A stretch of 64,000 nucleotides of DNA from Blastocladiella emersonii ATCC 22665 (Eukaryota; Fungi; Blastocladiomycota): the NCBI GenBank assembly GCA_025594325.1, contig JANHCV010000007.1, positions 124,001 to 188,000 of the forward strand. Direction: 5' to 3'. Position numbers and translations under genes: made by a program. Under the pieces are notes generated by a model. It saw nothing but the letters and a program-made list of their open reading frames with translations, did no database searches and was not told where the DNA came from. This document shows positions 1 through 64,000 of this stretch, piece by piece; position 1 is the stretch's first letter; each line of letters opens with the position of its first letter.

Positions 1-1889
1 TGAAGGTGAAGTGGCACCGTGGGCAATGCTTGGTGGTCCACGGCGTGCGCCGGCGGCCCGTCACCAGGTCGCACGCGCCGTCCGCGCGCTGCTGCGGCGT
101 CGACAGCGCCGTGCACACGGCGCACCGCTTGGACGTGTACCCCTCGGCGACGCGGAAGATGTCGACACCGCGGCGCACCAGCTGGTCCACGATCTCGACG
201 ACGGGACCGTGATGAGGGACACGGATCCCGCCGTACGTGAACTGGTGGCCGATGAGCACGACCGCGTCGTCGAGCGGCTTGGCCAGCTTGTCGAACATCC
301 TCTGGCGCTGCCGGTGCGTGAAGAAGTTGAGGCGCCCGAGCGCCGCGCGCCCCGCCTCGGCGAGCGTCGCCTCCTCGGCAGCCACGTTGGCGCGGATCTT
401 GTCGGCGAGCGGGCGGGCGGGGTGCGCGGCCGCGGCACAGGCCTTGTCGTGCTTGTCGAGCCTGTGCTGCGTGCGCCACTTGCGCGAGCGGCGCGACTTG
501 ATGTGCGAGCCGGTCTTGTGGTGGAACTCGGTCGCCGAAATGCCGTCAAACCGGTGATCGAGGCCCTCCTTGGTGAGGGCGACGTCGAGCAGGGTCTCGC
601 TCAGCGGCTCGAGGGCCGCAGCCAGCGCGTCCTCGTCCAGCGCCGGGTTGGCGTGCAGCGCGGCGGCCTCGGCGACGACGTTGTCCTTGAGGTGGTAGAG
701 GAGCGGGAGCGACACGGAGATGGCCTCGATGGGCGAGTTGGCGTCGGGGTCGATTGAGACACCCTTGGTCTTGCCGGCGCGCACCGGGATCGGGCCGTCG
801 TGCAGGTTCATGCCGGCGCCGCGGCGGCGGTCGACACGGTGCTGCGGTGGCGGCGAGAAGACGAGCGGTGGATCGCCGGGCTCCACGTCAGGCTCGACGA
901 GCGGGCCGGTCAGGGCAAGCTTGACTCGGTTGGCGTCGGACATTTTCTTGCGGATCCGTGTCGACGGCGCGTGGTCGTGCGGGCGGAGCCCATCGCGGCA
1001 CATGAGGACCCGCGCCGAGTACCCGTCCGTCATGATCGAGCCGTAGAATTGGTTGATGGGTTGGGCGCCGCGCCGAAGCCGCCAGCACAGGTCGTGCTTG
1101 ATGAACGAGGAGCAGTGGGCGAGCAGGTAGTCCCAGTGCACCTTTGCGAGGCGCGCATCCTCGAGCTCGTACTCGGCGACGCGCTCCAGCGCATCGGTCC
1201 AGTCCATGCCGTCCGCGTCGGGTCGTCGAGCACGTCGTAGTCGCCTTTCGGCCAGGCGGCGAATATGCCGCGGGTGATGGGCGACGGCGGCTTTCCACGA
1301 CCCGCGGCCGACATGAGGGCCTCGAAGGGCATGTGGAAGAAGCGGCCGCGGACCTTGAGCTGCGGCACCGTGGGCGGGACCGGGGTCGACGCCTGGATGA
1401 GCCCGCGCGGACGTAGTCGTCGCGCAGGCGGTGCAGGCGCAGCAGGCGCTGGAGCCAGGGGACGCCGTCGATGTTGATGCCAGCGTCACCGCGGACGAGG
1501 TGCTTGGTGTTGCGGACCAGCGCGTCGACCTCATCCGCGTCCTCGGGGTGCCGCTCGAGCCACCAGTCGAGCTGGTAGTGGGCGAGCAGCGCGGCCTCGG
1601 CCGTCTTGACCTCCTGCTTGACGAGGGCCTCGGCCAGCGTGGTAATGTACTTGTCGCCCTCCTTCCACCCCTCGCGCTCGATCTCGCCCACGTAGGTGCG
1701 CGCCAGCGGGTCCATGGGGACCGGTCGGCCTCCGCCGATGCAGTTGCGGGCGTAGACGGCGAGGAGGTTGGGCGTCTGCAGCGCGATGATCTTGAGCGAG
1801 TTGTACGGCCGGACGCGCTGATCACGCCGCGTGAGCGAGTGACGCACCGGCTGGCAAACGCGCTTTCGGCCGACCTCCCTCGCTGCCAC
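1..1889 (-). mobile_element. Fz1: Fanzor1-like (TnpB/Cas12-family) RuvC nuclease gene; about 630 codons visible, two apparent single-base frameshifts, 3' end outside the window
   Basis: Manual translation of the minus frame that is open from about 1220 to base 1 gives FYGSIMTDGYSARVL (Fanzor1-type TDG motif), GVSIDPD (RuvC-I Asp), FDGISATEFHHKTG, VVLIGHQF, FRVAEGYTSKRCAVC (RuvC-II Glu plus CxxC) and KHCPRCHFTF (second CxxC). The upstream parts lie in track ORFs 888..1889 and 1030..1368 and join if one base is added near 1403 and one near 1221. RuvC-III and the omegaRNA would lie left of base 1. Confidence 0.88.
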
Positions 1890-1894
1890 AAGAC

Positions 1895-3854
1895 GTGCTT
1901 GGTGTCATCCGCAACGCCGACCGCATCCTCGCCGCCCTCAACGCTGGGCACGAGGGAGAGCGGTACCCGGTCAAGTTCCGCCGGATCCTGACCATATGCG
2001 CACCCGTTGACCCGGGCATCACGGGCATCGACGCGCCGGCCGCCGACGGCCAGTTCCACTTCTTGGGCGTGTCCGTGCCGACCGACTACGCAGGCCCGCT
2101 CGGGCCGTTCGCGGCCGATGTGCTGGTCCGCGCGCAGCTCGCGCAGCTCATCTCGGACCGCACCAGCAGCCCGCGCGTGTCGCGGCTCATGTGCCTTGAG
2201 CTGCAGCCCGACCGCCTGCCGCAAGGAGAGGGCGACTCGGACGCGACCCTCGCGGCCATGAGCTTCGATCTCAACCACGGTTATATTCGCGTGCCCACCT
2301 TTGATCGAGAGTACGTCTGATTCGCTCGCATTCCACCTCCACGCCGCCCGCTCACCACGATTCCCACCACCCTAGCCTCGGACGTCTCGCGTCCATTGTG
2401 TTCTCGGTTCGCCCTCTCGGGAACCAGGCCATGGACGTGGACGCGCCTGCAGCGCCGCGGCAACGGCGTCGTGATCCGCAACTCGGGATCGAGTATGACC
2501 TGCGCGCCCCGAAGTACGTGCAGCATGACGCGTACGACACCGGCGAGCGCGAGCGCGACCGCGTCGTGGCCACCGAGCGCACCTACGTCTCCGTCTTTCG
2601 CAAGGACGAGAAGAACATGTGGATCGGGTCCATTTCGTACGGGTCGCCGCAAATCGTCTGCGGGCAGTGGTCCAAGGGCCAGTCGCGGCAGTCGCGCGAC
2701 ATCATGCTCGGGCGCAAGCTCCCGCCCAAGACGGAGCTGTGCCGCTTGTTCAAGGTGGACGCGATCCGCGCCGAGCTCGTCTTTGTCGCGCTCCCGTCTA
2801 TGCACGTGCCGGCCGAGGACGGCGCGCCCGCGGCACGCGGTGCGCCAGGTGGTCGTGGTCGGCATGTCGGACGTGATGGTGCAGCTCCCCCCGTCGGTGG
2901 CCTGCCGCCGGAAATGCCGCAGCAGCCGCCGCTCGCGGCGGTCGTGGTGCTCAAGGCGGCGGCGGTCGTGGTGCTCAAGGCGGTCGTGGTGCCCAAGGCC
3001 GCGGCCGTGGTGCTCAAGGCGGCCGAAGTGGTGCTCGTGGTCGTGACCGAGGTGCGGCGGCAGTCCCCTCCATCCCCGTCCCGCCGCCTGGTCCCGCAGG
3101 TGCCGCGGCGGCCCCCTACTTCGGCGCCCCACCGCCCGCTCCCGCCGGTGCCGCGGCGGTCCCCTTCGGCGCCCCGATGCTGCAGCCCGGTCCCGCAGGT
3201 GCCGTGACGGGCCCCATCGACGTCCTGCTGCCGCAGCCCGCTCCTGCTGCCGCCTCAATCCCCGCGGGCATCTCGTCGCCTCGTCTTGCAGGTGCCGCGG
3301 CGACAGGGGCCGGCACTCCGCTGCGTCCACGTCCGTCAGTGAGCGCCGCCACGGCTCCCCCATCACCCGCGTCTTGGAGCACCATCGCCGCCACTCCGCC
3401 GCGCCCGCTCGCTCCGCTTCCTGCCGCGCGGTCGCGCCCTCGCACGCCAACGATTGCCTCCTCGGCCGCCTCTTCACCATCGTCGTGGGGTGCCTCCTTC
3501 TCAACCTCGCCGCAGCCGCACACTTCGCCCGCTCGCGCAGCACCACACGCATCCGCATCGTCGAGTGCGGCCTCACGCTCATCTGCGTCGTCGAGGTCCG
3601 CTGCAGCCCAACACCCGCCCGCGTCGTCAAGCGCCACGGCCGCGGCTCCTCTTGCCCTTCCGCTGCTCGCGACTTTCAAAACGGTTGCGGATCAGCTCAC
3701 TAACATGGAGCTCACCGCTGCCGCAGCCTATGCCATGACGCCGCCCGGACGGGCCTTCATCATTGACAAGTTTGCCAACAGGCTCTCGCTACACAATGTT
3801 GTCCAGAATTTCTTGGACTTCTACGAGAGACGGCCTCAGAGACGGGAGGAGTAG
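1895..3854 (+). CDS. Uncharacterised protein: globular-looking N-terminal region, GGRGAQG repeats, Pro/Ala/Ser-rich tract and short helical C-terminus; 5' end unresolved; one apparent frameshift
   Basis: ORF 1895..2320 joins ORF 2398+ in frame through an intron at 2311-2375 (GTACGT donor, CTCAC branch-like site, CCTAG acceptor). A frameshift near 2887-2902 leads into the frame reading AAGNAAAAAARGGRGAQG..., which continues into ORF 3177..3854. Third codon positions are strongly C/G-biased. Confidence 0.6.
2936..3045 (+). repeat. Imperfect tandem repeat of about 18-24 nt (ggcggtcgtggtgctcaa) encoding GGRGAQG
   Basis: About four copies are directly visible in the sequence. Confidence 0.8.
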
Positions 3855-4722
3855 GTTGAATACATGGTGTTATGGTCATTTTCGTGTGGGTCCTTTTGCG
3901 TCGAGGAGCGTCAGCGCAAGTTCTCCAGCGAGCAGAGCAGAGCCCGCAGGCTGGCAGAGAGCGAGCAGCGAAAATGGAGCCACTCACGTGCGTGGCGCCT
4001 CCACTAGCCTCGGCTTGAGTCTGAGCTCAACCGAGACGATGGCGACTTTGCCCTGCTCGCTCTCGCGTCGAAACGTTCGTCACCACCACAATGGCACGAA
4101 GCACCATGCATCAACGCCGCCGCCGTGCACACGCGTGCAGAATCGACAAACGCACCCGCCCGCGCACCGCCGCCGCGCCGAATCGCACATCGCCGTGCCG
4201 CCACCTCGGTGTCCACCCTGAACCATCCACCGTCGCCGCGCCGCCGTCCTGCCGAAACTATGCATCAACACCACGAAAATGCGGCTCCGTGACCGGCTGG
4301 ATGGTTTTCGGTGGACACCTTGCCGAAACGCTCGCCCCGGAGTCCCTGCGCACGAACGGGTAAGGGGAACCTAACGTCCATTGGCGCTGGTGACCAGAGA
4401 CCGTGGCGGAGCTCTCGACGTGCGGGAGCGCACCCTGTCGGATCGCCGTGCTCGCCAGCGCTATTTGTCGGACGGCGTGTCGTCCTAGGCGAAACGCCGT
4501 CTAGTCGACGTGCTGGCGTTCGTGGCGGTAGAGCACAGAAGATTGCGGTGTGGTGGTGGTCACGGCGTCGTATGTCGCGGGGGTGAGACTATGGCGGTGT
4601 GGACGTCTGCGTGACGTGCACCCGTCGATTCTGCGCTGCGTTGCGTCGGCGGCCGAGCGAACCTACGACCCTGTGATCTGGACGGCCGAGGCTGACGCCT
4701 GCCCCCGCTGTCCCGCTGTTAG

Positions 4723-4937
4723 CCCTCGAACAAGACCTTCAAGATCAAGCGCGTGCTCGGCAAGAAGCAGCGCCAGAACCGCCCCATCCCCCAGTGGATC
4801 CGTCTCCGCACGGACAACACCATCCGGTACGCCTTCTGCGCGGTCACGGACGTCTTGAGCCACGATCTGACTCTTCCTCGCCCCATAGCTACAACGCCAA
4901 GCGCCGCAACTGGCGCCGCACCAAGCTCAACATCTAA
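4723..4937 (+). CDS. RPL39: 60S ribosomal protein L39 (eL39); first exon carrying the ATG not located
   Basis: The exons read [35 protein letters not shown] and [15 protein letters not shown], with an intron at 4827-4888 and an acceptor AG at 4721-4722. Confidence 0.95.
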
Positions 4938-5152
4938 GGTGTTGTGCTCAACGGCCCGGGCCCAAAAACGTGCAAGGCATGGATCCTCGTGGGGTGTGGT
5001 TGTCGCTGCAATACAGGTAGTGGGAGCTGTCCCTGTCGTGTTGATTCGCTGCTCTCGCGCGCTCTAATCTTTGATCTTTGTTTGTTGTGTCTCTGCATGC
5101 ACTTGATCGTGAAGGCTAAGTAAGATCATATTGGTCTTGATGACGGACAAGA

Positions 5153-6100
5153 TCACTCAAGCGACTCGCGGCGGTCGCCGATCGCGGTCAGCATGTTGCG
5201 GAAGTAGCTCATGCGCGATGTGGCATCGCGGGCGGCAGCGACGCCGGGCGAGTCGAGGTCGACGGGGTCAGCGTCGCCGCGGCGCACGGCGAGCGGGTTT
5301 GGGAGCTCGGCGAAGGCGGCGTCGAGGTCGGCCATGGCCGTGTCGATCGCGTCTACACGATCCTGAAATGAGCGGCGCGTTCACGGGGAGGGAGCACAGC
5401 CAAACGTACCCTGGACCTCGGCCTGGATCCCATCGAGCTCCTCGTGCGACGCGGCCTCGTCAATGGCCTCGCGCGTCTCCATGACGAACATGAGGATCTC
5501 GGGGTCATCCACAGGCATGGCATCCTCCGCGACCTCGACGCCCAGCAGCCCGAGAATGTACTCTGCGCGGCTCAGGTCGTCCTTGACGACGCCGTACGCG
5601 TTGTTCAGCGCATTCGACTGCGCAGCGGCCGCGTCGTGCAGGTCGGCGTCGCCCGTGAACTTGTCGGGGTGCACGGCGCGCTGGGTGGCGAGGAACCGTG
5701 TGCGGACCGCGGGCTGGTCGACCTGCCACAGCGGGAGCGCCGAGGTCGACGAGTACGTCAGGTCGCCCGACGCCAGCAGGTCAAAGTGCGTCGTGAGCGA
5801 GGGGCCCGCGTACGGCTGCGGCCGCGCGCATTGCGGGCACACGGCGGCGACGGTGGGTGTCGGGAAGTGGCAGCCCGCGCACGGGCGTAGGGCAGAGGTG
5901 TCGGACGTCGAGTACGCGCGGGCGAGCGAGGAGCGGCGGAGGATCGGCGCAGCGCAGTAGCGGGCAGCGGGTGATGATGGCACCGATCGCGCGGCGAGCA
6001 GCGATGACACGGAGCGCGTGGTGGCCGCAGGTACGCGGCGCAGCGCGTGTGCGGCGAGTCGGTTCATGGGATTCCGGAGCATGGCGTTGTTCATGAGCAT
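5153..6100 (-). CDS. HSC20: Mitochondrial Fe-S cluster co-chaperone HscB/HSC20 (J-protein)
   Basis: Has a mitochondrial-presequence-like N-terminus, CAGC...CPQC, the J-domain HPD motif (VHPDKF), and LNNAYGVVKDDLSRAEYIL, DPEILMFVMETRE. Intron at 5353-5409. The start is one of several ATGs at 6067-6100. Confidence 0.9.
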
Positions 6101-6244
6101 CCGTTCGTGATGGCAGGGAGAGCGCGAGCACAGGTCGGCAGCGATCGGCGACTTGGCGGGTGGTCGGCCCCGAGCGCGTGTGCGGCTCGGCTCACGTCGA
6201 CGCGGTCGCATCGTCCCATCTCCTTTCGCTCAGCGACCAACATC

Positions 6245-7618
6245 ATGGAATCCAATGAACCCCCATCGCGAAAACGCCCACGCAGTTCACCCTCCGGCCC
6301 CGTCCTGATCGTCGTCCACGCCGGCGCAGGCCAACACGCCGCGCGGCTCGACGCCGTGTACCGTTCCGCGTGCGAGCGCGCGTGCCTTGCTGCTGCCGCC
6401 GTCCCTCCGCCCGATCAGGGTAGCCACGCGCTGGCCGCCGTCGTGGCCGCGATCTCCGTCCTCGAAGACGACCCGGCGCTGAACGCGGGCACCGGGTCGA
6501 ACTTGACGTGGGACGGCGCCGTCGAGTGCGATGCTGCGGTCATGGAGTCCGAGGGCGCGCGGTTTGGTGCTGTGGGCGCGGTGAAGGGGGTCCGGAACCC
6601 CGTCATGGCGGCGAGAGAGGTGCTCGACGCGCAGCGCGGCGGGCTGTTGCCCGGTGGGCGGGTGCCGCCCATGTACGGCTGCACGAGGGCTGTGAGAGAT
6701 CGCGGCTGACGCGGACCTAGGCTTCTCGCAGGCGCCGGCGCTCGCGCGTGGATCGAGCGACATGCGGCCGACTTGCTGTGTGACCCTGACGAGCTGATCA
6801 CTGGTCCGTCATCGCCTACTCTCCCTCACACCCGCGCACTGAGCTGACCTTCTCGGTACAGACGCGTCCCGCGCGCGGTTCCTCCGCCACCGCGCCATCT
6901 GCTCCGCCGCGGGTTCAACGCCGCTCAACGACCCGCTCAACCACGACACGGTCGGGTGCGTCGTGCTCGACGCTGACGGCCACGTTGCCGCGGGCGTGTC
7001 GAGCGGCGGCATCTCGCTCAAGTACTCGGGCCGCGTGGGCGAGGTACACGCTGCGGCGCTCTCACTCTCGCAATCGGCGCTGATCTGACCCCCGAGCTAG
7101 GCCGCCATGTACGCCGCGGGTGTGTGGACCCAGCAGTCTTCGTCCGACAGCGTACGCGTCGCCGTGAGCTGCTCGGGCACCGGCGAGCAGATCATGCACC
7201 AGCTGCTGGCCAAGACGGTCGCCGACGCACTCGCGTTAGGCGGCGAGGATGATTCCGTCGAGCGCGTCAAGGGCGTCTTGCACCGCGCTGCAGAGTCGAC
7301 GGCGGGGTTTGGCGAATCAGCGGTCGGGTTCGTTGCGATTGAGGCCGGCGAGGATGGTGCAGGTACGCAGCACCGAGTATCTCACTGCGAGCTTGAGAGC
7401 TCACCTTTCACGCTGCGTGTAGAGTACGGCGTTCAGCACCAGCGAACAGTGCCACGCGCTCACAGACCGGATGTAGAGTCCACCTCGGCCACACGACGCC
7501 GTCGCTCGCCGCGGCCATCTGGACCGCGCGCCGTCCGCGATCGACGCGGTTCATTCTCTCGCGCAAGCGCGAAGGCGCGCCGATCGCGCACCAGACTCAC
7601 TACTTCCCAACCACCTAG
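6245..7618 (+). CDS. TASP1: Threonine aspartase 1 (taspase-1; asparaginase type 2 family), multi-exon
   Basis: Motifs IVVHAGAG, LEDDPALNAGTGSNLT, VECDAAVM, HDTVGCV (nucleophilic Thr), SSGGISLKYSGRVG, VSCSGTGEQI and HTTPSL. The last splice junction is unresolved. Confidence 0.85.
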
Positions 7619-7642
7619 CCCATACACCAGTATATCACCAAT

Positions 7643-9691
7643 TCATGACCCCTGCCCATCCGCCGCCTCCGCCTCATCCTCGTGCGTACCCCGCCGCCGC
7701 TGGCGCCCCGCGGCCGCGGCCGCCGTGAGTAGCGACACGCGCAGCTGCGTGACGGCGAGATTCGTCCTCAGCAGCGTAGCGAGGAACGCGGCACGGGTAC
7801 CCTGGTCGCGCGCGAGGATCACGGCGGCGGGCTCGGACCCGGCGACGCCGACGGGCGGCCGCGTGTACCGGAAGTCGCGGATCACGGCCGCGTAGTAGGC
7901 GTCCATGAACCGCGTGAAGTAGGACTGGCGCCACTTGAGCGAGCAGTCGAGTAGTGAGACGAGCTCGGCGAGTTGGAGAAGTGGCCACGGCCACGTCGCG
8001 GATTTGATGAATTGCGCGGCGAGCGAAGCGGGTTCGTCCTGGACCTAGATTCGTTGCGGATGAGTTGTGTGAAACGAGGTGGGTGTAGCGAGCACACGTA
8101 CCATGTGGGAGAGGACTTTGGCCGTGGTCGCGGGCGGCCACGACTGGGCAATGAACCCGACGACGAGCCCAGCGACGTCCGGCGTCAAGTCGAACGTCGC
8201 GACGAGGAGCAGCTTAGCGAGCGCGACCGCCGGCCACCCGGGCCCAAGCGGGTGCCTCAGCCCGCGCTCGGCACTGCCCTCGCTCCCCGCCGCCGCCGCG
8301 ACCTCGCTCAACGCCGGCTCCGTCCCACGTGCAACCTCCGCGGGCCGCGCGACCATCCAGTTGACGACCTGCGCGAGATGCCGGAGCGGGACCCGCGGCA
8401 CAATCCCGCGCAGCACGCGCGCGGCGAGCTCGGCGGTGGCCGGGTCCGTGACGTGGTCGACGAACCGCGTGTGGTGCTGCGCGTCGAACCCGGTGCGCAG
8501 GACCGCGTGGATCTGCGGGACGGTCAGGGTCGGCGCGTCGGCGATCAGGGCGAACAGGAGATCCTCCTCGTCAGCGTCAGCGTCATCGGGGACCGTCGTC
8601 GAAACGCTCGAGTCGGCGTGCGGGAGCAGCGGGGTCGGCGACGCCGCGAGCGCCGAGGCCGCTTGGTCCGAGACAGTGGCGTCGGCCCAGTCGGTCACGG
8701 ACGCGAGCGACGCGCAGGTCGCGAGGGACGCCTGCGAGTCCCCCGTCGCGAGCGCGGCCAGCTCGACGAGCATGGTCGGCGGCGGGAGCCGGTCGAACGC
8801 GGCGTCCGTGTCGCGGTCGTCGTCGTTGGCCTCGGTCGCGATCGTCGAGGGACACGCGGCGGGGAGCGATGACGATGGGGCCGGGTCGGCAGGCGCCGGT
8901 GCCGGGTTGAGGGCCACCTCGGAGCCCGATAGAGCGGCAGCGGCAGCTGGGCGGAGGGGAGGGGCTGCGGGGTTCGCCGAGTCGGTCACAGCGGGCGGAG
9001 CCGACGAGCTTGCGGGCGCAGCCGCGGCGTTGAGGGCCGTTTCGGACGCGACACGCGTGCGCAAAGGTTTCGCCGCGGGTGCAGGTCTTGCCGACTCGGC
9101 AGGAGTCGCGTCGGTTGGCGAGGGCAGGGGCGAGAGCGCGAACGGTGCCATGGACTGGCGCGCGATCCCGTGAGTGGCTGCGGCGAATCGTGGTGGCGCA
9201 GCAGCAGCCGCGGACACGGGCGGCGGTGGTGGCGGGGGAGGCGGGCCAGCCGCGGTCGCCGGTCGCGGTGGCGGGAGCGAGAGCGGGGCGAGCGGATCGA
9301 TCTCGCGCGCGACGGGCGAAGACGGGGCAGTCACGGGCCGTGGAGCAGCGACAGGGTCGGCGTCGTCGACGAGGGCCATGAACCGGTCGACGGCGCGCGG
9401 GTGGGCGCCGGCCGAGAGCACGTTGCGGCCGCGGGCGAGGACGAGCTCGCGCGCTGTGGCGTCGTAGTCGGTGCGGCCGTAGCGCAGGAACGCGTCGAGG
9501 CCGCCATTGTCCTCGTCTTCATCATCATCATCGGCGTCGCCGCGGTTGGGCGCGAGCAGCGAGCGCAGGCGGTCGGGCGCGACGACGACCTCGCGGCCGG
9601 TCAGGTCCGAGACGCGCAGGGGCGACTTTGCGTCAAAGAGCGTGGCGCAGGCGTCGTTCCACGCGGCGGTCGGGAGGCGGCCGACGCGCAT
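7643..9691 (-). CDS. Hypothetical protein with a central Pro/Ala-rich linker and helical C-terminal region; intron(s) near 7990-8110
   Basis: ORF 8045..9691 has a good start context (aacaaaccATG) and coding-like codon bias. A downstream exon reads LQLAELVSLLDCSLKWRQSYFTRFMDAYY and continues to the stop at 7643. Confidence 0.6.
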
Positions 9692-10788
9692 GGTTTGTTC
9701 GCGTGTGGCAGAATTCGATGCCGGCAGCGAGTGAAACGGGCAACTCTAACTCAAGCTCGCGACGAGGTGCAGCGGCAGCGGCAGGGCAAGATTCATGAGC
9801 CAGGTCGAGTCAGGATGTGCTGGATGGATCAGGAGAGCGTAGAGTTATCGACCGGTGGCCGCGGTCGTGGTCGCGGCGCGGGTCGGACGTGTCCCCCACG
9901 ATGGCCGGGGGGAGACATGGCGGCGGCGGCCAGCAGTGCGCGCGCGTCTCGCGGCCGCGCGACCATGGCCATGGCCACGGCCACGGTGGCGGGTGGTGGC
10001 CGCCACGACTCATGTGCCGGCCGGGCGCGGGCAGAGTCGGAGCGCGGTCAGTGGTTAAGGGATCATGGGGCGCCAGCGCCACCGCCGCAGCTCATCCCAG
10101 CCCCGCAGTTCCCTTGTTCGTGCGGTGGAAGGGCGCGTATTTTTGGGCGCGCTGCCTGGTGCCGGAACGAACCGCTGCGAGTCGCTGCGAGGGGTGGTGA
10201 GCGGGGTGCGGTTGCGTCGCGAAGCGTTCGCTGAGAGTGGGAGAGTACAAAGAGGGCGCGGCCCCCCGCGCGACTCCCCTCCCTCCTGCCCGCTTCTCCC
10301 TCCTTCCCGATTCCGCCCTAAGCGCACGCGACGCGACCTTTCGGTGCGTGCGTCCTTCCCTCCGCCGAATTCGGCCCCGTCCCCGCTCGCGTGCCCCAGG
10401 CGTGATGTCTCGCGCGCGCGTCTCGCACTCCCCCCTCGCCTCTGCCGCGCTACGCGTCGCGCGCGCGTGTCTCCGAGCACCGCGACACGGCCGTGTTCGC
10501 GAGCGAGCCATCGTCCACCACCAGCGCGATTCCCACGGCCGGGCGCGATCCTCCCCCCGCATGACCTGACCCCCGCGTGCCTGCGGTGAGCCTGGCGACC
10601 CGATCTGTTCCGATCCAACGCCGCTCGCCGTCGCTCTCTCTCCTCCTCCTCACCTGCCTCTTCACTGTTGATGCAACTTGTCGCTGACTCTGCCCACTTG
10701 CACTTGCCGCCCGCCAGACTCGTCGCTCCCTGATCCGCAACGGGAAACCACCACCACCTCGTGCCCGATCGCCCGCGCACCACCCACC

Positions 10789-12693
10789 ATGGCTGCCGTC
10801 GCCACCGCCACCGCGGCGCCCGCCGCTCCCGCCCCCTCCTCGGCATCGACGTCGCCGTACATGAAGTCTGCCACCCCTGCTTCCGCACGCCCGCGCCCGC
10901 CCGCCGTGTCGCGCGTGCAGGCCGCACACGCCGCGCCGTCCCCGTCATCGACCGCCGCCGTGGGTCTGCGGCTCAACACGCCGACGGCGCCGCCCACCTC
11001 CTCAACCTCGCGCCGGTCGCCGCCCGTCCGGGGCACCGGGTTCGTGCGCGGCGCGAGCTCCTCTGGGTCCGGCTCGGCGGCTCTCCCGCTGACGCCCACG
11101 TCATCGGACGTGGCTGTCCTGATCTCGGCTGCAACCGCTGCCAGCGGGCTGCGCCGGTCCGCGTCCTCGTCGTCCGCTGCATCGTCGGGCCGTAAAGCCG
11201 CGCGCGCAACAGCCAGCGGGCTGTCGAACCGCGCGTCGCTGTCGAGCATCCCGTACGCATCCGCGAGTAGCGGGTCGCTCGTGTCGCTCGTCCGCACCGC
11301 GTCGCTGTCCGCCTCGGCGTCGTCGCTCGTCACCGCCGAAGACGACGGGAAGCATCACGGGCTCGCGCCCGCGGACAGCGGTGTCCTCGTCGACTCGCTC
11401 GGCGTGCTCCCGCCGCTCCCCGGCGTGCTGCCCGCGCCCATCCCGCCGCCCTCCTCGTCGATCGAGACCGCCGACACTCCTGCCGCTCCTGCTGCGGTGT
11501 CGTTGTCAGCCGACCCGGCCGCCGCGTGGCTCGCCGAGGCGCGCGCCGAGGCCCACGAGGCCACTTTGGCGGACGCCGACGAAGAAGAGGAAGAGTCGTC
11601 CCCGCTCGACCGCCCCCGGCCGCTGCTGTACGTGCAGCACCTGCAGGTGCAGTGGGGGCTCGACGAGGACCTGGTCGACGCCGCCGCCCGCATCGACGCC
11701 GACACGGAGCGCGCCACCCGGTACAACGCCCTGAGCGCCGCTGACGAGGCCGTCGTTGCCGCCGCTGCCACTCCAACCAAGGCGCCGCGCTCGCCAAAGC
11801 GTGACCGCCGGCGCGACTCGGGCGTCAGCTTCCGCGCGACCACCGTCGGCCATATGCGGCGGTTCGACCCGGACGCGCCGCTCGCCGACGCGTGGATCGC
11901 CGGCGAGGTGGCCGTCCTCGGCAACGACGTCAAGCGGCCCGTCAGCCTCGTCGTCCTGCCGCCCGGGTTCGTCCCGCCCACGGCCGACGGCGACGCGCCT
12001 GCCGTGCCCGCGATCCCCGCGACCGCGTTCGCACACGCACTGTCCCCGCCCACCGTCACGGGGATCGTCGTGTCGCCGAGCCTCGCACACGCGGATGTCG
12101 CGGGGACCTCGCCGCCGAGTGGCGGGAAGCGGACGAGTCTCGCGCTCGCGCCGCGGCCCGTCTCGGTCTCGGCCGCCGCTGAGCCCGCCGCCGCTGTCGA
12201 GCAGGAGTCTGCACCGGTGGCGGCGCCCTCGACGACGCGGTTCCTCGACCCGCGCGGGCTCGTCGCCAAGCTGTCGAGCGGCGGCAGCGGTAGCAGCGGG
12301 AACCCGCACCGGATCACGCCCGTGGATGGCGACCTCGATACCATTGGTCCGGATGCCGGTGAACCCGCTGCCCCCGCCGCTGCCGAGTCTCCCGCGCCCA
12401 CCCAGCAGCGCTCGTCGCTCATGCTCACGGTGCGGCCGGGCTCGCTGGGCCCGCTGGCGCTCGCCGAGTCGCCGTCGCTGTCGCCCGAGCTGCCCGCCGC
12501 GTCCGCGTGCAGTACCGCGGGGAACGGGGCCCGTCGCGTGGGCCCCTCGGGAATCAAGTACCACGTCGTCTCGGACGAGACGAGCAGCAGCAAGGAGGGC
12601 GGCAAGCACCACATCGGCGGCGGCGTCAAGCTCCCGTCGCGGTGGCTGCGCCGGCTCGCGCAGCGGCTCGGGCTCACGAGCTGTGTGCCGTAG
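10789..12693 (+). CDS. Hypothetical low-complexity Ser/Ala/Pro-rich protein
   Basis: Long intronless ORF (track 10678..12693) with cacccaccATG at 10789 and coding-like codon bias. No family recognised. Confidence 0.6.
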   Translation: MAAVATATAAPAAPAPSSASTSPYMKSATPASARPRPPAVSRVQAAHAAPSPSSTAAVGLRLNTPTAPPTSSTSRRSPPVRGTGFVRGASSSGSGSAALPLTPTSSDVAVLISAATAASGLRRSASSSSAASSGRKAARATASGLSNRASLSSIPYASASSGSLVSLVRTASLSASASSLVTAEDDGKHHGLAPADSGVLVDSLGVLPPLPGVLPAPIPPPSSSIETADTPAAPAAVSLSADPAAAWLAEARAEAHEATLADADEEEEESSPLDRPRPLLYVQHLQVQWGLDEDLVDAAARIDADTERATRYNALSAADEAVVAAAATPTKAPRSPKRDRRRDSGVSFRATTVGHMRRFDPDAPLADAWIAGEVAVLGNDVKRPVSLVVLPPGFVPPTADGDAPAVPAIPATAFAHALSPPTVTGIVVSPSLAHADVAGTSPPSGGKRTSLALAPRPVSVSAAAEPAAAVEQESAPVAAPSTTRFLDPRGLVAKLSSGGSGSSGNPHRITPVDGDLDTIGPDAGEPAAPAAAESPAPTQQRSSLMLTVRPGSLGPLALAESPSLSPELPAASACSTAGNGARRVGPSGIKYHVVSDETSSSKEGGKHHIGGGVKLPSRWLRRLAQRLGLTSCVP

Positions 12694-13160
12694 CGTGGCG
12701 TGCTTGTTACTTGTCGATGTGTATAAAGAATGGAAAATCCGTTAGTACTCACTCATGGCCGAGGCCAAGGGGACGCGTCCAGCGCTGAAGCTCGCGGCGC
12801 GCGCGTCCATGGGCGGCACTGAAGCCGCGGCGCGCCACCGACGGCGTCTGGACCGGGCCGACCACGACGGCCGACCACGGCGCGACGCGATCGAGCGGCG
12901 CGAGACATGCGAGACACACGCGCGCGCGTTATTTGACGCGTCGCTGAACGAGGGGCGGGCACGTGCGGGACATGCAAACGCGGGCGCACGTGGCCAAGCT
13001 CAGCCGCTTGCGCTTTCGCGGCGACGTCGGCGGGTCGCACGCGTCGTCTTGCTTTCTCTCTCCCTTCCCCTCCTCATTACGCAGCACAGCAGCGTCGCCA
13101 CGACGCGCAACGCACGCGCACCCGCCCCACGAATCGCAACGCATCAACACCCACGAAAAG

Positions 13161-13475
13161 ATGGCCGACCTCGCCGACCAGGAGCGCAAACTCAAGGAAA
13201 AGTACGGGGCGCTGCCGCCGCGCAAGTCGGTGCTGGGCCACCGCCTCAAGGAGCGCAAGTACTTTGACTCGGGCGACTACGCCATGTCCAAGGCCGGCAA
13301 GGGCGGGCCCGACACGGCCGTCGGCTCGGCCCACCCGACCCCGGACATGATCCCGCACTCGCACCCGCCCGCCTCGCCCCACGCCAGCGCCAGCAGCACC
13401 TCGCCCGCCAAGGAGTCGTCGCTCGTCAAGGAGGTGCCACCGCCCTCTGGGGGCGCCGGTGGGTCGGCGGAAGAC
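13161..13475 (+). CDS. IGO1: Endosulfine/ARPP19 family PP2A inhibitor (Igo1/2-like); 3' end approximate
   Basis: Contains LKEKYGALP and the family signature RKYFDSGDYAMSKAG, followed by GSAHPTPDMIPH. Confidence 0.88.
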
Positions 13476-13666
13476 GTGCGCTCGGCGTGGTACGCTCGGT
13501 CTGCGCTGTGGCTCGCTCGTTCGCGCGCTCATCTCATGCCGTGTAGATTTCTCCCCTCCCTCTCCTCGTCATCGTTTTTGTTCTCGTGTCCCTCTCCACG
13601 CGCGGGCCGCATCCTCCCCTCCATCATTCCGTGTCAATTGAATTTGTTACCCCCACCGACACCGCG

Positions 13667-16349
13667 TCAGACGCCCTTGAGCGAGAACACGCTCCCCATC
13701 CCGCCGCCACCACCACCGCTCTCATCGAGTCCGCGGCCCGAGTAGTCCGAGTTGAGCGTGTACTCGCTGCCGAGCCCGTCCTCATGACTCCCTCCGCCCG
13801 CGGCCGCTGCTGCCGCCGCCTCGGCCGCCGCCGCCATCTGCTGGCCGCGCTGGTACAGGAGGTCGTCGATCCGCGCGCTCTTGAAATCGGCGCGGTTGCT
13901 GAGATACGCGGCGACGCTCGCCGTATCGAGCTGCGCGACGAGCCCCTCGCCGAGGAGCGCGGGGAGGTTCTCGGGCCGCACGAGGAACAGGTTCGAGATC
14001 TCGCGCAGCAGGTCAAACCGCGCCGCCACGCGCGGGTCGTCGCCCAGCTTGAACCCCGCGACCACCGCGTCCTGGTACTTGGCCACGTCGCGCGCCAGCG
14101 TCAGCGCGCCCGTCGTCGACACGGGGAACTTGCGCAGGTGCTCGAGCAGCTGCGCGTGGACCTGCACCGCCACGAGGTGCAGCACCGCGCGCGCGTTGGC
14201 GCCGTCCAGGAACGCGGTCGTGTGCCCGTGCACGCGCGACAGCAGCTCGCAGATCGACACGCACGTCGGCGAGGCCAGCTGGTGTGCGACGGCCGCCATG
14301 TCCAGGTCGTCGCCGCGCGCGCGAAAGTCCGTCTTCTTCTGCTTCGCCAGCACCGTCTGCACGTGTGCGATGACGGCGGACACGAGGTGCGCGACAATGG
14401 CGCCGGCGCGGGCCTCGATCCGGTCGAGCGCCGCGTTCTTGACGTCCACGACCCCGCGGTGCACCGCCGGGTGCGCCGCCAGCACGGGGACCATGCGCGA
14501 CTCGAAGTGCGCCTGCATCAGCTGCACCGCCGTGTTGGCCGCCTGCACCGTGGTGAGAACCCGGAAATCGGGCTCGGTCCCCGCGGCCGCCGCTGTCGCC
14601 TCCTCCCACGCCGCGTCGAGCGCCACCTCGACGTATTTCGGGAACACGGCCGCGACGAGCGCCGCGTACACCTTGGCGAGGGCGGCCGGCGGGTCGGCGT
14701 TCAACGCCAAACACCGGTCGACCGAGTCGGCGTGCGCCGCGAGCACCGCCATGACGTGGTCTGTCGACACGTGGTGCTCGAGCGGCGCTGCGGGGGCCGA
14801 CTTCTGCATCCGCGAGAACATGCCCTTCTTCTGCTGCTTGCGCCCGCCGTAGTACGCCAGCGCGTCGCGGAAGGTCGTCGCGACGACGTTGTTGAGGTGC
14901 GCGAGTTCCCGGTCCGTTGTCGCCTGGTACGGCGCAAACAGGTCGTCGACGGCCTGCTCGACCACGCGGACGAGCCCGCCCGAGTTGGCGAAGCCCGACT
15001 CGGCGGCGGCGAGCGTGTCGGACGACGGCGCGGCGGGTCCATCGGCCGCCGCGGACGCGGGCGCCCCGCCGCCGGACCCACCCGTCTTGAGCACCGTGGC
15101 GTCAAAGTGGGCGAGGTCCCGTACCAGCGTGCGCGCGGCGGCGTGGGCGGCGGCGAGGGTGCGCAGGTAGAACACGTCCGAGACCTGGGCGGCCTCGTCG
15201 AGCAGCTGCTCGAGGTAGAGGTGGACCGTCTGCTGGAAGAAGCGCTGGACGAGCTGGGTCATGACGGCGAGCGGGTGCGCGAACACGGCGGCAACCAGCT
15301 CCCAGTCCTGGTAGATGGTGGCGCGGATCTGCTCGAACAGCTTGCGCAGGCCCGCGTCGCCCATGGCCGGGTTATTGTTGGGACCGCCCTCGCCGAACCG
15401 CGGCCGCGCGCCCGTCATGGACGATGCCGTGAACAGCGGGTGCTGGCTGATCCACACGCGCACCGCGCTCTCGCCGCCGTTAAACTCGGTCAGGACCGCC
15501 GCGGCCTGGCGCATCGACGGCACGTCGTTGGCGCCGGGCGCCGCGGCGCGCTCGAAATCGCGCAGCAGGTCGGCCTCGAGCGTCTCGCAGTACCGGTCGA
15601 TCCCTGTGCGCACCGTGTCGGTCCCGGGTGCATCCATGTCGCGCACGACCTGCTGCAGGCGGCGCGCGATGACGGCGGCGCGAAGCTGGCCGTTCGGGCC
15701 CGACGTGCGCAGGGCCTCGAGGCGGTCCGAGACGCCCTTGTTGAAGTCGAGAAAGTAGCGCAGCAGCTCGCGCACGTCGGCGGCCTTGGTGCGCAGCTTG
15801 TCGATGGTCTCGAGCTGCTCGCCGATGCGTACGGCCGTGTGGCCGACCTCGGACACGCGCGCCTCGAGCGTGTCGAACGCGCCGTACACGCTGCGGAACG
15901 CGGTCCCGAGCTCGCCCACCCGCTGCTTGTACCCGACCTCGCTCGCCGCCATCGAGTCCTCGACGTCGTCGATCTCCCGCTGCACCTTCTTGCGCAGGCG
16001 GACTAGGTCGTCCATGGTCGCGTCGAAGACCGCAGCGAACGGACGCACGTCGAAGTCGCCCGCAGACCCGCCGCCGCCCCCGACGCGCGTCTGCGACAAC
16101 GGCCGGAACGTGATGGCGTCGACGAGCGTCTTGACCTTGAAGTTGGGGTCCTGCGGTCGGTCACGGCAGCGTCAGCCAGTGTGTTCGATGCACAACCCAG
16201 CGGTTCAGTCCCGTACGTACGGAAAAGGCGCTGAGGTTGATCTGGAACGCCGCGCCGCCTCCCCCGGAGGATGCTGGTGGCGGTTTCGCGGGTGGCGGTT
16301 TCGCGCCCGTGTCCGTGGCTTTGCGCCGCAGCGACGGCAGCGTGTCCAT
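13667..16349 (-). CDS. SEC10: Exocyst complex component Sec10/EXOC5
   Basis: Has an N-terminal coiled coil, RVSEVGHTAVRIGEQLE, IDRYCETLEADLL and C-terminal TGALTLARDVAKYQ...LFLVRPENL. First exon MDTLPS...AFS, with an intron at 16151-16220. Confidence 0.88.
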
Positions 16350-16549
16350 TGCAGTCAGTCGTTGTCGTGTGCGTTGCCGGTGGTGGTGATGGGGGCGAAT
16401 CGTCGAGGGTCGCTGTGCTGGTCGCTGTGGCGCGCGCGGCGCGACCGACGCGTCGGCTTTTTCGAGGCGCACGTGGGCGGCTCAACCCGCGAGTTTTCGT
16501 CGAGTCAGCGCGCGCGCGCGGTCTTCGCTCTCTCCCTTGAACATCAGAC
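16350..16549. promoter_or_regulatory. 200-bp divergent (bidirectional) promoter region between SEC10 and MLH1
   Basis: The two start codons face outward at 16349 (minus) and 16550 (plus). Promoter function is inferred from this geometry. Confidence 0.55.
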
Positions 16550-18980
16550 ATGGAATCGAATGAAACCTCGTCGTCTGCCGCCACCCCAAAACCGCCGCGG
16601 CGCATCCAGCCGCTCGACGCAACCGTCGTCAACCGCATCGCGGCGGGCGAGGTGATCCACCGCCCCGCGCACGCGCTCAAGGAGCTGCTCGAGAACGCCA
16701 TCGACGCGGGCGCAGCGCGCATCGCCGTGACGTGCCGCGACGGCGGGCTCAAGCTGCTCGAGGTCGTCGACGACGGCAACGGCATCCACCGCGACGACCT
16801 GCCCATCCTGTGCGAGCGCTTCACCACCTCCAAGCTGCGCGCCTTCGAGGACCTCGCCGCCATTGCCACCTACGGCTTCCGCGGCGAGGCCCTCGCGTCC
16901 ATCTCGCACGTCGCCCACCTCGCCGTCACAACCCGCACCCGGGACTCGGTCTGCGCGTTCCGCGCGACCTACTGCGACGGAAAGCTCGCGCCCGACCGCC
17001 CCGGCGCACCCGCCGACCCAAAACCGTGTGCGGGGAACCAGGGGACCGTCGTCTCGGTGCAGGACCTCTTCTACAACCTGCGCAACCGCCAGCGCGCCAT
17101 GAAGCCCGGCGAGGAGATGGCGCTTGTCGCCGACACGGTCGCCCGGTACGCCGTGCACAACGCCCACATCGGGTTCACCCTGCGCCGCGCGGGGGCCGGC
17201 GCCCCCGAGGTCAGCACCAACCCCGGCGCGTCGCGGATCGACCAGGTCCGCGCCATCTATGGCAACGCCATTGCCCGCGAGCTCATTGAGATCCCGCGCA
17301 CCGAGGCCGACCGCGTCACCTACTCGGCCCTCGTCACCAACCCCAACTACGCTACCAAGAAGCTCACGCTCCTGCTCTTCATCAACCGTACGTCCTCCTC
17401 CTCGTTATAGACAACCTCGGCAGCGTGACTCACGACGTATCCCTCCCTCCCTACAAGACCGCCTCGTCGAGTCGGCCACCATCAAGCGCGCCCTCGACCG
17501 CGTCTTCGAGCCGCACCTCCCCAAGGGCATGCACCCGTGGATCTACGTCGCCCTAGACCTCCCGCCCCACACGGTCGACGTCAACGTCCACCCGACCAAG
17601 AAGGAGGTCCACTTCATGCACCAGGACCACATTGTCGACACCCTCGTCGCGGCCGTCCGCGCCGCGCTCGAGTCCGCCGGCCAGTCGCGACACTACAAGA
17701 CCACCACGCTCGTGCCCGGGCCTGCTGCTGCACCCACACCCGAGGTCGTCTCGTTCAACCCGCCGCCGCCACCAGTTGGTGAGGACGCACCGACGCCGCA
17801 GGTCCGCGCCTCGCGCACCAGCTCGGCCGGCTCGCTCGACGCATGGACTGTCCCGCCGCCCACGGCCGCTGCGACGCCGCGCCGGTCCACGCCCTCGGCC
17901 TCGGCCGCAGGCAGTGCTGCGTCGACGCCGAGGATCCCCAGCTCGTCGGCGGCCCGCCGCGAGTCGCACCTCGTCCGCACCGACTCGCGCGCCACCACCC
18001 TCGACCAGTTCTTCACCCCGATCCGCCCGCCACCACCACCCAAAGCGGTCACGGCGGAGACCCCGTCGCGCCCCGACGCGGTGAACCGGCGGTCTACGGG
18101 CGATACCGAGCTCTTCGACGGGCTGGACGGGTCGCTACCCGCAGCCCCATCGCTCCCCGCTGCCGTCGACTCGGACGCCGGCGCCGCGTGGGTCCCGTAC
18201 GCGGGCGAGGAGCGCGACCTCGGACTCGCGTCGATCCACGAGCTGCGCACCGAGCTCGACGCGCTCGCCGCCGCGTCCGCGGCCGACCCAACGGACCCGC
18301 GGCGCACGCTGCTCGCCAACCACACGTTCGTCGGGTGGGTGCACGGTGCGCTGGTCGCGGTGCAGTCGGGCACGGACCTGTACCTGGCGGACGTCGGTGT
18401 CCTGGCGGACGCGTGGTTCTACCAGCGCGCGCTCGAGCTGTTCGGCAACTACCCGGCGTGGCGGCTCGCGCGCCCGGTCCCGCTCGCCGACCTCGTGGCG
18501 GCCGCGCTCGAGCTCCCCGACGCCAACTGGACGCCCGACCTCCCGCCGAAACCCGTGATTGCCGAGCACATTGCCCGCGAGCTCGTCCTCCGCCGCGACA
18601 TGCTCGCCGACTACTTCTCGCTCGAGATCTCGGACGACGGCATGCTCGCCACGCTCCCGCGCCTGCTCCGCGGGTACACGCCGGCTGTCGGGGGAGGGAA
18701 CCTCGCGATGCTCGTGCTCCGGCTCGGGACCGAGGTCGACTGGACCGCCGAGCGGCCGTGTCTCGCCGGGATCCTCGACGAGATTGCCCGGTTCTACTCG
18801 CCGCGCACGCTGGTCGAGGACGAGGGGGCGGGTGACGGGGTGGGAGTGCCCGTCCGCGTGGCCGAGCATGTCCTCCTCCCGGCGCTCCGCTCGCTCATCC
18901 TCGCGCCCGAACTCGTCGCGGCCGGGTTCGTCCGGCTCGCGAACCTGCACGAGCTGTACAAGGTGTTTGAGCGATGCTAG
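16550..18980 (+). CDS. MLH1: DNA mismatch repair protein MLH1 (MutL homolog)
   Basis: Motifs VVNRIAAGEVIHRP, KELLENAIDAGA, DDGNGI, RFTTSKL, TYGFRGEALASIS, VDVNVHPTKKEV and the MLH1-specific C-terminus LYKVFERC*. Intron at 17388-17457. Confidence 0.97.
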
Positions 18981-21900
18981 CAGTGTACCATATAGCTTTG
19001 AAGGGACTTGTACGACGTGAACCGGCTGTGATACGGTCGCTTGGGCAGTCCGTCAGGCAGCGAGGGTAAGGGCAGGCGGAGAGGTCGAGACAACCGTTTC
19101 AGGTGAACGTGAGTGGCGCAACGCGACCTCGACACGCGTCGGTACAAGCGCCGGACTCCGAGAACTAATTCACTCATGGACCATGCTTCGGTTCCAATCA
19201 AAACTGGATCTATACATATGACTAGTGATACAGGCTCGACCGACATGAGCAACGACCATTCCGCGCGTGCTCCCGCGCGGGGGTGATCTGGGCCGTCAGT
19301 CCGCGCTTCTTGCCGAGAACTCGGCGGTGAAGAAGCGACCGGGTGTAGTCGTAGTTGCGGCGGGCCCTGCTTGACTCGACTCGGCGTCGTGGATGGACGC
19401 ACGGCTGGCTCGCGGGCCGCGCATGGTGAGGCCGGCGGCGGCAGCAGGTCAGGGGCGTCGGTCTTGGTCGATGGGTGCCGGATGCCGGGTGGCTGAGCGG
19501 CAGGTTCTGGGAGGTGCTCTAGGTCTCCCGGAACGTCTTGACGCGTCGGGTCGAGCCGGTGCCGAACAGCGCGGTGCGCGAGATGCGGACGACTCGGGGC
19601 CGCATGGCGGTGAGTTGATCGTGATGATGGCGCACATCTACACGTCGGAGAGAACCAGTCAGTGCATGATCGAGGCAACGAAAAGCGGGGCCGAGCGTAC
19701 GCTGCGCCAAAAGGCCTGGAGGCTGTACCGGAGTCGAGGCGCGGGGATCGGGACAAGGCTGCCGATCGCGCGCGAGTAGCTGATGTCGAAACCGGATGCT
19801 GGTTGCTGCTGGCGACCCCGAGCCTACACGTTGGGAACACGCGCGAGTCAGCCCACGAGTTCTTCGCGCCACGACGAGGCGAGAAAGAGACGTACATGTC
19901 GAGTGCTTGGTCGCTGGGCCTGAACTACTCGGGCGGCATCAACCCGATCACGGCCGACGGGCTCACGGGGACGCGGGCCGAGGCCGCGAGACACCGGCTG
20001 CGCAGCTGCAGCAGAAACGGTGTCTCCTGGTGACGATCGGGACAGTGCGATCCGCGGACTGCGTCTGCCCGACTCCCCAGCCGGTCGAACCGGTTCTCCG
20101 CGGGTCTCGGTTCGTAGGCGGCCAATCACGCAGGGTGAAAGGCGGCACTACGCCGGCCCAGCACACTCAGCTGAGTGGCCGGATTCTGCGCAGAGGACCT
20201 GTCGACGGCGACGGCGTACCCCCAGCACGGTGGAACGTGGAACGGGGCCGCGGGCGCCGAAGTGAACGATACCGAACGGCTACAATGTGTTAATCATCAT
20301 CATCCCGCGTGTCAGCGGCGATCGCAGCGCGCATCCCGACCGAGGCGATGCGCGCAGACCGCCCGCAAACTGACTTGGAATTGGACGCGAGGCATCCGCC
20401 GACCCGAAGCTCTAGGAGCCGCGAAAACGAGCCGTACAGGCCAGGAGCGGCGCATTGACTATACACAACAAGCGAGGTCGATCAGTATACACGCGGGCGA
20501 GGTCGAGAGCGTCGAGCGATGCGAGAAACGTACGTGATGCGCGGCAGCTGGGTGGGCCCCCGCCTGCAAAGGGGGGCCAAAAAGCCCGCAGCACAATGGC
20601 GGTACACAGCGCGCGACCCGACCCGGTGCGCGCGCCGACCAGGATGTGCCGCGGGGAGGCCGACGAATCGCTACGCAGAGACATGGCGAAGCGAAACGCA
20701 GCGGCATACGAATCGGTCCGCGAGTGGCAACCCGAGACGCAGCGTGACGGACCTTATGGGCGTGCAGGACACCTCCGCCTTCGTCCTCGGCACACGACTC
20801 AGCGGTCGAGGCCGGAAGTAATCGAGTAGTCGTAGTACGTTTATCAGCCACGCCTACCTTGGGCGCGGACCGAGCCGAGCAGCGCGCCGCCGCGGTCGGA
20901 GCACGAGGGCGGCGGCGACGTCAGTCGACTGCAGGGTCGCGCGCGCGCAGATGGCGGGCTGAAAGGGTCGGGATGGTCGGTGGAAGCCAGCGAGGAGCAG
21001 CACCCGCGGGCGCGCCGGCGGCCGATGGACCCGCGGCTGCAGCCTGGCAGCCGCGGTGGCGGCGGACGCGCGGGGGTCCTGAGTGGACACGGGGTGCTCC
21101 TGCTTGATCGAAGACGGCCGAGAATACCGCTGTCGTGCCGGGGACGAGAGCGAGCAGGCGGACACGCGCGAACGAGCATGTTGGGGTCGTGCTCGCCGGG
21201 GATTCCCTGTCGTCGTCGTCGCCGTAGTCGCCGCGGTGGTGGCGACGATGGAGCCCGCAGGCGCCGCGCGTTGGAGCTTGGGTTGCGCGGCGCGGCGGGC
21301 TCGAGGCGGGGGCACGACGGGCGCGGATCTCGGAAGCGTCGTATCTAATCGTGACGAGCTGAACCGCGTGCAGCTGCTTGAGGAACTCGAGCTCGATCTG
21401 GAGCGAGTTGTCGAGCTGCTGCGTGAGGATCGGGGCCGAGCGAGCGGTTGAGGGAGGGCAAACGTGGGGCCGCCGCGCGTCGCACGCGCGCGTGTGTGGA
21501 TCCCACGACAGGAACGGGTGCGAGGAGGCGACGAGCGAGCAAACCGCGGGTCGTGGCGGCGCTGCTGCTATCGTCGTCGACTCGCGCGCGGGATCGTGAT
21601 CTGGTGGTGGTGGAAGTGGTCGTATCGCACGACCGGTGATGCCGTCGCCCGTCTTGCCAGCGAGCCTGGCTGACAAGAACGTGCGAGAAAAAGGACCGGT
21701 AGCGGCGCCCCGCGGGGCCGGCCGACTCGAGAAAGGGCACGAGTGCGGCTGTGGCTGCGGGTGGCGGGAAGCAGTCTCGAGCGTGTGACGCTGGGCGGTC
21801 GACGCGAGAGAAGGTTTGCGGGGGCGTAAGCGCGTCGTCCAGCGCGATGATCTTGGTAGTTGGACGAGAGCCGCCGATCTGCTCCTGGTACGAGTACAGG

Positions 21901-24026
21901 TACTGGCCGAGGAACGAGGTGGCGAGCAGGTGCGGCGGACTTGGTGGTGGTGGTGGTGAGACGCCGGCCGTGGCCGAGCGGCGACAGGTCGTCGCGGCTG
22001 CGGGACGCGTCTTGAGAACGACGCGAGCGTGACCATGGTCATGGCCATCGTGGTAGTGCGCGGGTACTGGGCGCGGTCTCGGCGAGCGAGATCTGGAACA
22101 CGTCAAATGACGCGCTCAGCAAAGAAACTACAGCCGAGGCGGGACGAGGTGGGTCAGACGCGGTCCTTTCTCGCGGAAACACGTCGAGCCGTACCGTTGA
22201 GCGGGGTCTCCAAATTGAGGAACACCCGCGGTCGTCATGGACGTGAACGTGAAGAAGAAGAAGCAGATGCCGGCGCCTTGAGAAAAGCGCGCGGATGTAC
22301 GACAAAAGGCGAGAACTGGTCATTCCCCACTGGCTTGGCATCGCGCACAGGGTGCCGAGGTCTAGGCGGTGCTCGCGCTCCGAGGCGCAGTCAGCGTCCA
22401 CGGCTGCTGGGCCTCGCGATCGTCATGTGTCCCGCTCGGAAATGAGCATGCGGGGCGATCGAGTAGTGGTAGTAGTAGTAGAGCGGTGCGAGCGCTGTGT
22501 CGATGCCGTCCTTGTCAGTGAATCGTGGACCAGAGTGATTTGGGCCTTGGTCGTGTTGGCGGGTCGCGATGGACTCGCGCGCGGCGGTAGTGGGCGCCAG
22601 CGACGAGTCGGTGCGGGAGATCGCTCGGTCAGGTTGATCAGGTCGACCGAGTAGACGGATGGTCGGTCGTGGCGAAAGCGCGCCGCGACGTGGCGGGCCG
22701 GCCGGTTGCCGTGTACCGTGGGTGGGTGATGTGGTGGAACCGGGTGCGGCCGCGGATGGGTCGAAAATGAAAAGAACAATACACGGGCATCGAGGTGCGT
22801 CTTGCACTCTACACGGGCGACGCGACGCGACGAGTCAGCTGGCCGTGTCCATCGAGGCGAGCAGCAGCAGCAGCGCGAAATCCGTACCGAGGCCTGGATC
22901 TCGGTGTGGTGCGGCGGGTCGCGACTCTTGAAGGAGCTGGTACTGGTGGTACTGCCGGTACTGGTAGTCCTGGAGGTGTGCGAACCCGGGTACGCGTGGC
23001 GCGAGGAAGTCGAGGCCGGGGCGTGAGCTGCGAGACGATCTCTCGCGGTCGCGGCTGTCAGTCGACCTGGCCGTGAGCGTGAGCGTGTAGGTACCGCCGT
23101 AGTTGAGCGTGGCGGCGAAAATCGTCGATCTAGTCGGCGCGCATGGGGCTGGATGACGGGCGCGCGCGAGATCGACGACAATCTTCCCACTGGCCCGGCA
23201 TCGGTGCATGTGAACGTATGGCGTTCGGGGCCACTCCGAGAGCTTTGGCGGCGTCCACGGATCCGCCGCTCTCGCCCGACCCACCAAAAAGTACGGAGGT
23301 ATGGGGGGTCGAGGCCATGGGAGCGAGTGGGCAATGCACCGATGCCGTCCGTACCAGTGGGTCGTGGACGTTGTTGAGTTTGGCCGAGTGCTCGCCGTCG
23401 TACCCTTGCAGGATGGCCGGGACGACTTGAGCTGCTGACCTGGGGCACCGAGTCGCGGACGGCGGGGGGCCATGCCATACGTGTACGAGATGCGCTCGGT
23501 GCGGGCGCTACGACGACTCGATCGGGACGAGCGCGATCTTGGTCTGCGTCCGATGGTGGCGATGGCGCGCGAGTCGTTCGTGTAGTAGCGGGTTGCGGCC
23601 GTGCAGAGCGAGAAGGCCGGCGTCGAGTGACGGGCGGTCGTTGCTCGGGGCCGAGGCCGAGTAATCGACGTGGAGCTGGCGTCGATGGCCGATGGTCGCC
23701 GCCGCGGGCGCGTGCCTGCGAGCGAGCCGAGCAGGTGCGCGGGACTATGGCGAGCGGTGGTGCGAGGACACGCCGGGTAGTAGATGTCGCGCGAGCTGGG
23801 CCGATCCGGGTCTCGGTGTCGGCGGGCGCGGCGCGGGACCGGTACCGACATGGCGCGACTCGAGGTCGCAGTGGCCGTGGCCGAGAAGGGCGCGCACGCT
23901 GGAGGGCGCGCGTACACCAGGTCGAAGCTTTTTTTTTTTTCGTGGGTTTCGTTGGGGTTTTCGGTGACGAGAAAGCAAGACGGAAAGCAAAAGTAAATGG
24001 CGGGGAAGGGAGGAGGCGAGCGCTAC

Positions 24027-25596
24027 CTAATCCCAGTCATCACGATCAGAGATGATGAAGAGCGTGATCTGGAAATGCTCGGGCACGACGTCGTGGAAGA
24101 ACACAGGGAATGTCTCGTGTTTGATGATGGGGCAGGCCGTGTAGAGCGGACTCGCCGACGACCAGACCATTGGCGGGGACTCGCGGTGCGACGGGACGTA
24201 CCATACGTTGTCGGCGGGAACAAGAACCCCCTCCGCGTCCAGGTCGCACATGTCGTACGCGCCGCACCGGCAGTGGTCCTCCGCCTGGAAGCAGATGCAC
24301 TCGTCCCAGTCCGGGAGCGGGGGCAAGATCATCTGCAACCAGTTGAACAGGTCCGTGAGCCCGATGGGCTTGACCTCGGCCGCGGCCTTGCCCGTCACCA
24401 GCTCGGCGCGGCGCTCCTTGACCGCCCCCAAACGCGAGGCCCCAATGGCAGCGAGGCGGGCACGCAGCGAGGAGGCGGTCGAGGTCTTGCCCTTGACCGC
24501 GTCGTGCTTCGCGACGCAGTTGAACAGGTCCGTGGGCTCAATGTGCTTGACCTTGGCCATGCCCTGCTCGGAGTGGGGTTGATTACCTGCCGCCAATCTC
24601 CGGGCATTAATCGCAGCGAGGCGGGCGCGCAGGTAGGCAATGTGGGCCTTGCCTTTGAGCATGTCGTAACCCTTGGCCTGCGGGATCCGCGCCTCGGGCT
24701 GCAGGCCGACGTCGCCCGTGATCTCGGCGCGCAGTTTGGGCTCGAGGCCCGTGAAGGAAGGAACGTCGGGGGCGAGCACGCAGCGGCGGGTACGGTCGGC
24801 GAGGACCTGGGCCGCCTCCCGGTCGACTTGGAACCCGGCGGCGCACGCGAGGATGATGGCCGCCGCCACGTAGCGCTGCCGTTGCCGCTGCTGCTGCTGC
24901 CGCTGGACGAGCATGGAGGCGAAGCACGCGACCATAGCGTGGATCAGCTGGGTGTCGGAGATCTTGGGCGCGGCCGGCAGGTAGACCGTGTTGAAGCGCA
25001 CGGGGTACGAGAGGCGGTGGTGCTTGGTGGCTGGGCGGGAAGAAGTCGGCGCACGGGCCGCCTTGACCGCGAGCCGCTCAAAATCGAGCATGGCGCCGGC
25101 GAGCGCCGGATAGCGGCTGCCGATCCAGGGAAAGAAGGTGGTGATGGTCATGACCTGGCCCGCCATGTGCCCGTCGATCTTAATGTTGATGATACCCCGG
25201 TTGAGCAGCCTAACGCACGCGTGTACAGATCGAGGTTAGTGGTCTTGGCTCTCCCGGCACGAGTCGAGTGGGAAGGCGCAGAACGTACAGCACGCGGGTC
25301 CACTTGACCTCCTGGCCGGCCTTGGGCGTGATCTCCTCAATGTCGAGCTCGACGGCGCTGTCGGTGCGCGACGCGTTGACCGAGAGCGCGGACTGGAGCC
25401 GGCGAATGTGCTGGCTCGTGGAGCCGACGTGGAGCAGATCCTGGGGAACGCGGAAGTGGTGCTGCAGCTGCATGAAGGCCGACTGCTGGATGGCGGTGAC
25501 CCTGAGCCGGCGCTTGGCCGGGCCCGAAAGCATGGTGGTCGCCGCCGAGGTGGCCGTAAGACCCTTGAACATGCCAGTCGCCCGCGGCAGGTACAT
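24027..25596 (-). CDS. Hypothetical protein with an internal duplication and a Cys-rich C-terminal segment
   Basis: ORFs 25210..25596 and 24027..25166 join in frame through an intron at 25210-25288 (GTACGT, CTAAC, TTAG), reading TRVLLLNRGIINIKIDGHMAG. Confidence 0.6.
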
Positions 25597-25646
25597 CCTA
25601 CAGTCGCGTGACCAGGTCTGTCAGTGACCGTGTTTTCGAGAGTCGG

Positions 25647-27396
25647 TTAAATGCGAAGTGAAGCATACGTGAGATCCATGGACAGGTTGATCAGCGAGGC
25701 ACGCTTCGCGACGGGCACGACGGCGAGGAGCAGGATCGCGATGGTGATGAAGGCAGGCGACGCGAACACGTCCAGGATGATGACGTCGAGGTTGTGGGTT
25801 TCGGACGGGATGACCGACGTCGGGACGGCCGGGTCGAACGAGTACAGGTAGCTGGCGCGCGTCGCGGCGGCGTGCACGACCGAGTCGAGACTGTCGGCGA
25901 TCAGCGTGACGGCGCGGGTGAGCGGGGTCTCGGTCCAAGACGCGCGAGTGTCCGAGAGCGGGTACTGGTCGTGGTCCTGCTCGGTGTTGAGGACCTGGTG
26001 GTGGTGGTGGTGGCGGTGCGGAGCAGGCGTGGGCTCGATGAGCGCCTTGGCCATGTTGACGAGGACGCGGGCCGAGTGCTGATGATCAGGCACGGCTCCG
26101 GGCTGCGCGAGTGGCGGCAGCGGGACCGACGACGAGTCCTTGGTCATGCCGGCGGCGGCATGCGCGGCGGCCGGTGCGGGCTCCGACTCGACGTAGCTGC
26201 GGGCCGGCTTCGTGAGGGCCAGCTTGAGCTGCTGCTCGAGCTCGTAGATGCGCTGGTCCTTGGCCGAGAGCTCCTGGTTCTTGGCGAGGAGCTGCTGCTC
26301 CTTGGCGAGCGACTCCTGCTGGTGCACGATGGCCTGCTGCTCGAGGTCGTGGACGCGCTGACGGTGCGTCATGGCGGCCGTGACGGTCTCGGACGGGAAC
26401 GTCATGTCGGACCCGACGAAGGCGCCCTTGTGGAGCGCGACGACCGTGTCGAGCGTCTGCGGCGATGACATGAGGGTCATGCCGACGAACCCGTACTTGT
26501 ACAGGTCGTGCTTGGACTGGGCGAGCGAGAGGACCTCATTGTCGGCTATACGGCTCACGGTGGTCAATCGCGCTGTTTGTGTGGCGGGTGGTGCAGTGAG
26601 GAATGAGACGAGTACCGAGAGCCGACGGCGCCGAGGCGAGCAGCGAGAGGTCGTCGACGGGCAGGCGCGTGGTCCGGGCACCGCACATGGCGGCGGCGGC
26701 CATGGCCGAGATGGTCTGGTTGGCGTAAGTGCCGTTCTTGGCCGTCACTGGCGGAACCGACGTGACGTTGGTGTTGGCGTTGGCCGAGGCGAGGGCGAGC
26801 CACGCGGTCGCGGAATCCACAGTCGAGACGAGGCCCGAGAGCCAGGCCCACGACGCGTCGCCGCGCGAGGCCGCCGAGAGGGCGGACGACTCCGACGCGT
26901 CGATCGAGGCCGACAGGTCGGCGGCGCGGAACAGGTCCGAGCGGCACGGGTTGTACGTGTCGGTGCCGGTGAGCGAGAAGGCCGAGCCCGAGGTGGGCAT
27001 GACGAGCGTGAGGTTGGCGAGCGTCTGGTTCGGGAACAGCTTGGTCGGTGCGATGGACGTCGAGGTAGACGTAGACGTAGGCGTGGACGGGATCTCAAAC
27101 ATGCGGGTGCAGTCCGACGGGACGGCGGGGCAGACGGTCGCCGGGCAGATCGTCGGCACGGGCGAGCAGGTCGCGGCAGGGGCGACGGCGGCCACGGCCA
27201 CGGCCACGGCCACGGCCACGGTGACGGCAACGGCGGGGGCGGCAAAGGCCGCGAACAGGATGGCGAGGGCCATGAGCCCGGCCATGAGGCGGGCGATGAT
27301 CGCGTCGCACACGGGCATCATCTTGGCGACGAGACCGTGTGGTACTTGATCCGGGTGGGGTTCTTGTTGCTTTACAGCGGGGTTTGTAACTCTCAT
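25647..27396 (-). CDS. Hypothetical membrane protein: N-terminal hydrophobic segment, Ser/Thr-rich region, coiled coil and C-terminal TM helix
   Basis: Two exons join through an intron at 26546-26615 (ALADNEVLSLAQSK). Coiled coil HDLEQQ...IYELEQQLKL and TM segment FITIAILLLAVVPV. The start could instead be near 27324. Confidence 0.6.
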
Positions 27397-28073
27397 ACGC
27401 TTTCTCAAACTCTTGTTTGAGCAGGTCCAAGGCGGCCGGTGCCGCGACGACATGGAGTGCAGGGGCATCGCGGCGGGCGGGCACGGCGGGCGGGCACGGC
27501 GGGTGCCGCGGTGCACGGCACGGCGCGCGCGACGCGTCGGCGCGGTGGACATCTTTCAGGGAGACGCGCGACGCGTCGGCGCACGCGCACCGGCGGAGAC
27601 ACGGGCGCGGCGCAGCACGTGCGGGCGGGTCGGCGCGAGACACTTGTGCGGGACGCGTTGCGCCGAGTGCCCGCTCCGCTAACGAAGCGGCGATCGAGCG
27701 CCTCGCGACATGATTGGTCGAGGGCCGGTGCGGACCCGCGGACGCGAACACGGCGCGGCGCGGCGCGCGAGTGGAAGGGTGCGCCGGCGGGAGACAGCGC
27801 GGCGCCGCCGCGTGCGTGTGGCGGACCGCGGCGGGCGGACCGTGGTTCGAACTCTGGTTCGAGCGTGGCGGAGGGCAAGTGAAAGCGAGCGCCGCGCCCG
27901 TGACCGACGGTCGCTCTCTCGCGCGATGATTTCGGACGGCGGGTCGCGGGCGAACGAGATGGACGAGTCGGGATGCGACTGGATGCAATGCGATGCGCCG
28001 ACGCCGGCGGTGCCCGCGCGCGGTAGCTATCAAGTAGTCCCGTGGATCCCGCGCGGCGGCACGGGCGACGTTA

Positions 28074-28129
28074 GTCGGTGGTCGGTGGTCGGTGGTCGGT
28101 GGTCGGCGGTCGGTGGTCGGCGGTCGGTG
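28074..28129 (+). repeat. Heptanucleotide tandem repeat (GTCGGYG)x8
   Basis: Eight consecutive 7-bp units are directly visible. Confidence 0.95.
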
Positions 28130-28874
28130 ATCGGCCCGGTGATCCGCCGGTACGGCCGACCGACGCGGTGATGATGATGATGAACGCCACACGCGACTCT
28201 CACCCTGCAATCAGCCGCCACCGGCTCCCGCACTACTCCTCCCGTCGCCATCCATGCTCACACATCCATCTCGTCCACGTTCGCATGCTTGGTCCATGGT
28301 CGGCTCGTGGGCGCGCGGGAGCGACCACCGCTGCGGCGGCGGATGCCCCGACCCGCCCGTCTGGTCGCCGTCTCGGCCCGTTGCACGAGCACTCGTTCGT
28401 TCGTTCGTGGTCGCCATGGTCGCCGTGGTACAGAGGACCGTCGTCGACGTGCTTGCGGTCGCCGATGGGGATGAGCAGCGCGTTGCGCGTCGCGATCGCG
28501 TGAGCCGAGGTGAGACACGCCGCAGCGCTCGTATGAGGCGCCGAGCCCCTCCAGGAGTCGCGGTGCACCACTATCCCGCCGGTCCCATGCCCGCAATACT
28601 GCCCGCAATGTATCTCTCGGCCGTTCTGCGCCGTCGGCCGAGGTCGCCGAGTCAAGGTCGCTGCCGTCGTCGCCGACCTGGCTGTTCGTCCGGCCCGCGA
28701 GGTCTCGCTTCCCTTGATCTCGCCGGGAGCGGCTCATACGGCCACGTAACCCGTGAGCTCTCACTCCTCTCGACCTTACCGGGATCCCGATCTCGCAGCC
28801 GGAGTCGTTCCTCGACCCGCCTTCGTCCTGTCCGCCAACAACCCTTGCTCTCACGCGACTCTGAGAACCGCCAT

Positions 28875-29844
28875 CTATTGTTCTCCTTGGCACCCCCCAT
28901 CCACCCGCAGCCGGTACCACCGCTCGCCGTTCCTCGCCCGAAACTCGTCCACGTCGAGCCACGGCCACAGCTGCCGCGACAGCGGGTTGGCCACGCACAT
29001 GGACAGCCGCGTCGGGTCAAACTCGTCGGCGTCGTCCTCGTCCATCTCTCGCCACGGCTCGCGCACGGGCGGCAGCGTCACGAGGACCAGCGGCGTCGCC
29101 GCGACCCGCGTCGCCCACTTGATGGTGCCCGCCGTGAACCCGCGCTCCGACACCATGATCCCGAGCGCCGGCCCGTGCTCGCGCGCGTGCGCATCCACGA
29201 CCGCGGCGAACCCGTGCAGCGAGCCCGGGGAGAGCGGCCGCTGCGTCGTCTTGCACTGCCCAATGACGGGGATCGCGCGCGGGTGCGCCGCGCGTGGCGT
29301 GGACCACGAGGTCGGCGTGTCGATCGCCTTGGGGTCACGGAGCGCGCCCCACGGCATGAGGTGCCCGACAAAGTCGATGCCTAGTTTGTGGGTGGTGTTA
29401 GCGCCTCGAAACGGTCGGTCTGCTGTGCGTGCGAGTCGGATACACACCGCCGTCGCCCGACTTGCCGACATGCTGCACACGGGCCGGCTGCGAGGCGTTG
29501 ATGGCGTCGACAGTACGCAGCTCAAACTCGAGGCCGATCTGGTACGTGCTGTTGGACCCGCGCCACGGGCTCACGAAGATGTCGCCGCTCAGTGCGGTGA
29601 CACCGGCCTCGCCAGCCTCTTGACTTTGAGGTAGCGTCGGCGAGGGCGGCTTGGGCTGCGAGCGCGCGGCGGCCTCCTCGGCCTCGAGCTGATCGACCTG
29701 AGCGAGGAGCGCCTGGAGTGCCTTGTCGTCGTCGCCAAGGTCGAGGACCGGAGGGTCGGCCGGCGAGGTCAGGCACCGGGCGGTGGCCGAGCGCAGGGCG
29801 GGCCGTCCCAATGCAGCCAGCCTTGTCCTCAGCATCGTATTCAT
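28875..29844 (-). CDS. RRG7: Mitochondrial RRG7/DUF2034-like protein with a PD-(D/E)XK restriction-endonuclease-like fold
   Basis: Has a presequence-like N-terminus, GLEFE, VGKSGDGGIDF (across an intron at 29381-29447), VIGQCK and GIMVSERGFT. Confidence 0.75.
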
Positions 29845-29999
29845 GGGCAGCGTTGCATTGATTATGGGGAGAAAGAAAAGGGAACGCCGATCAACCTCCT
29901 CACGTGGGCCGTCTCCGCGCGAGACGCGTCGACGCGTTTCTCCCTTCGCGTCGTTTTTCACCCTCTCCCTATACACACACACATTCCAATGGAGTCACC

Positions 30000-32900
30000 A
30001 TGCTAGCATCGCCGCTCCTCGAACTCGGCGCACTGCTCGGCGACTTTTCGCGGCTCGCTGCTGCTCAGCACGCCGACGCGGCAGCGACTGCTCCACACGC
30101 CGACCTCGTCGATCCCGTGCTCGGCCATGACCCTCCACGACCGCACCGGCTGACCGCGACCAAGGAGCGCATTGCCTTTGCCTCGGAGCCCGGCCTGAGC
30201 CTCTTGCGCGGCGCAGATGGGGCAGGGTCCCACGCTCCGCCGCTGCACGGCCACGACGCGCCGCGGCCGCAGACTGCCGCGCCCGCCGCGACGTCCGCAC
30301 CCAGTACCGACTCGGTCGCCGAGATCCGATCGCGCGAGTCCGCGGCAGCGCCGCGCGTCGCCTCACCCGCGCGCCATCACCTGGCCCAGAGCCACGTCCA
30401 CTCGCTCGGCCCGCTCGGCGACGGCCAGGTCAGCATCCGCTTCTCCAACGGCGCCACGTACACGGGCCCGCTCGCCAACGGCGAGATGCACGGTCTCGAC
30501 GCCATCTACACCTGGCACCCGTCGGGCACGCGCTTCGCCGGCCAGTTCCTGCGCAACCGCATCCACGGCGAGGGCCGCTTCGAGTGGGCCGACGGCAGCA
30601 CCTACCGCGGCGAGGTCCAGAACAATGTCCGCAGCGGCAAGGGTACCCACGATTCTCTCAGACCCTCACCCGCGCACGACCAACTGACCTCGTTCCGAGT
30701 AGGCGAGATCACGCTCTCGACCGGTGTCAGGTACACGGGGACGTGGCTCGACGGCCGCCCGCACGGTACCGGCCGCATGGTCTACTCGGACACGCCGCTC
30801 TCCTTTTACGACGGCGATTTCGTCCACGGCCAGCGCCACGGGCACGGCACGATGCGGTACCCGTCGGGCGCGCAGTACACGGGCGCGTGGGCCGGCGGCG
30901 AGCGGCACGGCCAGGGCACCATGGTGTGGGCCGCCGCAGAGTACTCGGGCGCCTGGGAGCACGGCCGCATGCACGGCCGCGGGCGCTACCTGTGGAAGCT
31001 CGATCAGCGACAGCAGCTGTTGTTGCCTAGTGGCAAGTCCGGCGGCAGCACCAGTGGACCCGCCGCCGCTCGACGCGGGAGCAGTAGCAGCAGCACCGAC
31101 AGCAGCCAGGTCGAGGACGACGTCCCTGGCAAGTTGCAGGTGTTCCCGCGGGCGAGTGCCGGCTCGCCGCATCACCACCACTCGCACTCGCACTCGCCCT
31201 CGCCGCGCCATCACGGCCACGGGCACTGGCACAGCCACGGGAGCCGCACCAACGACCTGGGCGAAGAGGACGATAGTAGTAGTAGTAGCGGCGGCGGTGC
31301 GATGCGCGCCCAGTACAGCTGCCGGAACTGGTACGAGGGCGACTTTGTTGCCAACCAGCGCCACGGCCGCGGCGTGCTGCACTATGCCGACGGGTCCGAG
31401 TACGCGGGCGAGTTTGTCGCCAACAAGAAGCACGGCGCCGCCGTGTACCGCGACCGGTACGGCCGCGTGTACCGCGGGCCGTGGGTCAACGACCGCATGG
31501 CCGAGCCATTCCCTGACGCGGCCGGCGGCGGCGGTACGTTCTTGAAACCTCGTTGAACCCGCGCTCCCACTGACGCGTTACCACCTCCGTAGTGCCCGAC
31601 TTCCAGCTGCCGTACGCGGACCGCGACGCGCTCTCGTCCATGGTGCGGCGGCACCTCCCGCTGCTGACGCGCCGGTTCGCGCAGTACGCGTCGCTCGCGC
31701 CCGACCTGCTCAACAGCGCCACGCTGCCGTGCGGGCTGTCGCGCAGCCAGTGGTGGGCGCTGCTCGCCGATGCGGGCATCCGGCGGCACCGCGTGTCGCT
31801 GGCGGCCGTCGACGCGCTGGTCGATGCGCTGCTCGACCGCCCCGACTACCCGCGCACTCGAGATCACAACCACGACAACCACGACGAGACCGGCAAGTGC
31901 GTGCGCGCGTGCCCGGCCGCAGTCCCGACCCGCAGTCTGCACTTCTTCGACTACCTGTGCTGTCTCATCGAGGTCGCCACGTTCCTGTACGCGCCCGACA
32001 CGCCCGGCGTCGGCGGCGGCGCGCTCGGCAGCCGCATCTCGCTGCAGTCGCCGTGTGCTGCTGCCGGTACGGCATGGACCCGCGGACTCGATCCAACGAC
32101 GGTGCTCCTCGAGGGGTCGGTGCGGGCCGTGGCGTTCGACCGCTTCGTCACGGCAGACCTGGCCAGCGCAGAGCACTCTGGAGCGGGACTGCCAGGTTCG
32201 GCATCCGCCCAAGGCCCATCCTCGCGACCCGGATCGGGCTCGGGGTCGGGGTCCGCGACGTCGCGCGTCCGACCCATGACGACGGGCAGTACCGACGACA
32301 TCCTCGAGGCGTACCGCGCAGCGTGTCATCGGGCGCCGAACGAGGGCTGGCACGTCCGGCCGCGGCGCACGCACGCGGCGTTCTGGTCGGTCCTCGGCGA
32401 CTTTTGCCCGCTCGTTGATGCCCTGTACGCGCTGCGCGCCGACTGGGACGTGGCGCGGGTGCTGCACCTGCTGCACCTCGCGGGCGAGCTGGCGCCGCGC
32501 GACCTCGGCACCGTGGTCCACACGCTCGCTGAGTGCATCCCGTGGCTCACGGCCGACGCCGCCGTGTACCTCGAGTATCCGCTGGTCCCGCTCGAGATGG
32601 CCGAGGTCCTGTTCGAGACGTTCGCCGTGTCGGCCTTCTTCCCCGCCCCGCCGCCCACGCCGCGCGGGTCCGCCCTGCTGCCCGGCGCCAGCGGACCGCG
32701 GCCGCAGCGGCCGTGGACGAATAGCGGCCGCGCGTCGGCCTCGCATGTCTCGCACTCTGCGCTGTCGCACGGGTCCACGTCGGCTCAGGCAACGCGGGCT
32801 CACGGCGGCGGGATCGCGCGGGGTGCCGCCCACCACGGATCGCGCGGGCACACTGCGGGATCCGCGACCACGACGGCGTCGACAGCCGACTCGTCGCGCG

Positions 32901-33544
32901 CCACGACGCGCCCGCACACGGCTGCTGCTGACTCGGCCATTGCCGCGCCGCAGTCGGACGAGGTCGGGGGCGCGCGGCACAACTCGCTCCCGGCCGCGGC
33001 CTCGACTACTACATCCGTTCAAGTCGGCTCGACGCCCCCGAACGGCGCCCCGGTTCCGCCCAAGCGCGTCGCCGTACTCGCAGCGGGCGGCTCCAACGCG
33101 ACACGCCGCGCATCGTCGACCTCGCTCGCGGTCGTGTCGCCGCAGGCGGGCAAGCCGAGCGGCAGCCTCGCCACGAGCCAGCCCTCGTGCGGGTCGATCG
33201 CGGGCGGGCTCGCCGACTCGGTCCCCAGCCGCATCTCGCCCGTCTCGGGAAGCAGCGGAGACTCGGGACCCGCGGCGGGTCTGACGCTCCCACGCCGCGG
33301 CAGCCGGTCGGCGCGCGAGTCCATGGCCGGCGGGCTCACGGCCGACGCGCCCGAGGTGGTGCCTGACGCAGACGTGTCAGTATCACTGCCCGTGTTCACG
33401 TCGCCGACTTTGGGGAGCGAGCGCGGTGTGGCAGCAGGTCCCAAGCGGCCGATCGACCTCGCGGCGCACGTCCGCGCGCGGCTCAAGGTGTTTGCGGCCA
33501 AATCGGACCAGTTCACGCGGCTCGTCGCGCAGCTCGGTCGCTGA
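30000..33544 (+). CDS. RSPH10B: MORN-repeat protein, radial spoke head 10 (RSPH10B)-like
   Basis: About ten MORN repeats (YxGxWxxGxxHGxG), including RNWYEGDFVANQRHGRG and YAGEFVANKKHG, followed by QWWALLADAGI and FFDYLCCLIEVATFLY. Introns at 30643-30702 and 31534-31592. Confidence 0.75.
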
Positions 33545-33600
33545 GTGTCATTCGATGGGATGGAGCGATTAATATTTACACACACGAGGGGGTTGGGCCG

Positions 33601-33940
33601 CGTCAGACGCGCGCGGCCACGCACACTGGGAGAGACAAAACTGTTGAGGGAGTAGGGTATCAAGACGCGATACCGATGGGGGAGATGGATGGGAGGGAGT
33701 GAGCAAGAAGACAAGCGGACGAGTCAGTAGAGGGTGAGGACGGAGGGGGAGAGGGTGAGCAAGTCAAGCGGACGAGTCGGTTGGGAGTGAGGTTGCGCGA
33801 TGGGCTCCGGCTGCGTCAGACGCGCGCGGCCACGCACGCAGGGCAGGAAAAGATCAAAACTGTTGGTAAGGGTATCGAGACGCGATACCGACGGAGGGGG
33901 AGAGGGTGAGCAAGTCAAGCGGACGAGTCGGTTGGGAGTG
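33601..33940 (+). repeat. Local direct duplication between convergent genes
   Basis: 51 bp are identical at 33739-33789 and 33890-33940. The segment cgtcagacgcgcgcggccacgcac occurs at 33601 and 33814. Further shared blocks (caaaactgttg, gggtatc.agacgcgataccga) are visible. Confidence 0.9.
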
Positions 33941-35666
33941 GGGTTGCTCGCGCGGCGAGCATGGTTTCCACATTCTACACTCGTTCGTTACATCGTCAGC
34001 CACCACGAACCGCGCGCGCACACGCCTAAGAAGACGTACTCGTAAACAGAGCGGGCACAGCGGCGCGACCGCGAGCCAGCGCACGAGGCAGTCGGCGTGT
34101 CCGTGGTGCGCGCACGGCAGCCGGTGGATGCGCTCGCTCGCGGCATAGTCGCACATGCAGATGACACACCGAGCGTCCTCGGCGGGGAGCACCAGGTCGA
34201 GCTCCGACGACACGTGCCGCGTCATGGGCGACGGCGGCAGGCCATCGATGTCGATGATGGTCGACGGCGACGAGCCCGGCGGGTCGAGGCTGCCCGGGTA
34301 CGCCGTCGGGACGACGCGCGCGAGGCGACACGTGTCCTGCTGCCGCTTCAGGTCGTCACCGACGTCGACGGGAGCGGGGTCGAGGACCATGTACATGGCG
34401 AGGCGCGACCACCACGGGCCGCGGAGGTGGTCGAGGTCGACCCCGGCGGCAGCGGGGCGGGACCCGTGCCAGTAGTAGAGGGCGTAGTCGAGCGGGATCA
34501 GGAGCGCGGCGGGGGCGAGCGGCACCACGATCCAGCTGAGCAGGTGCCAGTGCAGGTTGAGGTCGAGGATGACCTGCACGGCGAGGACCTCGAGCACGCG
34601 GCCGAGGTGCGTCAGCGTCTCCTTTACAAGCGACGTGGACGTGACCGATGTGTCGAGGCAGAGCAGCACTGTCACGTATCGTTAGAAATAGGGCGAGCTA
34701 TCGCGTAAGCGTGTGAGTAGTACCGATGTAGCCGTAGCTCCGCGCGAGCTCGTAGACGAGGACGAGGATCCACTGCAGCGGGGACTGCGCCCGGCGCAAC
34801 GCCGCGATCCACACGGACGACTGGATCTCCGTCTCAATCTCGGGCCGCTCGGCGACGAGGGTCGCGTACGCGGCGAGCGGGAAAACGAGCAGGACGAGCG
34901 CGGCGAGCGCGACCATGGCACCCGGGAGTGTCGGGAGTGGGCGGCACTGGGCGAGCCAGTCGGCCAGGTCGATGCGCGTGAAGACGACGACGCCGAGCAT
35001 GAAGGCGAGCGGGAGAGCGAGGTCAAAGAAGGCGCGGCGCGCGGCGAGCCGGAGCCCACGGCGCGTGCGGTCGGACGCGGCGGACCAAAGCGCGGTCCAC
35101 CCGAGGCGCGGGGCGACGGCCGTGGTCCACAGCGCGTGGACGGGCGGTGCGAGGGCGGAGACGGCGTGGAGCGCGACCCACGAGATGGTCGCGCCGCGTA
35201 GAGCGGGCGGGTTGGCGCAGTCGTCACTAGTCGGCGCGCTGCTGCTGGAAACGAGCGACAGCACGGCGTACGCGACGCACATGTTGAGCCCCTCGCTCAG
35301 GAACTCGCGCGTTCCGGCCAGAACATGGTCTGGCGCGCGTGCAGCGGGTCCGATGATCCACGAGAGGTACGGGATGGCGATGTGCAGGATGACGGCGTGC
35401 AGGGCGAGCACGGTGAGGAAGAGGGCGTGCGGGTGGCCGTGGTCGCAGGCCGCCGTTACGGCGAGGAGCGCGCCGATCGAGAAGCACACGTCGGCGAGCT
35501 CACATGCGGCGCGCAGCACCCGAGCGAGATGAGATGTCGCAGTCGACGTGGTGGGGACCTCGGTAGGCCCCGGCCGCGCCGCCGTCGCCGCAGCGTCGAC
35601 GGCCGGGCCGGCGGGGCCGGAGAGCAGCAGCGGGTCTTGCGCGTCGATGTCGATGGCCGTAGACAT
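33854..35666 (-). CDS. Multi-pass membrane RING-H2 E3 ubiquitin ligase
   Basis: RING-H2 motif CVIC-x15-CAHHGHADC-x10-CPLC, preceded by several hydrophobic helices. Intron at 34669-34723. Both gene ends are approximate. Confidence 0.8.
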
Positions 35667-36078
35667 GCACGAGCTGGGTCTGATAAGCTGGTTTATTGTA
35701 CTACATTGCTCCGAGGGCGTGGGGGAGAGCGAGGACGCGTCGCCGTGAGAGTCGCAACGTGTTCGCGCTGCAGCACCCGCTTCATGCATCTCATCGACGC
35801 GGCTGGCCCCATGAAGTGCTCGCAGGACCCACGCGGTGTCCAAGTTCACGACGTCGCGTTCGTCGTCGCCTGGCCTGGCCGAGCCGCGGTATTTCCGGCA
35901 GCAGCAGTCGACGCGGGGGCGAAGTCTACGCGTCGCCCAGCGCCCCAAGCGCTGGGGATCGCGTCTCGGTCGCAGTCTCGGTCGTGGGGTGGTCAGACAA
36001 AAGGGCGAGGATGTATGAGATGAATGTACAAGGGAGGTACAGGGGGGATGCAAGCGAGCGAGCGAGCGGGGCGGGCGC

Positions 36079-36580
36079 TTACTTCTGCTTGAGGGTCTCG
36101 ACGTACTCGACGTACTTGGACTGGGCGTCCTCCTTGGAGATGCCTACGCGGAGACGGGTGACGGATGTGAGCGAGGGCGTGCGAGAGGAGGGGGGCCGAG
36201 CGAGGCGGATCCGTACCCTTCTTGGAGGCCCAGGCGTCGTACTTGGCGCGGCCCTGCATGTCGAAGAAGCCGGGGCGGTCTGGAGAGGGAGAACGCGGGG
36301 CAGAGTGAGCAGCGGGTCGCGACGCACACTACGGCGAAGCGCAACGTACCGCCCTGGACGTCGCCGACGGTGCCCTGCTTGAAAAGCGAGTAGAGCTCGA
36401 GGAGCTCGTCGTTGCTGGGCTTGTACGAGAGGGCCTTGGCCTCCTCGGCGGCCTTGATGAAAGCGGTCTGGAGGGGGCGGGCGGGGTTGGTATCCAAGAG
36501 CAAGAAGCGCGCGAGGGCGAGTGCGCGGCCGTCGTCGATCCATGAGCGTGCATGCATACGTTGCCAGTAGCCTCAGCCAT
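36079..36580 (-). CDS. ACB1: Acyl-CoA-binding protein, four exons
   Basis: Reads AFIKAAEEAKAL, PSNDELLELYSLFKQGTVGD, RPGFFDMQGRAKYDAW and ISKEDAQSKYVEYVETLKQK*. Confidence 0.95.
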
Positions 36581-37217
36581 TGTAGATGCGTAGAGTGGTT
36601 CGGGAGCTTGGGGAGAAGGTCGCGATGCGGGAGCGAGAGCGCGGGCGCGGGGGCGGCGGCGCTCTTTATAGCGGCGGGCCCACGCTGATGCTCGGGTGGC
36701 AACTCCAGCCGGCGAACGGCGCCGACCAAACGCGTGGGGCGGCGGACCCGTCAAGCTCACGTGCGCATGGCGTGTGACGTCACCTCGCGTTCGGCGGTGA
36801 TGTGATCCCTGATCCCTGCTGCCGCCGCTGAACGAGTTGGGAAGGTGGCGGTTGGACGTCGTATAGTCCCGGCTCGTCTTTTGGGGACAGCCAACGGCGG
36901 GGCCTGGTACACGCGCCGTGGAGGAGCATGGACATGGCGGAGGACGCGTTGATCATCGCGGCGTGATCGCGCGACAGCGACGAACCCTGGGCTTCGGGTT
37001 CAGAGAAACCTCGCGGCCGCCGAAAGATCACATCAAGGCCAATCGAAGGTGCAGACACGCGTGTACCGCCGCGGGAGACATTGTGTTCGCGACGCGATTC
37101 GGTCCACAGATGGCATGGGCATCCTCGCGCGCTCGCCCTCCAATGCACCTCATTCACACATGTAACAAAGCACCACTCCCTGAAACTCGCATGTAACCTG
37201 TCCCCGAAGCCGCGACC

Positions 37218-39098
37218 ATGGCCGGCTACACGCTCGACGACCGCGAGGCCCGCTTCTTCGTGTGGTCCACCGTGGTCGGCGTCGCGTTCGCGGTCCTCTA
37301 CGTCGCCATGACCGTGCACATCCTGCGCAGCTCGACCGAGTCGGGCAGCGGCAACACTCACCGCCCGCTCTCGGCGCTCGGCCGCGGCGGGTCGTCGTCG
37401 TCCAGCACGAAGAAGAAGCAGCGCGGCGCGTTGCGGCAAGCGCTCAAACGGTTCTTCCGGTCGCTGACGGGCGCATCATCCTCGCGCGCCCGCGCGTCCC
37501 GGCGGCGAAGCGGGTCTGCGGTTCGCCGGTTCTGGCGCCGCGTCGACCTGCGGACCAAGCTGATCGCGCTCGCCGCCGTGTGCTACTTTGCGAGCGTGCT
37601 CAACGACCTCTCCGCGCTCCTCAGCCCGCGGTTCCCGTACGTCGACATGACCGCGTACAGCATCGTGCGGGCCATCTTCTTCATCCCGCTCGCCCCGCTC
37701 TCGGCCATGATCATGACCCAGCGCATCATGATCATCCTGTTCAAGTCGCAGGAGACGCGCGACCGCGTCTGGACCGGCGTCCTCGCCACCAGCGTCGTGA
37801 TCCACACCTTCACCTTCGTCGCGACCCTCGTCACCGTGGTCGAGCTCAACCGCACCCACGCGTGGGCCACGTACGGCGGGCGGATCTGGATCACCGCGCC
37901 CAACTTCATCTACCCCGTCTACGCCCTGATCGCGACCGTCTACACACTGCGAATCGCGTTTGCCCACTCGCACATTACCGTCAACGTCGCGCCCGTCTCG
38001 GCGTCGGTCGCGAGCAGCAGCGTCACGGCGGCGGCCTCGAGACAAACGGCAGCAGCGCCGACCTCATCCTCGCTTAGCAGCGACCAATCGGGCGGCTCTG
38101 AGTCGGCCTCGTTGCCGAGCGCGTCCGACTCGGCGGCCTCGACCGCAGCGGGCGCCGCGTCCCCAACGGCCAGCTCGGTGCTTGCCGTTCCGCTCAAGGA
38201 GTCGCGACGCTCGAGCGCGCCGAAACCTGGCCCGTCGCTCTCCATCTCGATCCCATCCAGCTCGACCTCGTCCGCTCTGTCGACGCCCGTAGACACGGTA
38301 TCGCGCCCAACGACCCCGCTCCTCTCGCGCGTCGGGACTCTCATCCGCTCAAACGGCGCCGCGCCCGCAGCCCCACCACCACCTGCACACCAGGAACAGC
38401 AGCAGCAGCGCAAGCGGTCCGTGTCAATTCGGTCCGTGACCGCGCGCATCGCGCCCTCGACGCTCGGCGGCGACACGTCGACATTGCGCCGTCCGCGATC
38501 GCAGAGCGAGGGCGGCGCGCGCAACACGCTGCAGGTGTCGCTGACGTGGACCTTCAAGCTGCTGTCGGTAACATACGTCCTGGTGTGGGTCGCGTACGGG
38601 ATCCTGGTCATGGAATCCGCCATCTTCACGATCCTGCTGCGGTACTCGACGTCGGCGGCCGTCGTCGGGCCCGCGTTCATCGTCGAGGCCCTGTTCCGCC
38701 AGCTCGTCCAGGCGCGCCGACGTACCGCGTCGCGCAAGGCGAGTGTTGGCGCGCCGGCGGCACCCGCGGCGAACACGGGCGCGGCGGTGTCCGTGACGAG
38801 CAACCCCGGCGGCGCGGTCCAGTTGCAGCAGCAGCAGCAGTCGGGCAAGCTTGGTCCGGGCGGCGGCGGCGGTGGCGGAGCGGGGCAGAAGTTTATGATG
38901 TCGGCCGAGATGCTCGAGGACGACGCGCACTTTATCGGGTCGGCGATCGGGTTCGACGAGGAGCACGGCGTCGTCACATCTGGGCCTGACGAGGGCGCTG
39001 CAGAACCTCCGCCGATAGTAGGCGCGCGAGACGACGTGGCCATCGAGTTCGCCTCGGCCACGAGTCTCGACAAGAGCTCACCCGGGCCTGATCGATAG
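37218..39098 (+). CDS. Orphan seven-transmembrane protein with a long loop between TM5 and TM6 (GPCR-like topology)
   Basis: Intronless 626-aa ORF with seven hydrophobic segments counted by eye and a Ser/Pro-rich loop of roughly 180 aa. Confidence 0.7.
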   Translation: MAGYTLDDREARFFVWSTVVGVAFAVLYVAMTVHILRSSTESGSGNTHRPLSALGRGGSSSSSTKKKQRGALRQALKRFFRSLTGASSSRARASRRRSGSAVRRFWRRVDLRTKLIALAAVCYFASVLNDLSALLSPRFPYVDMTAYSIVRAIFFIPLAPLSAMIMTQRIMIILFKSQETRDRVWTGVLATSVVIHTFTFVATLVTVVELNRTHAWATYGGRIWITAPNFIYPVYALIATVYTLRIAFAHSHITVNVAPVSASVASSSVTAAASRQTAAAPTSSSLSSDQSGGSESASLPSASDSAASTAAGAASPTASSVLAVPLKESRRSSAPKPGPSLSISIPSSSTSSALSTPVDTVSRPTTPLLSRVGTLIRSNGAAPAAPPPPAHQEQQQQRKRSVSIRSVTARIAPSTLGGDTSTLRRPRSQSEGGARNTLQVSLTWTFKLLSVTYVLVWVAYGILVMESAIFTILLRYSTSAAVVGPAFIVEALFRQLVQARRRTASRKASVGAPAAPAANTGAAVSVTSNPGGAVQLQQQQQSGKLGPGGGGGGGAGQKFMMSAEMLEDDAHFIGSAIGFDEEHGVVTSGPDEGAAEPPPIVGARDDVAIEFASATSLDKSSPGPDR

Positions 39099-39282
39099 CT
39101 CATGAATAAATCGTTTATCCGCGAGCGAAGAAGCGCAGAGCGCGTGACAGGCGTGCCAGACAGGTGAAACGCGACGCGTCCGCGACCCACGCGATCGCGT
39201 CCGCCGCCAAACTTCGCCTCCGGCGCACAAGCAAGCGCCGCTCGCTACCCCCGCCCAATGCCAGCCTCATGCACCCCATACA

Positions 39283-41669
39283 ATGAAACCCGATCGAGCT
39301 GCTGGCCAGCTCAAGGTCACGACCGGGCCCGCGCGACCGACGACTGTCGCGGGCACCGCGCCGGCCAGCCCCTCGGCGACGTCTGCGCTCGCGGCGGGAA
39401 CGCATCACCACCAGTCAACGACGTCTGGACCGGGCCACCCGCATGGCCGAGGACGAAACCGCGCGCCGCCCGCGTGGTTCCGCGGCCTCTCGCGGCTACT
39501 GCACCTCGGACCCGCGGCGACCTCGTTCCTCGTCATCTTCACCACGGTCGTCGCGACGACGGCCGCATGTAACGCGTGGGGCATCGCCATCGGGCAGGCG
39601 TCGCCCGTCCTCGGTGCCACGGGGAACCCGACCACGAATATCGGGATTGCGGGCCGCGCCGCGTTCCTTGCCGTCTACTGGGGTTTGATGGGTCTCATCT
39701 GCCAGAAGCACTTTACGACCGTGTTCCCCGCGCTCCGGCTGCAGCGACGACAGCGCGCTGCCAAGAAGGCCGGGTCTCGGCGCCGGTCGGTCGCGAGCAC
39801 CCTGAGCTCGCGCGGCGGCGGGTGCGGCGCATGGATGCGGTCTGTGACGTGGAGCTTGCTCATGCTCGCGGTCAGCATGGCTGTCACCGTGGCCAGGATG
39901 GCGCTGGCGGTCACGACGTTGCTGGCGCCCACCGCCCTGCTCATGGGTCCGATTGACGTGGTGTTCGGTACGCGACTCTCCTTGATCCAGCTCGGCCACG
40001 ATGGCTAACAACGACTGTCGACACAGAGCGCTTCACGTTCGGGTGGGTCTGCATCGCGATGCCCGTCGCGTACAAGGTGCTCGTGTACCAGGCGCTGCCG
40101 GCCGACTACAAGTCGCTCGCGGCGCCGTGGTCGCCGCTGTTCATCCTGCTCGCCGTCACCTTTTTCGGGTGGATCTTCAACTCGATGCGCATCGCCGCGG
40201 GCCTGTTCATCCTCCTCGTCGGCGCCGTGCTGGCCATCGTGTTCACGTTCCTCTGGATCAACTACCACCTGCGCAAGAACACGATGCTAAGGATCCGCGG
40301 GCATATCGATCTCGCGTATTTCTTCTTTGGCGGTACGGTGCCCCTCGCGTTGACGTTACGAGTAGACACTGACATCCGCGATCGTAGGCTTCTTCCTCCT
40401 CCGCGCCGTGAGCACGGTCGCCGACATGCTGCCGCTCTACTTCCGCAGCCTGCTGGTGGGCCGGCTCGGCGCCGTGTACCAGCTCGTGGCCCCGACGCTG
40501 TTCGGGATCATCATGGCCTCGGCCACGTTCCTCATCGAGTCGGCTATCCCCGCCGTGTTCCCGCGCCATCCCGACTTTTGGATGTCGTTTTCGTTCCGGG
40601 TACGCTTTTGGGAAACCGCCATCACACGACCCCGGCTAACGTGTCCGCGGTGTAGCTCGCGCAAGAAATGCTCGTGACCGCCATCTCGTACCTGTCGCTC
40701 GACACGCTCGAGAGCACCGCCGTGTACTGCGCCTTCACCGCCGTCTCGATCGTGGTCCAGGACTGCGGCCTGATCGGCGACTCGCTCGTCGCGTGGCGGC
40801 ACCGGACCTGGTGGCCGTACACCGAATCGCCCGCCCCCGCGCCTGTCACGCTGCCCAAGTGCGAGTCGGACCTCCCGCCGTCGCCCGTGAGCTGCGACAC
40901 GCAGGCGCCCATGGTCACGTCAAGCGGGGGCGGGCGGACGCGCAGCGAGGAAACCCTGTCGATCCCGCGCGCGTACTCGTCCGCGTCCGGCGCACCACCA
41001 CCACCCTCACGCCCCTCGACCTCGTCGCCCGAGCTCTTCAGCCCGGTACACGAGACGCTGGTGACGCAGCTCGCGGTGCAGCTCGAGCGGTCGCAGCACA
41101 ACCTGGCGGCGCGCGCGGCGACGCTCGCGAGCTTCATTGTCCTGTACCTGATGCCGCCCAACCCGCTCGCAAGGCTGTGGACGCAGACGCGCGACCGGAC
41201 GTCGACGCTCGTGATTGTTGCCATCACGGCCACGTCGCTCGGGGTGTGGCTGGTCGTCGTGTTGCCGGTCCTGCTGTGGAAGCTCGCGTGGGCGAGGCGG
41301 CAGCGGGTCGGGCACCGGATGCGCACGGCGGCGTCGTATGGAGGTGCCGGCGGGTCGAGGAGCAGCGACTCCGCGCTCGCGTCGGCGGCCGGGTCGTCGA
41401 GCATCGCGGCCGAGGGCGCGGCCGACGCCGGCATCGCGCGCACCGTGTCGTCGGCGACCACCAAGTCGTCGTCGGTGCGTCCGCTGACGGGCGGGACGGT
41501 GCCGCGGGCGCCGCAGCCGGCGGACACGGGCCCGCTGGTCGTCGACACGCCGTACGCGCCGCTCCCGCTCGCGCTGTGGCAGTCGAGTCTCGGGTCGAGC
41601 ATCCACCCGTCGCTCGTGTGGCTGCTGCTGGTGTTCACCGTGTGCATGATCTTTGGACCGCTGAATTGA
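39283..41669 (+). CDS. Hypothetical polytopic membrane protein (about 13-14 TM segments), with three introns
   Basis: ORFs 39283.., 40059.., 40408.. and 40668..41669 join in frame through GTACGC/GTACGG...YAG introns near 39968, 40334 and 40600. The start is uncertain. Confidence 0.65.
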
Positions 41670-41719
41670 ACCTGATACACGTATTTATTAACCAAACTAG
41701 AAACTGTACCCCCGCAAAA

Positions 41720-42454
41720 TCACTGCTTCTTGCTGCCACTGAGCTTCTCGGCCATCTCAATCTGCTTGACGGGGTCGAACGCGTCGAGCGAGAGGTCCGT
41801 GTCGCGGGCGCCGAGCTTGAAGGTAGCCTTCTCCTTGATCTTGCGCTGCTTGCGCAGCCACTTGCGGTACGCGGCGAACGACGTGACCGTCTGGCCGTAG
41901 TAGTCGTACAGCTGGATCCCGCCGGGCGACGCCAGCGACGCGTCGGCGCGGTGCTTCTGGATGCGCCGGTAGAACTCCTTGTCGAGCACGTCCATCTTCT
42001 TGGCCTTGGCCGAGTTGAACATGCGCCACGTCGCCTCGAGCGTCGTCGGCGTCATGGTCGCCGCGATCGCGCCGAGGGCAACGGCGGCGCCACCCACGAC
42101 GAAGGGGGACTCGATACCCAACAGCTGCTCGGTCGGATCAAACTCGTACGACGCCGCGAAATACATGGACGCCCCGAAGAAGGACAGCGGGCTGCCCACG
42201 AACGTGAACACCTGGTTCCGAAGACGCATCGACTTGCGCTCGGCCAGGTACTCGGCCCACGTCATGGGCTTCGCGGCCGGCGTTGGTGGCGCAGCAGCAG
42301 TGGCGGCAGCGGGCTGCGCGGGAGCAGCGGCAGCGGCAGCAGCAGCAGCAGCGTCCGTGGACTGGAAGCGGGCAGCAAGTGAAGCCGAGGCGGCGGCGGG
42401 CCGAGGGGCCAGCGCGGCGGTCGTCGCAGCCAGGCGGCGGAGCGGGTTCAGCAT
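41720..42454 (-). CDS. PAM17: Mitochondrial presequence translocase-associated motor subunit Pam17
   Basis: Has a presequence, MTWAEYLAERK, two TM helices, KEFYRRIQKHRAD and YDYYGQTVTSFAAYRKWLRKQR. Confidence 0.85.
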   Translation of the reverse strand: MLNPLRRLAATTAALAPRPAAASASLAARFQSTDAAAAAAAAAAPAQPAAATAAAPPTPAAKPMTWAEYLAERKSMRLRNQVFTFVGSPLSFFGASMYFAASYEFDPTEQLLGIESPFVVGGAAVALGAIAATMTPTTLEATWRMFNSAKAKKMDVLDKEFYRRIQKHRADASLASPGGIQLYDYYGQTVTSFAAYRKWLRKQRKIKEKATFKLGARDTDLSLDAFDPVKQIEMAEKLSGSKKQ

Positions 42455-42779
42455 GGCGTTGATTACGTTGCAGCGAGTGTGGGGTGGGTCGCGAGGACGG
42501 ATTGGGGTGCAAGAGGAGGCCGAGCCCAGAGAGAGTGATCGGCAGCGTGTTGGCCGAAGCGCCGCGGCATCGGCTGACCGCGGCGCCACTTCTCTCGGCC
42601 GTCCTCGCTGTCCACCGTGGCCATCAAGTCCGCCTGGTGGCCATGGCCATCGTCAACTCAAAGCTGACTCAAGGCCGCCAGCAGCCAACACACGCACAAG
42701 AGACAAGGGAGATGGTTTAGAGAGCCGTGTGGGCAGAGCAAAAACATATACTAAATACACGAAGTGGGGGAGGGACACC

Positions 42780-44303
42780 TTACTCCTTGCTCGACTTCTT
42801 GGCCTTCTTCTCCGACTTCTCCTTCTTGGGCTTCTCGGACTTCTCCTTCTTGGGCTTCTCCGACTTGGCCTTCTTGGCCGCGGGCGCCGCCTCCTCGGCG
42901 GTCGCCTCCTCGGGGGTAGCGGGCTCGACCTCCTCGTGCTTGCGCTTGTTGGCGGCAGGGGCAGCAGCGGCGGCGGGCTTGGTGAAGTCCGAGGCGGGGT
43001 TGTAGGCGCGCTGGGCGGCGGCGGGCTTCTCGTACTTGGTCTGCTTCTTGTTGAAGCCGGCGCCCGAGACGCGGCCGGTGCCGCGGGCCTCGAGGTCGCG
43101 CAGGCGCTTCTCGACGGCGGCGCGGGCCTCGATACCGAGCTGCGACGAGGGCGTCGCGTCCTCGGACAGGGCGTCGACGCGGATCGACAGGGCGGCCTTG
43201 GTGGCGAGAACGCGGGCGACCTTTCCCTTGTTCTTGCCCGAGGCCTGGCCGACGACACCGGCGTGGAACAGCAGACCGTACTTGGGCGTGTCCTTCTTGG
43301 TCTTGAGGGCGCGGAACAGGGCCTTCTCGGCGCCGAGGATCTGGATCGTCGAGGCCGGGTGCTTGGCCAGAGTCATGAGCGAGCCGGCGTGGGCGATGAG
43401 GCGGGCGCCGACGAGCTCGCCGACGAGGGCCGTCAGGTTCGGGGCGATCGCGTTCATGCGGGCACCGAGGTACGAGAAGAGCTGGGTGCGGTACGTGTGC
43501 AGGTGGATGACCTGGTCGCACAGGGCGCGGATGTTGAACAGATCCTCGTCCGAGATCTCGGTACCCATGGAGATCTCGGCCGCCTCGCGGATCTCCTGCT
43601 CGAGCTCCTCGGGGAGCACGGCGGCCAGGTTGGCCGTCGACGCGGCGGTGCGGAAGCCCATGGTGGCCACGACCTTGGCGTAGGCCACGTTGTCGACAAT
43701 GATCTTGGCCATCTCGGGGAAGTGCCAGCCGTACCACTCCTTGACGCGCATCGCGTACGTGTTGAGCTCCTTGTCGAGGTCGTCGAGGAGGCCGACGGCC
43801 TGCACGATCATGGTGTCGACCTTGTCGGGCGAGAACTTGAGCATGTAGCGCGACAGCGAGTGCGACAGACCGAGCGCCATGTTGCTCATGTCGCGCGCGG
43901 GCAGGCCCTGGATCAGCGCCTCGAGCTGCGACCGGATCCCGCGGAACAGCTCGTTGACCGTGGCGTTGACGGGCATCACGTTGATGCCGAGCTTCTTGGA
44001 CACCTCCGACGCCAGCTTGACGTCGCAGATGGCCAGCGTGTCGGTGACCTTGGCGTCGACAATCTCCTTCTGCAGCATCTTCTTGAGCGACTTGGAGATC
44101 TTGGACTCGACGAGCGCCGTCGCTGCCGACAGCGCATCGGCCGTGTTCTCGAACTTGGCGAAGGCAGCGAGCTTCACGTTCTTGGCCGCGAGCTCGGCCG
44201 ACGCAAAGTGGTTCTGGATCTCATCGGGCTTGGCCAGCTTGGAGTCGTCCAGGACGCGGAACAGGGCGTAGCCGGCGGGCGTCTCGAAGAGCACGAGAAC
44301 CAT
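42780..44303 (-). CDS. NOP58: Box C/D snoRNP protein Nop58
   Basis: Motifs MVLVLFETPAGYALF, GLSHSLSRYMLKFSPDKVDTMIVQA, GAEKALFRALKTKKDTPKYGLL and a KKEK-rich tail. Confidence 0.95.
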   Translation of the reverse strand: MVLVLFETPAGYALFRVLDDSKLAKPDEIQNHFASAELAAKNVKLAAFAKFENTADALSAATALVESKISKSLKKMLQKEIVDAKVTDTLAICDVKLASEVSKKLGINVMPVNATVNELFRGIRSQLEALIQGLPARDMSNMALGLSHSLSRYMLKFSPDKVDTMIVQAVGLLDDLDKELNTYAMRVKEWYGWHFPEMAKIIVDNVAYAKVVATMGFRTAASTANLAAVLPEELEQEIREAAEISMGTEISDEDLFNIRALCDQVIHLHTYRTQLFSYLGARMNAIAPNLTALVGELVGARLIAHAGSLMTLAKHPASTIQILGAEKALFRALKTKKDTPKYGLLFHAGVVGQASGKNKGKVARVLATKAALSIRVDALSEDATPSSQLGIEARAAVEKRLRDLEARGTGRVSGAGFNKKQTKYEKPAAAQRAYNPASDFTKPAAAAAPAANKRKHEEVEPATPEEATAEEAAPAAKKAKSEKPKKEKSEKPKKEKSEKKAKKSSKE

Positions 44304-44458
44304 GGCGATAAGTGTAAGTGGGGGGTTACGGGTCGTGACGAGGTTCAAGCAGCGGTGGGGCGGAGGAGAAAAAAGCAGGTCGGGCGCAGCGTGGGCGGCG
44401 GCGGTCGGTCGGGCGGTCGCAGCCAAAAGAACCAGAGTGCGGTTTTGGTCCCACCGTT

Positions 44459-44471
44459 ATCACGTGATTGG
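44459..44471. promoter_or_regulatory. Palindromic E-box ATCACGTGAT overlapping a CCAAT box, about 160 bp upstream of NOP58
   Basis: The motif is directly visible; function is inferred only. Confidence 0.3.
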
Positions 44472-45466
44472 AAACCACGCGCTTTTCGACTTGCGCTCAC
44501 ACAGCCGGGCGGCTGCCTTCAGCTCGCTCTCCATCGACCCTGTGTCCATGAACCGCAATGAAAGCTCCATGAAACATGCTGTCCGCGCCGAGAATTTCGC
44601 CCCAGTCAAGTCAGCCTGTCACGACCCGCGCTTGCTCGGCTTGTAATGCGTGTCGAACGCCGGCCGCGGCACGGACTGGCCCTTGCACTTGATGCTTCCC
44701 GTTCTGGGCAGTCGAGACGTGCCACGATCGCCCCTACGGTGGCCTGTGACATGTCCTAGGCCGGCGTCGGCGGTGGACCGGCTGCGCGCGAGCACGTCAG
44801 GTCTGCGCCCGTGATCGAGCGCTCGCGCTCTTCGTGGTTCACATCGTCGTCGCCGTTGCTTGCCTTCTGCTGGATCGTGCGAAGCACCGCGGCATGGATG
44901 TTGACGGGGCGGCCCGCTTGCGCGCGCTTCCTGTCACTTACTCCCGCGCAGGCTCATGGGCCATCCGCCTGTTGCGGAGGGACTGCTCAGCCGGCTTGAG
45001 AACCCTCCTCTCTCCACGTACTCAAATATTGCTTTTATGCCCATGGACCCCGGCGCAGCAGTCGGCGGCTGGTTCTCCTGATCTCGCTGCCCGCTCAAGT
45101 CACTGCCATCAACACGCGGGTACTGCTCGAGGACGGATCTTTCCACGCGCGAACGATGCCTGGTGTCGAGCTCTGCTTCACTACCGCCGCAACGACCGCA
45201 CTCGCGCGACTACCCGGTCCGCTCACGATGCTCAAGTCCTTCCTGCTCTCACACCGTCACTCATTCTTTCACCTTGTTCTTGGAACTTGCATCAGTGTAC
45301 CTGTCTTGATGTTCGCGTCCGCGACCCTGGCAACCCCACTGACAACGAGTACCCTGCTCATTACATGAAACTCGAGAGCGTGCTTGGTCACCGCGAAAAA
45401 CCATGATGCACACCGGGAGAGAAAACCATACGTTGATGATAGATACTCTGGTCCTGCTTTCACTAC

Positions 45467-46009
45467 TTAGCGCTGAGTCGCCATTGCCTTGCGCGCTTGG
45501 AGCGGCGAGTAGATAGGGCGAAGGCTACGCGTCAGCCAGTCCGTGGGGTTCGCGTCAGCTTCAGGCGGATAGATCCGTGCTGCGACGACGTACACCACAG
45601 CAAAGGGCGAGCCCTGAGACCACCATCCCGCCATGATGTGAAGCGCGTCCTCGGCCGCTGGGTCAACAAACTGGTTCGCCCTGCGCGCCGACTCAAGCGA
45701 GGCGTGCACCGCGTCGAACGCGGCGTGGTACCGCGCCAAGGCGGCCTTGACCACCTCAGCGGCAGCCCACTCGACGGTCCGCGCCAGGTCCGCGTCGGTC
45801 AGCTTGCGGGCCCCACGGACGCGGAACATCCGCGCAGCGTCCACATCCAGAATGGACCGGATGAACTCCAGGCCCCTGGGATGGCTCAGGCCGGCGTCGT
45901 AGTCGATTCCACGCGTGCCGATCGAGCCGCGAATCAGGGCGTACTTGGCCGGGTCAAGGTCGTAGGGGTCGACGCCCGTGGCGGCAGCGCGCGTCGGTTG
46001 TGCGGCCAT
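45467..46009 (-). CDS. Hypothetical 180-aa protein in a compositionally distinct island
   Basis: Protein-like ORF starting MAAQPTRAAATGVDPYDLDPAKYALIRG. No family recognised. Confidence 0.5.
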   Translation of the reverse strand: MAAQPTRAAATGVDPYDLDPAKYALIRGSIGTRGIDYDAGLSHPRGLEFIRSILDVDAARMFRVRGARKLTDADLARTVEWAAAEVVKAALARYHAAFDAVHASLESARRANQFVDPAAEDALHIMAGWWSQGSPFAVVYVVAARIYPPEADANPTDWLTRSLRPIYSPLQARKAMATQR

Positions 46010-46747
46010 GACTGGTGGTCTAGTGATGATGACCGTGATCTTGTGAGCAGCAGCTGAAGGCGATGGTCGAGCCCCGCGTACTCGACCGGGTCGAGTTTGG
46101 CGGGGTCCGCGCCCGTAGTGGCGGTAGCTCGAGTGTGTTGAGCGGAGGTGGTCAAGATGCTCAACGCGCTCAAGAAGATTATGCCAGACTTGCTGGTCAT
46201 ATATACCGATCTGGATGTGCCAGCGACACACAGTGGTTCCTCCTCGGCGTGTCCCCCTGCCGTTCCTGTTTCTTCCCGTTTTCTCGCTCTTCAAGATGCT
46301 CGCATCCGTCACCGCGACTTGGTGCCACCAAGGCGTACATCGTGGCGAAAGCGCCCTTTTGCGATGATCAAGCCGGTGGCGAGCTGTTGCGCGAAGATCT
46401 GACAGGTCAAAATGCTTACTCGTGGCACTAAGTTGCCAGCAAGCTGGCCAAGGGACCGTTGAGCGAGCGGCTCGACCACCGTGGCCGTTGGAAAGCCGAT
46501 TGATCCTGCAAGTTCAGCTTCGCTACAAGCTCTCGAATCCGTTGCCGTTGCGTTGTTCAACTTGTTCGAGTTGTAACCCGTTGAGATTGTTCCGCGACGC
46601 GGTCAGCAGCTGATGGTCGTGCTGATGCGCGACCGGTTCCGTCCACACGCGGGCCTCGGAGCGCAGCGAGAGAGTGTTGGCGACTAAGGCATTAGAAATG
46701 TATCAACAACGTAGGGGGGAGGGCAATGACGGGAGCGCGGTGCACAC

Positions 46748-47563
46748 TCAGACAGCGTGGTGCTGGTTCTTGATCTTGGGGATCTTCTTGTCGGCGGGCT
46801 TGATGGCTGGGTCGACGTTGACGAGGTGGAGGGTGCGCTTGACCTTGACGACGGAGCGTGGGCGGCCGAAGCGGTCCGTGTCGTTGAGGGGCTCGGTCCA
46901 GACCTTCTTTTCGACGCGGATCTCCTGGTGCTTGGCGGGGAATTTCTGCTCCTCGTAGCCGGTGGGGAGGAAGGGGAGGCGGGCGACCTTGGCGAGCTTG
47001 GACTCGACCTTGCCGAGGGCGCGCATCTTGCGCTGCAGCTCGGACAGGGTGTCCTCGGAGAAGATGCGGCGGGGCGGGCGGTTGCCGGGCACGGCAATGG
47101 GGGCGGTGGTGCCCTGGATGGCGCGCTCCTGGTCGCGCAGGTCCTTGAGCTTACGGCGCAGGGCGGGCAGCTCCTGCTTGGACATTTCGAGCTTGGTGTC
47201 GCCGGGGGCGTCCACGTACTCGAGGATGGCCATGGGCGACGAGTCGACGCGGTCGCGGCCGCACTTGATGATGCGCGTGTAGCCGCCGGGGCGGGCCGCG
47301 TACCGCGCGGCCATCTGGTCGAACAGCTTGGGCACGGTGAAGGCGGTCTGGAACAGGTAGCCGGACGCCTGGACGCGGGCCTGCGGCGTGCCCTTCTTGG
47401 CCAGCGTCACCATCTTGTCGGCGATGGCCTGGGCCTCCTTGGCCTTGGGCAGCGTGGTGCGGATGCGGTCGTGCAGCACCAGCGACGACACCAGGTTGCG
47501 CAGCAGCGCGCGGCGGTGCGGGCTGTCGCGGCCGAGCTTGCGTTGGGCGAGGCCGTGGCGCAT
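46748..47563 (-). CDS. MRPL17: Mitochondrial ribosomal protein bL17m with a fungal-type C-terminal extension
   Basis: Reads MRHGLAQRKLGRDSPHRRALLRNLVSSLVLHDRIRTTLPKAKE and RPGGYTRI. Confidence 0.95.
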   Translation of the reverse strand: MRHGLAQRKLGRDSPHRRALLRNLVSSLVLHDRIRTTLPKAKEAQAIADKMVTLAKKGTPQARVQASGYLFQTAFTVPKLFDQMAARYAARPGGYTRIIKCGRDRVDSSPMAILEYVDAPGDTKLEMSKQELPALRRKLKDLRDQERAIQGTTAPIAVPGNRPPRRIFSEDTLSELQRKMRALGKVESKLAKVARLPFLPTGYEEQKFPAKHQEIRVEKKVWTEPLNDTDRFGRPRSVVKVKRTLHLVNVDPAIKPADKKIPKIKNQHHAV

Positions 47564-48065
47564 GGTGGATTTGGCGGTGGGAGGCGATCAGGCGGGTAGG
47601 GGGGCGACCGCGGGCAGAGGAGGTGCGGCGGGACGGTCGGGGCGCGTTGCAGGCAGTCGCGGCGCGGGTTACAGCTACGTGGTGGGCTCAAGATGCATCC
47701 GTTGCGGTGAGTGGAGGTGATCGAGCGGGCCGGCGAGTCAAGCGAATTGTTGCTGGGCGGTCGCGTGACGTGATCAGCCCTATCCCGAGAGGACATCCCG
47801 ATGGGGCGAATGCCGCTATTCTGCAAGCGCGGGTCAAGGCGCGGCGCTGGGCGCGGCGCCACAGTCGCGCGCGGCGTTCCGGCATTTCGCAAATCCCCAT
47901 CCCCAGCACTTTTTGTTCGGCGCCGTCGGTCTGGCCCCGGTCTGCTGCCTCGGCGGTCGCCGCGGGCGATCCTCTCTCTCGCAGAGTGCTGCCGATCGAC
48001 GTCGACGACGCCCCTCCCTCTCCTTGCTGCAACGTAACTTGGCCCTCCTTGCACACATCATTACC

Positions 48066-49670
48066 ATGCATCGCACGTCCGCCTCCGCCGTGACCGCGGC
48101 CGCCGCCCGCGCCGTGTCCCGCCGGTCCCTGCCGCGCGTGGCCGCCCGCGTCGCCTCCATGTCGTCCGCGTCGCCGCTGCTGCGCTCCTTGGCTCCGCGC
48201 GCCGTCGCCGCTGCGCACTGGTCGTCGTCGCCCGTCGCGGCACTGCACACGTCGGCCGCCAAGCACGCGGGCGGCGCAACCCCGGCGCCCTCGGCCGACG
48301 GGATCGTCCCCTTCCTGCTCGCCGATGTCGGTGAGGGCATCACCGAGTGCGAGATCACGCAGTGGTTCGTCAAGGAGGGCGACGAGGTGCAGCAGTTCGA
48401 CAAGATCTGCGAGGTCCAGTCCGACAAGGCCGCCGTCGAAATCTCGTCGCGCTTCGACGGCAAGATCACCAAGCTGCACTACGCCGTCGGCGACATGGCC
48501 AAGGTCGGCGCCCCGCTCATCGATATCAAGCTCGAGGGGTCCGATGCTGCTGCTGCGGCTCCCGCTCCCGCCGCTGCTGCTACTGCCCCTGCTGCCGCGA
48601 CCCCCGCCCCCGCTGCCGCCGCCACGCCCGCCGCCGCTGCGACGCCCTCGCCCGTCGCCGCCGAGCTCGACTCGGACCGCGTCATCTTCGCCACCCCCGC
48701 CGTGCGCCGCATCGCCCGCGAGAACAGCATCGACCTGCGCCTCGTCCCCGCCACGGGCAAGGGCGACCGCATCCTCAAGGAGGACGTGCTGCGCTTCCTC
48801 GAGGGCGGCAAGACTGCCGCTGCTGCAGCCCCTGCTGCTGCTCCCGTCGCTGCCGCTGCGCCCAAGCCCGCCGCTGCTCCTGCGCCCGCTGCCCCGATTA
48901 CGGTCGCGGCCGCCGACGAGGTCCGCCCGCTCACGGCGATCCAGAAGGCCATGTTCAAGTCCATGACCAAGTCGCTGACGATCCCACACTTTGGGTACGC
49001 CGACGAGCTGCGGCTCGACGCGCTCATGGACGTGCGCAAGGCCGTCAACCACCAGGTCAAGGCGAGCGGCAAGGGCGCCTACCCCTTCTCCAAGGTCTCG
49101 TTCATGCCCTTCTTCATCAAGTCCTTCTCGCTCGCCCTGCGCCACCACCCGCTGCTCAACGCCCAGCTCGTCGGCGTCGACCCGGCGCTCCCCGCCGAGC
49201 AGGCGGTCGCCGGCGCCAAGCTCGTGTACCGCGCGCGCCACAACATCTCGATCGCCATGGACACGCCCGCGGGCCTGATCGTGCCCAACATCAAGGACGT
49301 CCAGGACAAGTCGGTCCTCGACATCGCGGCCGACCTGCACCGCCTGCAGGAGGCGGGCAAGAAGGGCGCGATCCCCGCGGCCGACCTCCAGGGCGGCACC
49401 ATCACGCTGTCCAACATCGGCGCCATCGGCGGCACCTACATGGGCCCCGTCGTCGTCACGTCCGAGGTGTGCATCGCCGCCCTCGGCAAGACGGCGCGCG
49501 TCCCGCGGTTCAAGGACGAGGACTCGCTCGAGGTCGAGCCCCACCACATCATGCCCGTCTCCTTCTCGGCCGACCACCGCGTCGTCGACGGCGCGTCCGT
49601 CGCCCGCTTCGCCCAGCTCTGGAAGCAGTACATCGAGAACCCCATGAACATGCTCGCCAACCTCAAGTAA
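48066..49670 (+). CDS. DBT: Branched-chain alpha-keto acid dehydrogenase E2 (dihydrolipoamide branched-chain transacylase)
   Basis: Has a lipoyl domain (FLLADVGEGITECEITQWFV, EVQSDKAAVEI), an E3-binding domain (ATPAVRRIARE, TGKGDRILKED) and the catalytic motif SFSADHRVVDG. Confidence 0.95.
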   Translation: MHRTSASAVTAAAARAVSRRSLPRVAARVASMSSASPLLRSLAPRAVAAAHWSSSPVAALHTSAAKHAGGATPAPSADGIVPFLLADVGEGITECEITQWFVKEGDEVQQFDKICEVQSDKAAVEISSRFDGKITKLHYAVGDMAKVGAPLIDIKLEGSDAAAAAPAPAAAATAPAAATPAPAAAATPAAAATPSPVAAELDSDRVIFATPAVRRIARENSIDLRLVPATGKGDRILKEDVLRFLEGGKTAAAAAPAAAPVAAAAPKPAAAPAPAAPITVAAADEVRPLTAIQKAMFKSMTKSLTIPHFGYADELRLDALMDVRKAVNHQVKASGKGAYPFSKVSFMPFFIKSFSLALRHHPLLNAQLVGVDPALPAEQAVAGAKLVYRARHNISIAMDTPAGLIVPNIKDVQDKSVLDIAADLHRLQEAGKKGAIPAADLQGGTITLSNIGAIGGTYMGPVVVTSEVCIAALGKTARVPRFKDEDSLEVEPHHIMPVSFSADHRVVDGASVARFAQLWKQYIENPMNMLANLK

Positions 49671-49993
49671 CCGGAACGTGTGGAAAACTGAGAGAGCGCG
49701 CAAGGACGCTCCGCTGGCTGTCGCTACCCCCCTACCCCTACTCCTAAGTCTACAACTATATAACTCTCTCTGTGCATGTACTCTTGAGTCGGCTCCGCTC
49801 ACGAGCGCTTGGCTCGCGCGTCGCGACCCAAGTTGGCGCGGCGCCACGCGTCTCTGAGCCGCGCGCGGTGCTCATGAGACAAGCGGCGACACAACGAGAG
49901 GGAGAGGGTACATCGATACGGTTCCAGTCCAGGATGCTCGCACACGCGACAAGGGGAGCGGAACGAGGATGGAGCAATCACAACAGCGCGGGA

Positions 49994-50565
49994 TCACTGG
50001 CCATCCTTGGCGGGACGAGCAGCGCCGCCTGGTGCGCGGCGACGGCGGCCTGCTATGCGGCGACGAAGGGAGCCTGCTGAGTGCTGACACAGGAACCACC
50101 GCCGCCGTAGTACGCACCGTGAACTGGAACCATGAAGCGCACATGCTGCTGCCGCTGCGCGCCGCCAATCGGAACCGCGCCAGCCGCGGTGTACGTGGCG
50201 GCGACGCGCATCGCGGCCGCCTCGCACGCGCCCCAGGCCGCGTCCGCGACACTCGCGTCGACCGTTGAGCCTAACCACGGTATACGCTGTAATTTGGACG
50301 CCGCCCGTCATGCGCTGGGCGCTAGCGGCGGCGGCGGCGGCGGCCCGCTGCTCGCGCTCAGCGACGAGCTGGTCGTTCAGCGCCGTGAGCCGCGATCTCG
50401 GCGCGCAGCGCGGCGGTCTCGGCCTCGTGCGCCGCCTTGTCGCGCGCGCGCTCCTCGTCGAGAAGGCGGTGGAGCTGCATTGCAAGGGCGTCGACGGCGT
50501 CTGCGCGCGGCACCGTGGCCGCGGGCGTGCCGGCCGGTCGGCGAGGCAGGTGGGACCGTATACAT
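49994..50565 (-). pseudogene. Frameshifted small coiled-coil gene, paralog of 61348..62232
   Basis: Segments MYTVPPASPT, DAVDALAMQLHRLLDEERARDKAAHEAETAALRAEI and RLTALNDQLVAEREQ...QRM lie in different frames. The last frame ends KDGQ*. Confidence 0.55.
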
Positions 50566-50951
50566 GGTGTTGATAACGTTTGGTGCACTTGAGAACGAGG
50601 GGAGAGATTTGAGCGAGCACGGCCGCCAAGCGTGGAGCCGAACGCGGCGCCGGCGTGGCGCAACGCGTCGCATGTCGCGTTCGCGCCTTGGCCACGGACC
50701 GCGTCGCTGATCCAAACGCTGATGGCGCACACCGGCCGACGGCAATTTAGATACGCGCTGGAACGGCGAGCAAATGCGCTTTTGGGGACTTGCTCAGGGA
50801 CCAGGGTCTGTATTATCCCGCGACGGATGCACACTCGCGTTGCGCGAAGCCGCGCTCCACAACCATGGAGGTGAACTACTCAGCAACGTGTATATGTATT
50901 GATCTGTAGTGGTAGGAATCATGAGGAGGAGGAGGAGCGGGGCCACTGAGC

Positions 50952-53900
50952 TTACGCAACGAGGCCGCTCTCCTTGGCGAGCGAGTAGAAGACCGACTCG
51001 GGGCGCGCAAGCAGGGCCTCGGGCGTGTCGAACTCGGCCACCTCGCCGTGGTCGAGCACCAGGATCTTGTCATAGTCGATGATCGTGCCGATGCTAACCA
51101 GACGGAAAAGTTAGTCTCGGGGGGTCACCCTGAGCGTCGTAACGAGAAGGCGTACCGGTGAGCGATCGTAATCACCGTGCAGCCGTCAAACTCGCGGCGG
51201 ATCGTCTCCTGGACCAGGTTGTCGGTGGCACCGTCGATGCTCGCCGTCGCCTCGTCGAGAACCTGGGAAAAACGCGGGTCGAAGTGATGGTCAGTCAGCA
51301 CAGCTCGATCGAACAGCGTTGTCAACGGCGAGCGTACCAGAACTCGAGACTTGCGCAGGATCGCGCGGGCGAGACACAGAAGCTGCGCCTGGCCAACCGA
51401 CAGCGACGACTGGGTGAGCAGCGCGTCGAGCCCCTCGTCGAGCGAGCGCACGTAGGTCGCGAGACTCGCGCCCTCGAGCGCCGACCACAGCGCCGCATCG
51501 TCGCGCTGGCCCGTCGGGTTTAGGAGGTTGTCGCGGATGCTCGCCTCCATGAGGTACGCATCCTGCGGCAGGATCGTGAGTCGCGAGCGCAGGTCGTGCA
51601 GGCCGATGGTCGAGATGTCGAGCCCGTCAATCGAGATGGAGCCCGCCGCCGCCTCGATGATGCGGAACAGCGCCAGCGTCATGGTCGACTTGCCCGCGCC
51701 GGTACTAGATGAGAGAGAAAGAAGTGAAACGCGCAGGTGAGTGACCGGAGCGAGGTGAACACGGGCGAAGAGAAAACGTACCGGCCGACGATGCCGACCT
51801 TCTTGCCGGCCTCGAACGTGAGCTTGAGGTCCTTGAGCACGAGCGGGAGACCTGGGCGGTACGCGGCCGAGTAGCCGTCGAACGAGATCTCGCCGCGAGC
51901 GGGCCACTCGGGGTCGAGCGAGAAGGTCGTCTCCTCGGCCGCCTCGGTCGGCTGCTCGAGCATCTGCTGCACGCGCTCCACCGAGACCGCCGCGTTCTCG
52001 AGCTGAGCGTAGACGCGCAGCAAACCACCGACCATGAACGTCAGGTCAAAGGAATAGGTGAGGGCGACGCCGACGAGCGAGGTGCCGCTGGTCTTGGTCG
52101 TGACGGCAGCGAACGCAACCCCGGACACGATCAGGTTGCCGAGCAGCTGCAGCTGCACGAACAGCCACCGGTTGGTCGAGATGAGGTTGTAGAACCCGCG
52201 CGACGACGCATCGAACAGCGACTCGCCCTTGTTGCGGAACCGCGCCTGGTGCCCAAACGACCGGATCGTCGTGAGCCCGTTGAGCGTCTCGGAGAAGTGC
52301 GTGAACACGGGCGAGTTGAGGACCATGTACACGCGCTGGATCTCGCGACTCGCCGACAGGTACCACGACTGGATCAGGACGAACAGGATGACGACGGGCG
52401 CGAGGACCACGATGACGAGCGGTGCCGCGACCAGGATCGTGATGAGCGTCGCGATCGTCTGCAGGCCCATGAACTGCAGCTGGCTGATCTGCTGCGGGAT
52501 CATCACGTCGATGTTCTTCTGGTCCGACGAGAACCGGTTGAGCACGCGGCCCGACGGGTTGAGGTCGAAATAGCTGAGCGGGTAGCGCAGGACGCGGTCG
52601 AGCATGCTGCGGAACGTGGCGCGCGCGCCGCGGATCGCCACCACGGCCAGCCCAAAGTAGATAGAGAAGACGTTGATGATGCCGTTGCCGATCGTTATGG
52701 CCGCGTACACGCCCAGGTAGAAGCCCGTGTTGCCCTCGCCGCGGCCCGCCGCCGCACCCCACTGCCCGAGCCAGAGCGTCAGGCCGATGCCGATGGCGCA
52801 ACCGAGCGCGCTCGCCAGGAAGTTGATGCTCATGACACCGTAACCGCAGTACTACAGGAGTGGTCGTGGAGGTGGAGTCAGTTGGTGCGTCGCCAATTGA
52901 AGTCGAGGAACAACGAAGCGAGACGCACCTTGAAGTACTGGAGGTACACCTTGTAGCTGACGGCGCCCGAACCCTTCTTCTCGCTCGTGTCCTCGGCGGC
53001 GCCCTCGAGACCGGCAAAGTCGTGGTCGTTGGCGTCGTCGCCGGCCTCCTTTTCGTTGAGGCTGGCCTTGCTGCGGCGGTGCGTGAGCGTTTTGTCGGAC
53101 GTGGTGGCGCCGACGGTAGCGTAACCGATGAGGGTCTCCTCGGCGACGGTCGCGGAGTCGGCCGACGACGCGTCGTCCTCGTCGTCCTCGCCCTCGGCCT
53201 GGCGCTTGGCCATGTACTCGTTGACGAGCGCGGTCACCTCGCCGTTGGCGGCCATGAGCGTTGCGTAGTCGCCCGTCTCGGCGACGGTGCCGTCGCGGAT
53301 CAGGACGATGCGGTCGACCTCGGGCAGGTGGTGCACCGCGTGCGTCACCAGGATCACCGTCTTGCCGCGCAGGAGCCCCGAGGTGCGCGAGAACAGCGCA
53401 TTGAACATGTGGCGATCAACATGGGCATCGACGGCGGCTAAAATATCATCCGCCGCAACCACGCTCACCTTGCCCATCTCGCTCGCGTACACGGCGCGAG
53501 CGCACGCGACGCGGGCCTTCTGGCCGCCCGAGAGCTAGCAAACGGCGACGCGGCGGGTCAGCACGGCCAAGAACAATCCGTGGGACGTGAAAACCCCCTC
53601 CAAATGTTTTTGAGGGGCGATGTGGGGGTGGAGGGGAGCGAGGGGTGAGGAGAGAACGCGAGCGACGTACCGAGATGCCCTTCTCGCCGATCATGGTCTC
53701 GTCGCCCTGCGCGAGCACCTGCAGGTCCTTGCGCAGCGAGCACGCGTCGATGACGCGGCGGTACACGTCCTTGTCGAACTCGAGGCCGAAGGTGATGTTG
53801 TTGCGAACCTAAGCGCGAGCGAGGACGTGGGAGGTGAGTGCAAGGACCACCAACACGCGGAAAGCACCGCAATACGAACCGTGTCGTTGAGGATGAAGGC

Positions 53901-56092
53901 CTGCTGCGTGATGAACGCCACGTCGCCGCGGACCGTGACCGAGCCGCGGACCTTGTCGATCTCGCCGAGGATGGCCGCGAGCAGGGCCGACTTGCCCGAG
54001 CCGACCGACCCGACCACGGCGGTGAGCGTACCGGGCTCAAAGTCGAGGCTCGGCACGTCGAGGACGACCTTGTCGTCGGCGAACGAGAACTGGCCGTCGC
54101 GGATCGACACGACGGGCTCGGCCGCGCCCTCGATGGCGGGCAGGCGCTCGACGTACGTGTCGAGGTCGTCCGAGAGGAGGTACTTGGTGATGCGCGAGGC
54201 CGACGCAAAGGCCTCGACGAGCGGCGACCAGCCCCACACGAGCGCCTGGATCGGGTGGTCCAGCATGCGCATGATCGAAAGCGTGACGAAGACCTTGGAC
54301 TCGTTGAGCGAGTTGTCGGGCGACGTGAGGGCGAAGACGGCGAACACGCCGAACGTGGCAAACGACGGGATCAGGAACGAGGTGCCGATCTGGACGGCCA
54401 GGACGCCGGCGAGCTTGCGCATGTAGAACAGCTCCTTCTCGCGGAAGGCGATGACGCGGTCGCGCAGGAACTTTTGCCAACCGTACAATTTGATCGTCTT
54501 CACGCCGTTCAGGACCTCGGTGATGGTCTTGACTCGGCCGTCGGTCTGCTCGAGCGAGGCGACGCGGTACCTCATCATGAGCTTGGCGAAGAGGCCGAGC
54601 ATGGGCGTTGAGAGCAGCATGACGACGAGCGCGACGAACAGCGACCACCCGACCTGCGCGTACAGCAGCACGAGGGCGATAACCAGACTGACCGGACTGG
54701 TTATAAGTTCCGTAATGGTCAAAATGGACTGGGAGAGGTTGGTCGCGTCGACCTGCATGTGGTTGAGGATCTCGCCAATGTTGGTTTCGCGGCGGTGCGC
54801 GGGCACGCGAAGACCCTTGCGGTACACGACGTTCTGGACCGCGGCCTTGACGGCGATCTGCAGCGTGAAGGTTGCGTGGAAAGCCTGGCCGAAGAGCACG
54901 GACGTGAGGAGGTTGCAGGCGAGGAACATGAGCGCGACGATCACGCCCTCGCTCGCGGGCCGGGCAAACTCGGTCTGCTGCGACGCGACAAACGAGACAA
55001 AGTAGGCCACGAACGTCGGCGTGAGGAAGTTGAGGGCGACCTGGGCGAGGCCGAGCACGAGGAGCAGCACGAGGCGGACGCCGTACGTCTTGACCAGGGC
55101 GCCGAGGAACGACGGCTTGCCGCCCGACTGCTTGGCGGCCGCCAACGACCGCTCCCACTGGGTCTCGAGCAGCGAGCAGTTGTAGCCCGAGCGCAGCGCA
55201 ACGGGGAGGTCCCACAGGTCCGAGAACTCGAGCACCTTGCGGCGCGCGATGACGAGCAGGTCGATGACCCACCAGAACGTGAGTTTCGACAGGAACGAGG
55301 CGGCGTACTCGGGCGTCGGGCGTGCGCCCTCGACGGTCGGCGCGCGGTTCGGACGCGTCTCAATGCCCTTGGTCGAGAAGCCCTCGACGAGGAACAGCAC
55401 GCCCGTGACGACCGTCTGCGCGAGCGTGAAGGCGATGATCTGGTCGGCGGCCTCCTGCATGATCAGCGAGCGCAGATTGAGCAGCTGGAGGATCACGAAG
55501 ATGCCGTAGAAGGTGCTGAGGGAAGTCGACGCGCGGCGGCTGCGGCCGTTCTCAAGGACGTGGTTCGGGATGGCAATGACGAGCGGGATCAGGATGATGA
55601 TCAGGCCGAGGTAGTCGGCGATGGACGCCGCGGGCGAATCGCTGCCGAAGACGGTGATGGCGAGCAGCACGCCGAGGGCAAGGTTGGCGAGGGCCAGCAG
55701 CAGCTTGGCGCCGACGAGGATGCGGTACGGCGACACCATGTCGTCGGGCAGGGCCGGCTTGGACCGCAGGAAGACGAAGCGGTTCACGAGACCGGCGAGG
55801 AGCACCAGCGCAAAGGCCGGATAGATGACGCCATGCTGGAAGCACAGGTCCAGATCAATGGCCGTGTCTGGGTTGAGCGTGTACTAGACGAGCGCAAGGG
55901 CGAGAAGTTGGTGAGCGGCGAGACCGGATCGAGGGGCCATGGCGTGGACCGTGGACGCTGCCCTCCGCCCTCGCGAGCGACGAGTTCTTCCGGCGGCGGC
56001 GCCACGGACGAGTGCAAGGGCATGAGGGGATCAGGGTAGGAGGAGGTCGGGGAGGAGCGTACCAGCGGTCGCCCGCTTCTGCAGAACGACAT
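50952..56092 (-). CDS. ABCC/MRP (YCF1-like) ABC transporter with TMD0-TMD1-NBD1-TMD2-NBD2, multi-exon
   Basis: N-terminal exon [10 protein letters not shown]|YTLNPD...DLCFQ. NBD1 has [17 protein letters not shown] and [11 protein letters not shown]2 has [15 protein letters not shown]2 has [29 protein letters not shown] and TIAHR. Stop at 50952-50954. Confidence 0.93.
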
Positions 56093-57485
56093 GGTCGGCG
56101 GTGGCAGGAGGGTTCTCGAGCAGGCGGTGGTCAGGCAGAGAAGGAGCTGAGGCCGGGGGCCGGGGACCGCGAGGGTATTTGAAGGCCGCGAGCGCAGACA
56201 GCCAGATGCATTGGGTCGTGTTCCATGGGTAATTGTGGGGAAGAATGTCAGCCCTCGTGAGAGGGGGCCGGCGTGAGGCGGGGGCGGCGTCGGGCGGCGG
56301 CGGTGGCGACTCCGAGGCGGCGGTTACGCGGCAGCAGCACGGAACAGCCGGCCCACGCCATCGAGTGGGTTGCGCCCAACCGCGGGAAGAACCCGCGGCG
56401 ACGCTCGGGTCCCGCACTCAGCACCGCGGCACAGCCCCTCCCATCAGCTTCCGTCACCTTCTTCCCCTTGGCCGTTGGCTAGCCACGGCGGTCGTCAGCT
56501 ACCGTGCCGCGACGTCAAGGTGGCGGAGGCGTCGGCATCGTTCGTCTGTGGCGGCGGCGAGAGCTGGCTTGACTGGGGTTATCTCCGGCCTTGGCCGCCT
56601 CAAACGTGGAACCGTCAGCCACCGCCACTCCGCGGATTGAGTCCTTCAGCCAAGTCCGGCTCCTGAATCTGCCAGCCTGGGCGGGTTGCCTGCTGCCGAC
56701 ACGTTCGGGGCAGCTCTTCCCGACCTGCTTCCCAGCCGTCCGAGGCGAGATCCCTGTCGCAGGGGAGGAGTGAGGAGTGAGGGGAAGTATTTAGTTCTCC
56801 CAGACAATTTCCCCTCACGACTTAGTCAGCCATTGCCGGCAGAACTTGGATCGTCCTGACGCAACCAGCAATTCTTCCGTCGCGACCATCGTTTAGGTGC
56901 AACGCCGTCCTTGTTCGGCGTCGTCCTTGTTCATGGCATTCGAGCGTAGGTCGCCGATGTCATGGACCACTGCTGACGCAGCCTTTTGGTTCCGAGAACC
57001 GAATCATGGCCATGATCATGCTCGTCACCGACGTAAGGATTCAGCCGTGGCCACGCACCATGGACGTTTTTGACCCGGCGTGAGTCGTCGCCTCCAACAT
57101 TGTTCTCGAGTTCTTACCGACGTCTTGGTCCACGGTGGGCGTGTCGACGAGTCCGCGTCGACGACAAGGGAGCTTCACGGTTGCGATGAACATGGTCGAA
57201 AAGCCCGTATCGGCCTGCTGGTTCTCTAACAGCGTAGATGGATTACATCCGCATATTTGCAACCGTTGCACCAGGTTGCTCGTCGATGCGTGCACGCGGC
57301 ATGGCGGGGGCGTATTTGCGAGACGTGTCGATCAATCATGTGACCTCGTGCGAGACGCGTTTTTGAGCGCCCGTCCGGTTGGTCGCTGGGCAACCTCGCA
57401 GCTCTCGTTCCTGATCGCCAACCTCCACATCGGCAGTTTTTAGGTCCAGCGGGTTGTATGCACGCTTAACATGGGTTCCCTTCCA

Positions 57486-60865
<3,380 letters not shown>

Positions 60866-61347
60866 CACGGCAAGCGCTGGCGGCCGTTGCGACGGCGAGC
60901 GCCGCCCTCCCGAACATCGATTCATGGTGTGAGAGTAGTTCATTGCCACATCGGAAGGCGTACGACGGTTGCCCTCGATCAATGGCTCGGCGCGTCCGCG
61001 GAATTCTCGGTCTGCCCGGACGACCGACGCGCGTGGACGCGCTCCAGCCAATCGCCGCGCGTGTCTCGCGTCACATGATACCGCGACGCGTCTTTCTTCT
61101 CCTCCTCGCCGTCAACCGACCGCTCCTCGCAACAGCCATGGCGGGCGCAGCGGGAACCACCAACGGATCGCTCGTCCGCCGCCGTGGTCGGCCCGGTTCC
61201 CACGTTGCCCTCGCCAACGCGTCGCGCCGTGCTGGCTCCATCCCGCGCGACTCCGGCTCTCACCCCACCGCCTGAGATGGCTCACAATGAGTGACCCGCA
61301 CCGCACTTCCTCTCCGTGCCCGTCGCGCTACAAACGTAATCAACACC

Positions 61348-62232
61348 ATGCATGCTGTCCCGCTTGCCTCGACGACGCAACTGCCGCCGCTTTCGCCGCA
61401 GCAGTCTACCACCGTGCCCGCGGGCTCCGCACAGACTGCTCTCACTTGAACGGTGCTGCCTGCTCCGCTTCAGCCTCAACAGCCGTCTCCGGTGTCTGCG
61501 GGCACGGCGCCGGTCCCTGCCGCCTCGACCGCGTTGCCCACACCTCTAACGCCGCTTCAGTCCGCCTTGGCGCCCGCGACCTCGGTCGTGGCGTCAGCTC
61601 TCCCCGTCACATCGACGCTGCCGACAGAGTCTCTTTTGTCCCAGCAGCAAGCTGCCGCGGGGTCGGCCCCTGCTGCCTCAACGGTGCTGCCGCCCCCGCC
61701 TCCGCCTTCTCAGCCTGCTTTCGCGCCCGGGGACGTGGGGGACCGAGGTCAACGCTCTCGGCGACGCATTGAAGCAGGTTTTGAAGCTTCTCGAGGAAAA
61801 GCACGCGGGCGAACTCGAGGAAACCGTTTACTTCGTCAAGGCCTCGCACGAAGAGGAGGAAATAGCGCTGCGTCTCAAGATTGAGCAGCTCACGGCCATG
61901 CATGACATGGCCGGCGACCGCGAGCGGCAGGCCAGCGACGTCCAGCGCATGGTTGGCATCGCCCAGGCCGTGGCGCACGCGGTGGTCTCGGCCGCCCTGA
62001 CGGCCCCGGAGGCTACGGCGAACCCGAGCGTCGTGTCGGAGATCGCGCGTGTATGTTGGCCGTCGTGAAGGCTATCGTTGACACGGCCGTTCCTGCAGCT
62101 CCCGCCGCTGGTACGCAGCAGGCCGCCGCCATTCCCGGCATTGGCACGCCGCAGGCTGCTGCCGTTGATCTCCGCGTCGCTGACCCCGCTTACGGCGTCG
62201 AGCACCCGAAGGCTGGTCATGGCGGCCAGTAA
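61348..62232 (+). pseudogene. Disrupted Pro/Ser-rich and coiled-coil gene, paralog of 49994..50565
   Basis: ATG at 61348, in-frame TGA at 61447-61449, and an apparent extra G in the G5 run near 61737-61741. It then reads EVNALGDALKQVL...KASHEEEEIALRLKIEQLTAMHD...QRM, with a probable last exon ending HGGQ*. Confidence 0.55.
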
Positions 62233-62741
62233 TCGCGCGGAGCGAGCGTTGGCGTGCCGAGGATGAGGTTGTTGCCGTGATTCCTCCTTCCGCTCTCCCA
62301 GTTCATGTCTCGTGCGAGCATTCTGGACTGGAGTCGTATCGATATACCCTTCGTTTGTACCGCCACCCCTTGCCGGTGCCTTTGCGAGAAGTGAGACGCG
62401 TTGGGAAAACACGTGAGCTGAGGGTCGCGTTATCATAAGACCTTGAAGCAGGAGTCGTTGAGCGGGCGGAGCATGGCGCAGGAGATCAAGGTCGGGTTGG
62501 GCCCGACATTGATGGACGCAACCAACCCCCTAAGCCGTGGATGCTTGGGTGCCTCAAGGTTCATGCGACTGCGGCGCGAGACATAAGACGTGTCGGGAAA
62601 ACACGTGAGCGGCGTTGGCGATCGCAACAAAGTTTGCCGTCGCTTTTTGAGAGCGGCCGGCCGCTTGCCACGATCGCTCCCGACGAGACGTGTACCCATG
62701 CATCGCTGATCGGAGCTTGCGGCATTATCATCTTCAAGACT

Positions 62742-64000
62742 ATGCCGAGGACTTCCGCGACGAACGCGGCCGGTGGCGCTTCCGCGCCGGGCAAGCGTGC
62801 TCGCGCCGCTCCCGCCACGACTGCGACTTCAGCGTCGAAACGGGCCCGGACCGCCGCGACCGACTCAGAACCTTGCAACCCTCCTACGCTCTCGGCCAGC
62901 TTCCTCCAGACCGCCGACCAGCTTGAGCGCCTCGTTCTTGCTGAGCGCGCTGCTTCTGGCTGGTGGGTGCCGTACCCCGGCACCCGGACCACCGAAATGT
63001 CCGGTACCGCGCCTCAACTCGTCGACGACGACGCGCTGCTTCGGGACGGGTTCCCGTCATCCGAGCTTTGGGCTGACGTGAAGCCCGCCGCGGTCAATGA
63101 CCAGCCTGGTGCGCCAGCTCGTGAACTTTTCGCCGAAGCTTGTGACTGACCTGAAATCTGCCGCTCTTAGATCTGTTCCTTTCGTCGACCAAAGTCCAAT
63201 TCCACACGCGGCTTCCAATCGACCCTGCCCTCCTCGACAAGTCGTCGCATCGTCTCCAACGCGGTGTTGATCCGCCGGTTCTTGGCGAAGTCAAGCTCCG
63301 TCTCGAGCCACTTCTTGTCTTTGACCGCTCGCTCAGACATCGCCGTCCTAAGCAGCCTTACAAAGATACCCAGACCGTCTACTACCGCCTTCCACCGCGC
63401 GAGGAGGCCTGGACGCTCGCTGATTTCAAGACCATCAAGGTTACTGATTTTGCGCAGGCTTACACGCGGGACCCGTACTTTGACGATCAGCATCATCGCA
63501 AAGGCATTCATACGCTCTTCAAGCCTTCATGCATCCGACTCTTTACGTTTCCCGCGCTCGACGGGGATGCGGTCTTTGCTGGTCGCGACGTGGAGCCTGC
63601 TGCTTCTGCCAACATGGGACCTCGGCCCCAGATTTTTGGTGGCGCTCACGGCTGGAAGTCGCGCTGGGCCGTGCGCTCGGGCGACCTTCTCATCCCGGAT
63701 TTGGCCGAGGCGCCCGCTTTTATGCGCGAGAGTGATGTCTCCTTCGCCAGGTACTTGCGGTTTGTTGTGCGAGCCGTTCCAGACGCCAGCTATCAGGCGG
63801 TCACATCCTATCGGACGTATTCCACCTACACGCTTGACACGTATATTCGTGCTGCCGATCTCAACCTCGACTTGCGCGCCGACGTGGAGGACGCGTCGCG
63901 CGCCCTGCGCAAGATTTTCGAACTGTTCCCGTTGCCTGGCATGTCTGGCTTCAAGCTCGACTCCAACATGATCCGCATCCCTGCTTCGGATCACTTGGCG
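62742..64000 (+). CDS. Hypothetical protein, open at the right window edge
   Basis: Exon MPRTSATNAAGG... then an intron at 63121-63170 (GTGAAC...TTAG), followed by a stop-free frame to the window end (HLFLSSTKVQFHTRLP...YYRLPPREEAWTLADFK...RIPASDHLA) that the track does not list. Confidence 0.6.

Follow-up and report, generated by a model that had tools for sequence, protein, structure and literature searches.

Does the left edge of the 64,000-nucleotide stretch of Blastocladiella emersonii ATCC 22665 DNA studied here (the window; assembly GCA_025594325.1, contig JANHCV010000007.1) encode an RNA-guided nuclease of the Fanzor1 family, and is this copy still able to produce one? Fanzor1 nucleases, TnpB-like RuvC DNA endonucleases of eukaryotes that are guided by an omegaRNA, are compact genome-editing candidates whose natural role is debated. 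The original prediction, made from the sequence alone, had proposed a hidden, divergent Fanzor1 of roughly typical size in a GC-rich zoosporic fungus, with its visible catalytic Asp and Glu intact. B. emersonii is such a fungus and the family assignment stood up to profile and structure comparison. The verdict reached for the locus is that of a highly diverged addition to the known Fanzor1 family, of which the window copy is a pseudogene and not a working hidden enzyme.

Three-frame translation of the minus strand of window positions 1-2400 yielded a stop-free frame from 1222 to 1, which contains all four motifs that had been pointed out, GSIMTDGYS, SIDPD, AEGYTSKRCAVC and CPRCHFTF, in this order. 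The frame had been described as absent from the ORF track; it is, since ORFs extending past the end of the source are left out of the ORF listing. The gene itself cannot be called hidden, as it corresponds to the annotated product P0001, whose GenBank model (a Fanzor1-family gene spanning 1789 nt and encoding 572 aa) already carries a precomputed match to Pfam PF07282. The P0001 locus together with 10 kb on each side is referred to as L001 (L001 coordinate = 11716 - window coordinate). The last 74 nt of the gene, comprising RuvC-III and the stop codon, are situated to the left of window base 1 (L001 11716-11789). The off-window C-terminus reads ...CPRCHFTFNRDHNAALNILLVHAPRLEFAPAV and is followed by the stop codon; it includes the RuvC-III motif NRDHNAALNIL, whose R550 and D551 follow C544 of the zinc finger after 5 residues, the RD being encoded 5-7 nt beyond window base 1 as read from L001.

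The span 1-1889 originally assigned to the gene is not one ORF and is composed of three frame segments (Table 1). Its outer border at 1889 is merely the stop-bounded limit of the first frame, and the annotated ATG is found at window 1715-1713. Read through, the ORF amounts to ~596 aa, in line with the typical size that had been expected, and the third segment alone comprises 431 open codons and keeps the active site intact. Genes within 10 kb include RPL39, HSCB, an asparaginase, DUF8399 and several unnamed ones, all of them host genes or genes without a Pfam match. A scan of the locus for bacterial-type promoters and terminators gave nothing and is irrelevant in a eukaryote.

Table 1. Coordinates of the Fanzor1-family gene and its features (window positions)
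Feature	Position	Strand	Basis
Fanzor1-family gene as annotated (P0001); remaining 74 nt off window	1..1715	-	GenBank model
Frame segment 1: ATG and poorly conserved N-terminal region	1408..1715	-	translation, paralogue comparison
Frameshift 1: one base fewer than L007, CCGCCGC -> CCGCGC	1407..1408	-	DNA alignment
Frame segment 2 (..GLIQASTPVPPTVPQLKVRGRFFHMPFEAL..WPKGDYDVLDD)	1223..1407	-	translation, paralogue comparison
Frameshift 2: C run one base shorter than in L007	1222..1223	-	DNA alignment
Frame segment 3: WED-RuvC-zinc finger core, no stop up to window edge	1..1222	-	translation, profile
GSIMTDGYS: WED-domain 'TDG' motif, aligned with FEGSITTDGASV of SpuFz1	1016..1042	-	profile alignment
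SIDPD: RuvC-I; D299 (codon 751-749) in the same profile column as SpuFz1 D383	743..757	-	profile alignment
G466 in VVLIGHQF: Fanzor1-specific Gly at the canonical TnpB RuvC-II Glu position	248..250	-	family alignment, Bao & Jurka G500
AEGYTSKRCAVC: relocated RuvC-II Glu E501 (codon 145-143), TS motif, first CxxC (C508, C511)	113..148	-	profile alignment
CPRCHFTF: second CxxC of the C4 zinc finger (C541, C544)	2..25	-	translation

Searches with the single sequence did not reach Fanzor1. The visible part of the protein (403 aa) matched only Cas12f1-like_TNB in Pfam, with 19.2 bits and thus under the cut-off of 26.3, and an NCBIfam scan of the same 403 aa returned no family. Against the PDB, phmmer with the single sequence got no further than Cas12f (E=0.04), and Fanzor1 came into reach only through an alignment of paralogues. 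A family profile built from 21 relatives (alignment A1) found SpuFz1 of Spizellomyces punctatus (8GKH) as its best PDB match, with E=3.5e-13 and an alignment extending from the WED TDG motif through RuvC-III. It was followed by the Parasitella Fanzor1 (PpFz1, 7e-8) and, at ~2e-6 to 1.5e-3, by LaTranC, TnpB, Cas12f, GtFz1 and the mimivirus Fanzor2, the values for TnpB, Cas12f and Fanzor2 being about 1e-3 to 1e-4. The corresponding bit scores are 52.8 for SpuFz1, 35.2 for PpFz1, 22.7 for ISDra2 TnpB, 22.1 for GtFz1 and 20.9 for Fanzor2.

Structure prediction led to the same group of proteins. An AlphaFold2 model computed with alignment A1 has a pLDDT of 85-97 for residues 280-570 and a poor N-terminal half. 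In a Foldseek comparison of this model with the PDB, SpuFz structures occupied the top four entries (E=3e-7 to 1e-6), ahead of PpFz, Cas12f, TnpB and Fanzor2, with E ~1e-4 for TnpB and Cas12f; all of the best 50 matches listed (50/50) are Fanzor, TnpB or Cas12 structures. The original prediction had staked itself on a profile or structural match to TnpB/Fanzor and on a RuvC-III motif past the window edge, and both exist.

Signature residues provide a third line of comparison. TnpB and Fanzor proteins are defined by the motif D-X(125,275)-[TS][TS]-X-X-[C4 zinc finger]-X(5,50)-RD (Bao and Jurka, 2013; PMC3627910), which is represented here by D299, 204 intervening residues, T504 S505 K R, the cysteines C508..C511..C541..C544, 5 residues and R550 D551. 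A Gly and a Glu, G500 and E536 of SPu-1-1p, are conserved specifically in Fanzor1 (Bao and Jurka, 2013; PMC3627910). Their counterparts G466 and E501 are present in the window gene as well as in at least 90% of the aligned family, and they are 35 residues apart compared to 36 in SPu-1-1p. E501, which stands two residues ahead of the TS motif, falls into the column of SpuFz1 E541, and a rearranged catalytic site with such a relocated Glu is typical of Fanzors (Jiang et al., 2023; PMC10530073). In the profile alignment, once a 394-residue MBP offset is subtracted, the conserved D/E/D columns of the family line up with D383, E541 and D606, which coordinate the metal in SpuFz1 (Saito et al., 2023). 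The third residue of the RuvC-I motif is an Asp in the window gene; SpuFz1 has the metal ligand N385 at this position and most paralogues have Gly.

The gene is therefore filed as a probable Fanzor1-family homologue, on the basis of its top-ranking profile and structural matches together with the signature residues. Its ancestral ORF of ~596 aa had the Fanzor1 layout, composed of a variable N-terminal region, the WED TDG motif, the RuvC-I Asp, Gly466, the relocated Glu, the C4 finger and the RD.

The window gene belongs to a sizeable family, and the other genomic copies for which a search had been suggested do occur. A homologue search recovered, besides P0001, one paralogue of 48% identity from B. 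emersonii ATCC 22665, and a HMMER search of 1.84 billion representatives retrieved 27 relatives (19 from B. emersonii, 1 from Gonapodya prolifera, the rest unnamed metagenome proteins). Three more, closer B. emersonii paralogues came from a later alignment search, which brings the family to a total of ~22 diverged gene models in the B. emersonii genome. Most of the aligned paralogues retain D/E/D and the zinc finger; in the family alignment, all three catalytic residues have been lost from P0007 and the RuvC-I Asp from P0012. Intact members are represented by P0003, a single exon of 639 aa, and by a continuous ORF at the P0002 locus, L002 10001-11686, which has a 270-nt tail. All four gene models whose exons were checked (P0001, P0002, P0033 and the fused P0032) are faulty, either through spurious introns or because the gene was joined to its neighbour.

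In the case of P0001, the GenBank model connects the three frame segments by excising window 1412-1393 (20 nt) and window 1233-1184 (50 nt) as 'introns'. Of the paralogues, P0033 at locus L007 is the nearest; it shares 87.6% DNA identity with the window copy over L001 10189-11898, and the alignment of the two displays one single-base gap in L001 at each frame break, the first at 10308/10309 (window 1408/1407) and the second in a C run at 10493/10494 (window 1223/1222). L007 stays in one frame across both sites (..RDDYVRRGPVPASTP.., ..TVLENPNADGMEW..), and the more distant L002 copy, which serves as an outgroup, is in one continuous frame over the whole gene. Since both relatives are in one frame at both sites, the missing bases are a derived feature of the window copy. 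The locus has consequently no uninterrupted full-length coding capacity, owing to two derived 1-nt deletions in the N-terminal third of the gene; its homology to Fanzor1 is unaffected by them.

Frame breaks of this type call for a comparison with the annotated interpretation, according to which P0001 would be an undamaged and expressed Fanzor1 gene, its two very short introns being removed by the spliceosome to give a working RNA-guided nuclease of 572 aa. The model can invoke GT..AG borders at both skipped stretches, three frame segments without stop codons, an intact catalytic D/E/D and C4 finger and the low dN/dS of the core (see below). It is nevertheless very unlikely to be right. Both 'introns' are collinear with coding sequence in L007 and L002 and match it base for base, minus exactly one base each, and their excision drops 7 and 17 residues that the paralogues retain. 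In addition, a 20-nt intron would be unprecedented in fungi, being to our knowledge shorter than any known fungal spliceosomal intron, and in the same annotation run P0002 was deprived of ~168 in-frame nt homologous to coding sequence of the window gene.

A second way to restore the gene is to regard the breaks as consensus errors in the assembly, the real gene being an uninterrupted ORF of ~596 aa. Both breaks do fall into short G/C-rich runs, where long-read consensus can drop a base. The assembly, however, was generated from PacBio HiFi reads and polished with Illumina reads, and contigs of four DNA runs (depths of ~123, 27, 4 and 3), all from one sample that is possibly the assembly's own source, reproduce window 1076-2400, or parts of it that span both sites, with 0 gaps. 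This combination makes an assembly error at the frame breaks unlikely. Moreover, the sister L007 has suffered a separate frameshift: 4 nt are inserted at L007 9736, a change that L001 and L002 do not have and that the GenBank model again bridges with an intron. Such a separate break fits decay and not sequencing error. An undamaged gene concealed by consensus errors is hardly credible on these grounds, and an intact nuclease gene is not supported. Variant contigs over window 86-681, with 38 listed changes, had also been considered as a second allele; 590 of 596 positions match L007, which identifies them as the L007 paralogue.

The substitution pattern between L001 and L007 permits a view of the time before the damage. 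Over the last 402 codons dN/dS is 0.38. By region, the WED/RuvC core has 0.2-0.3, the helical insert 1.35 and the N-terminal part 1.15. The frame breaks have left the catalytic D/E/D and the C4 finger untouched, including the visible Asp (D299) and Glu (E501) of the original prediction. The intact catalytic residues and the low dN/dS of the core indicate that inactivation followed a period of purifying selection; both copies were thus constrained for part of their history and then disabled independently. The window copy is, in our judgement, quite probably a pseudogenised, decaying Fanzor1-family gene copy that lies between ordinary host genes.

How such copies came to be dispersed can be approached from the borders of homology. 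No inverted repeats bracket the gene, the only matches being imperfect, GC-rich chance matches inside the coding sequence, and no transposase is present among the neighbours within 10 kb, so that terminal repeats and an associated transposase, which would mark residence in a transposon, are both absent from the locus. L001 and L007 are securely homologous from L001 10068 onwards, starting inside the 5' region, and possibly already from near 9841 (E=9e-5); on the other side their similarity breaks off abruptly at L001 11898, exactly 109 nt beyond the stop codon. In a second pair, formed by L002 and L008, a unit of 2.16 kb is 91% identical and has abrupt borders 210 nt upstream of the ATG and 270 nt downstream of the stop codon. 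Sharp-ended dispersed duplication in two independent pairs shows past mobility of a Fanzor-only unit.

The following course of events accounts for these borders and for the frame breaks. The ancestor was dispersed as part of a discrete unit of ~1.9-2.2 kb that contained the Fanzor ORF and short non-coding ends only. Afterwards, the window copy lost one base at each of two sites in the N-terminal third, and its sister L007 independently gained 4 nt. By analogy with characterised Fanzor1 enzymes, an intact protein would bind an omegaRNA transcribed at the unit's 3' end and cleave DNA beside a TAM; a full-length nuclease can presumably no longer be made from the window locus.

A damaged copy may still serve a reduced function, either as a truncated WED-RuvC protein translated from an internal start in segment 3, or solely through a structured 3' RNA that would act as a 'ghost'-like omegaRNA donor in trans. 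The first of these options is in keeping with the open 431 codons and the intact active site of this segment, most of which has a dN/dS of 0.2-0.3. In the solved Fanzor1 structures, N-terminal REC/WED parts touch the omegaRNA and the heteroduplex, and given these contacts we consider a truncated protein unlikely to work. The second option has a precedent in S. punctatus, where ORF-less 'ghost' Spu-1 elements keep the right-end repeat region.

For the RNA, attention centers on the 109-nt tail outside the window that L001 has in common with L007. The two tails differ by 12 substitutions, transitions without exception; placed on the L001 fold, these break one pair compared to 3.4 expected (P ~0.01 by retained energy, ~0.1 by broken pairs). 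RNAalifold applied to both tails recovered one compensatory pair and seven one-sided changes, a covariation that is not significant with two sequences only (228 of 500 shuffles reach it). A 351-nt 3' stretch including the tail (L001 11690-12040) has a fold no more stable than that of shuffled sequence (z=+0.84), a permissive Rfam search of the 3' region produced hits at chance level only, and a covariance model of the tail detected no additional copy across the window and loci L001-L009 (217 kb). The tail of the L002/L008 pair is better structured, with z=-2.0 and a 13-bp hairpin that contains one compensatory change. An omegaRNA is plausible for the family, and the 109-nt tail of the window copy is a weak candidate for it. 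Taken together, a reduced function of either type is unlikely, and a decaying pseudogene remains the preferred interpretation of the window copy.

A wider scenario can be drawn for the family, in which B. emersonii would maintain a large set of old, deeply diverged, ~2-kb Fanzor-only units, self-moving or co-opted by the host, and broken copies would supply their 3' guide RNA in trans to intact paralogues. Where their sequence extends to the catalytic residues, most of the aligned gene models have kept them, and the loci examined showed neither a transposase nor terminal inverted repeats. We regard this scenario as improbable.

No paper linking Blastocladiella with Fanzor was found in the literature searched, and neither Blastocladiella nor these accessions are mentioned in the supplements of Saito 2023 and Yoon 2023. 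With this locus, a lineage-specific radiation of Fanzor1 becomes known from a model zoosporic fungus, and sister copies with sharp unit ends could help to establish where elements end and to identify TAMs and omegaRNAs. As the GenBank models of the four checked members are faulty, mining of this family should start from the intact paralogues, that is, P0003 and the ORF at the P0002 locus.

Comparison with known systems places the gene among its relatives. With ISDra2 TnpB and Cas12f it shares the fold of the WED-RuvC-zinc finger core, as reflected in the Foldseek and Pfam matches described above. Unlike these proteins, it has Gly466 in place of the canonical RuvC-II Glu, and its acting Glu follows 35 residues downstream; in addition, the host is a eukaryote, TnpA is missing and the protein has a longer N-terminal half. 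Fanzor2 (mimivirus ApmFz2, PDB 9B0L) shares the overall core and likewise has the rearranged catalytic Glu. Its profile match is much weaker (E=1.5e-3 versus 3.5e-13 for SpuFz1), and the window gene has no IS607-type serine recombinase nearby.

Fanzor1 is widespread in early-diverging fungi. Allomyces macrogynus, another member of the Blastocladiomycota, possesses three Fanzor1 families (Bao and Jurka, 2013; PMC3627910), which have the same defining motif and the Fanzor1-specific G and E in common with the window gene. At the window locus, none of Mariner, Helitron, Sola, IS4 and MuDR was seen in association with the gene. Because the exhaustive HMMER search returned no Allomyces protein at E<=1e-3, the B. 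emersonii family appears to be a separate, lineage-specific radiation.

The closest known system is SpuFz1 of the S. punctatus Spu-1 element (PDB 8GKH, 9CEU-9CEZ), which is both the best profile and the best structural match. Pairwise similarity between the two proteins is too low for phmmer, the RuvC-I motif reads DPD here and DPN in SpuFz1, and the window copy is frameshifted. At the level of the element, the 30-nt inverted repeats of Spu-1 have no equivalent here, and the B. emersonii copies are mostly less than 50% identical to each other, unlike the Spu-1 copies with their ~82% identity. What the two systems share are coinciding D/E/D columns, an almost equal spacing between the conserved Gly and Glu and, as in the 2.1-kb Spu-1 element, a unit of ~2 kb that holds the Fanzor ORF only.

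A Fanzor-only unit of 2.16 kb, sharp at both ends, is delimited by a second pair of sister copies, which are 91% identical and are carried by loci L002 (9791-11957) and L008 (7007-9143). The unit ends in a structured 3' tail of 270 nt that includes a 13-bp hairpin, in which one compensatory change (U-A to C-G) was found. In the gene model at L008, the Fanzor is joined to an alpha/beta-hydrolase gene lying upstream. At L002, about 168 in-frame nucleotides (L002:10609-10775) are taken out of the model of the paralogue P0002 as an intron. This intron is probably spurious, because in the window copy its homologous counterpart is coding (DPPLV.S.PP.HRV.RRR.AG), and the true open reading frame would then probably comprise about 561 codons.

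The closest paralogue of the window copy, P0033 (locus L007, contig JANHCV010000012.1), is itself frameshifted by a 4-nt insertion at L007:9736, which is absent from both the window locus and L002. An 'intron' in its GenBank model removes VHWDYLLAHCSSFIK, a stretch of 15 conserved residues. The P0033 unit is flanked by a 70-nt direct repeat: one arm immediately precedes the ATG of RPL24e, and the second is located 66 nt beyond the 3' end of the unit. A second, partial Fanzor copy follows the unit, and the repeat and this copy together look like a nested or tandem insertion.

On their 5' side, the window copy and P0033 each stand head-to-head with, or no more than a few kilobases from, a ribosomal protein gene. 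The annotated RPL39 model of the window appears to be a fusion of an RGG-repeat ORF with RPL39 exons, and a gap of only about 70 nt separates its start from the ATG of the Fanzor gene. About 200 nt upstream of another Fanzor paralogue, P0008 (locus L004), an 89-nt inverted repeat encloses two genes (L004:2301-4749), one of them with a weak match to Plavaka transposases; this segment may be a separate transposon adjoining a Fanzor.

Coordinates of features at the Fanzor loci
Feature	Position	Strand	Remark
RPL39	window 1786-4937	+	5' side of window Fanzor copy
RPL24e	L007:6274-7343	-	5' side of P0033
70-nt direct repeat	L007:7354-7423 and 11123-11191		arms 89% identical
Second, partial Fanzor copy	L007:11313-11943		69% identical, C-terminal half only
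89-nt inverted repeat	L004:834-922 and 5724-5805		79% identical
RuvC-I DPD of window copy	window 743-751	-	

In the alignment of 21 family members, all three RuvC catalytic residues are lost from P0007 (replaced by N, A and G) and the RuvC-I Asp from P0012, while most other paralogues retain the D/E/D residues and the C4 zinc finger. The RuvC-I motif reads DPG in most paralogues, compared to DPD in the window copy. P0033, the closest paralogue, likewise has DPG, so the window copy acquired its second Asp recently. SpuFz1 differs as well, carrying DPN at this motif, and its Asn385 contributes to Mg2+ binding.
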